From Eledone cirrhosa (Eukaryota): a stretch of 64,000 nt of DNA. Every line of letters starts with the position of its first letter. Position 1 is the stretch's first letter. The position numbers and the translations under genes were made by a program. Below, piece by piece: positions 1 through 64,000 of the stretch. Where the stretch lies: NCBI GenBank assembly GCA_964016885.1, contig OZ024740.1:236344001-236408000 (forward strand). Reading direction: 5' to 3'. Under the pieces are notes generated by a model, which did no database searches, was not told the origin of the DNA, and worked only from the letters and a program-made list of their open reading frames with translations.

Positions 1-489
1 ATCTTCCTGAGTGTGCTTTTAGTGCAATCCCTGTACCTCAATTTTGGTTTGTGCACTGATCATTTACTTTCGACCAGCTCACCATACAAGATCTATACAT
101 ATGTACAGAAAGTATATACACAAATGCATATATATATATATATACAAACACCCCTATTTTTGTATTATTGGCAACATGATACTCTCCCAGTATAACAATA
201 TACACACATGCATATCTCTCTCTCTATATATATAAAGTCTACTTCAGTATTGAGTACTATTTTCTCTCGTCTGTCAACAACATATATATATTAAGAAAAG
301 GGAGAGAGGTGGTATCCCATATTCAACTTCAGTTCATTACATCACACCTATTATGTACATTTCAAAGGAATCAAGAATTCATTATGTAACAGTTATCCAA
401 TGTGTTGTTGTCAGGCAAGAAGTGTTTAAATTTAAATAATGTTTTATTTTCTTGTCTTTGCTTGCCATCGAAGAGACATTGACATTTCA

Positions 490-494
<5 letters not shown>

Positions 495-583
<89 letters not shown>

Positions 584-596
584 GTATATATATATA

Positions 597-641
<45 letters not shown>
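495..641. repeat. (TA)n microsatellite, one of dozens in the window
   Basis: Direct dinucleotide run. All YIYIYI-type ORFs in the track come from such runs. Confidence 0.98.
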
Positions 642-646
<5 letters not shown>

Positions 647-1139
647 GAATAAGAAATTGCAATCAAGAGAGAAGGAGGGACAGAGAACAGGGAAATAAGG
701 GAAAGAAATGTAACAGAAAGACAGAGTGAGAGAGATAAATGGAGTGAAACGATGATGGCGATGATGATGATGATGATGATGATAGTGTGTATGTATGCAT
801 GCATGAATAGGCTGGGAAGTTGAAGCAATTAAAAAGAGATTTCTTTTTTCTAAAATTGATTCTAACATATAAACAATTCCATTGAAGAAACCTTCCCACC
901 ACTCATCTTTAAAGTGTTACTTTACTTCGTATTTTTGTTGTTGTTTTGTCTTTTTATTTTCTCTTCATTGCCAAACTATTTTAGCAGTCATAGTACTGTT
1001 TTAGCATTCTATCAACCACACACCTGATTTCCTATTGTAACACCACAGAAAACACCTAATTATCACACTACATACACTTGTATAGGAAACCTATTACTTC
1101 TACCTCTGATTGTACACACACCTGCATGTATACAGAGAT

Positions 1140-1163
1140 TGATATATGTATGTTTGAGTGTGT

Positions 1164-1214
<51 letters not shown>

Positions 1215-1335
1215 CATATAGGTATGAACTATATATATATAATATATAATATATATATATAATAAGGAGTTGGCGGACCCAGCATATTTATCAATGCCAG
1301 GAACAGTTATATCTCAGCATACCCAATGGGCAATG

Positions 1336-1389
<54 letters not shown>

Positions 1390-1536
1390 TACATTGCCCA
1401 TATATATATATACATATATATGTGTGTGTGTGTGAGTGTGTTCATATATTTATATATATACATATATAAATGAAATGTATAGAAATATATATATATATAT
1501 ACATATATATGTGTGTGTGTTCATATAGGTATGAAC

Positions 1537-1568
<32 letters not shown>

Positions 1569-1635
1569 CAAAAATGTGTATGTGTGAGTGTGTGTGTATG
1601 TGTATATACATATGTATATATGTGTGTATACATAT

Positions 1636-1711
<76 letters not shown>

Positions 1712-1802
1712 ATATGTATATATACACACATATGTATATATACACACATATATACATATGTATATACACATACACACACACTCACACATACATATGTATA
1801 TA

Positions 1803-1840
<38 letters not shown>

Positions 1841-1870
1841 AATATACACATATGAATACATACACATACT
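1140..1870. repeat. Compound (TG)n/(TA)n/(CA)n microsatellite block with internal fold-back
   Basis: 1577-1631 is the reverse complement of about 1737-1792, around a (TA)n centre. A 30-bp direct duplicate GTGTGTGTGTTCATATAGGTATGAACTATA lies at 1203 and 1511. Confidence 0.9.
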
Positions 1871-2864
1871 TTTACATGTGTATTCAAATTAATGTTTTTT
1901 ATATTTCTTACTAATTCTTACACTATCTCTTTCTGAAAGTCCTTCTTTGTAGTATTTATTCATGTTTAACATTCAAGCTAAGGGTGGTTACAGATTAACA
2001 GATTTTACAAAAATACTTTTTTTCTTTGTTTTTTTTTTGTTGTATTTTTGCTTTAGTTTCTTTCAGTTCCTGAAGCTCGATTTCTTCAGAGGTTAATAAT
2101 AATAAAAATAAAAAATAAAATAACAACAGCAACAGAAATCAATGAAATAAAAAGTATGATTCTACTTCAAAATCAGAAGAAATCAAAGAACAAACCAAGA
2201 GGTTGGTGTTGGCTAGAGACGATGTGTGAATAGATATCTGCAAGTAAAATAGAGGAGGATATAGTGGTGGTGGAGGGGAAATAAGACATATTTTTTGTAG
2301 AATGAAATTGCCAGTAATGATTGAACAAATCATCTACTCAGTAGAACATTTCAGTTTGATATCTTAGTTCTTTGATATGATTTTTGAAATTGGTGATTAC
2401 AGTGAGGAAATATTGTGTTTAAATTTATACAGCTTTCTAGTCCAACATTGTATGTTTGTTTTTATAGAGCTGGAGAAAAAATGCAATGAAATGATTTTTG
2501 AAAGTTTATCTAAAGTCATTAAATAAGAAGAAACATCTAATTACCTTTGAATTTATCAATTTATCTGATTCATAATTTTATTTTGATTTCTTTTATTTTC
2601 CCCATTTTATTCCTTCTTTTCCAACTTGAACATTAAAAGAACAATGGAAGCTAACAGCCATATATCTAAACAATATAACTCCAAGAACTGAAATAAATTC
2701 ATTGCGTTGAAGGCAAACCCATTTTCTATTTCTTTGAAGAAGAGTCCTGCTTGAAATATGAAAACTTATGTCTCCCTATAACACACAGGTTTATGACTTA
2801 GTGGTTATAGTATTTTGTTCCACTATTCAAATTAAATGACACGACGGTTCAGTTATATTCAAAT

Positions 2865-3045
2865 ATTGTAAGTGCGTCCGTTGAGGTTATGGTCATAAGG
2901 TGATGAGTTATGTCCTTGAGCAAAGCATTTCATTTCATGTTGCTCCAGTTCATTCTGCTGCAAATGTGTACCAGTGGCAGCTATGGGTTAGCTCTTCAAT
3001 GTGATGGATTGGCATCCTTCCCAAAGGAAATATTGTACTCTTAGT
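2865..3045 (+). mobile_element. Degenerate tRNA-derived SINE (core GTCCTTGAGCAAAGCATTTCATTTCATGTTGCTCCAG)
   Basis: Same core as the copies at 6145-6387, 23517, 27304, 43283 and 56756. Confidence 0.6.
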
Positions 3046-3207
3046 TCACAGATCTACTCAATCAAGGATGAACTGGGATTAAACAACGACATTGTACCAT
3101 TAATCTTTAAGATACCACTTTGACAAACTGTCCGTTTAATTGTGTTACATGTATCATAGTATTTCACCAAAAGCCAGTCTGTTACGACTGTCATTTACGT
3201 TATAGAT

Positions 3208-3534
3208 CAGGGATGTGCAACATATTCCATTGGCGGGCCACTTTTGAACATTGGAAGAACTATTAGGGCCAGTCACTGTCAAAAATATGTAATCTAATGA
3301 AAACCAGTGAATAAATACATTGTGAATACAGTTTTAAACAATAAAGACAAATAAAATATAATTTAGTTTTATTAATGTGAGACTTGGTATATGGTATAGT
3401 TCAACTAACAGAAAATTGTATTACAGTTTTGAAAAAATTCTAAATAAGCCTACAAGGTAAAATTAAAAACGGGCCACTCTAACTGGTCTGGCTGGCCAGA
3501 TTGTGGCCCACAGGCCACCTATTGCATGCCCCTG
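3208..3534. mobile_element. hAT-superfamily (Charlie-like) MITE
   Basis: TIRs CAGGGATGTGCAA / TTGCATGCCCCTG, subterminal GGGCCAC motifs, and a perfect 8-bp TSD TTATAGAT at 3200-3207 and 3535-3542. Confidence 0.9.
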
Positions 3535-4670
3535 TTATAGATTGTACAGTGAATAGTAGCTGTAATAGAGATTGTGGGTGTTGATGTTTAAGTTAAGGTA
3601 AAACATTTTATAGTAGTCATATGAACAAAGACATTCTAGCTATCATCCTTCTCAAACATTAGTACATCCACAATCACATCACCCAATGAATCTTTCCTTT
3701 TTTCAAGACAGTTAGGTGTAATTTGAAGGAGATTTGGCTGCTATGCCAACAGCCTGAGTAACCGCATAAAGGATTGTTCTTGTTATAGAGGTAAGTGATG
3801 GAGGTATGGAAATGTGATAGTATTTAAGGGTAGCTATATTAGAGGTGGGTGATGTTATGAACATGCGATGTTTATAGTTAGTATAGTTAGTAGTGAGATT
3901 ATAGACTGTATAATGGTATGAATATAAGATGGAAGTTGAAAGCAGCAAGATTGAAGGTAGGTGATAATGGTATGGACATGTGATGGTTGTTAATAGTAGC
4001 TAGACAATAAGCAGGGGTGGTGGTAATCATCATGATCATCAGCATCATTTGACATTTGTTTTCACTGCTAGCAAGGGCTGGACATGTCATTACAGATTGG
4101 TCATCAACCAAGAGGAGCCTCTGACTTCTAGATGGCCCAGGTGTCTGACATACGATCCCACACTCTACCAAGGAAAATTGTCTTGTGCCTGGCATATCTG
4201 ATGAGCCTCCTTAAGCTTTTGTTCAGCAGGTTTTTGTGGTTGGATGCTCTTCCTATAACCAACCACTTTACAGAGTACCGGATGCATCTAGTGTGTACAT
4301 AAAATGGTAGCAGTGCTGGCAATGCACCCTCACAGTATAAAAAAGGTAACAAAAAAAATATATAAAGGGCCCTTAACCTTTGATGCCGATGTAGGAACAA
4401 TATGTTGATATACAGGTTTGTCTTGGGTATTTTAAATCTGACAGAGCCCATCTCTTTCCAGCTCAGAACAGCCATGTTCTTCTCAAGAATGAAAGAGTGA
4501 AAGAAAGGGATAAAGAGAGATAGAGAAAGAATCAACCTCAGTGCATAACTGGTCATTTATTCATTGACCTCAATAAATGGCAAAGTTTACCCTAACATGA
4601 TTTGAACTTAGAACACAGTGAACCAGAACAAATATCAAGGCATTTTTAATGATATTGCTAATTCTCAAAC

Positions 4671-5360
4671 CATCATCAACATCATTTTATGTCCGCTTTT
4701 CCCTGCTTGCAAGGGTGGGACGGGTCCTCTTCAGCACAGCATCTCTCCATTTGTCATGGTCCCTCGTCATCTCCTCAGTGAGCTTCAGTGATCTGAGGTC
4801 AGCTCTCACCACCTCCACCCATGTTTTTCATTGTCTTCCTCTACTGCATCTTCCTGCCACTGGGATTTCTTGGCACTTCCCCACCCGGCAGTCATCTTCC
4901 ATGCGGATCACATGACCATACCAACGCAGTCTTCTCTCCCACACACTACAACTTATCCCTCTTATACACAGTTTCTCTCTCAACTCATCCATTCATGCAC
5001 ATTGACATTGCACATCCAACGGAGCATGCTTGCTTCATTTCTCTCCAGCCATCGCATATCCTCCGCAGTTGCTGCCCATGTCTCACTGCCATGCAGCATC
5101 GCACATCTCACACAGGCATCATACAACCGACCTCTCGTTTGTAGGGAGAAACCTTTCATTGTCAACAGAGGAAGCAGCTCCCTAAACTTCTTCCATTCTG
5201 TCCTTATTCTAGATACTATGGCCTCGGAGCATCATCCTCCCTTGCTAATTTGATCACCTAGGTATCGGAAGCTATCAACTACCTCTATAGATCCTACCTG
5301 CGTTTGAAAAATGTGCCTATCACTGACACTTCTACTATCAATTTTCCCTGATACCTGACA
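4671..5360 (-). mobile_element. 5'-truncated RTE LINE fragment (short-3'UTR family A)
   Basis: Minus-strand translation DSFRYLGDQI...GRLYDACVRCAMLHGSETWA. The (CAT)n tail is at 4671. Confidence 0.9.
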
Positions 5361-5436
5361 ATATTCCTTCCAGGCAACCTCTCCAACTTTTTGAAAATCT
5401 ATAACTGATACTCCTTTATAAGGCTGCTGAGATATA

Positions 5437-5634
5437 CAAGGATTAACTGAAAAGTTCATAGGCTGACCAAGATACTCTCATGGAATGACCAAAAGAGGTT
5501 TATTTTTCAACATAGACCCTGGAAAGAAACAATGCAGTTGAAATTAAGAAGAGTTGAAATTAATGCATGCAAGATTTCACAGCTCTAGGATCACTCCTTC
5601 ATAGACAGCCTATGAACTTTTCAGCCAACTCTCA
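5437..5634. mobile_element. Tc1/mariner-type MITE
   Basis: About 30-bp TIRs with core CTGAAAAGTTCATAGGCTG / CAGCCTATGAACTTTTCAG, flanked by TA on both sides. Confidence 0.8.
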
Positions 5635-6139
5635 TAGAAACTTCTGATTCTTAGTTTTTGTTACTAACAGTTTTGTGTAAGACTGTCTGTTGATAAAGTG
5701 AGTGACCATAGAAAACATGGATGACCCAACATCAGCAAACCTTGTTCTGTTCTTCTTTATTACTTTCAAAATCTGATGTTGTTTAAACTGAGTCAACCCT
5801 TGTTAAAACTATAAATCATTGATAATTGCTTCTATTGATTTAAGAATGCTTACAAACCAATTTCTAGCTAACACTAGCAATACTACGCATGACTTAACAT
5901 CAAGCATATTACAGTAGATACTTTATCATTCTTAACCCATACTTTTTCTTCATTAAAAAAAAAAAACATTTATTGCAAATAGACGACAACAAGATTACCT
6001 TCTTTATATATTTTTTCTTCAATAATCTTATTTTAATGTGTGCTTTCACTGTGCTACTAAATGTAGGTCTGTGTGTATTGTGATTATCTAAAGTCTAAAG
6101 TCTGCATCAAACTTAAAGTCTCTTCTGGCTAGTATAGTA

Positions 6140-6387
6140 CTTATCGTGGTTTCCATGGCTTTAAGTGACTGAGAGTACAAGACTCACTCCTGGACAGGAT
6201 GCCAGTCAATCATAGGGTTAACCCCCCCAAGCTATTGCTGGTACTCATTTTCAGCTGAGTATACTGGAACAATGTGAAATGAAGTGTTTTTTCTCAAGAA
6301 CACAACACACAACCCAGTCCAGGAATCAAACCCATAACATTATGATCATAAGTTCAACATCCTTATCACTAGGCCACATGCCTCCAT
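6140..6387 (-). mobile_element. tRNA-derived SINE
   Basis: Reverse complement begins GGAGGCATGTGGCCTAGTG (A-box-like), then GGTTTGATTCC (B-box-like), then the shared core. Confidence 0.75.
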
Positions 6388-7189
6388 TTTGTGTCTTGTG
6401 TTTTTGCAGTTTTTGATTTTATATTTTATAGACCATACTCTATGTAATATGTGTGCAGTGTCTAGTAGTAATATTTTCTGTGCATATTTGGAAGTCTTAG
6501 GATTTCAGTTATATTTATCTGCATGTTTTAAAATAATTTTCAAGGAAACCTCTTATTATGGGGTCATTTCTGTTTTCATCCCCTGCATTCTGGTTATTTC
6601 TATTTCTAGATATTTAGATAATTTCTCCATTTCATTTAGAGATATATTATCACCTGTTGAGGCTAGCACTTCAATTAGGAGGTACTCCTTTCTTGCATTC
6701 CTTGATATCATAATTATCATCATTTAATGTCCGATTTCTCTGCTATTCACGGTTGGACAGATCATCAGTGAACCTTGCTGATATTTAAGCAGAGGTACTG
6801 ATCTCCACAAATGGGTTGGGAGTTTGCATCTTACTTATCCATGTTCCAGCATTCTACTAAGGGCTCAGATGGACCAGCAGTCCACAACTCACTAACATAC
6901 AATAATACTAAATGCATTTTATCAAGACACCAGCAATAGGGAGGCTGTTATGTCTTTGACACAGTTGCAGAGTCCTCCTGGCCCTTTGTTTGGCAGGTTT
7001 TCTATGGTTAGATACCCTTTCTATCACCAATCACTTTACAGAATGTACTGGGTGTGTATTGTGTGTAAGTCACCAACATTAAGGAGGTTAGCTGAAGAAT
7101 CCTTCCAAACCCTTTGTTTGGTAGGTTTTCTATGGCTGGATATTCTTCATATCACCAACCACTTTACAGAGTGTACTGGGTTTATTTAC

Positions 7190-7480
7190 CATCATCGTCA
7201 TCATCATCATTTAACGTCTATCTTCCACACTAGCATGGGTTTGACGGGTTGTCCCATTAGAAGCAAGTTGGATTGGCAGACTGTGTCTCGCTTGTATAGG
7301 ACTGTTTCTGGCTGGTTATCTATGGTTGGGTGCCTTTCCTAACACCAACCACATTTACAGTGTGTGCTGGGTGCTTTTTGCTGTGTCTCCTACAACATCA
7401 CTTTACAGTGTGTGCTGGGTGCCTTTTGCAGTGTCTCCTACACGACCACTTTACAGTGTAGACTGGATGTTTTTGGTACC
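7190..7480 (-). mobile_element. RTE 3'UTR-derived short repeat
   Basis: (CAT)n + AACGTCTATCTTCCACACTAGCATGGG...CCTAACACCAACCAC. Matches the reverse complement of RTE 3'UTR 49270-49554. Further copies near 10852, 13470, 24329, 26907, 33340, 43977, 56335 and 60164. Confidence 0.75.
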
Positions 7481-7676
7481 ATTATATCATTATCATGTCA
7501 ATATTTATATTTAAGTGACCTTTGTAATCTGCACACATTCTGAGCAACCCATTCTTTCTTTCTTAGCTGCACTACAGATGAAGGGCCTTTAAAAACAAAC
7601 ATTAGCACAAATGCTGACTCTATATTCTATGGAATAAAAGGAGCAGGATTCTTCTCTACAATTTACCTGAAAAATA

Positions 7677-7905
7677 CTTATTGGCAAATGTCCATTGATA
7701 AATGTCTATTGGTAAATGCCTATTAGTAAATGCCTATTGGTAAATGTCTATGGGTAAATGTGTAATTGGTAAATGTCTATTGGTAAATGTCTATTGGTAA
7801 ATGTGTAAATGGTAAATGTCTATTGGTAAATGTGTAAATGGTAAATGTCTATTGGTAAATGTTTATTGGTAAATGTCTATTGGTAAATGTCTATTGGTAA
7901 ATGCC
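7677..7905. repeat. 14-bp minisatellite (GTCTATTGGTAAAT)n, about 16 copies
   Basis: Direct tandem units with variants. Confidence 0.95.
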
Positions 7906-8065
7906 ATCATACAAAGAAGCAAAATGAATATATGCTGTTAATACATCTAGTGATATATATTTTGTAAACATTGGTAGATGGGTCTTAAAAACAGTGGTTA
8001 GAGAATTTCCTAAAGAGTACTCAAGGTATTTGAATACACTTAGATATTTTATTATTAGCACACTG

Positions 8066-8500
8066 AAAGGGTGGTTGATTTGGAGTATCAGTAGAGGGTT
8101 GGATGCCATGCTTTGTCGTATAAAGTTACAGCCCTTTACATTCTGAGTTCAAAACCCATCAAGATAGCTTTGCCTTTCTTCCTTACTGTGTCGATAAAAT
8201 AAATCCCTAGTACACACTTAGGTTGATTTAATTGATTTTCCCCTCCCCAAAATTGTTGGCCTTGTGCTTAAATCAGAAACCATTATTATCACAGCCAGGG
8301 TGGTGGTTTGGCAGTATTGGTAGAGGGTCGGACAACAGGCTTTGCAGCACAGAGTTACGACCCTTTCTGGTCTGAGTTCAAATCCTGCCGATGTTAACTT
8401 TGCCTTTCATCCTTACGGGGTCGATAAAATAAAGTGCCAGTAATGCACTGGGGTAATTGCTGGCCTTGTGGCAAAAGTAGAAACAATTATTATCACAGCC
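8066..8500 (+). mobile_element. Two tandem tRNA-derived SINEs with Nin/Deu-like domain
   Basis: GAGTTCAAATCC B-box followed by GCCTTTCATCCTTACGGGGTCGATAAAATAAAGTRCCAG, which resembles the Deu/Nin core. Confidence 0.75.
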
Positions 8501-10123
8501 AGAAATAGAATTAAAACAAAGGTGAAGTACCATTCTTCACAAACTGAGTACTGCCAATTTTATTATAAATAAAGAAAAATCACTGTCGTCAGTCATCTGT
8601 TGTTTGTTTTTGGAAATAAATATATCATCAAGTGGTTTATGGATAGAATATGTTTACTGACAGAAAAATCTAGGAGTACAATGGATCAAGAAAACATTAT
8701 TACACTTGTTCATTACTGTGGGCATTTTATCATATTTTAAGGATTCAAGTTGAGTGACTATATACACCATGTTCTGCCATTTTAGTTGACATTTACAGAA
8801 CTCTGGTTGTGGAAAGACAAAGTAATATATAGTCTTATGAAGGCCCATAACTCCTAATAACTTTGAGATGAAATCAAACACAATGAAAACAATAACAGAA
8901 AATGAAGATATGTCATTACAAGACTGAAAATGTTCAATGCAGTTGTAAAATATGAAGGGCAAATAATGAAAAATGAACAAAACAAAGTAATGTTTTACCC
9001 AGTGTATTTCAACATAATATTTCAGAGCTATTACCCTCTTTTCAAATGTGGAGCTGAAACAGTTCAAAACAAAACACACGTTTGATGTGTTCTTCCTTAA
9101 CTGTCATACATGTCTGTAATACACACGCGTGAGGTCATTATAGTAACCAGTCTGCCTCGTGCATTTCTAATCTATTATTATTTTTCTTTGTAATGAAAAG
9201 GCTTCTGAATTCTTTTATGAATGCAGGAATTCGTGTGAATATTGGTAATTGGTGATGTAGGAACATTTCCTATTCAATCTGGCTTCGTGTCATGTTCTAT
9301 TGTTATGGCTCATACCTCCTTAGGATTAGCTAGCCCTCTATGAAGTTACTTCTTATTGTTTCTTGTGAGTTTTACTGCTAAGGCCCAGAGTCCTATCATG
9401 TACTCATTTTTTCAGTGATAGGGGTTAGGATTTGAACTCAGAGTACACAGAACTGCAATGGATCTAGCAATTCCACCAATCCAGAGTCTAAGAATTGTAT
9501 GTTATTGACTGCACAAATATATAAGGCAAAGTTGGCCTCAGTTTGATTTGAATACAGAACACAGAAAACTGAAAGGAACACTGCAAGGTATTTACTACAA
9601 TGCACTAAGACTCTGCCAATTCTTTGACTTCATGACGAATTGGCACTGTGTTGTGACTAACCTTTAATTAGTCATTCTCTCTTACATTAATACAGTCAGT
9701 TGTCACATCACCTTTTACTAGTATTTAATTACTTTCATTGGCTGATGCCATCTATGGTGTTAGCTGTTCAACTGAAACAAGTTAAGGCACAATCGATTCT
9801 TATCATCTCCCTAAGCAATGTTTTGAGCAAGAGTTAATTAACCTGATTTTTATATCCGGTTTCTGCTCTATGGTCATAAACACGAAGGTATTGGATTCCA
9901 TTTGAAGCCATTGAGATTCAGGATATGGTGAATTCGTATTATTAGCATCAACAGTATACTCTGAAACATTTACTTAACTGAAAACCAGTATCAGTGAAGA
10001 AAATGTCTATTTTAATAAGAATTACAATAATAATAATTCTTTTGAGCAATATCAACCCCAACAATAACAGCAGCAAATATACATGTTTATCAACACAAAG
10101 AAAGAGAATGTCCAGCAGTCAGA

Positions 10124-10362
10124 TTAACCCTTTTGTGACTTCGTTTCTAATAAAATACGTTCTATTTCAATTAATTAACAAAGAATTTTTAGAGATTTAT
10201 TAAATTATTTTTTATATAATTACTAAAATAGTTACTTAACATATGGTTCATATATGACATTATGTTGGAAAATTTTAGTTTAAATAGGAACCATTAAAAT
10301 GGGGTGATTTGTTTCATAAAACCAGAGTCAGGTTTTGAAAGGGTTGGCATCAGAAGAGTTAA
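10124..10362. mobile_element. Possible piggyBac-like MITE (degenerate)
   Basis: TTAA-CCCTTTTG...CAGAAGAG-TTAA ends. A related right end lies at 22685-22763. Confidence 0.4.
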
Positions 10363-11149
10363 AGTGCCATAAGTGTTGAAGCTAAGTCACTTTGGCAAAT
10401 GTAGTCAGTCCTATGAAACTTCATATGAAAAAGAACAATGCTTCTATGCTCAATGTCAAAATATAGATCTTAACAAGCTAAAAAATGTCTACCCTAAATT
10501 AAATAATGATCTAATTTGAATGAAAACAGATGATTGTACATTTTGTTCAGCCATTCGGTTTTGTTTTATTGTTAAGATTCATTTGACATTAAATTGTCAG
10601 TCAGAAACTTTGATGACTTATAAGGATTCAGCATTGAGGGTAAAAGATTGTGTGCAACTAAAACTTTGCTTGGACAAATATTTGAATATAGGACTTGCTT
10701 GGAGAAACATTCAAATATATGACTTACTTTGATAAACATTTGAATATAAGACTTGCTTGAAGAAACATTGATTTTATCTATCATAAACAGATTATTTATG
10801 CCAGAAGCATCAGTTCAAATATTCTTAAGAAAATACATGATATATATATATCATCATCATCATCATCGTTTAACATCTATCTTCCACGCTAGCATGGGTT
10901 AGATGGGTTTGTCCCATTTAGAGGCAAGTTGAGTCGGGTGACCATGTCTTGCTCGTATAAGACTGTTTCTGGGTAGTTTTCTACAGCTGGATGCCCTTCC
11001 TAGTGCCAATCACATTTACAATGTGTGGTGGGTGTTTTTTGCCATGTTTTTTACATGACCACTTTGCAGTGTGGGCTCGGTGGTTTATGTCGTGACACAC
11101 CTACATATCCACTTTACAGTGTGGGCTGGATGTTTTGCGGTACCAACAT

Positions 11150-11187
<38 letters not shown>

Positions 11188-11188
11188 A

Positions 11189-11628
11189 AAAAAAGAGAAA
11201 TAGGACGAAGGTAAACAGTTACAAAAGAATTTAATCCACGTATTAACAATTGTTTCATCAGAATTTCAGTCCATTATTGCTACACTATGTTATAATAGGC
11301 AATCAAGAAAGATACTGTAGCATCCGAATTTGTATTTGAAAACTTTGTATTTTGAAAATTCGGATGCTACAGTATCTTTCTTGATTGCCTATTATAACAT
11401 AGTGTAGTAATAATGGACTGAAATTCTGATGAAACAATTGTTAATACGTGGATTAAATTCTTTTGTAACTGTTTACCTTCGTCCTATTTCTCTTTTTTGA
11501 TTACACTCCTCGTTTGTTCGTGTTTCCACTACAGAATCCCTACCAACCTGTCGAGTCACCTTAACGTATGTTGAGAACTTTCCTCACAACTTGTTCTACC
11601 AAGCTTTGGAATACTCCTAATAACTGAA
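11189..11628 (+). mobile_element. Fold-back hammerhead element in (TA)n: 143-bp inverted arms plus about 130-bp tail
   Basis: 11189-11331 is the reverse complement of 11356-11498 (1 mismatch seen). Tail 11499-11628. (TA)n on both sides. Confidence 0.85.
11347..11447 (+). ncRNA. Hammerhead-like ribozyme variant (U3-A8 core, long stem-II loop)
   Basis: GTATT-TTGAAAA-T-TCGGA...TCTGA-T-GAAAC-AATT-GTT-AATAC. Confidence 0.5.
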
Positions 11629-11646
11629 TATATATATATATATCTA

Positions 11647-11715
<69 letters not shown>

Positions 11716-11754
11716 CATGATAATGGTATATATATATTTGTGTATATATACATA

Positions 11755-13470
11755 TATCATCATCATCACCGTTTTACATCTATTTTCCATGCTAGCATGG
11801 GTTAGACAGGTTGTCCTGCTGTGGGAAATGCTAGGTCAGGTGACCATGTCCTGCTCATATATGACTGATTCTGGCTCAATTTCTACAGCTGGATGCTGTT
11901 CCTAATGCCAACTTCATTTACAGTGAGTACTGGGTTCTTTTTGTCATGATGTCAACATGACCACTTTACAGAGTGGACTGGAGGTTTCACTGGATGCATT
12001 TACTTTGGCCTGTCCTAATGGGAGTGTATGGGAAAGTGGGTTGGGGCATACTGTATATATGCTTCAACTTGTGCTCATGGGAAGTCGGGCCTTCTATATT
12101 ACAACGTATCACCAGATATCTTGGTCCTGTGTCATCACCTTTGAGAGGTGTAATTGGACAAGGTCAGCTTTTATCACCTCATGCTGAGTCTCCTCACTCC
12201 AAGGCTTCCATCGACTTTGAGCGCTCTGCACCTTTTTATGCAGCTGTCATCCTTCATACGCACCACATGTCCATACCAACATAATCTCCTCTCCTGCACA
12301 CACCATTTGATTTCTCTAATGCCTAGTTTCTGTTTCAATTCATTTATGCTTCGCCGTTCTTGTATATTACTATTACACATCCACTGGAGCATGCAAGCTT
12401 CATTTCTTTCCAATCTATGCAAGTCTTCTGCACACAATGCCCATATCTCACTTCCATTCAACATTGCTGTTCGTATGCACATATCATACAGTCTGCCATT
12501 CATTCTGAGGGAAAACTCTTTTGTAGCCAGCAGTGGTAGTAGTTTCCTGAACTTCTTCCATCCCATTCTTGCTCTGGCTACTGTACTTTCAGAACACTCA
12601 CAACCACTGCTAATTCAGTCACCTAAGTAGCAGAAGCTGTCTACTGTTTCTACAGAGCCCTCTCAGAATTTGGTAGCAATTGTTTCCTGTGGTTGTTTGC
12701 TGCTTACAGTTCCGGTGCAACTGCTACATGTAAAGCCTACATTCTTAACTAAACTTCCTGAGATCCCACTACATCTCTTAGACCTTAGTCTTTGTCAGGT
12801 TGTCTTTAAGACACCTTCTTTCTAGGCCCTGCTTCCATCTTTTGGAAATTCTTATTTAGTTCTACTATAGATTCATCTATGAGTGTAAGATCATCTGCGT
12901 CCAGAAATTCCCATGGGCAGTTGGTCTTAAACTCCTCCATTGTAGCCTGCAAAACAATAATAAACAGGGGCAGGCTAAGAACAGAGCCCTGGTGGATGGC
13001 AACTTGTACACTAAATTCCTTGCTATAGTCATTGTTAATCCTGACTTGCTGACTGCTCCTCTATACATGGCTTGTACAGCCTTCACAAGCCACTCATCTA
13101 CTCTTAGTTTTCCAAGAGCCCACCAGATTATGTCATGGGGCACTCTGTTGAAAGCTTTCTCCAGATCAACAAATGCCAGACATAGTGGCTTACTTTTAGC
13201 TGGGTACTTTTTCTGTAACTGTATCATGAGGAAGAGGGCATCAGTGGTGCTTTTGCCTGGCACAAATCCAAACTGTAAGACTCTTTCTGTTACTTTCATG
13301 ACCTGGTCCATCAGTTTTATACCTCTATAGTTTCTTCTATCTAGTGCATCTCCTTTACCCTTGTAGCAATTGATGCTACTGCACCAATACTTTGGTATGA
13401 CGCCATCTAGTATTACTTGGTTTACAATACGTGTGGTTATGGTGTGTCCTACCGCCCCAGATGCTTTCAG
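11755..13470 (-). mobile_element. Decayed RTE LINE fragment (long-3'UTR family B) covering RT and C-terminus
   Basis: QFGFVPGKSTTDA...LAFVDLEKAFNRVP and QERRLCWYGHV. Frameshifted. Confidence 0.92.
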
Positions 13471-13660
13471 CCATAGAAAACTTGCCAGACAGCCCTATAC
13501 GAGCGAGACATGGTCACTTGACCAATCTTGTCTCAAGTAGGACAATTCCCATCTAAACCCATGGTAGTGTGGTTGATGATGATGATGATGATGATGATAT
13601 ATATATATATAAATGAAGTGTAAGTCAACAGGTTAAAATTAACTTCATTTATTCATAGTC

Positions 13661-13719
13661 GCAGTTATATATATTTCGGTGATAACCGTTATACAACAGC
13701 TATGCCCTCATCAGACAGC
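13661..13719 (-). ncRNA. Minimal type-I hammerhead ribozyme
   Basis: Reverse complement: GCTGT-CTGATGA-GG..ATAGCTGTT-GTAT-AACGGTTAT..CC-GAAAT-ATAT-ATA-ACTGC. One stem-I mismatch. Confidence 0.7.
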
Positions 13720-14175
13720 TAGAATTTGAACAGAAAAAAAAACAGAAAAACATAAGGATGAAATAAGGCTTACTTCTGTTGTTTCGATTCATCGATATGC
13801 TCCGGGCTAAATATTGGTGTTGCTTTCTCCAAACTCTGGTAGCATATGATTTAGAATGAACAAAATTATAAATACATCAAATAAAAGTAGTTTTAAAAAT
13901 ATAACCATGAATGATCACGCACAAATAAGCAGATGTTCAAAAAGTTATCTGGGAAACTTTCAATAAAAATGCATTGACTGTCTTATTACTTATAACTTAC
14001 TTTGTATGTATATATATATATATATATCTCTAAATAAATTTTGTTTTTTCTAAGAATCCCCATCCTTTAATCCCACCATGACCTCTACCCCCCCGCCCCC
14101 CCCCCACCACCACCACCACTACCGTTCCCTTACCATGACAAAATGTCTAAATACCAGAAATTTACATTGACAGTC

Positions 14176-14226
14176 GGCTTTCTGATGATTTCCTCCGAAT
14201 GAAACAGTTCTAGTCCTGTAGAAGCC
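14176..14226 (+). ncRNA. Type-I hammerhead ribozyme
   Basis: GGCTTT-CTGATGA-T-TTC-CTCC-GAA-T-GAAACAG-TTCTAGTC-CTGTA-GAAGCC. Stems I and III are fully paired. Confidence 0.75.
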
Positions 14227-14310
14227 ATTTCTATATTAAATTACTTTTACTCTGCTATGTATTGAGTACCTCACTTACTGTGGTTATCCCCGATTTAACC
14301 CAGGATCTAC

Positions 14311-14500
<190 letters not shown>

Positions 14501-14555
14501 GTATATATCTGTCCTGATATTTCGAGATAAAATATATATATATATTTATATATGC

Positions 14556-14594
<39 letters not shown>

Positions 14595-14727
14595 GTGTGT
14601 GTGTGTGTGTGTGTGCAAAGAGTAAAGAAAATAATAACACAAGGCATGATATAGATTAATGAAGATATAAGTTTAATGCTTGATATAGTAGGAGTTACAC
14701 AAACTTTATATATATATTTATAGAGAG

Positions 14728-15045
14728 AGAAAATGTAGTATGCTCAGATGCAGAAAATAACTGTAAATACATTCAATTGGTATAAATAGCTGAGCAAATT
14801 GGTCAGAGGTCCCTTAGCACAATGGCTAGAGCACTCAGCTGATATCTGAGAGATATGAGGTTCAATTACTTGTAATGGCCACTGGCAAATTTTTTCCATC
14901 TACTCTTTACTTGATTTTCTAAGCTATTTATAGCAACTGATTGTATTTACAGTTATTTTCTGCATCTAAGCATACTACATTTTCTATGAACCTCATAATC
15001 TCTCATCACTTTGAAAGTTCAAACTTTGCATACAATGTTTGTTTA
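14728..15045 (+). mobile_element. Inverted-repeat element (about 70-bp arms) enclosing a tRNA-like sequence, with one-sided tail, between TA tracts
   Basis: 14728-14800 matches the reverse complement of 14913-14985. Confidence 0.75.
14808..14881 (+). pseudogene. tRNA-like sequence, anticodon loop CT-GAT-AT
   Basis: TAGCACAATGG A-box, CTCAG/CTGAG anticodon stem, GGTTCAATT T-loop. Acceptor stem has 2 mismatches. Confidence 0.6.
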
Positions 15046-15593
15046 TATATATATAGGCATTTAACAAAGAGTGAAGAAGATAAGATGTATTTGGTGACCT
15101 AGCTTATCTTAATCAATCAAATATGCAACAGCTTACTCACAAAGCCATGACTTTCAAGAACATCAGAATTGCAACACTTAGCTTATGAGTAAAACTTTGG
15201 AAATAATTCATATAGATTGGTATAAAAGATATTGGAAATATTCTCAATTTATGACTTCCTTTTCTCATGGAATTAAGCTTTTCTGTTTTTCTGAAAGAAG
15301 TGTTGAAATAGCAAAGCACAAATTAGATGAGGTATTTTCCAAACATGCTAGTCTCTGATAATAGTGCTGCAGAAAATGTCCTTCAAACAATAAAATATTA
15401 AAATATTATCATCCTCTTCTTCTTACCCGTAACTCTAGGTGGGGTCATAGGGAACATCAGTGACATACAATGTTTCTTAGTTTCTTAAAACCTGGCAGAG
15501 TCTATCTCCTCTCCAGGTTTGAACATAGCTGATGTTTTCCAGAAAAGGTGAGCAAGTGGTAGAGGGGAAACGAGAAAGATATACATATATAAA

Positions 15594-15803
15594 TAATGAA
15601 GGAAGTGTGCTAAGGAACCAGGTGGACCATAACGCACCAGAGTACTCAATAGAGCGGGTGATAGGAAAAGAGTCAGGACCCCGACGACTGAGATCCGGCT
15701 GAGCTCCGGCTGAGCTCTGGCTGTTTCAACAGCTATCTGTGAGTTCAGAGATAGCTGTCGAAACGGCCAGAGCTCAGCCGTTGAGGTCCTGACTCTTTTC
15801 CTA
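15594..15803 (-). mobile_element. Short hairpin-plus-tail element (half-hammerhead family)
   Basis: Arms 15663 to about 15720 and 15750-15802. Tail is homologous to those at 34186, 27216 and 56664. Confidence 0.85.
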
Positions 15804-15809
15804 TATATA

Positions 15810-16541
15810 TGTAGCAAATATTCCAGTTGTAACGGATAAGTGAATAGATGAAATTGTTGGTATGATGGTTTCAATGCAAAGATACCAGGATTGTGTTGTT
15901 ACAAAGTTTATTTTATTATAACAATATTTAATTTGAATATTGAATGATAAAATTTATAACATGAAATATTCTTACAATAATTTGGTGGCTCTTCGAGCCA
16001 CGTAAATACAAGTATCACAGAATACAATTATAATATAATTTGTATTGTATCTGAAAGATACAATGTGACAGAAATGGTACGTATAAAAATGCAAACAGTG
16101 TGAACTTACTATGTGTGCGTATTAGTATACTTTCTTGTTTTAGCAGTAGTAGTAATCACTCAGCCAGGGGTGTAAGGCATGTGAGAAAATAGTAGACAGA
16201 CGTTTTTCGTGACGAGAGCATGTAAATGCGACCTGTCTTGTCTGTAGTCCCACTTTTTCTGCCGGGGCATAAACAACCCCTGTATTTATAACGGTTGAAG
16301 TTAGAAGGATAGATATATCCTCTGACCTTTGGTTAGAATCTCCCAAGGGGTTGGTCTGCCAGGCATAAACAACTTAGAAGGATGGATATATCTGACCTCT
16401 CTTTTTGCCAGGCGTAAACAACATCTGACCTGTGTTTAGCATCTCCCAAGGGGTTGGTCTGCCGGGCGTAAACAACTAACCATGGCTTGTCCCAGAGGCG
16501 GGAAAGCTCAGATTCAGTTTCGAATCTTCGCCGCCGTTATA
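15810..16541 (-). mobile_element. Gypsy 3' LTR (about 730 bp)
   Basis: Preceded on the minus strand by PPT GGAAGGGGGGTAC (16542-16554). Ends ...GCTACA. Homologous to the solo copy at 28128-28822. Confidence 0.85.
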
Positions 16542-16885
16542 GTACCCCCCTTCCAGTGAGGAAGCTAAAGATTGAACGATCTAGGTGTATGTGAAATGAA
16601 GATAGGTATGACTAGGTGTGTTGTTGAAGAAAATCAGAAAAAAAATACATTAAAGTCATTTACAAACAGGCGAAATGAAAGAAAACATGCAAAGCAAAAC
16701 AAATTTACATGCAGGAAAATGTACTGTGATGTTACATAATATTGAACATGTTCATTCATTTCCTAGAAATGGAAAAATGTTCTTTTGTCTGTTCTTTTTA
16801 TGTGTATGATGCACAGAGTCAATTGATTTGTGTGTAGCAATAGTTCATGACCACAGAAATTGGCCGATTAGTTGAAATGTACAAA

Positions 16886-17360
16886 TTAGTCGAAATGTCG
16901 ACCAGGTGCATAATTTGTACTTACCCGATAAACTTGTACGTATTGCGTGGGCCATCGAACTGTTCTTCCAGATTTGGTGTGTCGGGGTTGTGCAGAATTT
17001 GTCGTGTTTGTGTCGGGCAAAGTTGTTGGTGAGTCTGCTGGAGAAACGGTGGGTACTGGTGGCAAATCCTGTTCTATGAATGCTTTTTTTAAACGGTCAA
17101 TGGAGACGATATTTCGTCTCCCGTTCAAGTCGAGGACGAAATACTTAGGGCGTTTCTGTATCACCTCATAGGGCCCGGAATACGGTGGACGAAGTTGCGA
17201 TGGAATACTGTCATTTCTAACGAAAACATGTGTCCATGTATCGATGTCTTTTGGTATGGTGGAGGTACCAAAACATGCTGTCGACACTTGCAGCTTAATT
17301 CACCTGCACCGCAACACGAGAATGCTAATTGAGCTGGATTCAAACAGTTTCGCATCTCGT
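16886..17360 (-). pseudogene. Gypsy integrase C-terminal (GPY/F) fragment
   Basis: HVFVRND...LRPPYSGPYEVIQKRPKYFVLDLNGRRNIVSIDRLKKAF. Confidence 0.88.
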
Positions 17361-18060
17361 TGCACACTCATCGTCCTATAGCATAACAACCTCCATCTTG
17401 TTACTTTACCCAACTCACTGGGAAACAACAAATGGAACTAGACCTGTCAGCATTTCCACCATTTCTCCTATGGAATTACCACTTCAACTACTACCCACCT
17501 ACAGATTCCACTTGCTTTTTTCTTTTCAAAGCAACTAGCCATATATTTTCCTGGCTGCCTAGCACTTCCAGCAATTCATCTGGGAGGCCCACAATTTCTT
17601 GCCTTCCCATCATCTTCTTGCCAGCTCTGCTACAACATTTACCATAACAGCTCTAGCTATACAACTCTGGTATAACATTTACCATAACAGCTCTGGTATA
17701 ACACTTACCATAACCGCTATACAACACTGATAAAGCATGAACAGCACCATCATTGTCAACAGCTACTGGTAAACTACCATTACAGCTTCATCCACAGCTC
17801 TGGTACAACACTTACCATTAACATTTAATGCAAGAACCTTGTCATGTCAGACTTTATCTGTTTTCTGTTAGACCCCGGGTGGTCACGTATAAATAGCAAA
17901 ACAGCTAGTCATTTGACACAGCGGCTCAATACGGCCATTAGCGCCTCATTTTTCTTCTTGCATGCATTCTTTTGTTCAATTTTTTTCATTGATGTGGTCT
18001 TTCAACATTTTTCCTGCTGATTCAATTTTATATATCGTCTTGCGACTAGGAAGGGGGTAT

Positions 18061-18463
18061 TGTAGTGATCTACGTTCCTTGGGATCATAGATACATTCTC
18101 CGTGCGTTATTTGGCTCAGCTCAGCCAATCGCCGCCAGCGGAGGAGAATGTATCTCTACACGCCCTGAGGGAAAAATTCACGCGTCAGCTCAGAAATCTC
18201 GCTCTCTTGCAGCTTGACCATGCTAAGGTAGAGACCACTTATTCTTTTGTTCCGTAAGCACAAACAACATGTAATGGTGAGATTTGAACTTTGGTCTGTC
18301 GGCCATCCTTGGGCCTGGCACCATGCCACTTTAACCTTTTATGTTTAACTTTGACTGTCCAATTAAACAAACATTACTTTGTGCTTCAACAAATAAACAT
18401 ACATTTCATCTGTTATTTCTGCTGTTGACATCATTATTATGTTACTCGTCGATATTACTATCA
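18061..18463 (+). mobile_element. Probable LTR of a second retrotransposon
   Basis: PPT-like AGGAAGGGGG at 18048 directly before TGTAGTGAT. AATAAA at 18391. Degenerate ATTACTA-TCA end. Confidence 0.5.
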
Positions 18464-18525
18464 TATCTTTCTGCTAAAGTGGTTACTCATGGCGCTATAT
18501 ATATAATATACCATCCTGCTAAATA

Positions 18526-18559
<34 letters not shown>

Positions 18560-18646
18560 AAGATTCAGGACCTTGACGGCTGAGCTCCAGCCATTTCGAC
18601 AGCTAAATCTCTGTGGGTAATGGTCTACCTGTTTTTTTACCACACC

Positions 18647-18650
<4 letters not shown>
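18560..18650 (+). mobile_element. Internally deleted half-hammerhead family element
   Basis: First arm CAGGACCTTGACGGCTGAGCTC...TTTCGACAGCTA joined to the tail end ATGGTCTACCTG. Confidence 0.7.
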
Positions 18651-18715
<65 letters not shown>

Positions 18716-18723
<8 letters not shown>

Positions 18724-19024
18724 ATAAATGGAAACTATATTTATAAAACCATATTTATTTCATTATATATATTTCGGGGATATCATATTAACAATATGCT
18801 ATGCCTTCCTCAGACAAAATACATTTTGTATTTTGTCTGAGGAAGGCATAGCATATTGTTAATATGATATCCCCGAAATATATATAATGAAATAAATATG
18901 GTTTTATAAATATAGTTTCCATTTATTTAATATTGTAAATATACTCCAAATATTTGTCGAGTGCTTTTATATCAGTTATAAATATTTACTAGTTGTAACC
19001 CAACAATTTTAAATATAACTTTCC

Positions 19025-19028
<4 letters not shown>
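18716..19028 (+). mobile_element. Fold-back hammerhead element: 108-bp perfect arms, 3-nt loop, about 94-bp tail
   Basis: 18716-18823 is the reverse complement of 18827-18934. (TA)n flanks. Confidence 0.9.
18831..18892 (+). ncRNA. Minimal type-I hammerhead ribozyme (mirrored on - at about 18758-18819)
   Basis: TTTTGT-CTGAGGA-AGGCATAGCATATT-GTT-AATATGATATCCCC-GAAAT-ATAT-ATA-ATGAAA. Confidence 0.7.
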
Positions 19029-19061
<33 letters not shown>

Positions 19062-19448
19062 CTGATAATTTTCAAAAAGACGGTACAACATGGTAGAAAA
19101 ATACAAAGGGCAAATAAATGATGACAAATGAATCAGAACAAAGTAATGTTTTACCCAGTATGTTTCAAAATAAAATTTCAGGGTTATCTATTACCCGCTT
19201 TTCAAATGTGGGGGTGAAATAGTTCAAAACAAGATGAACAATTGATATATATATATAGAAGGAGCTTTCTTCTGGCTTCAACCAGAATAGTGGTGCAGGA
19301 CAGACAACCTAGTTGCTACATGTTTTATAGTAAAAGCCATCTTACCACAAAAAGAGGAAAAGCAGGAGAGGAATGTTTTGTAACCTTTTTTGTATAACAT
19401 GCTTCGTATTGTATATATGGGTCCTTGTGGTCAATAAAGGAATGACTA

Positions 19449-19571
19449 TTGCTGCTGCTGCTACTACTACTGCTGCTGCTGCTGCTGCTGGTACTTCTTC
19501 TACTACTACTACTACTACTAACACCACCACCACCACCACCACTACTATTACTGCCACCGCTGCTTCTGTTG

Positions 19572-19609
<38 letters not shown>

Positions 19610-19628
19610 GCCATCACTACTACTACTG
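19449..19628. repeat. Compound trinucleotide repeat (GCT/ACT/ACC)n
   Basis: Direct runs. Confidence 0.95.
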
Positions 19629-22600
19629 TAAATCCATAAAGAAAAAACAAGGATAAAATTCTATTGTGTCTATTTGTATTTTTAATATAAGGATGACAAG
19701 TTTTCTAATGGAGAGCAATCGACCTGTGATTGGATGGAAATGACTAGAAACAGTTTTATATTTTTTCTGTTTATTGTTAGATTAGCTTTCAGTCTAAAAT
19801 ACAGTTAAAATGGACAAAAAAACAACAACAAAAAAACAAATAATAAAAATACAAAACAAATAATGTCAATTCGGTAACTGATTAGAAGTAAGAAGACTGA
19901 GAAAAATATTTCTAGTCACGATTAGTTTTGTTGATGTCATTAGCATGATATAGATGGTGGACCAATATAATCATTGGAGTAGACAAAATGTAGATTACAC
20001 ATACACACACATGCCAGAAGTAGTATTTTGACAGATCAACCCACTAAACAGACTATCAACTGTCACTGTCATTGATGGTTGCTACACTGATCTTCTCACA
20101 TTCCACAAACAACCATGGATATCAGCACCTACAGTTCTCAAGAGACGAGACATCATCATCTGTCAGATGTATCACAACATTCGTATTCCATTCTTGCTGA
20201 ACTCTACAAACAAGGAGGAATATCATTGAAAGCTCATCTCCTTGAAAGCTGATTCTACTAATATGCAGAGACGTAACTAGAGTATGGTAAGCATGGCACG
20301 TGCCATGAGCACCACAGAAAGGGGGCACCACTTGGACTAGGGACATGTTCTATTAACGTCAAATAAACCTCGTCAGAGAGTGAGAAAAGAAACTTCTTCA
20401 GATGTATGATCTGTCTGATTATCATGGGTGAGAACACTATGGTGGCTGGGTTATTAAGCCATTTATATAAATTATTAGGCCCATAGGTAAAAATACAGTG
20501 CTGGGTAGGGTCACAATTTCACTGCTTGCCATAGGCACTATTTTCCCTAGTTATGCCTCTACTAATATGGGAACTAAAAGTGATTAGAAAGTAAGACAAA
20601 ATGTTTTGTGGCATTTGTTCTGACTCTCTGCACTCTAAGTTCAAATCCTGCTGAAGTCAACACTGCTTTTTCATCCTTCTGGGTTTGGTAATATAAAGTA
20701 CCATTGTTGGGGTTGGTAATATAAAGTACCATTAACACAATTGTTAGAGTGTTGGATGTGACAACCTTGCAGTATTTGTTCCAGCTCTTGTGTTCTGAGT
20801 TCCGATCCCATTGTGGTCTACATGGGTGACAGACTTAATCTATCAATCACTTTAACACTACTACCTGGCCCTTGGATGCCTTTAGTGAAGTCCACTCTGT
20901 TGTAAACATTCAAGCAATATCTCTGATTTGAAGATATATACTTCATTCTCTCCCAACAATCTTGGAAATCATGGAAAAGAACATGGGCACTGCCTTTCCT
21001 TCCCTGGTTAAACAGGAAAAAAATAAAAAAAGATCTGTCCCTAGCAACTTTAAAGGCATCAATATTATGATTATCTTCAAAAAAGTCTTCAAAGTCAACT
21101 TGGTAAATATTAAAGTTCTTGTAAGCAGAAAAGAAAACAGGACCCAGATTCAAATATGCTGGAAAGTAGTAGGTAGAATTCCAGTCTATGTACAAAATAC
21201 AAGCTATAGGTAAAAAGAAATATAGTAGCATCTCTATATTGGTTTAGTCTGGAAGATGGGACTGTGTCTATGGTTTTTTGCAGGCTCACCATCACCGGTG
21301 AGATCCACACAGTTAATGTTTTACTTGAATAGTTACAAGTTACCAATTGTAGGACAAAAAATTGAAGAGAGGTAGTGGGGATGAATTCCAAAAAGCTAGT
21401 ATTCTAGGGAGGAAGAACTAAACATATTGGTTGCTGTAGGGTCAAGGAGGTATTGGTTATATTCAAGTGATGTGATGTATAGAGAGAAGCTAGTAAGGAA
21501 CATTTGATGGGGGTGGCATGAGACCAAGCGGCTCCAAGGAGCAGATGTTACTGTAATATTAGTAGAGAAGGTAGAAAGGGGATACAGCATATCTGTAGGC
21601 TAGAGGTTGCTGTGTATTGATGCCCAGTTTCATGTCAATCAGTTGAGAGACTTTTCTTTTTTTCTTGTCTCTAGGTCATAGAACACCTGTGCAGATTTGC
21701 TACTCTATTAGTAGTTTCAGTCATTAGATTTTAGCCATGCTGGTATTCTGCTACAGTGTTAGAAGTCATAATGTCTGTTTGATATGCAATGGTATTTGAG
21801 TCAGTAACTTTTCACAGGCTTATTGACTACTGAATCCATGGTGTTATTGTCAGCTCTGAAGTCCAGCTTGCTATTTTTATTATATAAGCAGACATCATCT
21901 GCACTAAGTATAGAGTTAATGTTTTTTGTTTTGTGGAGTTATAGAACATGTAGGTGGTTACTATAGAATGTTCATTCTGTTATTGTTTGAAGGTGATAGT
22001 TAATTGAACATAGAATCTGAATGCTTAGACCTGCCTTCATGTTTCTGCAGCGCATCAATAAAAAATCAATACTATTTTCTATATGGCTATGCTGATTTTT
22101 ATTTTTCAGAGAATTTTTAACAAATTTTTGCAGTAAAAATGAAAATAATATTAGCCACTGATTAATTTTTTTTTTTTTTCATTGCATAATTATTTCTAGT
22201 TAGTCTTTTACTGCTCCTTGCATTAATTATGTCAATACTAATTTAACTATTATATTTCATGTTGATGGCATTTTTTAATTATATATTCTTTAAGCAACTC
22301 CACTTTCCTTCACCAAACAATGTACAATCTTGAATATTTACTTAGTGATTTTTTTCATTAGTACTTTCGCATGTACAATGAAAAGAGTAGTTTACTGATG
22401 AGGTCAGAATAAAACAAAAACTTGCCCAGAGTTGTCTCGTGTATTTGCACCCCCCAAAATTATTAATATTATATTTTTTTCACTGAATAATTATTTCCAT
22501 GCTCCTTGCATTGCTAGATCAATGAGCCTTTAGTAGTTCAATCAACTGAAAATCCTACTTTTTAATTTAACATGTTAGTAACTGAGTATTCTTGTGGCAC

Positions 22601-23734
22601 ATGATTCTCAGGCAAAATCAATTATTGGAATATTACTTAACAAAAACTTCTGACATATAATTATGATGGAAGGTTTTAATGTAAGTAGGAACACTTTAAA
22701 AGAAGTAGTTTTGTATAACAGAATCAAGGTCTGTTTTAGGCAGGTTGGTATCAAAAGGGTTAATGGTTAAAATGATGGTGGAACCAATCATATTCTTGAG
22801 TTAACTTAAATTTTAGGCAGTGATGGCTACATTTCTGGTTCAGAGACATTTTCAGTGAGACTGAGATATCACATATTTCAGGTGTAGGAGGTGTCACATG
22901 TTGCCATTGATATATTTTTCTTTATTTACAAATGGAATCCATGCTCTCTATATTCAGGGATGCCCCTTCCTCGCTCCCTCAATTGCTCCCTGTATTCAAT
23001 ATTTACCTTTATTTTTTTGGAATTATTATACATTGTGTATGTGTATGTGCATGAGTAAAATAGGGATCTTATATCACATGATCGTAATCCATGACAACTG
23101 TTGACAAATTTCTTCTCGCTATTTGATTGTACTGGAAGAATTGGAAGAATTTCATCTTTAACAAGGTTAGTTCCATTGATAATTTATGAAAGACCAGACA
23201 TTGCCAGAAGCATCCTAGAGATGAGAAAGATAAGAACAGTTATAATGTTATCTATTAAGCTAAAGAGAAACAATAGCTATTGCAGAAATTCTAAGATTTC
23301 TCAGATTTCACTCTACTCACAAAGCTTCCAGGATTTCACATGCTTTTATGTTAGCAGCTTTATAAAAGTGAAATAGCTATTCTATTAGTAATTTTGGCAT
23401 TGTATTATTTCTGTGAATGGTGGGAGACAAAATTGACGGGGGAAAAGGGTATAAAATCTGTCTACATCATCATCACCAATTAACACCTATTTTTCCACAT
23501 TAGCATAGGTTAGAAGTGAAGGTGTGTGGCCTAGTGGTAAGGGTGTTGCACTTACGACGATGATGTTGTGGGTTCAATTCTGGACTGGGTTGTGTGTTGT
23601 GTTCTTGAGCAAAACACTTCATTTCCCATTGCTCCAGTATACTCAGCTGAAAAGGAGTGCCAGCAATAGCTGGGGGTCTAACCCTGCAATGGACTGGGAT
23701 AAGTACTGGGATAAGCCTTCTGGCTTAAGACAGA

Positions 23735-25270
23735 CTTTAGCATAGGTTAGACAAGTTGTTCCGTTGTGAGACAAGCCAGATCATATGACCATGTCTTGGT
23801 CATACTGAACTGATTTTAGCTGGGTTCTATCGCTGGATGCACTTCCTAATGCCAACCACATTTACAGAGTGAACTGGGTGCTTTTTATCATGAGACTTAC
23901 TCAACCTCTTTACAGTATAGACAGGGGCTGGGATGGAGGAGGTGAATGAGGATTGGAGAGGTAGACCTAGAGTGGGGCAATTATCTGGTGAGGGGTGAGG
24001 GTGTGGATGAAGGGTGAGGTGTTAGGATGTTGGAGATGTATGGAAGAGGGAAGGGGAGGTAAGGGAGAATAATATGCAATAGATGTATGCTTCAGTCTGT
24101 GCACATAAGAAGGCAGGTCTTCTGTATTACTGCATAACACAAGAGATCTGTCCTGTGTCATTGCTTTTGAGAGGTGCAATTGTGCAAGTCAGCTTTTATC
24201 ACCTCGTCCCAGGACTTCCTGGGTCTTCCTACTCCATAGCTTCAATCAACTTAGAGTGCACTGCACCTTTTTATATAGCTGTCATCCATCATGTCCATAT
24301 CAGCGCAATCTCCTCTCCTGCATGTTGCACCATCATCATCACCGTTTTACGTCCGTTCTTCCACGCTAGCATGGGTTAGACGGGTTGTCCTGTTGTGGGC
24401 AGTGTCTGGTCGGCTGACCATGCCTTGCTCATACGGGAACTGATTTGGCTTGATTTCTACAGCTGGATGCCCTTCCTAACACCAACCTCATTTACAGTGA
24501 GTGCTGGGTGCTTTTTCCGTGGCGCCTACACGTCCACTTTACAGTGAGTACTGGGTGCTTTTTCCGTGGCGCCTACACGTCCACTTTACAGTGTCGGCTG
24601 GGTGCTTTTTCGTGGCGCCTACACGTCCACTTTACAGTGTCGGCTGGGTGCTTTTTTGCCAGTTTCTCTCTCAGTTCATTTATGCTTTGCCATTCGTGTA
24701 TATAACTACTACACATCCATTGCAGGTTCTCTGCCCTTCATTTTGAAGGAAAACCTTTTATAGCTTGCAGCAATAGTAGCTCCCTGAACTTTTTCCATTC
24801 ATTTCTATCTCTGGCAACTGCATTTTGATATGCCCACCTCAACTTCTAATTTGGTTACCCAGGTAACAGAAGCTGTCAACTGTTTCTATGGAACCTTCCA
24901 AGAATTTGATAGCACTTGTTTCCTGTGAGTATTTGTTACTTACTTCTCCTGCACAATGGCCACAAGTACATTCTTAGCTAATCAACCTAAGATCCCACTA
25001 CATCTCTTGTGTACCCATAGCTTGCATTTGGGAGAGAGAATCGAATTTCCCCTTTCCTACACACTAAGCAAGGCCATTTCCCAGAAGGGATCAGGGTCTT
25101 GTTTTTCTTACAATTTACTAGAACTTTGGTCTTTACCAAGTTGATTTTAAGACTTTTTGATTCCATGTTATGTTTCCAGGTCAGGATGTTTTTCTCTAGT
25201 TCTATCATAGATCCAGCATACAGGAGTTCCCATAGGCATCCTATTTTAAACTTTTTTGTTATAGCCTGGG
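23735..25270 (-). mobile_element. Decayed RTE family B fragment with a younger 3'UTR copy nested at 24329-24660
   Basis: GCLWELLYA...GKWPCLVCRKG. A (CAT)n-headed insert interrupts it. Confidence 0.8.
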
Positions 25271-26504
25271 GATGATAATAAACTTGAATCATTCTTTTAT
25301 ATTTTAACTCTTTCATTGATTCTAATCAAATATCCAAGGCCATGCTGGAGCATGGAAATGGATGAGATGAAATTATGAAATATTTCCTTATAAAACTATT
25401 TTCATTCATTTGTCAAGAATATTCCTACGATTTTTAATGAATTTTTAATGAAATTTGCATGAATTTAAAAGGAAAACATTTAGCTGGATATTGAGTATTT
25501 GAAACTCATAGTGGGCAGAGTTTATGCCATAATGAGCTGCTCACAGAAAAGTGTGCAATTCATGTGTTATCATTAACCCTATTATCTATCTATGGCTAGG
25601 ATGCATAACACTAATATTAAATGTAGAGGAGGAGCAGAAGTTATTACATTTGAACTGAGTTCACCTTGCCTGCTCTCACTGTCTACAAGCAAAGTGATGC
25701 TAAATGTAAATATGGTGAGAAATCAGAGACTGCAGGAAGTTGAGTGCTCTTCTTTTAGCTTGCAGAGGTTGGGAATGGCTGATCAACTGAGTCACCCGAA
25801 GGTACAGAAGACACTACAAGGACCTGACAACCACTTTATTGCTGGTGCTGCAATAAAATACATCTACTACACTCTGTGAAATGGTAATGCTGGTGCTATG
25901 ATAAAATGTGCTCAGTACATTTTGTAAAAGGGTAGTGCTGATGCCCCAATAAAATACACCACAGTACACATTGTAAATTTGTTGGCATTAAGAAGGGCAT
26001 TTAGTTGTAGAAATCATGCCAAAAAAGGAAAGATGGAAAGGATTTAAATTTGTATTGTCCTTGCTGCCTATGATTGCATGAATGATCCATGTTTTATAAC
26101 ATGAGCATTGATAATACTGATAATGCTGGGGATCTCTTGAAGATGAGGAAGATGTTTACATAATAGTAAATTAGTTTGTTACTAATCATACACTCATGAA
26201 CTCCAGATGTCATACAGATCCATTGTTAAGGTAAGCCACAATTACTGTTAGAATGAAATCTGAGGTTGAACCACATTGATCTAGTAAATATTCCTAACTG
26301 CTGTGTGAACTGATTGGTAGCCTGTGGTATGAAGTTAAACTGCTAATTATTCTCAATAACTAGATAAACTGATTGGTGGACATTAGCTTGAGACTAAACC
26401 CTATTGATTTGGTATCTATTCTTGGTAGCTAGATAGACTATGCTCTAGGTTTGAATCATATTCATCTGGTACTTAATTCTGAGATCCAGGCCAAATATTG
26501 GCCA

Positions 26505-26725
26505 AGTATTGGCTGCTCTCTGATAGTTTGTGGTTGAACCTATAACAGTGGAGACTTCTGGTATTCTTGGCCCCTGGACCACATCCCTGCTCATTGCTAT
26601 CGGAGCAGAGTTGGTTCTCTGCAGGTGTGGACCCCACAAGGTGGTGCGGCTGTCCCAATGCATCTCCCTTGCCATCCTCCAGGACAATGTCTTCTCCATC
26701 CTGTTGGCCGGGACCAAGAGACAGA
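26505..26725 (+). mobile_element. CRE-like non-LTR retrotransposon 3' fragment (restriction-like endonuclease tail)
   Basis: VEPITVETSGILGP...LSQCISLAILQDNVFSIL resembles the P-x-A-x-E-T-x-G...QRxSxAxQRGNA motif. Homologous to 44652-44870. Confidence 0.65.
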
Positions 26726-26856
26726 TAGCTTATTAGGGCAGGAGTAGGATGGAAGTCTGATGGATTATATTAGTAATTGAAAGGCCCACTCTAAGAACAT
26801 AATGTGTGACACTGATTCAGTTAGAGAATTATGTTAAGTGTACAAGTGAATTCACA

Positions 26857-26905
<49 letters not shown>

Positions 26906-27112
26906 ATCATCATCATCATCATCATCATCATCACTGTTTAATGTCCATTTTTCCATGCTTGCGTAGGTCAGACAGGTCATCCATGTCGAGAGACAAGTCT
27001 GGCCAGGATTAGCCACACTGAACCTTGCTCTGATGGAACTGTAGATTTGGCCAGGGTTTTTACAGCTGGATGCCCTTCCTAACACCAACCACACACACAC
27101 ACACACAGATAT

Positions 27113-27290
27113 ATATGAAAAGAGTCAGGACCCCGACGGCTAAGCTCCGGCCATTTCGATAGCTAGATCCGAAATGGCCGGAGCTCAGCCGACGGGGTCC
27201 TGACTCTTTTCATATTACCCACTCTACTACCCTAAGTATTGAGTACTCTGGTGCGTTATGGTTCACCTGGTATCTTACCACACCCTCCTT
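27113..27290 (+). mobile_element. Short hairpin-plus-tail element (half-hammerhead family)
   Basis: Arms 27113-27158 and 27170-27215. Tail TACCCACTCTACTACCCTAAGTATTGAGTACT. Confidence 0.85.
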
Positions 27291-27302
27291 ATATATATAT
27301 AT

Positions 27303-27603
27303 ATGGAGGCACATGGCTTAGTGGTTAGAGCATTGGCTTGCAATCGAAAGGTTGTGAGTTCAATTCTCAGACCAGGTGATGTGTTGTTTCCTTGAGCAAG
27401 ACACTTTATTTCACATTGCTCCAGTTTACTCAGCTGTAGAAATGAGATGATAGGGACTGGGGTCCATATCATTCCACTGCAAAGTGGTCATGTAGGTGCC
27501 ACAGCAAAAAAGCACCCAGCACTCACTGTAAATGAGGTTGGTGTTTGGTCTAGCTGTAGAAATCAAGCCAGAATCAGTTCCTGTCCCGCCCTTGCAAGCA
27601 GGG
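27303..27603 (+). mobile_element. Composite tRNA-derived SINE
   Basis: Near-identical to 43282-43593 and 56755-57093. Confidence 0.85.
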
Positions 27604-28112
27604 ATAACAAGGTATCGTTTAAGGTAATCCAGCTAGAGGTTATGAGTACTCTGTATTGAGGATAGTTTTAACATACAGCATTGTTTGACTCAACAAGAAG
27701 TTTCCTTAGTCAGGTGGCCGGTTTAAGAAAGTTCCTAAGTAGGCAGTTCTTGAAGTAATAAATAGCAAAAGAATGAAGAATGACATGGTCAGCTGTACAA
27801 TAGGGTTTATTTACAGTATTAACAATTGTTTCATTAGTCCAGTGTGTCTAAAAGTTGCTGATTGTTAGAAGTTATGTCACTCGACCTTAGTTACAGCTGA
27901 TACCTGACCAATTGTCAGAATACTGATATACTGATATGGGTATATGAATATCAGTATTCTGATAATTTGGTCAGGTATCGGCTGTAACTAAGATCGAGTG
28001 ACATAACTTCTAACAATCAGCAACTTTTAGACACAATGGACTAATGAAACAATTGTTAATACTGTAAATAAACCCTATTGTACAGCTGACCATGTCATTC
28101 TTCATTCTTTTG
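27601..28112 (-). mobile_element. Fold-back hammerhead element: about 164-bp arms plus 165-bp tail
   Basis: 27766-27929 matches the reverse complement of 27948-28112. Tail 27601-27765 is homologous to 59387-59490. Confidence 0.88.
27952..28064 (+). ncRNA. Hammerhead-like variant with long stem-II loop (mirror at 27814-27925 on -)
   Basis: CAGTATT-CTGATAA-T-TTGGTC...GACTAA-T-GAAAC-AATT-GTT-AATACTG. G8 is replaced by A. Confidence 0.55.
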
Positions 28113-28127
28113 ATATATATATATATA

Positions 28128-28818
28128 TATAATGGCGGCGAAGATTCGAAACTGAATCTGAGCTTTCCCGCCTCTGGGACAAGCCGTGGTAACTTGTTTA
28201 CGCTCAAGAGACTAACCCCTTGGGAGAAGCTAAACACAGGTCAGAGGTGTTTACGCCTGACAGAAAATAGGTCAGAGGATATATCCAACTTTCTGACTTG
28301 TTTACCCTTGGTAAACTAATCCCTTGGAAGACTAACCAAAGTTCAGAGGACTAACCAAAGTTCAACTCTTATAAATACAGGAGTTGTTTACACCCCAACA
28401 GAAAAGAAGTGATATACAGACAAGACAAGTCGCATTTACAAGCTCTCGTCACAAAAAAACCAGTCTGTCACTTATTCTCACCTTCCTGGCTGATCGCTGA
28501 CTCCTGCAATACAAATAAGTAAATATACTGATATGCACACACGCATTCATAGTGAGTTCAGCATTTGTACACGCACCATTCATTTCTGTTTACACCTATT
28601 ATAATCTTATTCTGTGATAGTTGAATTTACGTGGCTCGAAGAGCCACCAAATATTTTGTGTCATTGATTTTATCATTCAATATTCAAATTGAATATTGTT
28701 ATGATAAAATAAACTTTGTAACAACACAATCCTGGTATTTTTCTTTACATCAAAACCACCATACTAACAGTTACATCCATCCGTCCACTTATCGTTACAA
28801 CCACACACAATATTCCGT

Positions 28819-28822
<4 letters not shown>
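28128..28822 (+). mobile_element. Solo Gypsy LTR inserted in (TA)n
   Basis: Homologous to the reverse complement of 15810-16541. Ends TATAATGG...CCGTTACA. Confidence 0.85.
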
Positions 28823-28895
<73 letters not shown>

Positions 28896-29989
28896 TTACA
28901 AAAATAGTATTATTCTTTTGACCACTCCTAAATTCAATTTACAGTATTCTTAACTCTTTATACTCATTTTTTTTCGCCACAAAATTTAATGTCAAAACCT
29001 CTCAACAACAGTGGACTGATTGATGGATTTTGTTCTGATCCTTGTCCAGACTAATCTCATACCTATATCTAGCAGGTAGATGAGCTAAGGCAATCATCAT
29101 AATCAACATCAGCAGAAGCAGCACTATCACCTTAGAGGATGGACTGAGTGCTTTTTGTGATGGCACTAGCCATATAGAATAAAAGTGTTCTGCTTAAAAC
29201 ATAAAAAAAACACCAGCAGAGAATTTGAACCTATGCTCTATGAGTAGCTGGTTGAAAACTTTATCTGCTTGACTACCATGCTTGCTATTGGACAATTGAT
29301 ATAATGTCATAGTACTGGTATGATGTTATAATACTGATAATATTTAAAAGATATGATATTGCCAATATTATAGAGCTGGTAGTCTATGATAGTACAGATC
29401 TAATTTTACAGAATATTAATTTCTGTTATGGCAGTTATATCATGTGATATATCTGATTCAGCATTACATGTTTGATATAATAATATGCTAATATAGTAAT
29501 ATGAAGTGATAAACTGATGTTATATGAACGAATTGATGCTGCATGGTGCAAAATGGCGTTATATGAGCGAACAGATATCATGTTACTATACTGATATTGT
29601 TCAATAGAATTAATGTTAAATAGGACAGCTTATATTATGTTATAGAGCCTACATGTGTGCAGTTATGATAGCTTCTTGTAAATGAATGATATATATATAT
29701 GGTTCCACTGATTTAATTAATGCTGTAAATATTCAAGGAACACTGTAATGACTCACATAGGTAGTAAAAGATACTTACAGATTGGCTAGCTGTATTGAAA
29801 ATAGGAGTTTTCTTTCTTATGAATGGTTGGTTGTATAACATAGATATTAGATAAGGAAGGATAGATAACATAAATATGAGGTAGTATTATTTTAGATATT
29901 ATAATAGAAGAGACCAAATGGTGTATGTGTTGGTTGGGGGTAGGATGGTATATGACAGTTAATATAAAGGACAAAGCTAGATGTATATA

Positions 29990-30670
29990 TGGGATAACAG
30001 GCAAACAAACAGGTAGGAAAAACTATGTATGCAGTAGATGTACAGGGAAAGTTGGCAGTAGTAATCGCAGTGATAAACACATTTTTCCAATGCAGGTGGG
30101 TTCTATGGAAGTGATTGATAGCTTCCGGTACCTAGGTTAGATTAGCATGGGAAGGGGGGTGTTCCGAGGCCATAGTATCTAGAATAAGGATGGGTTGGAA
30201 GAAGTTTAGGGAGCTGCTTCCTCTGTTGACTAAGAAGTGAGACATGGGCAGCAACTGCAGAAGATATGCGACGGCTGGAGAGAAATGAAGCATGTATGCT
30301 CCGTTGGATCTGCAATGCCAATGTGCGTGAACGACCAAGCATGGACGAGTTGAGAAAGAAACTGGGTATAAGAGGGATAAGTTGTGGTGTGCAGGAGAGA
30401 AGACTGAGATGGTATGGACATGTGATGTGCATGGAGGATGACCGCTGGGTAAGTAAGTGCCAAGAAATCCCAGTAGAAGGAAGATGCAGTAGAGGTAGAC
30501 CACAAAAAATATGGGCGGAGGTGGTGAGAGCAGACCTCAGATCGCTGAAACCCACCGAGGAGATGACGAAGGACCGTGACAAGTGGAGTGATGCTGTGCT
30601 GAATAGGACCCGTCTAACCCTTGCAAGCAGGGAAAAGTGGACGTAAAATGATGATGATGATGATGATGAT
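29990..30670 (+). mobile_element. RTE family A 3' fragment
   Basis: SFRYLG and QERRLRWYGHV...RGRP. (GAT)n tail. Confidence 0.92.
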
Positions 30671-31053
30671 ATATATATCCCGCCGGGGTTAACTTTGCCT
30701 TTCATCCTTACAGGGTCGATAGAATAAAGTACCAGTAATACACTGGGATAATTGCTGGCCTTGTGCCAAAAGTAGAAACAATTATATATATTTTCACTAA
30801 CTCTGACAGTTGGCAGGTAAGGAGTATACAGTACTGATGAAGGGTAATAACCCAGAAACATTAGTGTTTGCTATTCTGCTTATATGACAACACAAGAGCA
30901 AGAATGATGGGGTCTTTATACTGACATGGCTTAAGAGGCTGTTTGCATAATTACAAACGAATCGAATATTATTATTAATATTCGAAAAATTCAGATTTAC
31001 ATTTCTTGTATTCAGCTATATAGAGCGATAAAAATGTTTGTTAGTTATACATA

Positions 31054-31466
31054 TCATCATCATCATCAGCAGCATTTTACATCCGCTTTCCCCTGCTTGT
31101 AACGGTGGGATGGTTCCTATTCAGCACAGCATCTCTCCACTTGTTACGGTCCTTTGTCATCTCCTCTGTGAGCTTCAGTGATCTGAGATCTGCTCTCACC
31201 ACCTCCGCCCATGTTTTTCGTGGGCTTCCTCTACTGCATTTTCCTTCTACTGGGATTTCTTGGTACTTCTTTAACCAGCGGTCATCCTCCATGCGCATAT
31301 CATGTCCATACCATCGCAGTCGTCTCTCCCGCACACTACAACTTATCCCTCTTATACACAGTTTCTCTTTCAACTCATCTATGCTTGGTCGTTCACGCAC
31401 ATTGACATTGCACATCCAACAGAGCATGCTTGCTTCATTTCTCTCCAGCCGTCGCATATCCATGTA
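31054..31466 (-). mobile_element. RTE family A 3' fragment
   Basis: RRLERNEASML...RERRLRWYGH. Confidence 0.9.
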
Positions 31467-32199
31467 ACAGTGGAAGTTAGTCAAATGGAAGTTGTGGCAG
31501 TCGGCCAGCATCCACAAAAAAAACAAGTTTGAGCTTGCACAAAGCACTCAATAAGGAGGTATCGATAAATCGATAAGTTACATCTTAGAGTAATAAACAT
31601 ACATTAAATAGCGTGACAAATTGAAAACTGTGGTTAAGGGGACAAAGTCACAGAAGCCACCACAACAACGAAAATACAATCAGGTTAAATAACAAACCTG
31701 AACCGTATCGAATGATATTATACAATAACGCCAATTGGTTTCTGTGAATCCAAAATCAACAATCCAAATTGCACAATATGCAAGTTTGTGGCATTTGTAG
31801 ACTGAAACGCGGACTCACGTTATCAACAGGCTTCCATTCCATGCGTAGAACTCGGTGTGAGGCATCGCCATAAGTGACTGTTGTAGCACACACTGCAGCG
31901 CTATCGCGTGTTCTTTCTCCAGCAGAAAAAGTAACACATCCAGGTTTTTGGCAGGCAAATTCAAAGTGAGAACAAAGGAATTGATTCCGTTCAACATACC
32001 AAATAAGAAGCTCTCAACCAGTGTTCTTAAACAATCACAAATAATTAATCAAACAATAGAATCATCTAATTAAATTAATTAATTAATTATTAAAGCTAGG
32101 AGTGAATAATAAGAGTGGAAATTAGTAAAAGAGAAGTTGCGGTGGTTGGTCAGCATCCATGAAAAAAATAATTTGGAGCTTGCACGAAGGACGCTTGCA

Positions 32200-32730
32200 C
32201 AAAAGGACGAATGTATGTTGCCTGTGTGTGAAGTATGATGTTGCATGGTAGTAAAACATGGGCAGTGATTGCAGAGAAATGAAGCAAACATGTTTCGTTG
32301 GATGTGAAATGTGAGAGAAAGGCAGAGCTTGGATGAACTGAGTGTGGAATTGGGTTTAAGAGGAATCTGAAGTGGTGGTGTGCAAGAGAGAAGACTGTTG
32401 AGATGGACATGTGATGTGCATCGATGATGATCACTGAGTGAAAAAGTGCCAGGAAATCCCAGTGGAAAGAGGCTGCAGTAGAGGTTGACCAAGGAAGACC
32501 TGGGCAGAGGTGGTAAGAACTGACCTCAAAGTGCTGAGATTCTCAGAGCAGATGACAAAGGAAGGCAGCAAGTAGAGAAATGTTGTGCTGAAAAGGACTC
32601 GTCCAACTTATGCAAGTGTGGAAAAACATAAAATTGGTTCTGTATGAGCAAGACATGGTCATCTGACCTCAACTTGCCTCAAATAGGACAACCCATCTAA
32701 CCCATGTTAGTGTGGAAAATGGACGTTTTA
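32200..32730 (+). mobile_element. Older RTE 3' fragment
   Basis: Degenerate homology to 39700-40160. Confidence 0.75.
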
Positions 32731-32788
32731 CAGGGATTATATATATATATGTATATGTGTATATATATGTATATATGTAGTATATATA

Positions 32789-32824
<36 letters not shown>

Positions 32825-32928
32825 GTAATAATAATAAATTCGAAGACTAAAATCCAAAGAGGGCTCGATAAGGATAAATATATATCAAATATATAAGAAC
32901 CGTAGAGCAAATATTTAGGGTTATTTTA

Positions 32929-32973
<45 letters not shown>

Positions 32974-33078
32974 ATAAAAATACTTGAGTGCGTTAGAGTT
33001 AAACACACTCGTCGTATCCATTCACTATTCTTCTGAATTTTGGCTTGTTCTAGCCGATGATATTTCTAGTCTTTTTCC

Positions 33079-33123
33079 TTGCTCTGATGAGTCTTAATTA
33101 ATGGGACGAAACATTGTCAGCAA
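33079..33123 (+). ncRNA. Canonical minimal type-I hammerhead ribozyme
   Basis: TTGCT-CTGATGA-GTCTTA-ATTAA-TGGGAC-GAAAC-ATT-GTC-AGCAA. Intact core, G10.1-C11.1 pair, GUC site. Lies in a 210-bp island between (TA)n tracts. Confidence 0.88.
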
Positions 33124-33180
33124 TTAAAGATTTTTAATGTATTAAGGCTTCTTTGTTAATTTTTTATATAATTTTTTTAT

Positions 33181-33229
<49 letters not shown>

Positions 33230-33304
33230 TGTTATACTTTGGGAGGGTCATGTTGCCAATAATATATATATGTACATATACATATATATATATATACACT
33301 GAAA

Positions 33305-33342
<38 letters not shown>

Positions 33343-33564
33343 TGTAAATGTGGTTGGCATCAAACAATAGAAACCAACCCAGAAACAGTTCTGTATGAGT
33401 AAGACAAAGTCATCTGATGTGACTTATCTCAATGGGACAACTTATCTAACCCATGCTAGCATGGAAAAAATGGACGTTAAATAGAGATGATGATGCTGAC
33501 ATATGCTGGCATATGCATATATATATACATATATACATATGTATATATACATATATATATATAC

Positions 33565-33616
<52 letters not shown>

Positions 33617-33921
33617 TAATATGGTTAAAAGAGTTCCATGCATTTTATTATGCGCATTTCAAAAACAAATATCATCATGCAATAACATTTGCGTTTTCGT
33701 CAGATAAAATAGGGAGACATGATATGAAGGTTAAAACACACTTGTGAATAGTGCAGTTTTAAATCAACATATTATTTATACTCCAGTCCTACAAACTGTA
33801 GAGTGCTACTTATCCGATATCTGCATTGCTTTATTGTACTACAATAAAACTCACCTCCTACATATATATATATGTATATATATATATGTATATATATACA
33901 TATATATATATATGTATATAC

Positions 33922-33953
<32 letters not shown>

Positions 33954-33961
33954 GTATATAC

Positions 33962-34265
<304 letters not shown>

Positions 34266-34699
34266 TATATATATATATATATACACACACATATATATAT
34301 AAACACACACATATATTATCAAATATATACATGTATGCACACACACACACATATGCATATATCCATTTGCAACTGTTCACAGACTTATTCTGCAGCATGC
34401 AACACCCGACACACTTGCTAACATGCAGCTACCTGCATTAAACTTAATACATTGCCTTAGATTTTCTGTCCTCCTCATTCTGAAACTTCACTTGGGTCAT
34501 CGCCATAGCAACTGAAATATCCATTTATGACCTATTGATTTTTGGCAATGAGCTGTTGGTAAAGCAGCAGTAACACAGCATAGATACTGCTTAATGGATG
34601 CTGCTAGCATTTTGGCCTTCTTAACTTTCTCTTAGATATCATATCTATGTTGTATATTATGTTTGGCACTCTTGTTACCAATGTTAAATGATTGGGTAA

Positions 34700-35335
34700 C
34701 AATGGTTGCTAATTCAGGCACAAGGTCAGCAATTTCTTTTTTTTTGGGGGGGGGGGGCACTGGGGAGTTGATTAAATCAACATCAGTATGAAAGACAAGT
34801 TAATCTCAGCAGGATTTGAACTCAGAACTTATAGAATCATAACAAAATTACTGCAAAACCTTTTGCTCTAACAATTCTGCTCATCCACTACCCCCTAAGG
34901 CAGTTGTTATTAACTGTTTCTACATTTGGCACAAGGTCAGCAATTACCCAATACATTACTGGTACTTTATTTTATCGACCACGTAAGGATGAAAGGTAAA
35001 GTTAACCTCGGCGGAATTTGAACTCAGTCTTTAAAGGGACGTAACTCTATGCTGGAAAGCATGGCGTCCGACTCTCTACCAATACTGCCAATCCACAATG
35101 GTTTCTGATTTGGGCACAAGGCCAGCAATTTTGGAGGAGGGGGGAAGTCGATTAAATCAATCCTAGTGCATTACTGGTACTTTATTTTATCAACCCCGTA
35201 AGAATAAAAGACAAAGTTAACCTCAGCAGGATTTGAACTCAGAACGTAAAGGGATGTAACTCTAGGCAGCGAAGCATGGTGTCCAATGCTCTACCTATAC
35301 AGCCAATCCACTACCCTTAAGGCAGTTGTTAATAA
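34700..35335 (-). mobile_element. Cluster of three tandem Nin/Deu-type SINEs
   Basis: Repeated CTGGTACTTTATTTTATCGACC...GGATTTGAACTCAG. Similar clusters at 36130-36525, 52730-53185 and 60853-61222. Confidence 0.8.
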
Positions 35336-36538
35336 TAATTACCACTGACGTCACAGCAATCACTTCAACTTTTATTACAGCAAGTGTTTAGGTTAACATA
35401 GGTTATCATTGATATAACACATCATCATCACTCGTCGACTACTCTCGAGATGATGGATCTCACTCTCATGCCCCAGAATCCCCTGTCCCCCATCGCTGCC
35501 CCCAGTGATATAACAGCATGCAACACAGTGATATAACAGTGGTCAATCCTATCAATCTGTTACCACAACTAGTGGTTAAATTAATAAGTTTTCCTACAGA
35601 TACACTAACAGTTACTCCTTTTGACTTGTTCCCACAGTTAATGTTTGGATTAATAATGGTTTCTACCCATGTCATAACAATATCTCTTATTGACTGATTA
35701 ACGCTGATTTTATCACAGTCATGAATTGGTAGAGTTGTCCAACTCTTTGCACTCTGAGTTCAAATCCTGCTGAAGTCAACTTTGCCTTTCACCCTTTCTG
35801 GGATTGATAAATAAAGTACCAATTGAGGTGACAGTAGATTGGTAGAATTGCTCTATCTGATCTAGGTCTGTATCTTCTGAGTTCAAATCATACCTCTTCC
35901 AAGTTGCAGCCAGTAGATACTATCAGCAATGGAAAGACCAATAGAAACATAGTTTCCTTGGTCTAGTCTGATGATCAGCTCCTTTCCTTTCTTTTCCTTG
36001 CCATAACTACAGTAGATGTTCACAAGGACCACTAATATCATAGCAGCTATTCTTATTAACTGCCAGCCACTAATTTTACATCAATTTTTATTGGTTGTCA
36101 CTATTCTACAACAGTGAAAAGATGCGTTAACAAGGCCAGCAATCCGGTGGAGGGGAAAGTCGATCGAACTGACCCCAGTACATTACTGGTACTTTATTTT
36201 ATCGACCCCATAAGGATGAAAGGCAAAACTAACCTTAGCAGGATTTGAACTCAGAACATTAAGGGTCATAGCTGTATGCTGCAAAGCATAGTGTCTGATG
36301 CTTTACCGATTCTGCTAGTCCACCGTCCTAATAATTGTTTCTACTTTTGGCACAAGGCCAGCAATTACCCAGTGCATTACTGGTACTTTATTCTATCGAC
36401 CCCGGAAGGATGAAAGGCAAAGTTAACCTCGGCGGGATTTGAACTCAGATCATACAGGGAGGTAACTCTATGCTTCAAAGCATGGCATCCGATCCCCTAC
36501 CGATACTGCCAATCCACCGCCTTACCGTCCTAATAATA

Positions 36539-36678
36539 ATGTCACAACAGCCACCTCTATAGACTGATGTTACAACAGCTACACCTATTGACTGCTGTCA
36601 CAACAGCTACACTTATTTACTGATGTCACAACAGCTACATCTATAGACTGGTGTCACAACAGCTACACCTATTCACTG
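36539..36678. repeat. 28-bp minisatellite, 5 copies
   Basis: ATGTCACAACAGCTACACCTATTGACTG units. Confidence 0.9.
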
Positions 36679-37755
36679 ATAACCTCTAATTTAACAACAG
36701 CAATTGATATAGATTAACTGTTAGTGATTGTTTAGCAGAGATAAAAGATATGTTAATAATGGGTATCACTAATGCCACAGAAGCCATCACTATTGACTGG
36801 TCAGCACTAATGTCACCATAACTAAGAGAGAGGTACATAATGGTTATTTCTGAAAATATAACACTCCGTCTTTGCTGGATTAGAGGTGGGTTTTTTCGTT
36901 TGTTTATTTTTTTTTACATGATTCAGTTGAAGGCAAAATGGCAGTGTTCATGATCGTTTTCAGGGTCCCTATTACTGGCAAGTGTAAAAATGAAGTTATG
37001 TTTAGATTAAAGACTTGACCTGCTTACAATAGAGTATACTTTGCTAAAGCCATCCAAGGGCCATATAGTGTTGGTAGACCAAGCAATGGATTATGCCTTA
37101 TCACTGCTTATTCATGCTGGACAAGTTGATAGTTACCATCAATTCAGCCACATTAATTGAGATGATGTTTACCATAATTATTCAGTAGAATAATTATTCT
37201 GTGGATCATTAGTACAACCAATTTCTCTTTATTTCCATTTCCATTGAGCTGTCTTTGATTCACCACGGGATGAAGCCTCAAATTGCTGTTGCCAGTTTAC
37301 ATATGCTCATTGAAGGCTTACACGTTCATGCTGATCAGTTGAAGTTTGAACAAGGTTTGCCAATGGTTAAGGAAAAAGCTACAGCCATTTAGCATCTACG
37401 CAAAATTTGAACCCAAAAATTTGAATGCAAAGAGCTGCAACAGATATGATAAGGCATCATGTTCAAAGCTATAACTCTTCTGTCAAGTAAGGGAAACTTG
37501 TTGGGGTGATTTGAGTATTTTAGAGCAGCTCCTTTATTGACTCTATTTTAAAGATAAAAGGAAGTTTGCTGAGAAAAAATTTGGCTTCTACCTTGGACAT
37601 TGCCTCACTGACTCATGTATTTATTTTATTGATTCCAGAAGGATAAAAGGCAAACTCAACCCTGGTGGGATTTGAACACAGACATAAATAGTCATAACTA
37701 AATACTAAATACTAAAATACATTTCATTCAATGCTTTACTGTATATATTAACAAT

Positions 37756-38052
37756 ATATATTAACAAATGGAAACTATATTTACTATAAACAGAATGGTT
37801 GCATTTTTTAAGGGTATGTCAATATTTATTTATAAAACTAACCTATATTATATTTTATCTGATGAAAGCGCACCATAGTTTGCTCTGGTGGCCCTTGAAA
37901 TATGAATAATGGAATAAATATGGTTTTATAAATATAGTTTCCATTTGTTAATATATTGTATATTTACTCCAATAATTTGTTGAGTGCTTTATATCAGTTA
38001 TAAAAATATTTTGCTTGTTGTATCCCAACAAATTAAATATAACCTCTACATG

Positions 38053-38053
<1 letters not shown>
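37756..38053 (+). mobile_element. Hammerhead element related to 18716, with a short 28-bp inverted arm
   Basis: 37756-37783 is the reverse complement of 37929-37956. Tail is homologous to 18935-19028. Confidence 0.8.
37852..37915 (+). ncRNA. Minimal type-I hammerhead ribozyme
   Basis: ATTTTAT-CTGATGA-AAG..CACCA..TGGTG..CTT-GAAAT-ATGA-ATA-ATGGAAT. Confidence 0.78.
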
Positions 38054-38110
<57 letters not shown>

Positions 38111-38116
<6 letters not shown>

Positions 38117-38648
38117 GCGAAAGAAAGTTAGTAAGTGTTGTTAGAGGTGAAATAACACAACAAAATAAGTGGTTTCATTTAAATATAACATTTACTTCAC
38201 TTCAGTGAATAAAGGAATAAAAAATAAAATTACTACAAATCATAAAAGTTGACGATGTTTTTGCGGTTATTTCGTTATGCTGAAATAGAGCGGGACAACA
38301 TATCGTTCGTTAGTTGTAGCAACAAGGTAGTAGTCAAAGCCCAGTGACCAGAGAAGGTGAGAGTCTGTAAGACCCAGAGAGAGAGTAATAGTTTGTAGGC
38401 CCCAGGGGGTCTGTAGAAGGCAAATGTTTTACATCGTTACTCTATCAGGAACTGCTCCGATCTGCCTTTTGCTTGGTCTAAGACAGGGTATTTATATCTG
38501 TCTTTTCCTCTGTTCCCTGCCTCGAGAACCACCGGGGTGACCCCAAGAGATTGCCCACACATAGACTTGTTTATGCCAGAAAGGAGGTAACCCAGAATTT
38601 GACCATTAAATGTCACCCAGGGGTCAAGGTGTGGACAGATTTCGCTAC

Positions 38649-38649
<1 letters not shown>
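38111..38649. mobile_element. Probable solo LTR (539 bp) in a microsatellite
   Basis: TGTAAAGCGAAA...TTTCGCTACA termini. Flanked by (TG)n and (TA)n. Confidence 0.65.
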
Positions 38650-38721
<72 letters not shown>

Positions 38722-38724
<3 letters not shown>

Positions 38725-38838
38725 TAGGGTGTGGTAAAAAACCAGGTGGACCATAACGCAACAGAGTACTTGATACCTGAGGTAGTAGAGAGGGTAATAT
38801 GAAAAGATTCAGCCGTCAGGGTCCTGAATCTTTTCATA
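38722..38838 (-). mobile_element. Deleted half-hammerhead family element
   Basis: Tail CCAGGTGGACCATAACGC...GAGTACT plus a collapsed hairpin ATGAAAAGATTCAG/CTGAATCTTTTCAT. Confidence 0.75.
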
Positions 38839-39320
38839 CATATATATATTTATAACATTAATGAAATCTAGATAAGATGGTCTGATTTATGTTATAAGGC
38901 ATTAAAAATGCTGACACTAATGTAAGGGTAACAGATGGAGATTTAGATAGTAGAGAATTAGTTGAGTGGGGATTGACAGTTGCATTGAGCTGGTTAAGTG
39001 ACCAAGTGGTAGATCCTCAGTTTACAGCAATTCATAATTTCCAAACAATAGAATCAATGATTCATTCAGTAATAGATTCTGAGACAAGAACTAGAATATG
39101 ATCAGTAAGTTAGCTAAGCCATATAAATCTGAAAGCAATCTTATTTATAACATTAATAAAATCTAGACAAAATGGTTTGACTTATGTATGTTATAAATCT
39201 TACAAATGTTTTATTTATTGTCTCATATAGTTATTGCTTACTGCTCTATCTTTGCTGGCAATATGTTAGTGACACTGTATGCTTGTGTATGTATATATAT
39301 ATATATATATATATATTGTG

Positions 39321-39357
<37 letters not shown>

Positions 39358-39361
<4 letters not shown>

Positions 39362-40186
39362 GATATGCAGAAAAGGAACTGGCATAAATTCTATAAAATG
39401 CACACAATGCAGGTCCTGGGTACACAAGAGATGTAGCGGGATAGCAGGCAAACTAACAGGTAGGGAGAAATATGTATGCAGTAGATGTACAGGGAAATTA
39501 GACAGTAGAAGTCGCACTGATAGACACATTTTTCAAATGCGAGAGGGCGCTATAGAAGTGGTGGATAGCTTCCGGTACCTAGGAGATCAGATTAGCATGG
39601 GAGGAGGGTGTTCCGAGGCCATAGTATCTAGGGTAAGGACGGGTTGGAAGAAGTTTAGGGAGCTGCTTCCTCTGTTGACGAAGAAGGGTTTCTCCCTGCG
39701 TACGAAAGGCCGGTTGTATGATGCCTGTGTGAGGAGCGCGATGCTGCATGGTAGTGGGACATGGGCAGCAACCGCAGAGGATATGCGACGGCTGGAGAGA
39801 AATGAGGCAAGCATGCTCCGTTAGATGTGCAATGTAAATGTGCGTGAACGACCCAGCATAAATGTGTTGAGAGAGAAACTGTGTCTGAGAGGGATAGAAT
39901 GTAGTGTACGGGAGAGGAGACTGAGGTGGTATGGACATGTGATGCGCATGGAGGATGACCGATGGGTGAAGAAGTGCCAGGAAATGCCAGTTGAAGGAAG
40001 ACGTGGTAGAGGTAGACCACGAAAAACATGGGCGGAGGTGGTGAGAACAGACCTCAGATCATTGAAGCTCACGGTGGAGATGACGAGGGACCGTGACGAG
40101 TGGAGAGATGCTGTGCTGAATAAGACCCGTCCCACCCTTGCAAGCAGGGAAAAGCGGACGTAAAATGATGATGATGATGATGATGA
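39358..40186 (+). mobile_element. Young RTE family A 3' fragment inserted in (TA)n
   Basis: Near-open frame CRKGTGINSIKCTQCRSWVHKRC...YLGDQI...RRLRWYGHV with one stop. (GAT)n tail. Confidence 0.95.
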
Positions 40187-40379
40187 TATATATATATATA
40201 TATATATATAAAGAATTAATATCTAGTAACATATATATACATACAGATGCATATCAATGCTAGCAAATATGTTGGTTTTGTCTTAGTAACTTTGTGGTTC
40301 AATGCATGGGGTTGCAGAACAATAATATGAGAGACGTAAAATAAGAAAATTATAAAATTAACTTACTTACTAAAATATC

Positions 40380-40461
40380 ACTTCCAACTAATTAGTTTCT
40401 GGAATGGAATAAATATATTTTCCGAAGAAGATACAGAGAAGCATTCCGTCGTCAGGGAGGT
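40380..40461 (-). ncRNA. Type-I hammerhead ribozyme, copy 1
   Basis: Reverse complement: ACCTCC-CTGACGA-C-GGAATG..35 nt..CATTCC-A-GAAAC-TAATTA-GTT-GGAAGT. Confidence 0.72.
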
Positions 40462-40897
40462 CTATTCTCATCTAAGTATCCAGGCAAAGCGTGGACACTG
40501 GAAACTTATTAAAAAATAATTCAGTGGATAGGAAATAGCAAAGCGTGGACTGAATTCCTAGCCATTGAGAAAATCACTGCCTCTGCGTCGGTGGCAAATT
40601 CAAAAAAAATCAATCGCGTGACATCGAGGTCAATCAGTGGAAAGTGGTTTGCTAATAAGACAGCGGCCTGCTACCATAGCAGCAGTCATGGCCAATATTG
40701 CTCGACAAATAATTTGGAGATAATTATAAAGAATTAATATCTAGTAACATATATATACATACAGATGCATATCAATGCTAGCAAATATGTAGGTTTTGTC
40801 TTAGTAACTTTGTGGTTCAATGCATGGGGTTGCAGAACAATAATATGAGAGACGTAAAATAAGAAAATTATAAAATTAACTTACTTACTAAAATATC

Positions 40898-40979
40898 ACT
40901 TCCAACTAATTAGTTTCTGGAATGGAATAAATATATTTTCCGAAGAAGATACAGAGAAGCATTCCGTCGTCAGGGAGGT
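40898..40979 (-). ncRNA. Type-I hammerhead ribozyme, copy 2
   Basis: Identical to 40380-40461. Confidence 0.72.
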
Positions 40980-41106
40980 CTATTCTCATCTAAGTATCCA
41001 GGCAAAGCATGGACACTGGAAACTATATTTATTCCATTCCAGAAACTAATTAGTTGGAAGTGATATTTTAGTAAGTAAGTTAATTTTATAATTTTCTTAT
41101 TTTACG

Positions 41107-41147
<41 letters not shown>

Positions 41148-41150
<3 letters not shown>

Positions 41151-41730
41151 TCATCATCATCATCATGATCATCATCGTTTAACGTCCATGTTCCACGCTT
41201 GCATGGGTTTGGACGGGAGTTTTCCCACTTGAGGCAAGAGTGGTTGTCTTGCTCGCATAGGACTGTCTGGCGGGTTTTCTACAGCTGGATGCCCTTCCTA
41301 ACACCAACCACATTTACAGTGTGGGACTGGGAGGTTTTTACCGTGTTGCCTACACGGCCACATTACAGCGTGGACTGTGTGTGTTTTTTGTCGTGACACC
41401 TACACGATCTCATTTGTTTCGGCCTGGATGTTGTGGCACCAACATAACTTTACATTGAAAGGGACGGTGTGGATGGGGTGGGGGTGGTGGGACGGGGGTG
41501 TATTTTGTTAGAGATGCCTACTGACTGTAGTAGGTTTTACTTTGTATTCAGGTAAGGCGGGTCTTCTCTATTACTGAGTGCCGCCAAAGATCTCGGTCCA
41601 GTGACATTGTCTTGGAGAGGTGTAAGTGTGTGAGGTCGGAATTTATCAGGTCGTCCCAGGTTTTTCTGGGTCTGCCTACTCCATGGCTACCGTCTATCTT
41701 TATTGCCCTGCACTTTTTTATACAGCTGTC
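41148..41730 (-). mobile_element. RTE family B 3' fragment
   Basis: (CAT)n tail and 3'UTR homologous to 49050-49554. Confidence 0.85.
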
Positions 41731-41828
41731 GTTATAAATCTTACAAATGTTTTATTTATTGTCTCATATAGTTATTGCTTACTGCTCTATCTTTGCTGGC
41801 AATATGTTAGTGACACTGTATGCTTGTG

Positions 41829-41867
<39 letters not shown>

Positions 41868-42024
41868 TATGTAATAAACAACATAAGGCAATTATTTCAT
41901 TTACCAGTGTATACATATATATATTATATGTATACACATACATATGTATATACATACATATGTATACAAACCTTTCTCTCTCTCTGTCTTTCTCTCTCTC
42001 CCTATATATGTGTGCATGTGTGTG

Positions 42025-42680
42025 TGTAGCAGATGCTCAGGGGAAGTAAGCACAAAAAACACACATGAAATAGATTCACTCAGCTGCCAAGGGAGCTCTG
42101 TAGAAGTTGTGGACAGTTTTTGCTACCTAGGTGATCAAATTAGTAGTGGGGGAGGATGCACTGAAAGTGTGATAGATAGGATAAGAACTAGCTGGAAGAA
42201 GTTTAGAAATCTATTACCACTGCTAACAACAAAATGCTTTTCTTTAAGAGTGAAGAGTAGACTGTATGATGCATGTGTGCAAACCACAATATTACATGGC
42301 AGTGAAACATGGGCTTTGACTGCAGAAGAGGCTAGAACAAAATGAGTTGAGTATGCTTCAATGGATGTGCAATGTTAGTGTGCAAGAATGACATAGCATA
42401 AGAAAACTGAGGGAAAAAATTTGACATAAGAGGAATTTGTTGTAGTGTGCAAGAGAGAAGACTGCATTGGTATGGCCACGTGATGAGCATGGAAGATGGC
42501 AACTGCATGAAAAAATGCAGAGAAACCCCTGTGGTTAGGGCCTATTGAAGAGGCAGACCCAGGAAACATGGATGAGGTTATAAGGACTGTCCTTAGAAAG
42601 CTAAACCTTACAACAGAAATGACTAAAGACCACAAGGGTTGGTGCTATGCAGTGCTGAAGACCTGACCTGCAGCTTACAA
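42025..42680 (+). mobile_element. Old RTE 3' fragment
   Basis: VVDSFCYLGDQISSGGG...LHGSETWA. Confidence 0.85.
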
Positions 42681-43281
42681 TGTGACCTGACCTCCCCTTT
42701 CCCTTCCACTAGCACTCCCTTACAGTTATTCTCAACTCACTACTTCAATCCCTTCCACACACACATTCCTGGCACCCCCACCCCTCTCATGAAGTGGTTG
42801 GCATTAAGAAGTCCTTCCAGCCATGGAGAGCCTTCCAAACAAACACATAAAGGGTTGGCAGGACCCTTCGGTCATGTCATGAACATGACAGCCTCCCTAG
42901 TGTTGGTGATCTACACAATGAATACACCCAGTACACACTGTAAAGTGGTTGGTGATAAGAAGGGCATCCAGCCACAGAAAGCTTGCCAGACAAAGGGTTG
43001 AGAGGACCCTCTAGTGATGACAAGAGCATGACAACCTCCCTAGTGTCGGTGATTTATATGATAAACACACCCAAGACTTACCAGACAAAGGGTTGGGAGG
43101 ACCCTCAGTTGTGTCAAAAGCATGACAACCTCTCCTGAGCACTCGGTGGAATGTGAGATCAGACATAAGCGAGACACAGACATTAAAGCAACAATGATAA
43201 TGATGATGATATATATATATATATATATTTATACACATATATGTACACATATATATATACACATATACTTATATATATACA

Positions 43282-43593
43282 CATGGAGGCACATGGCTTA
43301 GTGGTTAGAGCATTGGCCTTGCAATCGAAAGGTTGTGAGTTCAATTCTCAGACCGGGTGATGTGTTGTTTCCTTGAGCAAGACACTTTATTTCACATTGC
43401 TCCAGTTTACTCAGCTGTAGAAATGAGATGAGAGGGACTGGGGTCCCTATCATTCCACTGCAAAGTGGTCGTGGGGGTGCCACGGCAAAAAAGCACCCAG
43501 CACTCACTGTAAATGAGGTTGGTGTTAGGAAGGGCATCCAGCTGTAGAAATCCTTGCAAGCAGGGAAAAAGCGGACTTAAAATGATGATGATG
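43282..43593 (+). mobile_element. Composite tRNA-derived SINE
   Basis: A-box TGGCTTAGTGG, B-box GAGTTCAATTC, core, RTE-type tail. Confidence 0.85.
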
Positions 43594-44651
43594 ATATACT
43601 TATACAAAAAGCCCCCAGCCCACCCTGTAACGTGGTCACATTGGTGACATGGCACCCAGTCCACCCTGTAAGGTGGTCTTGCTGGTGACACACTGGAAAA
43701 GAACCTTGTCCAACCTGTCAGCTGGTCATTTTGGTGCTAAGATAAAAAGCATCCAGTCCATACTGTAAATCAGCAACCACTGGGTGCATTTATCATGTAG
43801 ATCACCAACACTAGGGAGGTTGCCGTGTCCTTGACATGACTGAAGGGTTGTCCCAACCCTTTGTCATAGTTCTATGGCTGGATGCCCTTCCTATCACCAA
43901 CCACTCTAACTTAAACAATGAGGATAACTCAACTTAAAATTCTGGAGACACCTGTCTTATAAATGTACCCTGTGTCATCATCATCATCATCATCATTATT
44001 TAATGTCCATCTTCCATGGTAGCATGGGGTTGGACGGGTTTGTCCTGCTTGAGGCAAGATTGGTTGGGTGACCATGTCTCGCTCATACAGAACTGTTTCT
44101 GGCAGGTTTTCTAGGGCTGGATGCCCTTCCTAACGGCAACCACATTTACAGTGTAGACAGGGTGCTTTTTGTCGTGTCACCTACACGACCACTTTACAGT
44201 GGACGGAAGTGGGAGGATGGAGTAGGTGTGTGGGGTGGAGTGTATATTGGGTGTAATATATGTGTGTGCAGTATAAGCTGTCAGAACAAATATATCTGTA
44301 CCAATTATAATTAAACTCAATGAAACAAACATGAAAAAATATGTTAACTCTAAATTCTTTCTTTTTTCCAAAATTTTCCAAATTATTTTAAAGTTTTCAA
44401 AATCTCAAAAAAAAAGAAAAAGTAAATGGAGTCAGAAAAGACGCTACAACTAACAAAGGAAATATATTTTTGTTAAAATACAAAATTGTTGCAAGCTCAC
44501 CAAAAATGTTATTCTTATCCTTCTCTTTCCTACGAAGAAACTTATGTTAATGATTTTCTAGTATACTAACAGCTTTGTAGTATTCAAAATATCTTATAGT
44601 AGACATATCCAGCAGTTAAGCTGAGTTGCTGTTTACATTATTGATAGGTAG

Positions 44652-44870
44652 TTGAGCACCATGTACTGGTCGCTCTCCGACAGGTTTGCAGTCATGCCCT
44701 TGGCAGTGGAGACTTCTGGTGCCCTTGGCCCTAGTACTACCTCCCTACTTACTACCATAGGTGCTGAGCTGGCTAGCCACAGGTGTGAGCTTCGTGAGAT
44801 GGAATGGCTCTTCCAGTGCATCTCCCTTACTAGCTTCCGGGGAAACGCCTTCTTCATTCTGTCCGCTGGG
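44652..44870 (+). mobile_element. CRE-like non-LTR retrotransposon 3' fragment
   Basis: YWSLSDRFAVMPLAVETSGALGP...LFQCISLTSFRGNAFFIL. Confidence 0.7.
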
Positions 44871-46239
44871 GTTGTGGGGAGGCCAGTACATGGGACCCCA
44901 TTTGCTCACATTACAGAGAGATGGGGAAGGTGAGAGAGATGGAGTCAATGACAGTGGGAGTTTGGCTCCTCTGTGTTCGGACACATTGCACCTGTCATGT
45001 GGATCATGTGATATTTTCTAGACAGTCTTACACAGTCATATGTACCCTATTCACTTATCTTTTCTCCACCTAGCCACTGTTGACAAGTACTCACTATCTC
45101 TTTATAAACATATTGCTGTTCCTCAATGCTTGTTCATGGCTATGGTAGGAATGAAGCTATCAACACTTCAGTCAGTGGCCCATCTGAGGAAGGAGCCCTG
45201 CGAGGTGGGGTGGGTGTTGCAGTGGGTATCATTGGCCATTGATTGTGGAAATGCTTTTGTAGTCTTGTCCACAAGGCACAGTCCCATTACCGCCATACCC
45301 TAGGCGCAGAGCCTATCACTCTCACCTTCCTCCTCTCCACTCTTCTGTGACCCTAAAGCCCTTGCCGGTCCCTTCCTTTTCTGTTTTTTTTTATATTGTC
45401 TATTTTACACTCTATTCTTTCTCCTTCAGTATCTGATTGGTTAAATTCTAACTACTGACAGCAAGCACATTTACAACTAGTATTTTCAATGAATTTGTTG
45501 ACTGAAAATGTATTACTATTTCATTTTTCTCTAAGATCCTCATCATTTTCTGGGTTTTTATTCTTAGCATATTTATTAAAACTTAGTTGTTCGATTAGTC
45601 AACTTTACTTTCCTTTGGATCAAAATATTAAAATGTTGCTGACTTTTAAAAGTTATTTTCTCTTTGTTGCACATCTTCATCAAATTCTTGCCTCACTAGA
45701 GAATATTATATGTCACTAGAGCTGCTAAACCACGTTCCAGCCATCCAGCCATATCTTCCAGGTATCCCTCTATTTCCCAATTGCAAATGTTCCGCTCACA
45801 CTATTATTGCTGTATTTATCATTTCACTAGCCTCCACAACACATTTATTTTACCCTCGTTTTCTTTTCCCATGCTGTCTCTCTACGAAGTCATCTACTCC
45901 CTTCCTCTCTCTTACATTATTATTAGTATTGTTGTATTTATCATTTCGCTGTCTCTACGAAGTCATCTACTCCCTTCGAAATCCTAACATTAACATTTCG
46001 CCTTGTCTAATATAGGTACTTGTATCGGTTTATTTTGCCATGAGATGCTATAGGCCATGATGGCTACCTATCTCACAATTTCCCTCCCGCCCACCATAGC
46101 CTATTTGACTAATCAAACCTCAGCATGTCCCCCACCCCACCTCACCCATTACCAACCCCAACAAACTCTGCCATTACTACTACTACCTACCTCTCTCCTC
46201 ACCCGTCTTAGCCCCAACACACCATTATTACCACCACCA

Positions 46240-49200
46240 CTGTTCTTCTAGCCCTGAATTCTCCTACCCTTACGTATGGATGAGCTGAGAATAAATGGAG
46301 CAACCCCGAATTAATAAATGAAAATGAATAAGAATCCGCGAGCTACCGAGCACCCATGTGAAGCTTCAATTCAGAGACAAGAAGCATACACACACCCCTG
46401 CAAAAATCGACCGTTTCCCACGAATGTTGACAAATGCCCAAAACTCCGAGTTGGTACCATCAATGTAAGCACAATAAAAGGAAGAGCAGGAGAAATCATA
46501 GAGATGCTAGAGCGAAAGGAAATAGATGGAGAGGAGAGTCTGCTAGAGTCCTTGTAGGAAAAAGTCAGTGCTACAAATTTTTCTGGGTGGGAAATGACGA
46601 TGGCATGGGTCGTGTAGGTATCCTACTAGCTGACAAGTAGGTAGATAAGGTAATCTCAGTGAACAGGGTGAATGCAAGAATCATTAAACTCAGACTAGTA
46701 CTGAATAAAACAATTACCACAATAATATCAGCGTACGCACCCCAACTGTGGTTGCCAGACGAACTTAAGGATAGGTTTTACGAGTCCCTAATGCACACTA
46801 CTGCTCTAACAAACGACAATGACTTCCTAATCATTGCAGGAGATTTTAACGAACACGTAGGTAAACACTGTGACAGCTTCTATAGAGTCCATGGAGGCCA
46901 TGGGGTTGGCACAAGAAATGAAGAAGGCTTTAGGCTTCTAGAATTCTGCAACGCCAATGACATGTCAATATGTAACACAAACTCCAAAAAACCCAACAAC
47001 CACCTGATCACCTATAGATCAGGGGAGCATTCTAGTCAGATAGATTTTATCCTCATCAGAGGATGTGACAGATGGACGGTCGTAAACACAAAAGCCTTCC
47101 CTAGTGAGGAATGTACCGCCCAACATAGCTTAGCTGTCAGCAACCTCACAGTCAGAACTAGACGAACCTGGAAACAGAAGCCAACCTGGAGAAGAAAGAT
47201 CTAGAAGCTGAAAGACCCCTCAGCCAGTAACAGATTTAAAGATATTTTACTCAACACCTAAAGAAGAACAAATAGAGACATTCAATGTAGAAGAGCACTG
47301 GAAGTTCCTAAAAAAATAACTTACTAAAGGCGACGGATGAGATCTGTGGCTGGAGTATGACCACAGGGCAGAGGAGAGTGACTTGGTGGTGGAACAATAA
47401 GGTAGATGAAGCAGTTAAGGCTAAGAGACAGGCATGGAAAGAATGGAAGAACGGAGGAAGCAGGGTACATTACTTAGAGACCAGGAGGGAAGCTAGGCGA
47501 CAAGTATACTTAGCTAGGAGGGAAGCAGAGGATAGAAAATTCAAGCATGTTTTGCAACGTGAAGACCAGAAACAGGAGGTGTTCAAGATTGTGAGGCAGT
47601 GTGTCAGAGAGAATTGTGATGTCATTGTAGAGAAGTGTATCTGGAATGATAAAGGTGAGCTTGCCCTCACAAGTGCTGAGAAGAAAGATGCGTGGAAGAG
47701 CCAGATTACTAAATGAGGAGAATGCATGGGAAGAAGAGACCCTACCCCAAGTAGACCCTATAGAGGGGCCAGCAGTACAAGTCAGCAGCAGCGTAGTAAG
47801 TAAGGCAATCAAAGATATGAAGACAGGGAAGGCAACTGGTCTATCGAGTATAGCTGCTGAGATGCTGAAGGCATCTGGGTCGGTAGGTCACACCATAACC
47901 ACACGCATTGTTAACCAGGTAATACTAGAAGGTGTCATACCAAAGGATTGGTGCAGTAGCATCATTGTCAACTGCTACAAAAGTAAAGGTGATGTACTAG
48001 ATAGAGGAAACTATAATCTAGTGGGCACTTAGAACTATAATCTATAATCTGGTGGGCTCTTAGAAAACTAGGAGTAGATGAATGGCTTGTGAAAGCTGTA
48101 CAAGCCATGTATAGGGGAGCAGTCAGCAAAGTTAGGATTAGCAATGAGTATAGCGAGGAATTTAGCATACAGGTCGGTGTCCACCAGGGCTCTGTTCTTA
48201 GCTCTCTCCTGTTCATCATAGTCCTGCAGGCAATAACGGAGGAGTTTAAGACCGGATGCCCATGGGAACTCCTGTATGCAGATGACCTTGCACTTATAGC
48301 TGAATCTATGGTGGAACTAGAGAAGAAATTCTAAACTTGGAAGCAGGGACTAGAAAGAAAGGGTCTCAAAGTCAACCTGACAAAGACTAAGGTCCTTGTA
48401 AGTAGGTGAGAAAACAGAACCCAGATCCTCTCAGGGAAATGGCCTTGCTCAGTATGTATGAAAGGTGTAGGTAGGAACTCCATTCTCTGCCCCAAATGCA
48501 AACAATGGGTACACAAGAGATGTAGCGGGATCTCAGGAAGCTTAATTAAGAATGTAGGCTTCACATGTAGCAGCTGTGCTGGGACAGCAAGCAGCAAACG
48601 ATCACAGGAAACAAGTACCACCAATCTCTGGGAGGGCTCTGTAGAAACAGGAGACAGCTTCTGCTACCTAGGTGACCGAATTAGCAGCGGAGGTGGGTGT
48701 TCGGAAACTACAATAACTAGGGTAAGAATAGGATGGAAGAAGTTCAGGGAGCTACTGCCACTGCTAGCTGCAAAAGGCTTTTCCCTCAAAATGAAAGGCA
48801 GACTGTATGATGCATGTATATGAACAGCAATGTTACATGGTAGTGAGACCTGGGCACTGAAGGTGGAAGACTTACATAGATTAGAAAGAAACGAAGCCTG
48901 CATGCTCCGATGGATGTGCAATAGTAATATACGCGAACGACAAAGCATAAATGAATTGAGAGAGAGACTGAGCATAAGAGGAATCAAATGCTGTGTGCAG
49001 GAGAGGCGGTTGCATTGGTATGGACATGTGATGCGTATGAAGGATGACAGCTGCATAAAAAGGTGCAGGGCACTAGAAGTTGATGGAAACCGCGGAGTGG
49101 GGAGACCAAGAAGACCTGGGATGAAGTGATAAAAGCCGACCTTACCCAATTACACCTCTCAAAGGCGATGATACGCGACCGTGACCTCTGGCGTCACGCA

Positions 49201-49554
49201 GGTAATACAGAAGACCCGACCCCCCCACGGGTACAAGCCGAAGCTGAAGCATATAGACAATATGCCCCCACCCCTTCCTACTGCAAAGTGGTTGTGGATG
49301 TGCCACGGCAAAAAAGCACCCAGCCCACTCTGTAAAGTGGACGTGTAGGCGCCATGGAAAAAAAGCACCCAGCACTCACTGTAAATGAGGTTGGTGTTAG
49401 GAAGGGCATCCAGCTGTAGAAATCAAGCCAGAATCAGTTCCTGTATGAGCAAGACAAGGTCAGCCGACCAGACACTGCCCACAACAGGACAACCCGTCTA
49501 ACCCATGCTAGCGTGGAAGAACGGACGTAAAACGGTGATGATGATGATGATGAT
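46240..49554 (+). mobile_element. Near full-length decayed RTE LINE (family B): APE, RT, PHD-like finger, 3'UTR, (GAT)n
   Basis: LRVGTINV, ISAYAPQ, IAGDFN, SQIDFIL (APE); GVHQGSVLS, YADDL (RT). Multiple stops, and a deletion of RT motifs near 48020. The 5' boundary is approximate. Confidence 0.95.
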
Positions 49555-49689
49555 GTGTGTTGTGCAATTGTATACATTAGTCTGTGTATGTGTGTGTTAT
49601 GCAATTGTATACATAGTGTGTATGAGTTTGTGGGTTTCAATATACTTAATCATGTGGCTGTTTAAGTATGCATGTATATATAGATATAT

Positions 49690-50045
49690 ATGGGTGGTGA
49701 GTTAACAGAGCTACTAGATCGTCGGACAGAATTATTTTTAGTATATGTTCCAGCTCACAGCATTCTTAATTCAAATCACACTGAAGTAATCTTTGTCTTT
49801 CATCTTTTTGAGTCGATAAAAAAGAAGTACCAGTCCAATATTAGGGTGAATTCTTCCTCTATATCTCTTTCTCATTTCCTCTTTATCCTTACCTCAAAGA
49901 AATCTGCTGTGTTCAGACCTGGAGGGGAATGTATTTGGCAGATTTAAAATGACCAAGAATGTATGTCACTATGGCATCCCTACTACTTCACCAGAAGTTA
50001 TGGGCCCATCCCTACTACTTCACCAGAAGTTATGGGCCCATACAA
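49690..50045 (+). mobile_element. Nin/Deu-type SINE with a distinct tail and a 32-bp terminal tandem duplication (49975-50041)
   Basis: Related copy at 50575-50910. Tail also present inverted at 15425-15560. Confidence 0.65.
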
Positions 50046-53000
50046 ACAGAGATATATAATTATGTATATTTCTCTTCTTGAATTCTCAGTTTATTTTAAC
50101 TGACTACCTGTTGAATGACAAGGTTTTTTTTAACAAAAAGTCAAAATAAAAAAAAACAGCTTGTTGTTTGGCACCCATTGTACAAACATTCACTTTTTAA
50201 GTATTTGAAGATTTTTAGGTTTTCTTGGTAGTGTACAATTTTCCATCATTTTACCATCAAAAATATTTATTGAGACTCAATAGTAAGATGGCTGAGATAT
50301 TTAGGTATTCATTTACTTGTTCAGGTTTGAACTGTTATTGAATTGATGTTGGCATTGAGGTCTAAAATGTTGAGAGTGTCCAACAAAATACTTTACAGCC
50401 CTTAGTAATGTCTCTTTGCATTCTGAATTTAAATCTAGCCAAGGTCAACTTTGCTTTTCATCCCTCTAGGGTTGATAAAATAAAATACTAGGGTCAATAT
50501 AATTGTCTTTCCCCTTCCCTCAAATTGCTGGCCTTGTGCTGTTAGGAAGAATTATTTGATGTTACTCCTGTTGCAAGGTGGAGAATTGGCATTGTTGTTA
50601 GAACATCAGATAGAATGTTTTGCAGTATTCATTTCCACTCTCTGCTCTCTGAGTTCAAATCCTACCGAAGTCAACTTTGTCTTTCATCCTTTCAAGATCG
50701 ATAATAAAAAGTACCAGTCTAGTACTGGAGTTGGTTCTTCCTCTATATGTCTTTCTCATTTCCATTCTCTCACTCTTTCTATCTTTCTCTGGAAGAAATC
50801 TGCTGTGTTCAAACCTGGAGAGTGATGGACTCCATCAGGTTTTTAAAATGCCCTAAAAATGCTGTATGTCAATATGGCGCCCCTCCGATTCCCTCAGGAG
50901 TTGCGGGTTTATACATGCTATCCATACTCGTATTGAACCAGAACATTTGGTTATAAAGATATATTTACAAAATCTAATTGTTTGATATTCTATTGATCTT
51001 TCAGTTTCTGATAGTATATACACCTCATATTATTCTTTTTTAAAGTTCTCACACAAATTTATACTTCGTAGCTATTATGATTTTACCAAGTTATAACATT
51101 AATTTTATTTCAAAAGAATTATAGTGGTTTTTAATAAGTTACAATATTATTATCTTTTTTTATAATCTATAATTATTTTATTTCAAAATACTCAAATATA
51201 TTCCTAGGATAAAATTACATAAAAATAATAAAGAATTTAATATTTAGTCAAACACAGAAAAAGTTATGCAAAATTAGATTTAATGTTATTCACAGTTTGT
51301 AAGTTATTTTTTTAAAGATTATTTTAGTTCACCAAATGTGTTTGAATGTGTAAATAACATTATAAGAGACTTCTTAAATTGATAATGTTATTTAAGCATT
51401 TGTAATGTTATTTATACAGCTGTGAATAAAAATTTTTACAATTTAAACATTTTTTAAAAATTACCATTTCAAATATTAATATTGTGTTCGTAGATGGAAA
51501 TTTAGTTGTTGCTGTTACATTGATTTGATTACTTCATAGAAGCTTTCTCATTTTGTTCTTATAAGATATATATCCTTAACTAAAGGCAACATAAAAGAAA
51601 ACAAAAGGTTAATGCTATAGCTCAGAGGTCATGTTGTATTGGATAAAGTTTTATAGAGAGAAGGGGGATTCTGAGTTCAAATGCTATCAAAATTGACTTA
51701 CAATTTTACCTCTCTCAAGATTCAATCGAATTCAAATTATGAGTAACTTACCATTGTTGCTGTTGTGTAGCCCTGCTTTGACAAACCAATTATCAAAGGC
51801 TTTTCAGTTATGATCATATCTTTTTTATTTCAAATAAAACCCATCTAGAACTACAGTATTCAAAGTGGCCCTCCTTGTTTAAGATAGTAAGGTGTAGTTT
51901 AAGAAAGATTTGGTTGGTATTTCTAGCAGTATGTCGTATAACTACATAACAATTCCCTCCTTGACTAAGTAACATACTGAAAGTGCAGAGTTAAAAACCT
52001 TCATTATCTTTTCCGTACAGTGCATAAGGTTTAGTGCATTTTCTGCTCACTACTACAATTGACTTTAGTTTTGCAACAATAGAGAGAAGTGTTGTTTAAT
52101 ACAACCAATGTTCTCTGTCTGAATATCACAGCAAAAGAAGCCATCTTAACATCTTCTCAACAGCTGAAGCAGGCTCTGATTATAACTGACAGATATAACT
52201 CTCTGTGATATGATTGATTGAAACATAAGTCAAACTGATTGAGGAAGGCCAATCACAAAGATGAGAGAATCAATGTAAGCCAATCAAAAATCATTGTCAG
52301 AATTAATGTTTAATTCCTAAAAATATCCTGCTGGAACAAAGACTGTACAAAAATGGCAGAAATATTTTCTAGAAATTGTAAAGAGATGAGCAGAGAAAAG
52401 TAAGATGTTGAAAAATAGGCAAGTGTGTGGGGTATTTGAACATGCAGTAAAAGTAAAGTAAAGATGTTCTCCATCAATTTTAAGTTTGGGGTGTGTTAGT
52501 CAGTCAAGCAGAATCAAACATTTGTGGGATTTCTTTACTAAGCAGAATTGTGAAGTGGTTTTATCTACACTTAACAGACCTGCATATACATATATATTCA
52601 CACAGGAATACATAAACACACCCACATCTTGATTTATTTACATTGCATTTCATTCTTGTACTGTCTCCATTATAATGGGCTCTTCTAACCAATAAAATAA
52701 ATTGTTATTTTTATTATCAATATTAAGTGTGGTAGCAATGGATTAGCAGAATTGTAGTGTTGGACAACATGCTTTGTGGAATATACTTACATCCATTTTC
52801 ATTCTGAGTTCAAATCCCACCAGTGTTAGCTTTGCCTTTTGTCCTCAAGTGGTCAATAAAATAAAGTACCTGTAATACACAGGGGTTGATTTAATCAACT
52901 ACCCCTCCACCCCCTGCCATAAAACTGTTGGCTTTGTGCTTAAATCAAAAACAATTATTAATATTAGGGGTGTTGGATTGGTAGAATCAGTTGAGCATAG

Positions 53001-53410
53001 GATAAAATGCCACAATGGTATTTGCTCTGGTTCTTTTCATTCTGAGTTCAAATCCCACCAATGTCAACTTTGTTTTTTATCCTTCTGGGTCAATAAAATA
53101 AAATGCCATTCAAAAACTAAGATTAATTTGATCTACTTTCCCCGCCCCTCAAATTGCTGGCCTTGTGCTTAAATTAGAAATCATTATTATTAATATTAAT
53201 TATGATAAAATTTACAATTATGTGTTCTTATGTTACACATATAACACCCTTAAGTATGGAAGGAAATCAAAGACATAATTGAAATATTTAACATAATAAA
53301 ACAAGTTTGATTGTTATACTTTAAACAGCCTTCATTAAGGAATGAAATCAAAGACATAAAATCTTAATGAAATATAATGAAGCAATGTTATGAAGAGCTA
53401 TAAATGTATG

Positions 53411-56185
53411 CATCATCATCATCATTTTACGTCTGCTTTTCCCTGCTTGCAAGGGTGGGACAGGTCCTATTCAGCACAGCACCTCTCCACTTGTCACAGT
53501 CCTTCGTCATCTCCTCCGTCAGCTTCAGCAATCTGAAGTCTGCTCTCGCCACCTCCGCCCATCTTTTTCATGCTCTTCCTCTACTACGTTTTCCTTCTAC
53601 TGGGATTTCTTGGCACTTCCTAACCCAGCGGCCATCCTCCATGCGCATCACATGTCCATACCATTGCAGTCTTCTCTCCTGCACACCACAACTTATCCCT
53701 CTTATACACAGTTTCTCTCTCAACTCGTCTATGCTTGGTCGTTCACGCACATTGCACATCCAACGGAGCATGCTTGCTTCATTTCTCTCCAGCCATAGCA
53801 TATCCTCTGTAGTTACTGCCCATGTCTCACTACCATGCAGCATCGTGCATCTCACACAGGCATCATATAACCGACCTTTCATGCGCAGAAAGAAACCCTT
53901 TTTTGTCAACAGAGGAACCAGCTCCCTAAACTTCTTCCAGCCCGTCCTTATTCTAGATACTATGGCCTCGGAACAACCCCTCCCATCTTAATCTGATCAC
54001 CTAGGTACCGGAAGCTATCAATCACTTCTATAGAACCCACCTGCATTGGAAAAATGTGTCTATCACTGCGATTACTACTGTCAAATTTCCCTGTACATCT
54101 ACTGCATACATAGATTTCCCTACCTGTTAGTTTGCCTGCTATCCCACTACATCTCTTGTGCACCCATTGTGAACATTTGATAGAATTTATGCCAGTTCCT
54201 TTTCTACATATCGAACATGGTCATTTCCCTGATGGAATCAGAGTTTTGTCCTCTTTTCTACTCATCAACACTTTTGTCTTAGCTGGGTTCACTCTCAGTC
54301 CTGTTGATTCCAACTGTTGTTTCCATAGTCAGAATTTCTTCTCTAGCTCCTCTACTGATTCTGCTATAAGAACCAGATCGTCAGCATAGAGAAGTTCCCA
54401 TGGGCAGCTAGTCTTAAACTCCTCTGTTATGGCTTGGAGGACTATAATGAACAAGAGCGGGCTGAAGACCGAACCTTGATGTACTCCTACTTGTATCTGG
54501 AATTCCTCACTAAACTCCATTCCTACTCACACTTTACTGACAGTACCTCACAAGCCATTTCTCTACACCTAGTTTCCTTGGGGACCACCAGATGACAGAT
54601 CGGGGTACTCTATCAAAGGCCTTCTCTAGGTCAACAAAAGGTAAGTATAGTGGCTTATTCTTCTCTAAGAACCTCCCTTGTAGTTGTCTCACTAAGAAGA
54701 GGGCATCTGTTGTACTCTTCCCAGGCACAAAACCAAACTGCATCTCATCTAGTTTGACCCTTTCTCTAATTAGTTGTGCTAATATCCTTTCTGCCACTCA
54801 TAACCTGATTCATCAGCTTTATGCCCCTATAATTGCTCCTCTCCAGAGCATCCCCTTTACCTTTGTAGCAATTTATAAGAATACTGCTACACCAGTCTTT
54901 GGGTATGACACCGCCATATATAGCTTGATTGATGATGCGTGCAACCAGTTTAGTGCCTACTTCTCCTTTCAGCATCTCAGCAACTATACATGACGGTCCA
55001 GTGGCCTTACCATTCTTCATTTCCTTAATTGCCTCTTGGACCCCATATTCATCAATGTCAATAGCTGGTCCCTCTGTCGGGTCTACTGGGGGTAGTTTCT
55101 CTCTCTCCCATTCGTTCTCTACATTCATCAGTCTCTCATAATGATATTTCCAGGCCTCCTTTTTCTGCTCATTCATGACACATCATTCCGGACACACTTA
55201 TCTCAAACAACATCCTGATTTGTACTGACACACTGCCTTGCAATGCAGAATACGCCTCTGATCTTCCCGTCACAGAACATTGACAAACCTCCTACTCACA
55301 GCCTCCCTTTGTGCTAAGTACACCTGACGTCTAGCTTCTCTCTTAGCGGCTGTGTACTCTTCTCTACTCCCACCATTTTTCCAAGTGTTCCATGCTAGTC
55401 TTTTGTCTCTAATGGCCCTATCTACCGTGCTGTTCCACCACCAGGTCACTCTCTGTTTGGTTGGAGTTCTGCTCCAACCAAAAGTTCCTTCAGTAATCTG
55501 CAGTAAGTTGTCATGTAAGAAATTTCAGTTATCATCTATGTCATACGACTCTAAATCATCTTCTTTTTCGTCATACACATCTTGAATGGCTTTCCTAAAT
55601 TTGTATTTTAGTGAAAGGTCTTTTAGCTTCCAGACCTTTCTTTTCCACACCTTCCCGTATGTCTTATTCTGTCTCTTGCTTACTGAGATGTCACTAACGA
55701 CTAACCTATGCTGTGGGGTACATTCTTCCCCGGGGTATGCCTTAGTATTTGACACCATCTGTCTGTCTTGCTGCCTAACTAGCAAGAAGTCAATCTGGCT
55801 TATGTGCTGGCCTGATTTGTAGGTTACTAGATGGTTGGTAGGTTTCTTGAAGTTAGTGTTGCAAATGGTTAGTACACTTGCATCACAAAATTCAACCTCA
55901 CTCCTTCTTCATTTCTTGAGCCATAACCATGACCACCATGTACCCCAGTGTATCCATCCTGGAGCTGTCCAACATAACCATTAAAGTCTCCTGCTAGCAT
56001 AACAATGTCTCCATCCTCATTGCGGCTGTTTCTAAAAGTTGCTCGTAAAAGCAATCTCTCTGTTCATTACCTAGGCCTGCTTGGGGAGCATAAGCAGAGA
56101 TGATTGTCAGTAGTCTCTTGCCTACAACTAATCTAAGCTTAATTATTCTATTACTAACTTTAACTACCTCTATTGTCTTATCGAT
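53411..56185 (-). mobile_element. Large decayed RTE LINE (family A), truncated within APE
   Basis: LAGDFNG, QFGFVPGK, FVDLEKAFDRVP, YADDL, QERRLQWYGHV. Confidence 0.95.
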
Positions 56186-56203
56186 ATCTTATTTCTCATT
56201 CTT

Positions 56204-56322
56204 TTTTCTGATGAAGGATTAGCGTCTGAAATGTTAAGACCCTCTTCCTGCTATATCAAGTGTTAACCTTCCATATACTGTACCTTCCAATACTGTTGTT
56301 TTTTCTGTTTACCTTTTACATA
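56204..56322 (+). ncRNA. Degenerate minimal hammerhead plus tail
   Basis: TTT-CTGATGA-AGGATTAGCGTCT-GAAA-TGT-TA-AGA. Tail shared with 58311-58360. Confidence 0.4.
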
Positions 56323-56436
56323 CATATATATATGAGCGAAACACGGTCACCCGACCAATCTTGCCTGAGGTGGGACAATTCCCGTCTAATCCACTAATCC
56401 ATGCTAGTGTGGAAGATAGATGTTAGATGATGATGA

Positions 56437-56745
<309 letters not shown>

Positions 56746-56754
56746 TATATATAT

Positions 56755-57093
56755 ATGAAAGCACATGGCTTAGTGGTTAGAGCATTGGCCTTGCAATCGA
56801 AAGGTTGTGAGTTCAATTCTCAGACCGGGTGATGTGTTGTTTCCTTGAGCAAGACACTTTATTTCACATTGCTCCAGTTTACTCAGCTGTAGAAATGAGA
56901 TGATAGGGACTGGGGTCCATATCATTCCACTGCAAAGTGATCGTGGAGGTGCCATGGCAAAAAAGCACCCAGCACTCACTGTAAATGAGGTTGGTGTTAG
57001 GAAGGGCATCCAGCTGTAGAAATCAAGCCAGAATCAGTTCCCGTCCCACCCTTGCAAGCAGGGAAAAGTGGACGTAAAATGAAATGATGATGA
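56755..57093 (+). mobile_element. Composite tRNA-derived SINE
   Basis: Same structure as 27303 and 43282. Confidence 0.85.
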
Positions 57094-57099
57094 CATCAC

Positions 57100-57323
57100 G
57101 ATAAATTAACGGAACCATAGACTCCCAACTCTTGCTATTCCTGTCAGTAATGTGCTCAAAGGAGAAGGAATCCCAAGCTCTTTATAATACAATATGTTGA
57201 AAAGATAACACACTAGAGAGAGAGATAGTGCGCCATGGTCTATAGATTCCATACACTGGTGGTTTTTCCCTGTTTCATTGATGGCGCACTATCTCTCTCT
57301 CTAGTGTGTTATCTTTTCAACAT

Positions 57324-57330
<7 letters not shown>
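57100..57330 (-). mobile_element. Inverted-repeat element (50-bp perfect arms, 44-bp spacer) with one-sided tail next to (TA)n
   Basis: 57187-57236 is the reverse complement of 57281-57330. Confidence 0.75.
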
Positions 57331-57391
<61 letters not shown>

Positions 57392-57396
57392 CATAC

Positions 57397-57452
<56 letters not shown>

Positions 57453-58377
57453 GAGTGGGACAATTCCCGTCTAAACCCATGCCAGCGTGGAAGATAGACG
57501 TTAAACGATGATGATGATGATATATATATAAGTATAAAGGAGCATAAAGCATGATGTGCTCAAGTGCATAGATGCTATAAAATAGCTTATGATATAGGAT
57601 GAGACCCTTAAAAGATTGAGGCACAATACCAGTATTTTGGAGGGAGGGGCAAGTCGATTAAATTAACCCCAGTACTTTACTGGTAATTTATTTTATTGAC
57701 CTTGGAAGGATGAAAGACAAAACTGAAACCAGCCCAGCAGGATTTAAACTCAGAATGTAAAGGACCATAACAAAATGCTACAAAGTATTCTCTCCATTGG
57801 TTTCATGATTCAACTGATTCACTGCCCCACTAGTTGTTGTTAATACCTAGTGAACTCATGCCATCAATAATTTTGCCATTAGTGTTGAATATATTTAATT
57901 TTTGAAGTCCAAGCTAGTGTGTGGTATATACCAGGATTACCGAATATATGAACAATCATACAAATTGGGAAATATGCATGTCAATAAATTAGTAGTTTGC
58001 ATAAAAAAAGCCTTATAGTATATATTGATTACTGACACATAGAAGTGATTAAAGATGAGAAAAGTATTTAAATAATTCATTTCTTGAATATAATTACATA
58101 AATCTTCAGCATATATATACATACAGTATTAAATATATATATATATATCCAAAACTTTGGAGAAATAACTATGGGGACAAATGTAGGGTTAGAACACAGG
58201 ACCTTGTGATTGGAAAGTGAACTTTTTATTGAACCAACATTATTGAGATAGGAAATGCTTTGTGTGTATATGTGTGTGAATTTGAAATAATTTCAGATGG
58301 ATATGTATATACATATACTGTACCAATTGTGTTGTTATTTCTGTTTACCTTTTACATATGTATATATATATATATAT

Positions 58378-59212
58378 ATCATCATCATCATAACTGTTTT
58401 ACATCCGTTCTTCCATGCTAGCATGGGTTAGATGGGTTGTCCTGTTGTGGGCAGTGTCTGGTCAGCTGACCATGCCTTGCTCATACAGGAACTGATTTTG
58501 GCTTGATTTCTACAGCTGGATGCCCTTCCTAACACCAACCTCATTTACAGTGAGTGCTGGGTGCTTTTTTCCGTGGTGCCTACACATCCACTTTACAGTG
58601 TGGGCTCAGTGCTTTTTTGCCGTGGCACCTCCACAACCACTTTGCAGTGGGTGGGGAGGGGGGCATATTGTCTATATGCTTCAGCTTGTACCAATGGGAG
58701 GTCGGGTACTCTGTATTACAGCGTGACGCCAGAGGTCACGGTCGTGTGTCATCACCTTTGAGAGGTGTAATTGGGTAAGGTCGGCTTTTATCACCTCATC
58801 CCAGGTCTTCTTGGGTCTCCCCACTCCGCCGTTTCCATTGACCTCTAGTGCTCTGCACCTTTTTATGCAGCTGTCAGCCTTCATACGCATCACATGCCCA
58901 TACCAACGCAACCGCCTCTCCTGCACACAGCATTTGATTCCTCTTATGCTCAGTCTCTCTCTCAATTCATTTATGCTTTGCCGTTTGTGTATATTACTAT
59001 TACACATCCATTGGAGCATGCAGGCTTCGTTTCTTTCTAATCTACGTAAGTCTTCCACCTTCAGCGCCCAGGTCTCACTACCATGTAACATTGGTGTTCG
59101 GATACACGCATCATACAGTGTGCCTTTCATTTTGAGGGAGAAGCCTTTTGCAGCTAGCAGTGGCAGTAGTCTTTGAACTTCTTCCATCCCCTTCTTACCC
59201 TAGTTATTGTAC
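58378..59212 (-). mobile_element. RTE family B 3' fragment
   Basis: LHGSETWALKVEDL...QERRLRWYGHV...GRPKKTW. Confidence 0.93.
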
Positions 59213-59229
59213 TTTCATATATACATATA

Positions 59230-59492
59230 ATTGAAAAAGTGGAGAATAACATGGTCAACAGTACAAAAAAGGGGATTTATTTACAGCCTAACAATTGTTT
59301 CATTGATAAAGATGTCTAAAAATTGCTGAACACTAGAAGCAGTGCCACTCAATTTTAAATACAATGTTAGCTCGATCAGATCTTCAGAAACTCTTGTTGA
59401 GTCAAACAACGTTGTACGCTAAAACTATCCAAAATAAGAAGTATTCACAACCTCTAACTGGATTACCTATTACGATATTTTGTTATCCTTTA
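59230..59492. mobile_element. Collapsed fold-back element (antisense arm joined to sense tail), same family as 27601
   Basis: 59230-59390 is homologous to 27766-27920. 59387-59490 is homologous to the reverse complement of 27601-27704. Confidence 0.8.
59285..59392 (-). ncRNA. Hammerhead variant with canonical core and long stem-II loop
   Basis: Reverse complement: AGTTT-CTGAAGA-T-CTGAT...ATCAA-T-GAAAC-AATT-GTT-AGGCT. Confidence 0.6.
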
Positions 59493-59505
59493 TAAATATA
59501 TATAT

Positions 59506-60076
59506 ATAAATCAGGAAAGAAGAGTAACTGGTTTTCTATACAAAAAAGGTTTTTAATCTCATTGCTGACAATTGTTTCTCTGAACTGGTAGGTCTAGAGA
59601 TCGCTACCCGCTTGTTTTCACGTCATGTGATTATTTCAAATAATTTATTGCTAGCATTGTTAGTATTGCTGTTATTGTTCTGATTGAATGCCATTACTAC
59701 TATATATAGTAGCCATGCCTGTATATTCCTTTCATTCTCACAAGCTCCGATGAATTGACTGGTTACAACTATGTATTGGTGAACGAATGACGTGAAAACA
59801 AGCGGGTAGCGATCTCTAGACCTACCAGTTCAGAGAAACAATTGTCAGCAATGAGATTAAAAACCTTTTTTGTATAGCAAACCGTGTCACTCTTCTTTCC
59901 TGATTTATCATTACTCCAAGTGTTAACAACATAGAAATTACCGCGTACTCACAGCATCACTATGGAAACGCCTTGTTGTGTCAAACTTAGCCAAGCGTTG
60001 ATATCATCCACTACTCAGAATATCCTAACTGGACTACACTTAAGTGGACTACCTATAACAATAATCTGTTACCCCG

Positions 60077-60077
<1 letters not shown>
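59506..60077 (+). mobile_element. Fold-back hammerhead element: about 120-bp arms, 160-bp spacer, 170-bp tail
   Basis: 59506-59626 matches the reverse complement of 59787-59908. (TA)n flanks. Confidence 0.88.
59737..59855 (+). ncRNA. Hammerhead variant (U4>C) with long stem-II loop
   Basis: CTCA-CAA-GCT-CCGATGA-A-TTGACTGGT...ACCAGTTCAG-A-GAAAC-AATT-GTC-AGC-AA-TGAG. Confidence 0.6.
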
Positions 60078-60107
<30 letters not shown>

Positions 60108-61226
60108 ATATATATATATACACACACATACATAGTAATAATAATAAATGTGAAGACTAAAATCATCATCTGCATCATCGTTTAACATCCATTTTCTATT
60201 GCTAGCATGGGTTAGATGGGTTGTCTCGTTTGAGGTAAGTCGAGTCAGGTGACCATGTCTTGCTCATACAAAACTATTTCTGGCTTGGTTTCTACAGCTG
60301 GATGCCCTTCCTAATACCAACAACATTATATATATTAATATATAAACATACATGACGTACTATTATGATTGATAATATTGTTATGCAACAAAATTAGATA
60401 TAATTTAACATATTTAGATGTGAATTGATGGTAATAGTGATAGAACTGATGGTGGCATTGATAGTAACTGCAATATGAAGCCACTATAGCACACCACCAC
60501 ACTACTACTACATACCCACTACATTACCACCACCACTGCTTCACCATTATCACAACACACGACTAGAACATGCTCACACTACCATTACATTGCCGCTATA
60601 CTACAAATCAAAGAGGGAGCTGCTATGGGGGTTGCTCAACCTGCTAGAAATAGAAGTGAATTCCTTAACAAATCCCACTCCCTCATCTTTAAAAAGGTCA
60701 CATTAGATAACATTGTACTGGGTTCTCTGTACATAAATGAGGAAACAACAGAAGGGATAGTCATGGCTGGAATGGCTTTCAGATTATGTCTGCTAGATAA
60801 AGGTTGACCAGGCACTAAGCAACAACAATCACATCACTACCATTATTATACCATGGTGAATTGGCAGTATCGGTAGAGAGTCAGACGCCATGCTTTGCAG
60901 CATAGAGTTACGTCCCTTTATGGTCTGAGTTCAAATCCCACCGAGGTTAACTTTGCCTTTAATCTTTACGGGGTCGATAAAATAAAGTACCACTGGGATA
61001 ATTACTGGCCTTGTAGAAACAATTATTAGGACAGTGGATTGGCAGAATCGTTAGTGCGTTGGACACCATGCTTTGTAGCATAGAGTTATGGCCCTTTACA
61101 TTCTGAGCTCAAATCCTGCCAGAGTTATCTTTACCTTTCATCCTTACAGGGTCGATAAAATAAAGTACCAGTAATGTACTGGTTAATTGCTGGCCTTGTG
61201 CCGAAAGTAGAAACAATTATTATACA

Positions 61227-64000
61227 ACACTATCACTACAATACTACCATTACTATACCATACTACCACTATACCACACTATCACTACAATACTACCATT
61301 ACTATACCATACTACCACTATACCACACTATCACTACAATACTACCATTACTATACCATACTACCACTATACCACACTATCACTACAATACTACCATTAC
61401 TATACCATACTACCACTATACCACACTATCACTACAATACTACCATTACTATACCATACTACCCCTATACCACACTATCACTACAATACTACCATTACTA
61501 TACCATACTACCCCTATACCACACTATCACTACAATACTACCATTACTATACCATACTACCGCTATACTACCACATCACTACAATACTACCATTACTATA
61601 CCATACTACCACTATACCACACTATCACTACAATACTACCATTACTATACCATACTACCACTATACCACACTATCACTACAATACTACCATTACTATACC
61701 ATACTACCACTATACCACACTATCACTACAATACTACCATTACTATACCATACTACCCCTATACCACACTATCACTACAATACTACCATTACTATACCAT
61801 ACTACCCCTATACCACACTATCACTACAATACTACCATTACTATACCATACTACCACTATACTACCACATCACTACAATACTACCATTACTATACCATAC
61901 TACCACTATACCACACTATCACTACAATACTACCATTACTATACCATACTACCACTATACCACACTATCACTACAATACTACCATTACTATACCATACTA
62001 CCCCTATACCACACTATCACTACAATACTACCATTACTATACCATACTACCCCTATACCACACTATCACTACAATACTACCATTACTATACCATACTACT
62101 ACTATACCACACTATCACTACAATACTATCATTACTATACCATACTACCACTATACCACACCACATCACAACAATACTACCTTACTATACCATACTACTA
62201 CTATACTACCACACCACTAACTACAATACTACCATTACTATACTATACTACCACTATACTACCACATCACTACAATACTACCATTACTATACCATACTAC
62301 TACTATACTACCACACCACTACAATACTACCATCCCTATACCATACTACCACTATACTACCACATCACTACAATACTACCATTACTATACCATACTACTA
62401 CTATACTACCACATCACTACAATACTACCATTACTATACCATACTACTACTATACTACCACATCACTACAATACTACCATTACTATACCATACTACTACT
62501 ATACTACCACACCACTACAATACTACCATCCCTATACCATACTACCACTATACTACCACATCACTACAATACTACCATTACTATACCATACTACTACTAT
62601 ACTACCACATCACTACAATACTACCATTACTATACCATACTACTACTATACTACCACATCACTACAATACTACCATTACTATACCATACTACTACTATAC
62701 TACCACATCACTACAATACTATCATTACTATACCATACTACTACTATACCACCACACCACTACAATACTACCATTACTATACCATACTACCACTATACCA
62801 CACTATCACTACAATACTACCATTACTATACCATACTACCACTATACTACCACATCACAACAATACTACCATTACTATACCATACTACTACTATACCACA
62901 CTATCACTACAATACTACCATTACTATACCATACTACCACTATACCACACTATCACTACAATACTACCATTACTATACTATACTACCACTATACCACACT
63001 ATCACTACAATACTACCATTACTATACCATACTACCCCTATACCACACTATCACTACAATACTACCATTACTATACCATACTACTACTATACCACACTAT
63101 CACTACAATACTACCATTACTATACTATACTACCACACCACACCACTACAATACTACCATTACTATACCATACTACCACTATACTACCACACCACTACAC
63201 TATTACCATTACCATACCATACTACTACTATACCACCACATCACTATACTACCATTACTATACCATACTACTACTATACTACCACACCACTACAATACTA
63301 CCATTACTATACCATACTACTACTATACTACCACACCACTACAATACTATCATTACTATACCATACTACTACTATACTACCACACCACATCACTACAATA
63401 CTACCATTACTATACCATACTACTACTATACTACCACACCACTACAATACTATCATTACTATACCATACTACTACTATACTACCACACCACTACAATACT
63501 ACCATTACTATACCATACTACCACTATACCACACTATCACTACAATACTACCATTACTATACCATACTACTACTATACTACCACACCACTACAATACTAC
63601 CATCCCTATACCATACTACTACTATACCACCACATCACTACAATACTACCATTACTATACCATACTACTACTATACTACCACATCACTACAATACTACCA
63701 TTACTATACCATACTACTACTATACTACCACATCACTACAATACTATCATTACTATACCATACTACCACTATACCACCACATCACAACAATACTACAATT
63801 ACTATACCATACTACTACTATACTACCACACCACTACAATACTACCATTACTATACCATACTACTACTATACCACACTATCACTACAATACTACCATTAC
63901 TATACCATACTACTACTATACCACCACATCACAACAATACTACCATTACTATACCATACTACCACTATACCACACTATCACTACAATACTATCATTACTA
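61227..64000. repeat. 49-bp satellite array (about 56 units, runs off the window), nearly G-free on +
   Basis: Unit CACACTATCACTACAATACTACCATTACTATACCATACTACCACTATAC. Period 49 (61234 to 61283). Confidence 0.97.

What the first reader, a model, noticed from the sequence alone, without database searches (positions are those of the whole stretch)
40209..41116. 518-bp tandem with two identical hammerheads: candidate retrozyme or circular RNA monomer
Seen: a roughly 298-bp near-identical direct repeat with 518-bp period, a hammerhead (CUGACGA...GAAAC-UAAUUA-GUU) in each copy on the minus strand, no ORF, a 93-bp inverted copy at the 5' end, and (TA)n flanks. The unique middle links the tail motif back to the repeat start. 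Inference: two cleavages would release a 518-nt monomer that could circularise. The more-than-unit-length insert suggests reverse transcription around a circle or concatemer. The palindromic AACUAAUUAGUU would permit a dimeric hammerhead between the two copies.
Basis: partly seen in the sequence, partly recalled or inferred. Interest (0 to 1): 0.85.

Follow-up and report, generated by a model that had tools for sequence, protein, structure and literature searches.

The report
Octopus hammerhead retrozyme with Penelope footprint
This is a young copy of a very common, protein-free repeat, likely in an octopus genome, that carries two predicted self-cutting hammerhead RNA motifs and was likely pasted in by a Penelope-type retrotransposon; the kind is already known in other animals, and a circular RNA from it is possible but untested.

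Summary
In detail: 1.58 head-to-tail copies of a 518-bp unit, a type I hammerhead motif in each 300-bp repeat (minus strand), no ORF, a 93-bp inverted copy and (TA)n flanks. It is neither a local duplication nor an artefact. Public runs hold thousands of variant contigs, the same head-to-tail junction, and the same 3' end joined to (TA)n. The layout (partial tandem, inverted 5'-truncated copy, 3' tail, (TA)n target) is the published footprint of Penelope-like elements (PLEs). Best reading: a non-autonomous PLE, or animal non-LTR retrozyme, probably octopod. The circle and dimer ideas were already published (Cervera 2014, 2020; Li 2026). Against release of a monomer from this locus: both hammerheads carry a minority stem I mismatch that collapses the predicted fold, and the inverted arm would pair with a hammerhead in read-through RNA. 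No RNA run was listed, so cleavage and circles are untested. The most novel lead is a family variant, in two runs, whose 80-nt deletion starts exactly at the predicted cleavage bond. The autonomous partner was not found. Verdict: new member of a known kind, interest 0.42.

The parts
40207..41024 (-). Main partial tandem, 1.58 copies of a 518-bp non-coding unit (sense = minus strand)
40725..41024 (-). Upstream 300-bp repeat (pseudo-LTR-like, 5'-truncated unit)
40207..40506 (-). Downstream 300-bp repeat, 298 of 300 identical
40507..40724 (-). Single-copy middle of the unit, 218 nt, no ORF; present across the family
40891..40986 (-). Upstream type I hammerhead motif; predicted cleavage after 40904 (GUU)
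40373..40468 (-). Downstream type I hammerhead motif: stem I 40468-40456 with 40385-40373 (C.A mismatch at 40459/40382), core 40455-40449, extra C 40448, stem II 40447-40442 with 40406-40401, 35-nt loop II, extra A 40400, GAAA, palindromic stem III 40397-40386; predicted cleavage after 40386
40386..40903 (-). Predicted 518-nt monomer between the two cleavage sites (35.7% GC; circular fold -111.9 kcal/mol, 64% paired, z -2.6 against 60 shuffles); existence as RNA untested
41024..41116 (+). Inverted, 5'-truncated 93-nt copy; its outer end equals the family's common 3' end (unit position 40325); joined to the main copy at an imperfect GGAAA-T microhomology
40207..40324 (-). [quoted passage not shown]
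   Evidence: tail concept from PMC8557442 and PMC11167929
40186..40210 (.). (TA)n target, left
41113..41148 (.). (TA)n target, right
39360..40185 (+). Context: 5'-truncated LINE (PHD finger, (ATG)n tail); best named protein relatives are from Octopus bimaculoides
41147..41730 (-). Context: second 5'-truncated LINE-like copy with (ATG)n tail, tail to tail with the first
39190..39316 (+). Context: 127-bp exact direct repeat (partner 41731-41857) bracketing the nest; likely a long target-site duplication

Best explanation
It is a recent insertion of a high-copy, non-coding 518-bp repeat with a predicted type I hammerhead near its 3' end, most likely a non-autonomous Penelope-like element (animal non-LTR retrozyme) copied in trans by a PLE reverse transcriptase and GIY-YIG endonuclease. 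Shown: anatomy, absence of ORF, family abundance, head-to-tail continuity, and a shared 3' end joined to (TA)n. Inferred mechanism: (1) multimeric or partial-tandem family copies are transcribed on the minus strand; (2) intact family members self-cleave as dimers through the palindromic stem III, and some monomers may be ligated into circles; (3) the PLE enzyme nicks both strands of a (TA)n tract; (4) one nick primes cDNA at the tail end (TTTATA overlap with the target) and runs 818 nt, passing the unit junction once, by going round a circle, reading a tandem RNA or jumping template; (5) the opposite nick primes a second cDNA at the main 3' start site (ATAT overlap), which stops after 93 nt; (6) the two cDNAs join at a GGAAA-T microhomology, giving the inverted copy. 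This particular copy is probably a poor ribozyme source.
For:: 2064 contigs of run X1 laid on one unit (494 at 99+, 517 at 95-99, 808 at 90-95, 245 under 90% alike); 71 in X4 and 3 in X7 (other organisms); 6248 reads in X17. Head-to-tail join 40729->40213 at depth 2377. In X1, 17 contigs have loose ends at 40325 continuing into (TA)n, the same place where the inverted copy ends; 3 more at 40275. X1 depth peaks at the 3' end (6.4e5-7.8e5 at 40320-40355) and falls to 1.6e4-2.8e4 over 40428-40481, as 5' truncation predicts. Of the 40 best-supported variable places shown (113 not shown), 12 lie in 40373-40480 and none hits the 34 core, stem II or stem III positions (P=0.008); they fall in loop II (5), stem I (4), the free N7 (1) and outside (2). 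The family-majority base at 40459 (77% of depth in X1, 100% in X4, 285 of 402 and 318 of 400 reads in X17) closes the stem I mismatch. Published PLE layout: partial tandem, inverted 5'-truncated copy, tail, microsatellite targets (PMC8557442). Two RT start sites and extension of both strands in vitro (PMC11167929). PLE hammerheads with an extra base after A9, palindromic helix III and long helix II (PMC4209133). Extra bases on both sides of stem II and U at the cleavage site occur in listed PLE hammerheads, and Hydra-clade PLEs target (TA)n with the hammerhead about 100 nt from the 3' end (supplement). Retrozymes as non-autonomous PLEs (bioRxiv 10.64898/2026.07.22.740005).
Against: No autonomous partner was found: no GIY-YIG hit, and only three RVT_1 hits that I read as LINE pieces, among 150 of 159 window frames; 0 hits for 9 short unit motifs in the Craig et al. 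supplement (line breaks could hide matches); no likeness by eye to Naiad_Ovul or the Hydra-1_Obim hammerhead. The tail here (118 nt) is longer than the 30-40 bp reported. This locus's own inversion junction is not among the joints listed. Summed contig depth is not a copy number, and divergence in loop II could lower depth without truncation. RAD-seq depth (X17) shows a much weaker 3' skew. The hammerhead fold is not the minimum-energy fold even with the majority allele (1.3 kcal/mol above). In Li et al., 8 of 9 tested dimers did not cleave. Both flanks are LINE tails, so LINE-driven mobilisation is not excluded.
Confidence: 0.82

Rival explanations
1. One reading: this locus itself yields a 518-nt self-cleaved monomer that circularises, and the insert was made by reverse transcription round such a circle.
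For: Two sites 518 nt apart and palindromic stem III. The two repeats are 298/300 identical and share 6 of the 7 listed places where the window differs from the X1 majority, so they had one very recent template. Circular monomer fold z -2.6. Mussel, coral and axolotl retrozymes make circles (PMC7229834).
Against: Stem I mismatch in both copies (P 0.007 against 0.585). The inverted arm sequesters a hammerhead in read-through RNA. No Pol III A/B box on the minus strand and T8/T6 runs in the unit. Identical repeats also follow from a tandem source transcript or a template jump. Hammerhead cleavage was not needed for PLE insertion in vitro.
Confidence: 0.2
2. It is the pseudo-LTR end and deleted remnant of an autonomous PLE; the 518-bp unit is an internal-deletion derivative whose hammerhead is a passenger.
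For: Same insertion anatomy. Hammerhead 61 nt from the main 3' end, like Hydra-clade PLEs. PLEs are abundant in octopus genomes (PMC8967140). A faint hand-picked likeness (11 of 14 nt) to the 3' end of Hydra-1_Obim. This overlaps with the best explanation and differs only in origin.
Against: The whole unit, middle included, is covered in X1, X4 and X17, with similar depth on both sides of the junction (5.3e4 and 5.9e4 in X1). No listed loose end points into a long ORF (most loose ends not shown). No coding remnant in six frames.
Confidence: 0.3
3. A SINE-like or satellite repeat moved by the neighbouring LINE machinery or by local DNA recombination, with the hammerhead decayed or incidental.
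For: It sits between two LINE tails. 5' inversions by twin priming are known for LINEs (recalled). Rfam finds no hammerhead.
Against: No (ATG)n tail on the element itself. The inverted piece duplicates sequence already in the tandem, unlike LINE twin priming (recalled). Variation avoids the hammerhead core. Ends join (TA)n at fixed internal sites.
Confidence: 0.1
4. Local duplication or assembly artefact.
For: PLE tandem/inverted structures are known to trouble assemblies. This locus's inversion joint was not listed in the four runs.
Against: The same head-to-tail junction and the same 3' end occur in other samples. The repeats differ at 2 places and the inversion has a microhomology junction.
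Confidence: 0.03

Closest known systems
Animal non-LTR retrozymes (Cervera and de la Pena 2020, PMC7229834; Li, Clavereau and Pollet 2026, bioRxiv 10.64898/2026.07.22.740005)
   Same: Non-coding tandem unit, type I hammerhead per repeat, weak palindromic helix III, GC under 50%, high copy number, proposed PLE mobilisation.
   Different: Unit 518 bp (170-400 nt in the 2020 invertebrate set, but inside the 51-972 bp range of the 2026 set); only 1.58 units; 35-nt loop II; full PLE insertion anatomy at one locus; host probably an octopod, which the parts of those papers that I read do not cover.
EN+ Penelope-like elements, especially (TA)n-targeting Hydra clade, also Neptune and Naiad (Craig et al. 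2021, PMC8557442)
   Same: Partial tandem forming pseudo-LTRs, inverted 5'-truncated copy, tail at one end, (TA)n target, hammerhead close to the 3' end with extra bases at the base of stem II and U at the cleavage site.
   Different: No RT or GIY-YIG ORF; tail 118 nt rather than 30-40; no sequence match found to Hydra-1_Obim or Naiad_Ovul.
Non-autonomous Chlamys elements such as MRC1 (PMC8557442, passage)
   Same: Non-autonomous PLE with pseudo-LTRs and head-to-tail insertions.
   Different: Algal; most Chlamys lack canonical hammerheads; their autonomous partners are known.
Newt satellite 2 / axolotl HHR_Amex repeats (PMC7229834)
   Same: Weak helix III with palindromic loop, cleavage as dimers; Amex2 also has a mismatch at the base of stem II.
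   Different: 330-350 bp units in long arrays, with conserved loop 1-loop 2 contacts that were not tested here.
Plant LTR retrozymes
   Same: Two hammerheads in direct repeats bracket a monomer that could circularise.
   Different: Those have type III hammerheads, PBS/PPT and 4-bp TSDs; this has type I and PLE-type ends.

Membership tests
Animal non-LTR retrozyme | Type I hammerhead motif in each repeat | tested here: met
   Core, stems I-III and cleavage triplet in both repeats; stem I has one mismatch in this copy
Animal non-LTR retrozyme | Head-to-tail tandem with at least two hammerheads | tested here: met
   1.58 units, two motifs; junction recurs in X1 at depth 2377. It is not two full units.
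Animal non-LTR retrozyme | No protein-coding capacity; GC under 50% | tested here: met
   Longest Met-ORF 27 aa; 35.7% GC
Animal non-LTR retrozyme | Multi-copy family | tested here: met
   2064 contigs in X1, 71 in X4, 3 in X7, 6248 reads in X17
Animal non-LTR retrozyme | Typical unit size (descriptive) | tested here: inconclusive
   518 bp: above 170-400 nt, within 51-972 bp
Animal non-LTR retrozyme | Self-cleavage of the transcript | not testable with these tools
   Only folding predictions and a genomic joint at the scissile bond
Animal non-LTR retrozyme | Expressed as linear and circular monomer RNA | not testable with these tools
   No RNA holder listed
Non-autonomous Penelope-like element | Partial tandem forming pseudo-LTRs | tested here: met
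Non-autonomous Penelope-like element | Inverted 5'-truncated copy at the 5' end | tested here: met
   41024-41116; its outer end is the family 3' end
Non-autonomous Penelope-like element | Tail extension at one end, from two RT start sites | tested here: met
   Ends at 40325 and 40207 at this locus; 40325 (17 contigs) and 40275 (3) in X1; longer than the 30-40 bp reported
Non-autonomous Penelope-like element | (TA)n insertion bias (Hydra, Naiad; microsatellite bias in Neptune) | tested here: met
   Both flanks here; loose ends in X1 run into (TA)n
Non-autonomous Penelope-like element | 3' end homologous to an autonomous PLE of the same host | tested here: inconclusive
   No genome held; 0 of 9 motifs in the Craig supplement; only a faint 11 of 14 nt likeness by eye
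Autonomous Penelope-like element | RT plus GIY-YIG ORF | tested here: not met
Plant LTR retrozyme | Type III hammerhead | tested here: not met
   Stem I is the open stem: type I
Plant LTR retrozyme | PBS, PPT and 4-bp TSD | not tested
   TSD cannot be read inside (TA)n; PBS and PPT were not searched

The most novel reading that the evidence does not exclude
The family preserves genomic fossils of its own ribozyme at work. A variant joins the first base after the predicted scissile bond to a point 80 nt upstream with no microhomology, in two samples from two studies, and an inversion joint lies 2 nt from the bond. If these come from reverse transcription of self-cleaved and re-joined RNA, this octopod retrozyme shows that hammerhead-cut, circularised monomers are real templates for the Penelope enzyme. 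With thousands of young copies it would make the open question of what PLE hammerheads do, and how pseudo-LTR tandems arise, testable by counting junctions in one genome. It would also point to a long-loop hammerhead class that Rfam does not detect.
Probability: 0.25. Interest if true: 0.68.

Novelty: new member of a known kind. Interest (0 to 1): 0.42.

Why it matters
The class is known, so the main value is as a test system. Papers read here state that hammerhead function in PLEs is unclear and that reads ending at the cleavage site were not found for an Anolis PLE. The link between retrozymes and PLEs rested on co-occurrence and pLTR phylogeny in vertebrates. This locus adds anatomical evidence in an invertebrate: a non-coding retrozyme with the full PLE insertion footprint. 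It also flags an abundant, probably octopod hammerhead family that Rfam missed at E<=10, and a possible abundant circular RNA in cephalopods.

Tried and rejected
No whole genome is held, so the genome-wide survey could not be run. Rfam: no hammerhead at gathering level in the window or at E<=10 in 40100-41250; the six weak hits were rejected as chance. blastn of the insert against the window found no further copy, only self-matches and short low-complexity hits. An exact 21-nt motif gave 0 hits in metagenome, viral and genome collections. A relaxed gapped pattern gave 37 metagenome and 1 viral locus; 0 of 38 matched the unit by blastn (E<=0.01) and 0 of 38 had a 4-bp stem I, so all were rejected. 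No RNA holder listed; this says nothing on expression. Earlier scan notes: nothing. Pfam on 150 of 159 stop-to-stop frames (9 repetitive ones left out): no GIY-YIG. Pol III boxes: none on the sense strand; the plus-strand matches have the wrong order or spacing and were not pursued. RAD-seq pile-ups of read ends (40390, 40518 and others) were rejected as library effects. Naiad_Ovul ('HHR_half_core') was considered as partner, but its 3' UTR shows no likeness by eye. Literature searches for a cephalopod retrozyme listed none; the giant squid paper reports 235 hammerhead_1 Rfam hits without analysis. The library is partial. The supplement of PMC7229834, one file of PMC4209133 and the bioRxiv supplements could not be read, and Repbase/Dfam are not on hand, so a prior description is not excluded. 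A source for >100-bp TSDs in this LINE clade was sought; only a general statement on TSD length was seen.

Full report
Observation. The insert is as described. Two 300-nt direct repeats (40207-40506, 40725-41024) lie 518 bp apart and differ at 2 places. An exact 93-nt inverted copy (41024-41116 of 40843-40935) closes the other end, and (TA)n tracts flank both sides. On the minus strand each repeat has CUGACGA, a 49-nt spacer with a 6-bp stem II, GAAAC-UAAUUA-GUU and a stem I closing round the cleavage site, which is a type I hammerhead topology. A gapped pattern hit 3 times in the window against 0.13 expected; two hits are these motifs and the third lies in a LINE-like frame. There is no ORF in any frame, including round the circularised unit. 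Rfam did not recognise the motif, probably because of the 35-nt loop II and the extra bases beside stem II (inference).

Host and context. The window is AT-rich, full of microsatellites and broken LINE copies. The left flank's best named protein relatives are from Octopus bimaculoides (58-71% identity over 84% and 52% of the query), with Hydractinia hits at 46-54%, so the host is probably an octopod; this is an inference. The insert sits in the (TA)n between two LINE-like copies lying tail to tail, and a 127-bp exact duplication (39190-39316, 41731-41857) brackets the nest. If that is the target-site duplication of the right-hand LINE, everything inside it is younger than a duplication with 0 differences in 127 nt. 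That agrees with 2 differences in 300 nt between the repeats.

Family. No genome is held. A run search listed 19 runs, 15 holding part of the unit, 3 holding over half of its words, none on record as RNA. I laid 4 of them on one unit at 80% likeness. X1 gave 2064 contigs, X4 71, X7 3, and X17 6248 reads. Summed depth in X1 ran from 1.6e4 to 7.8e5 per bin, while 7 of its 8 listed long pieces had depth 9-19. The tool warns that this is not a copy number; I read it only as thousands of copies or more. The head-to-tail join stands at depth 2377, so the tandem is a family trait. Seventeen contigs leave the unit at 40325 and run into (TA)n, exactly where the inverted copy ends, and three leave at 40275. 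Depth is highest next to 40325 and drops 25- to 50-fold towards loop II, as expected for 3'-anchored, 5'-truncated copies; divergence in loop II could add to the drop, and X17 shows a weaker skew. Only some loose ends were shown (276 not), and this locus's own inversion joint was not listed.

Constraint on the hammerhead. Of 40 variable places shown (113 not shown), 12 lie in 40373-40480: five in loop II, four in stem I, one at the free N7, two outside, and none in the 34 core, stem II and stem III positions (hypergeometric P=0.008). The list holds only the best-supported places, so this is indicative. The family-majority base at 40459 closes the C.A mismatch that both window copies carry. With the window allele the hammerhead fold lies 3.1 kcal/mol above the minimum and stem I pairs with P=0.007; with the majority allele the gap is 1.3 and P=0.585. 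Not every common allele helps: those at 40377, 40383 and 40461 widen the gap when applied singly. The palindromic stem III gives a -10.8 kcal/mol duplex against +1.5 as a hairpin, and in the 817-nt RNA without the inverted arm the cross-copy pairing has P 0.63-0.69, though stems I and II remain rare. With the arm included, it pairs with the upstream hammerhead at P=0.65 and the cross-copy stem vanishes. So the family probably has a working dimeric ribozyme, but this copy is a poor source of monomer. These are equilibrium predictions, not assays.

What it is. Craig et al. (PMC8557442; passages, sections 11 and 15, supplement parts 1, 2, 24, 52) describe PLE insertions as partial tandems with an inverted 5'-truncated copy at the 5' end, a tail at one end and (TA)n bias in Naiad and Hydra clades. 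Their hammerhead table includes extra bases on both sides of stem II (PLE-X1_cBra has the same C and A), U at the cleavage site and near-palindromic stem III, mostly about 100 nt from the 3' end. Frangieh et al. (PMC11167929; first two of four parts) show that a PLE enzyme cuts and extends both strands at AT-rich DNA and starts at two internal RNA sites that bound the tail, and that hammerhead cleavage is not needed in vitro. Cervera and de la Pena 2014 (PMC4209133; first two of four parts) report the extra base after A9, palindromic helix III, dimer action and the circle-template idea. Their 2020 paper (PMC7229834; parts 2-4 of 6) shows circles from coral, mussel and axolotl retrozymes and names PLEs as likely movers. 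Li et al. 2026 (bioRxiv; parts 1-3 of 5) argue that animal retrozymes are non-autonomous PLEs; 1 of their 9 dimers cleaved. The locus fits each structural item except an ORF, so I file it as a new non-autonomous PLE or non-LTR retrozyme family. The partner is unknown: octopus has Hydra-1_Obim and Naiad families, but 0 of 9 unit motifs occur in that supplement and the window has no PLE ORF. Hydra-like or Neptune-like is my guess, from the target and hammerhead position.

Mechanism. Shown: anatomy, microhomologies at all three junctions (TTTATA and ATAT with the target, GGAAA-T at the inversion), family ends. Inferred: both strands of a (TA)n tract were nicked and primed, one at the tail start and one at the main start; the long cDNA crossed the unit junction once; the two were joined at the microhomology. 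The two repeats share 6 of the 7 listed places where the window departs from the X1 majority, among them G at 40271, which holds about 14 of 261166 depth in X1 and 0 of 86.9 in X4. They therefore had one very recent template. A circle would do this, but so would a template jump or a transcript of a young tandem source, and X1 may be another individual or species. The data do not choose among these.

Most novel lead. Of five joints listed, one (40385->40466, 80 nt skipped, no letters fitting both sides) breaks exactly at the predicted scissile bond. It stands in one X1 contig (depth 124.6) and 6 X17 reads from 4 starts, which are different samples and studies; the tool notes that letters between are not known, but 2 further X17 reads show the direct join. 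A second (40387->40654, opposite strands, 3 reads, 2 starts, 21-nt side) lies 2 nt away and is weak. For 8 breakpoints over 518 places, chance gives 1.5% for one exact hit and 0.25% for two within 2 nt; this was computed after seeing the joints, breakpoints need not be uniform near a folded domain, and the deletion may be one event later amplified. It suggests that cleaved RNA has served as template, and that hammerhead-less copies can still spread.

Novelty. Searches for a cephalopod retrozyme listed no description; the giant squid paper mentions 235 Rfam hammerhead_1 hits (passage), and PMC8967140 notes Penelope abundance in octopus (passages). The library is partial and some supplements could not be read, so prior description, for instance in a repeat library, is not excluded.

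Noticed in passing
window 39190-39316 and 41731-41857: 127-bp exact direct repeat bracketing LINE(+), the hammerhead insert and LINE(-); likely an unusually long target-site duplication that dates the nest as young, or a composite inserted as one unit.
   Followed up: partly
family variant, unit 40386-40465 (runs X1, X17): 80-nt deletion starting exactly at the predicted cleavage bond and removing the hammerhead; apparently amplified.
   Followed up: partly
unit position 40417-40418: The inverted copy's truncation point recurs as a loose end in X4 (2 contigs) and a joint in X1 (40418->40621): a possible RT stop site in loop II.
   Followed up: no
window 40484-40496 and 40538-40550: 13-nt direct repeat inside the unit, either side of the repeat boundary; could be a promoter or protein-binding motif.
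   Followed up: no
window 14808-14881 +: tRNA-like match (Rfam 31.4 bits) with imperfect stems; probably a tRNA-derived SINE head.
   Followed up: no
window 61221-64000: 49-bp tandem array, 56.7 copies, 93% matches, almost G-free on the plus strand; runs to the window end.
   Followed up: no
window 46641-49218 +: Near full-length broken LINE with AP endonuclease, RT and a PHD finger after the RT; many truncated relatives in the window.
   Followed up: no
window 16886-17299 -: Frame that resembles the C-terminal part of a Gypsy-type integrase (recalled resemblance; no Pfam hit).
   Followed up: no
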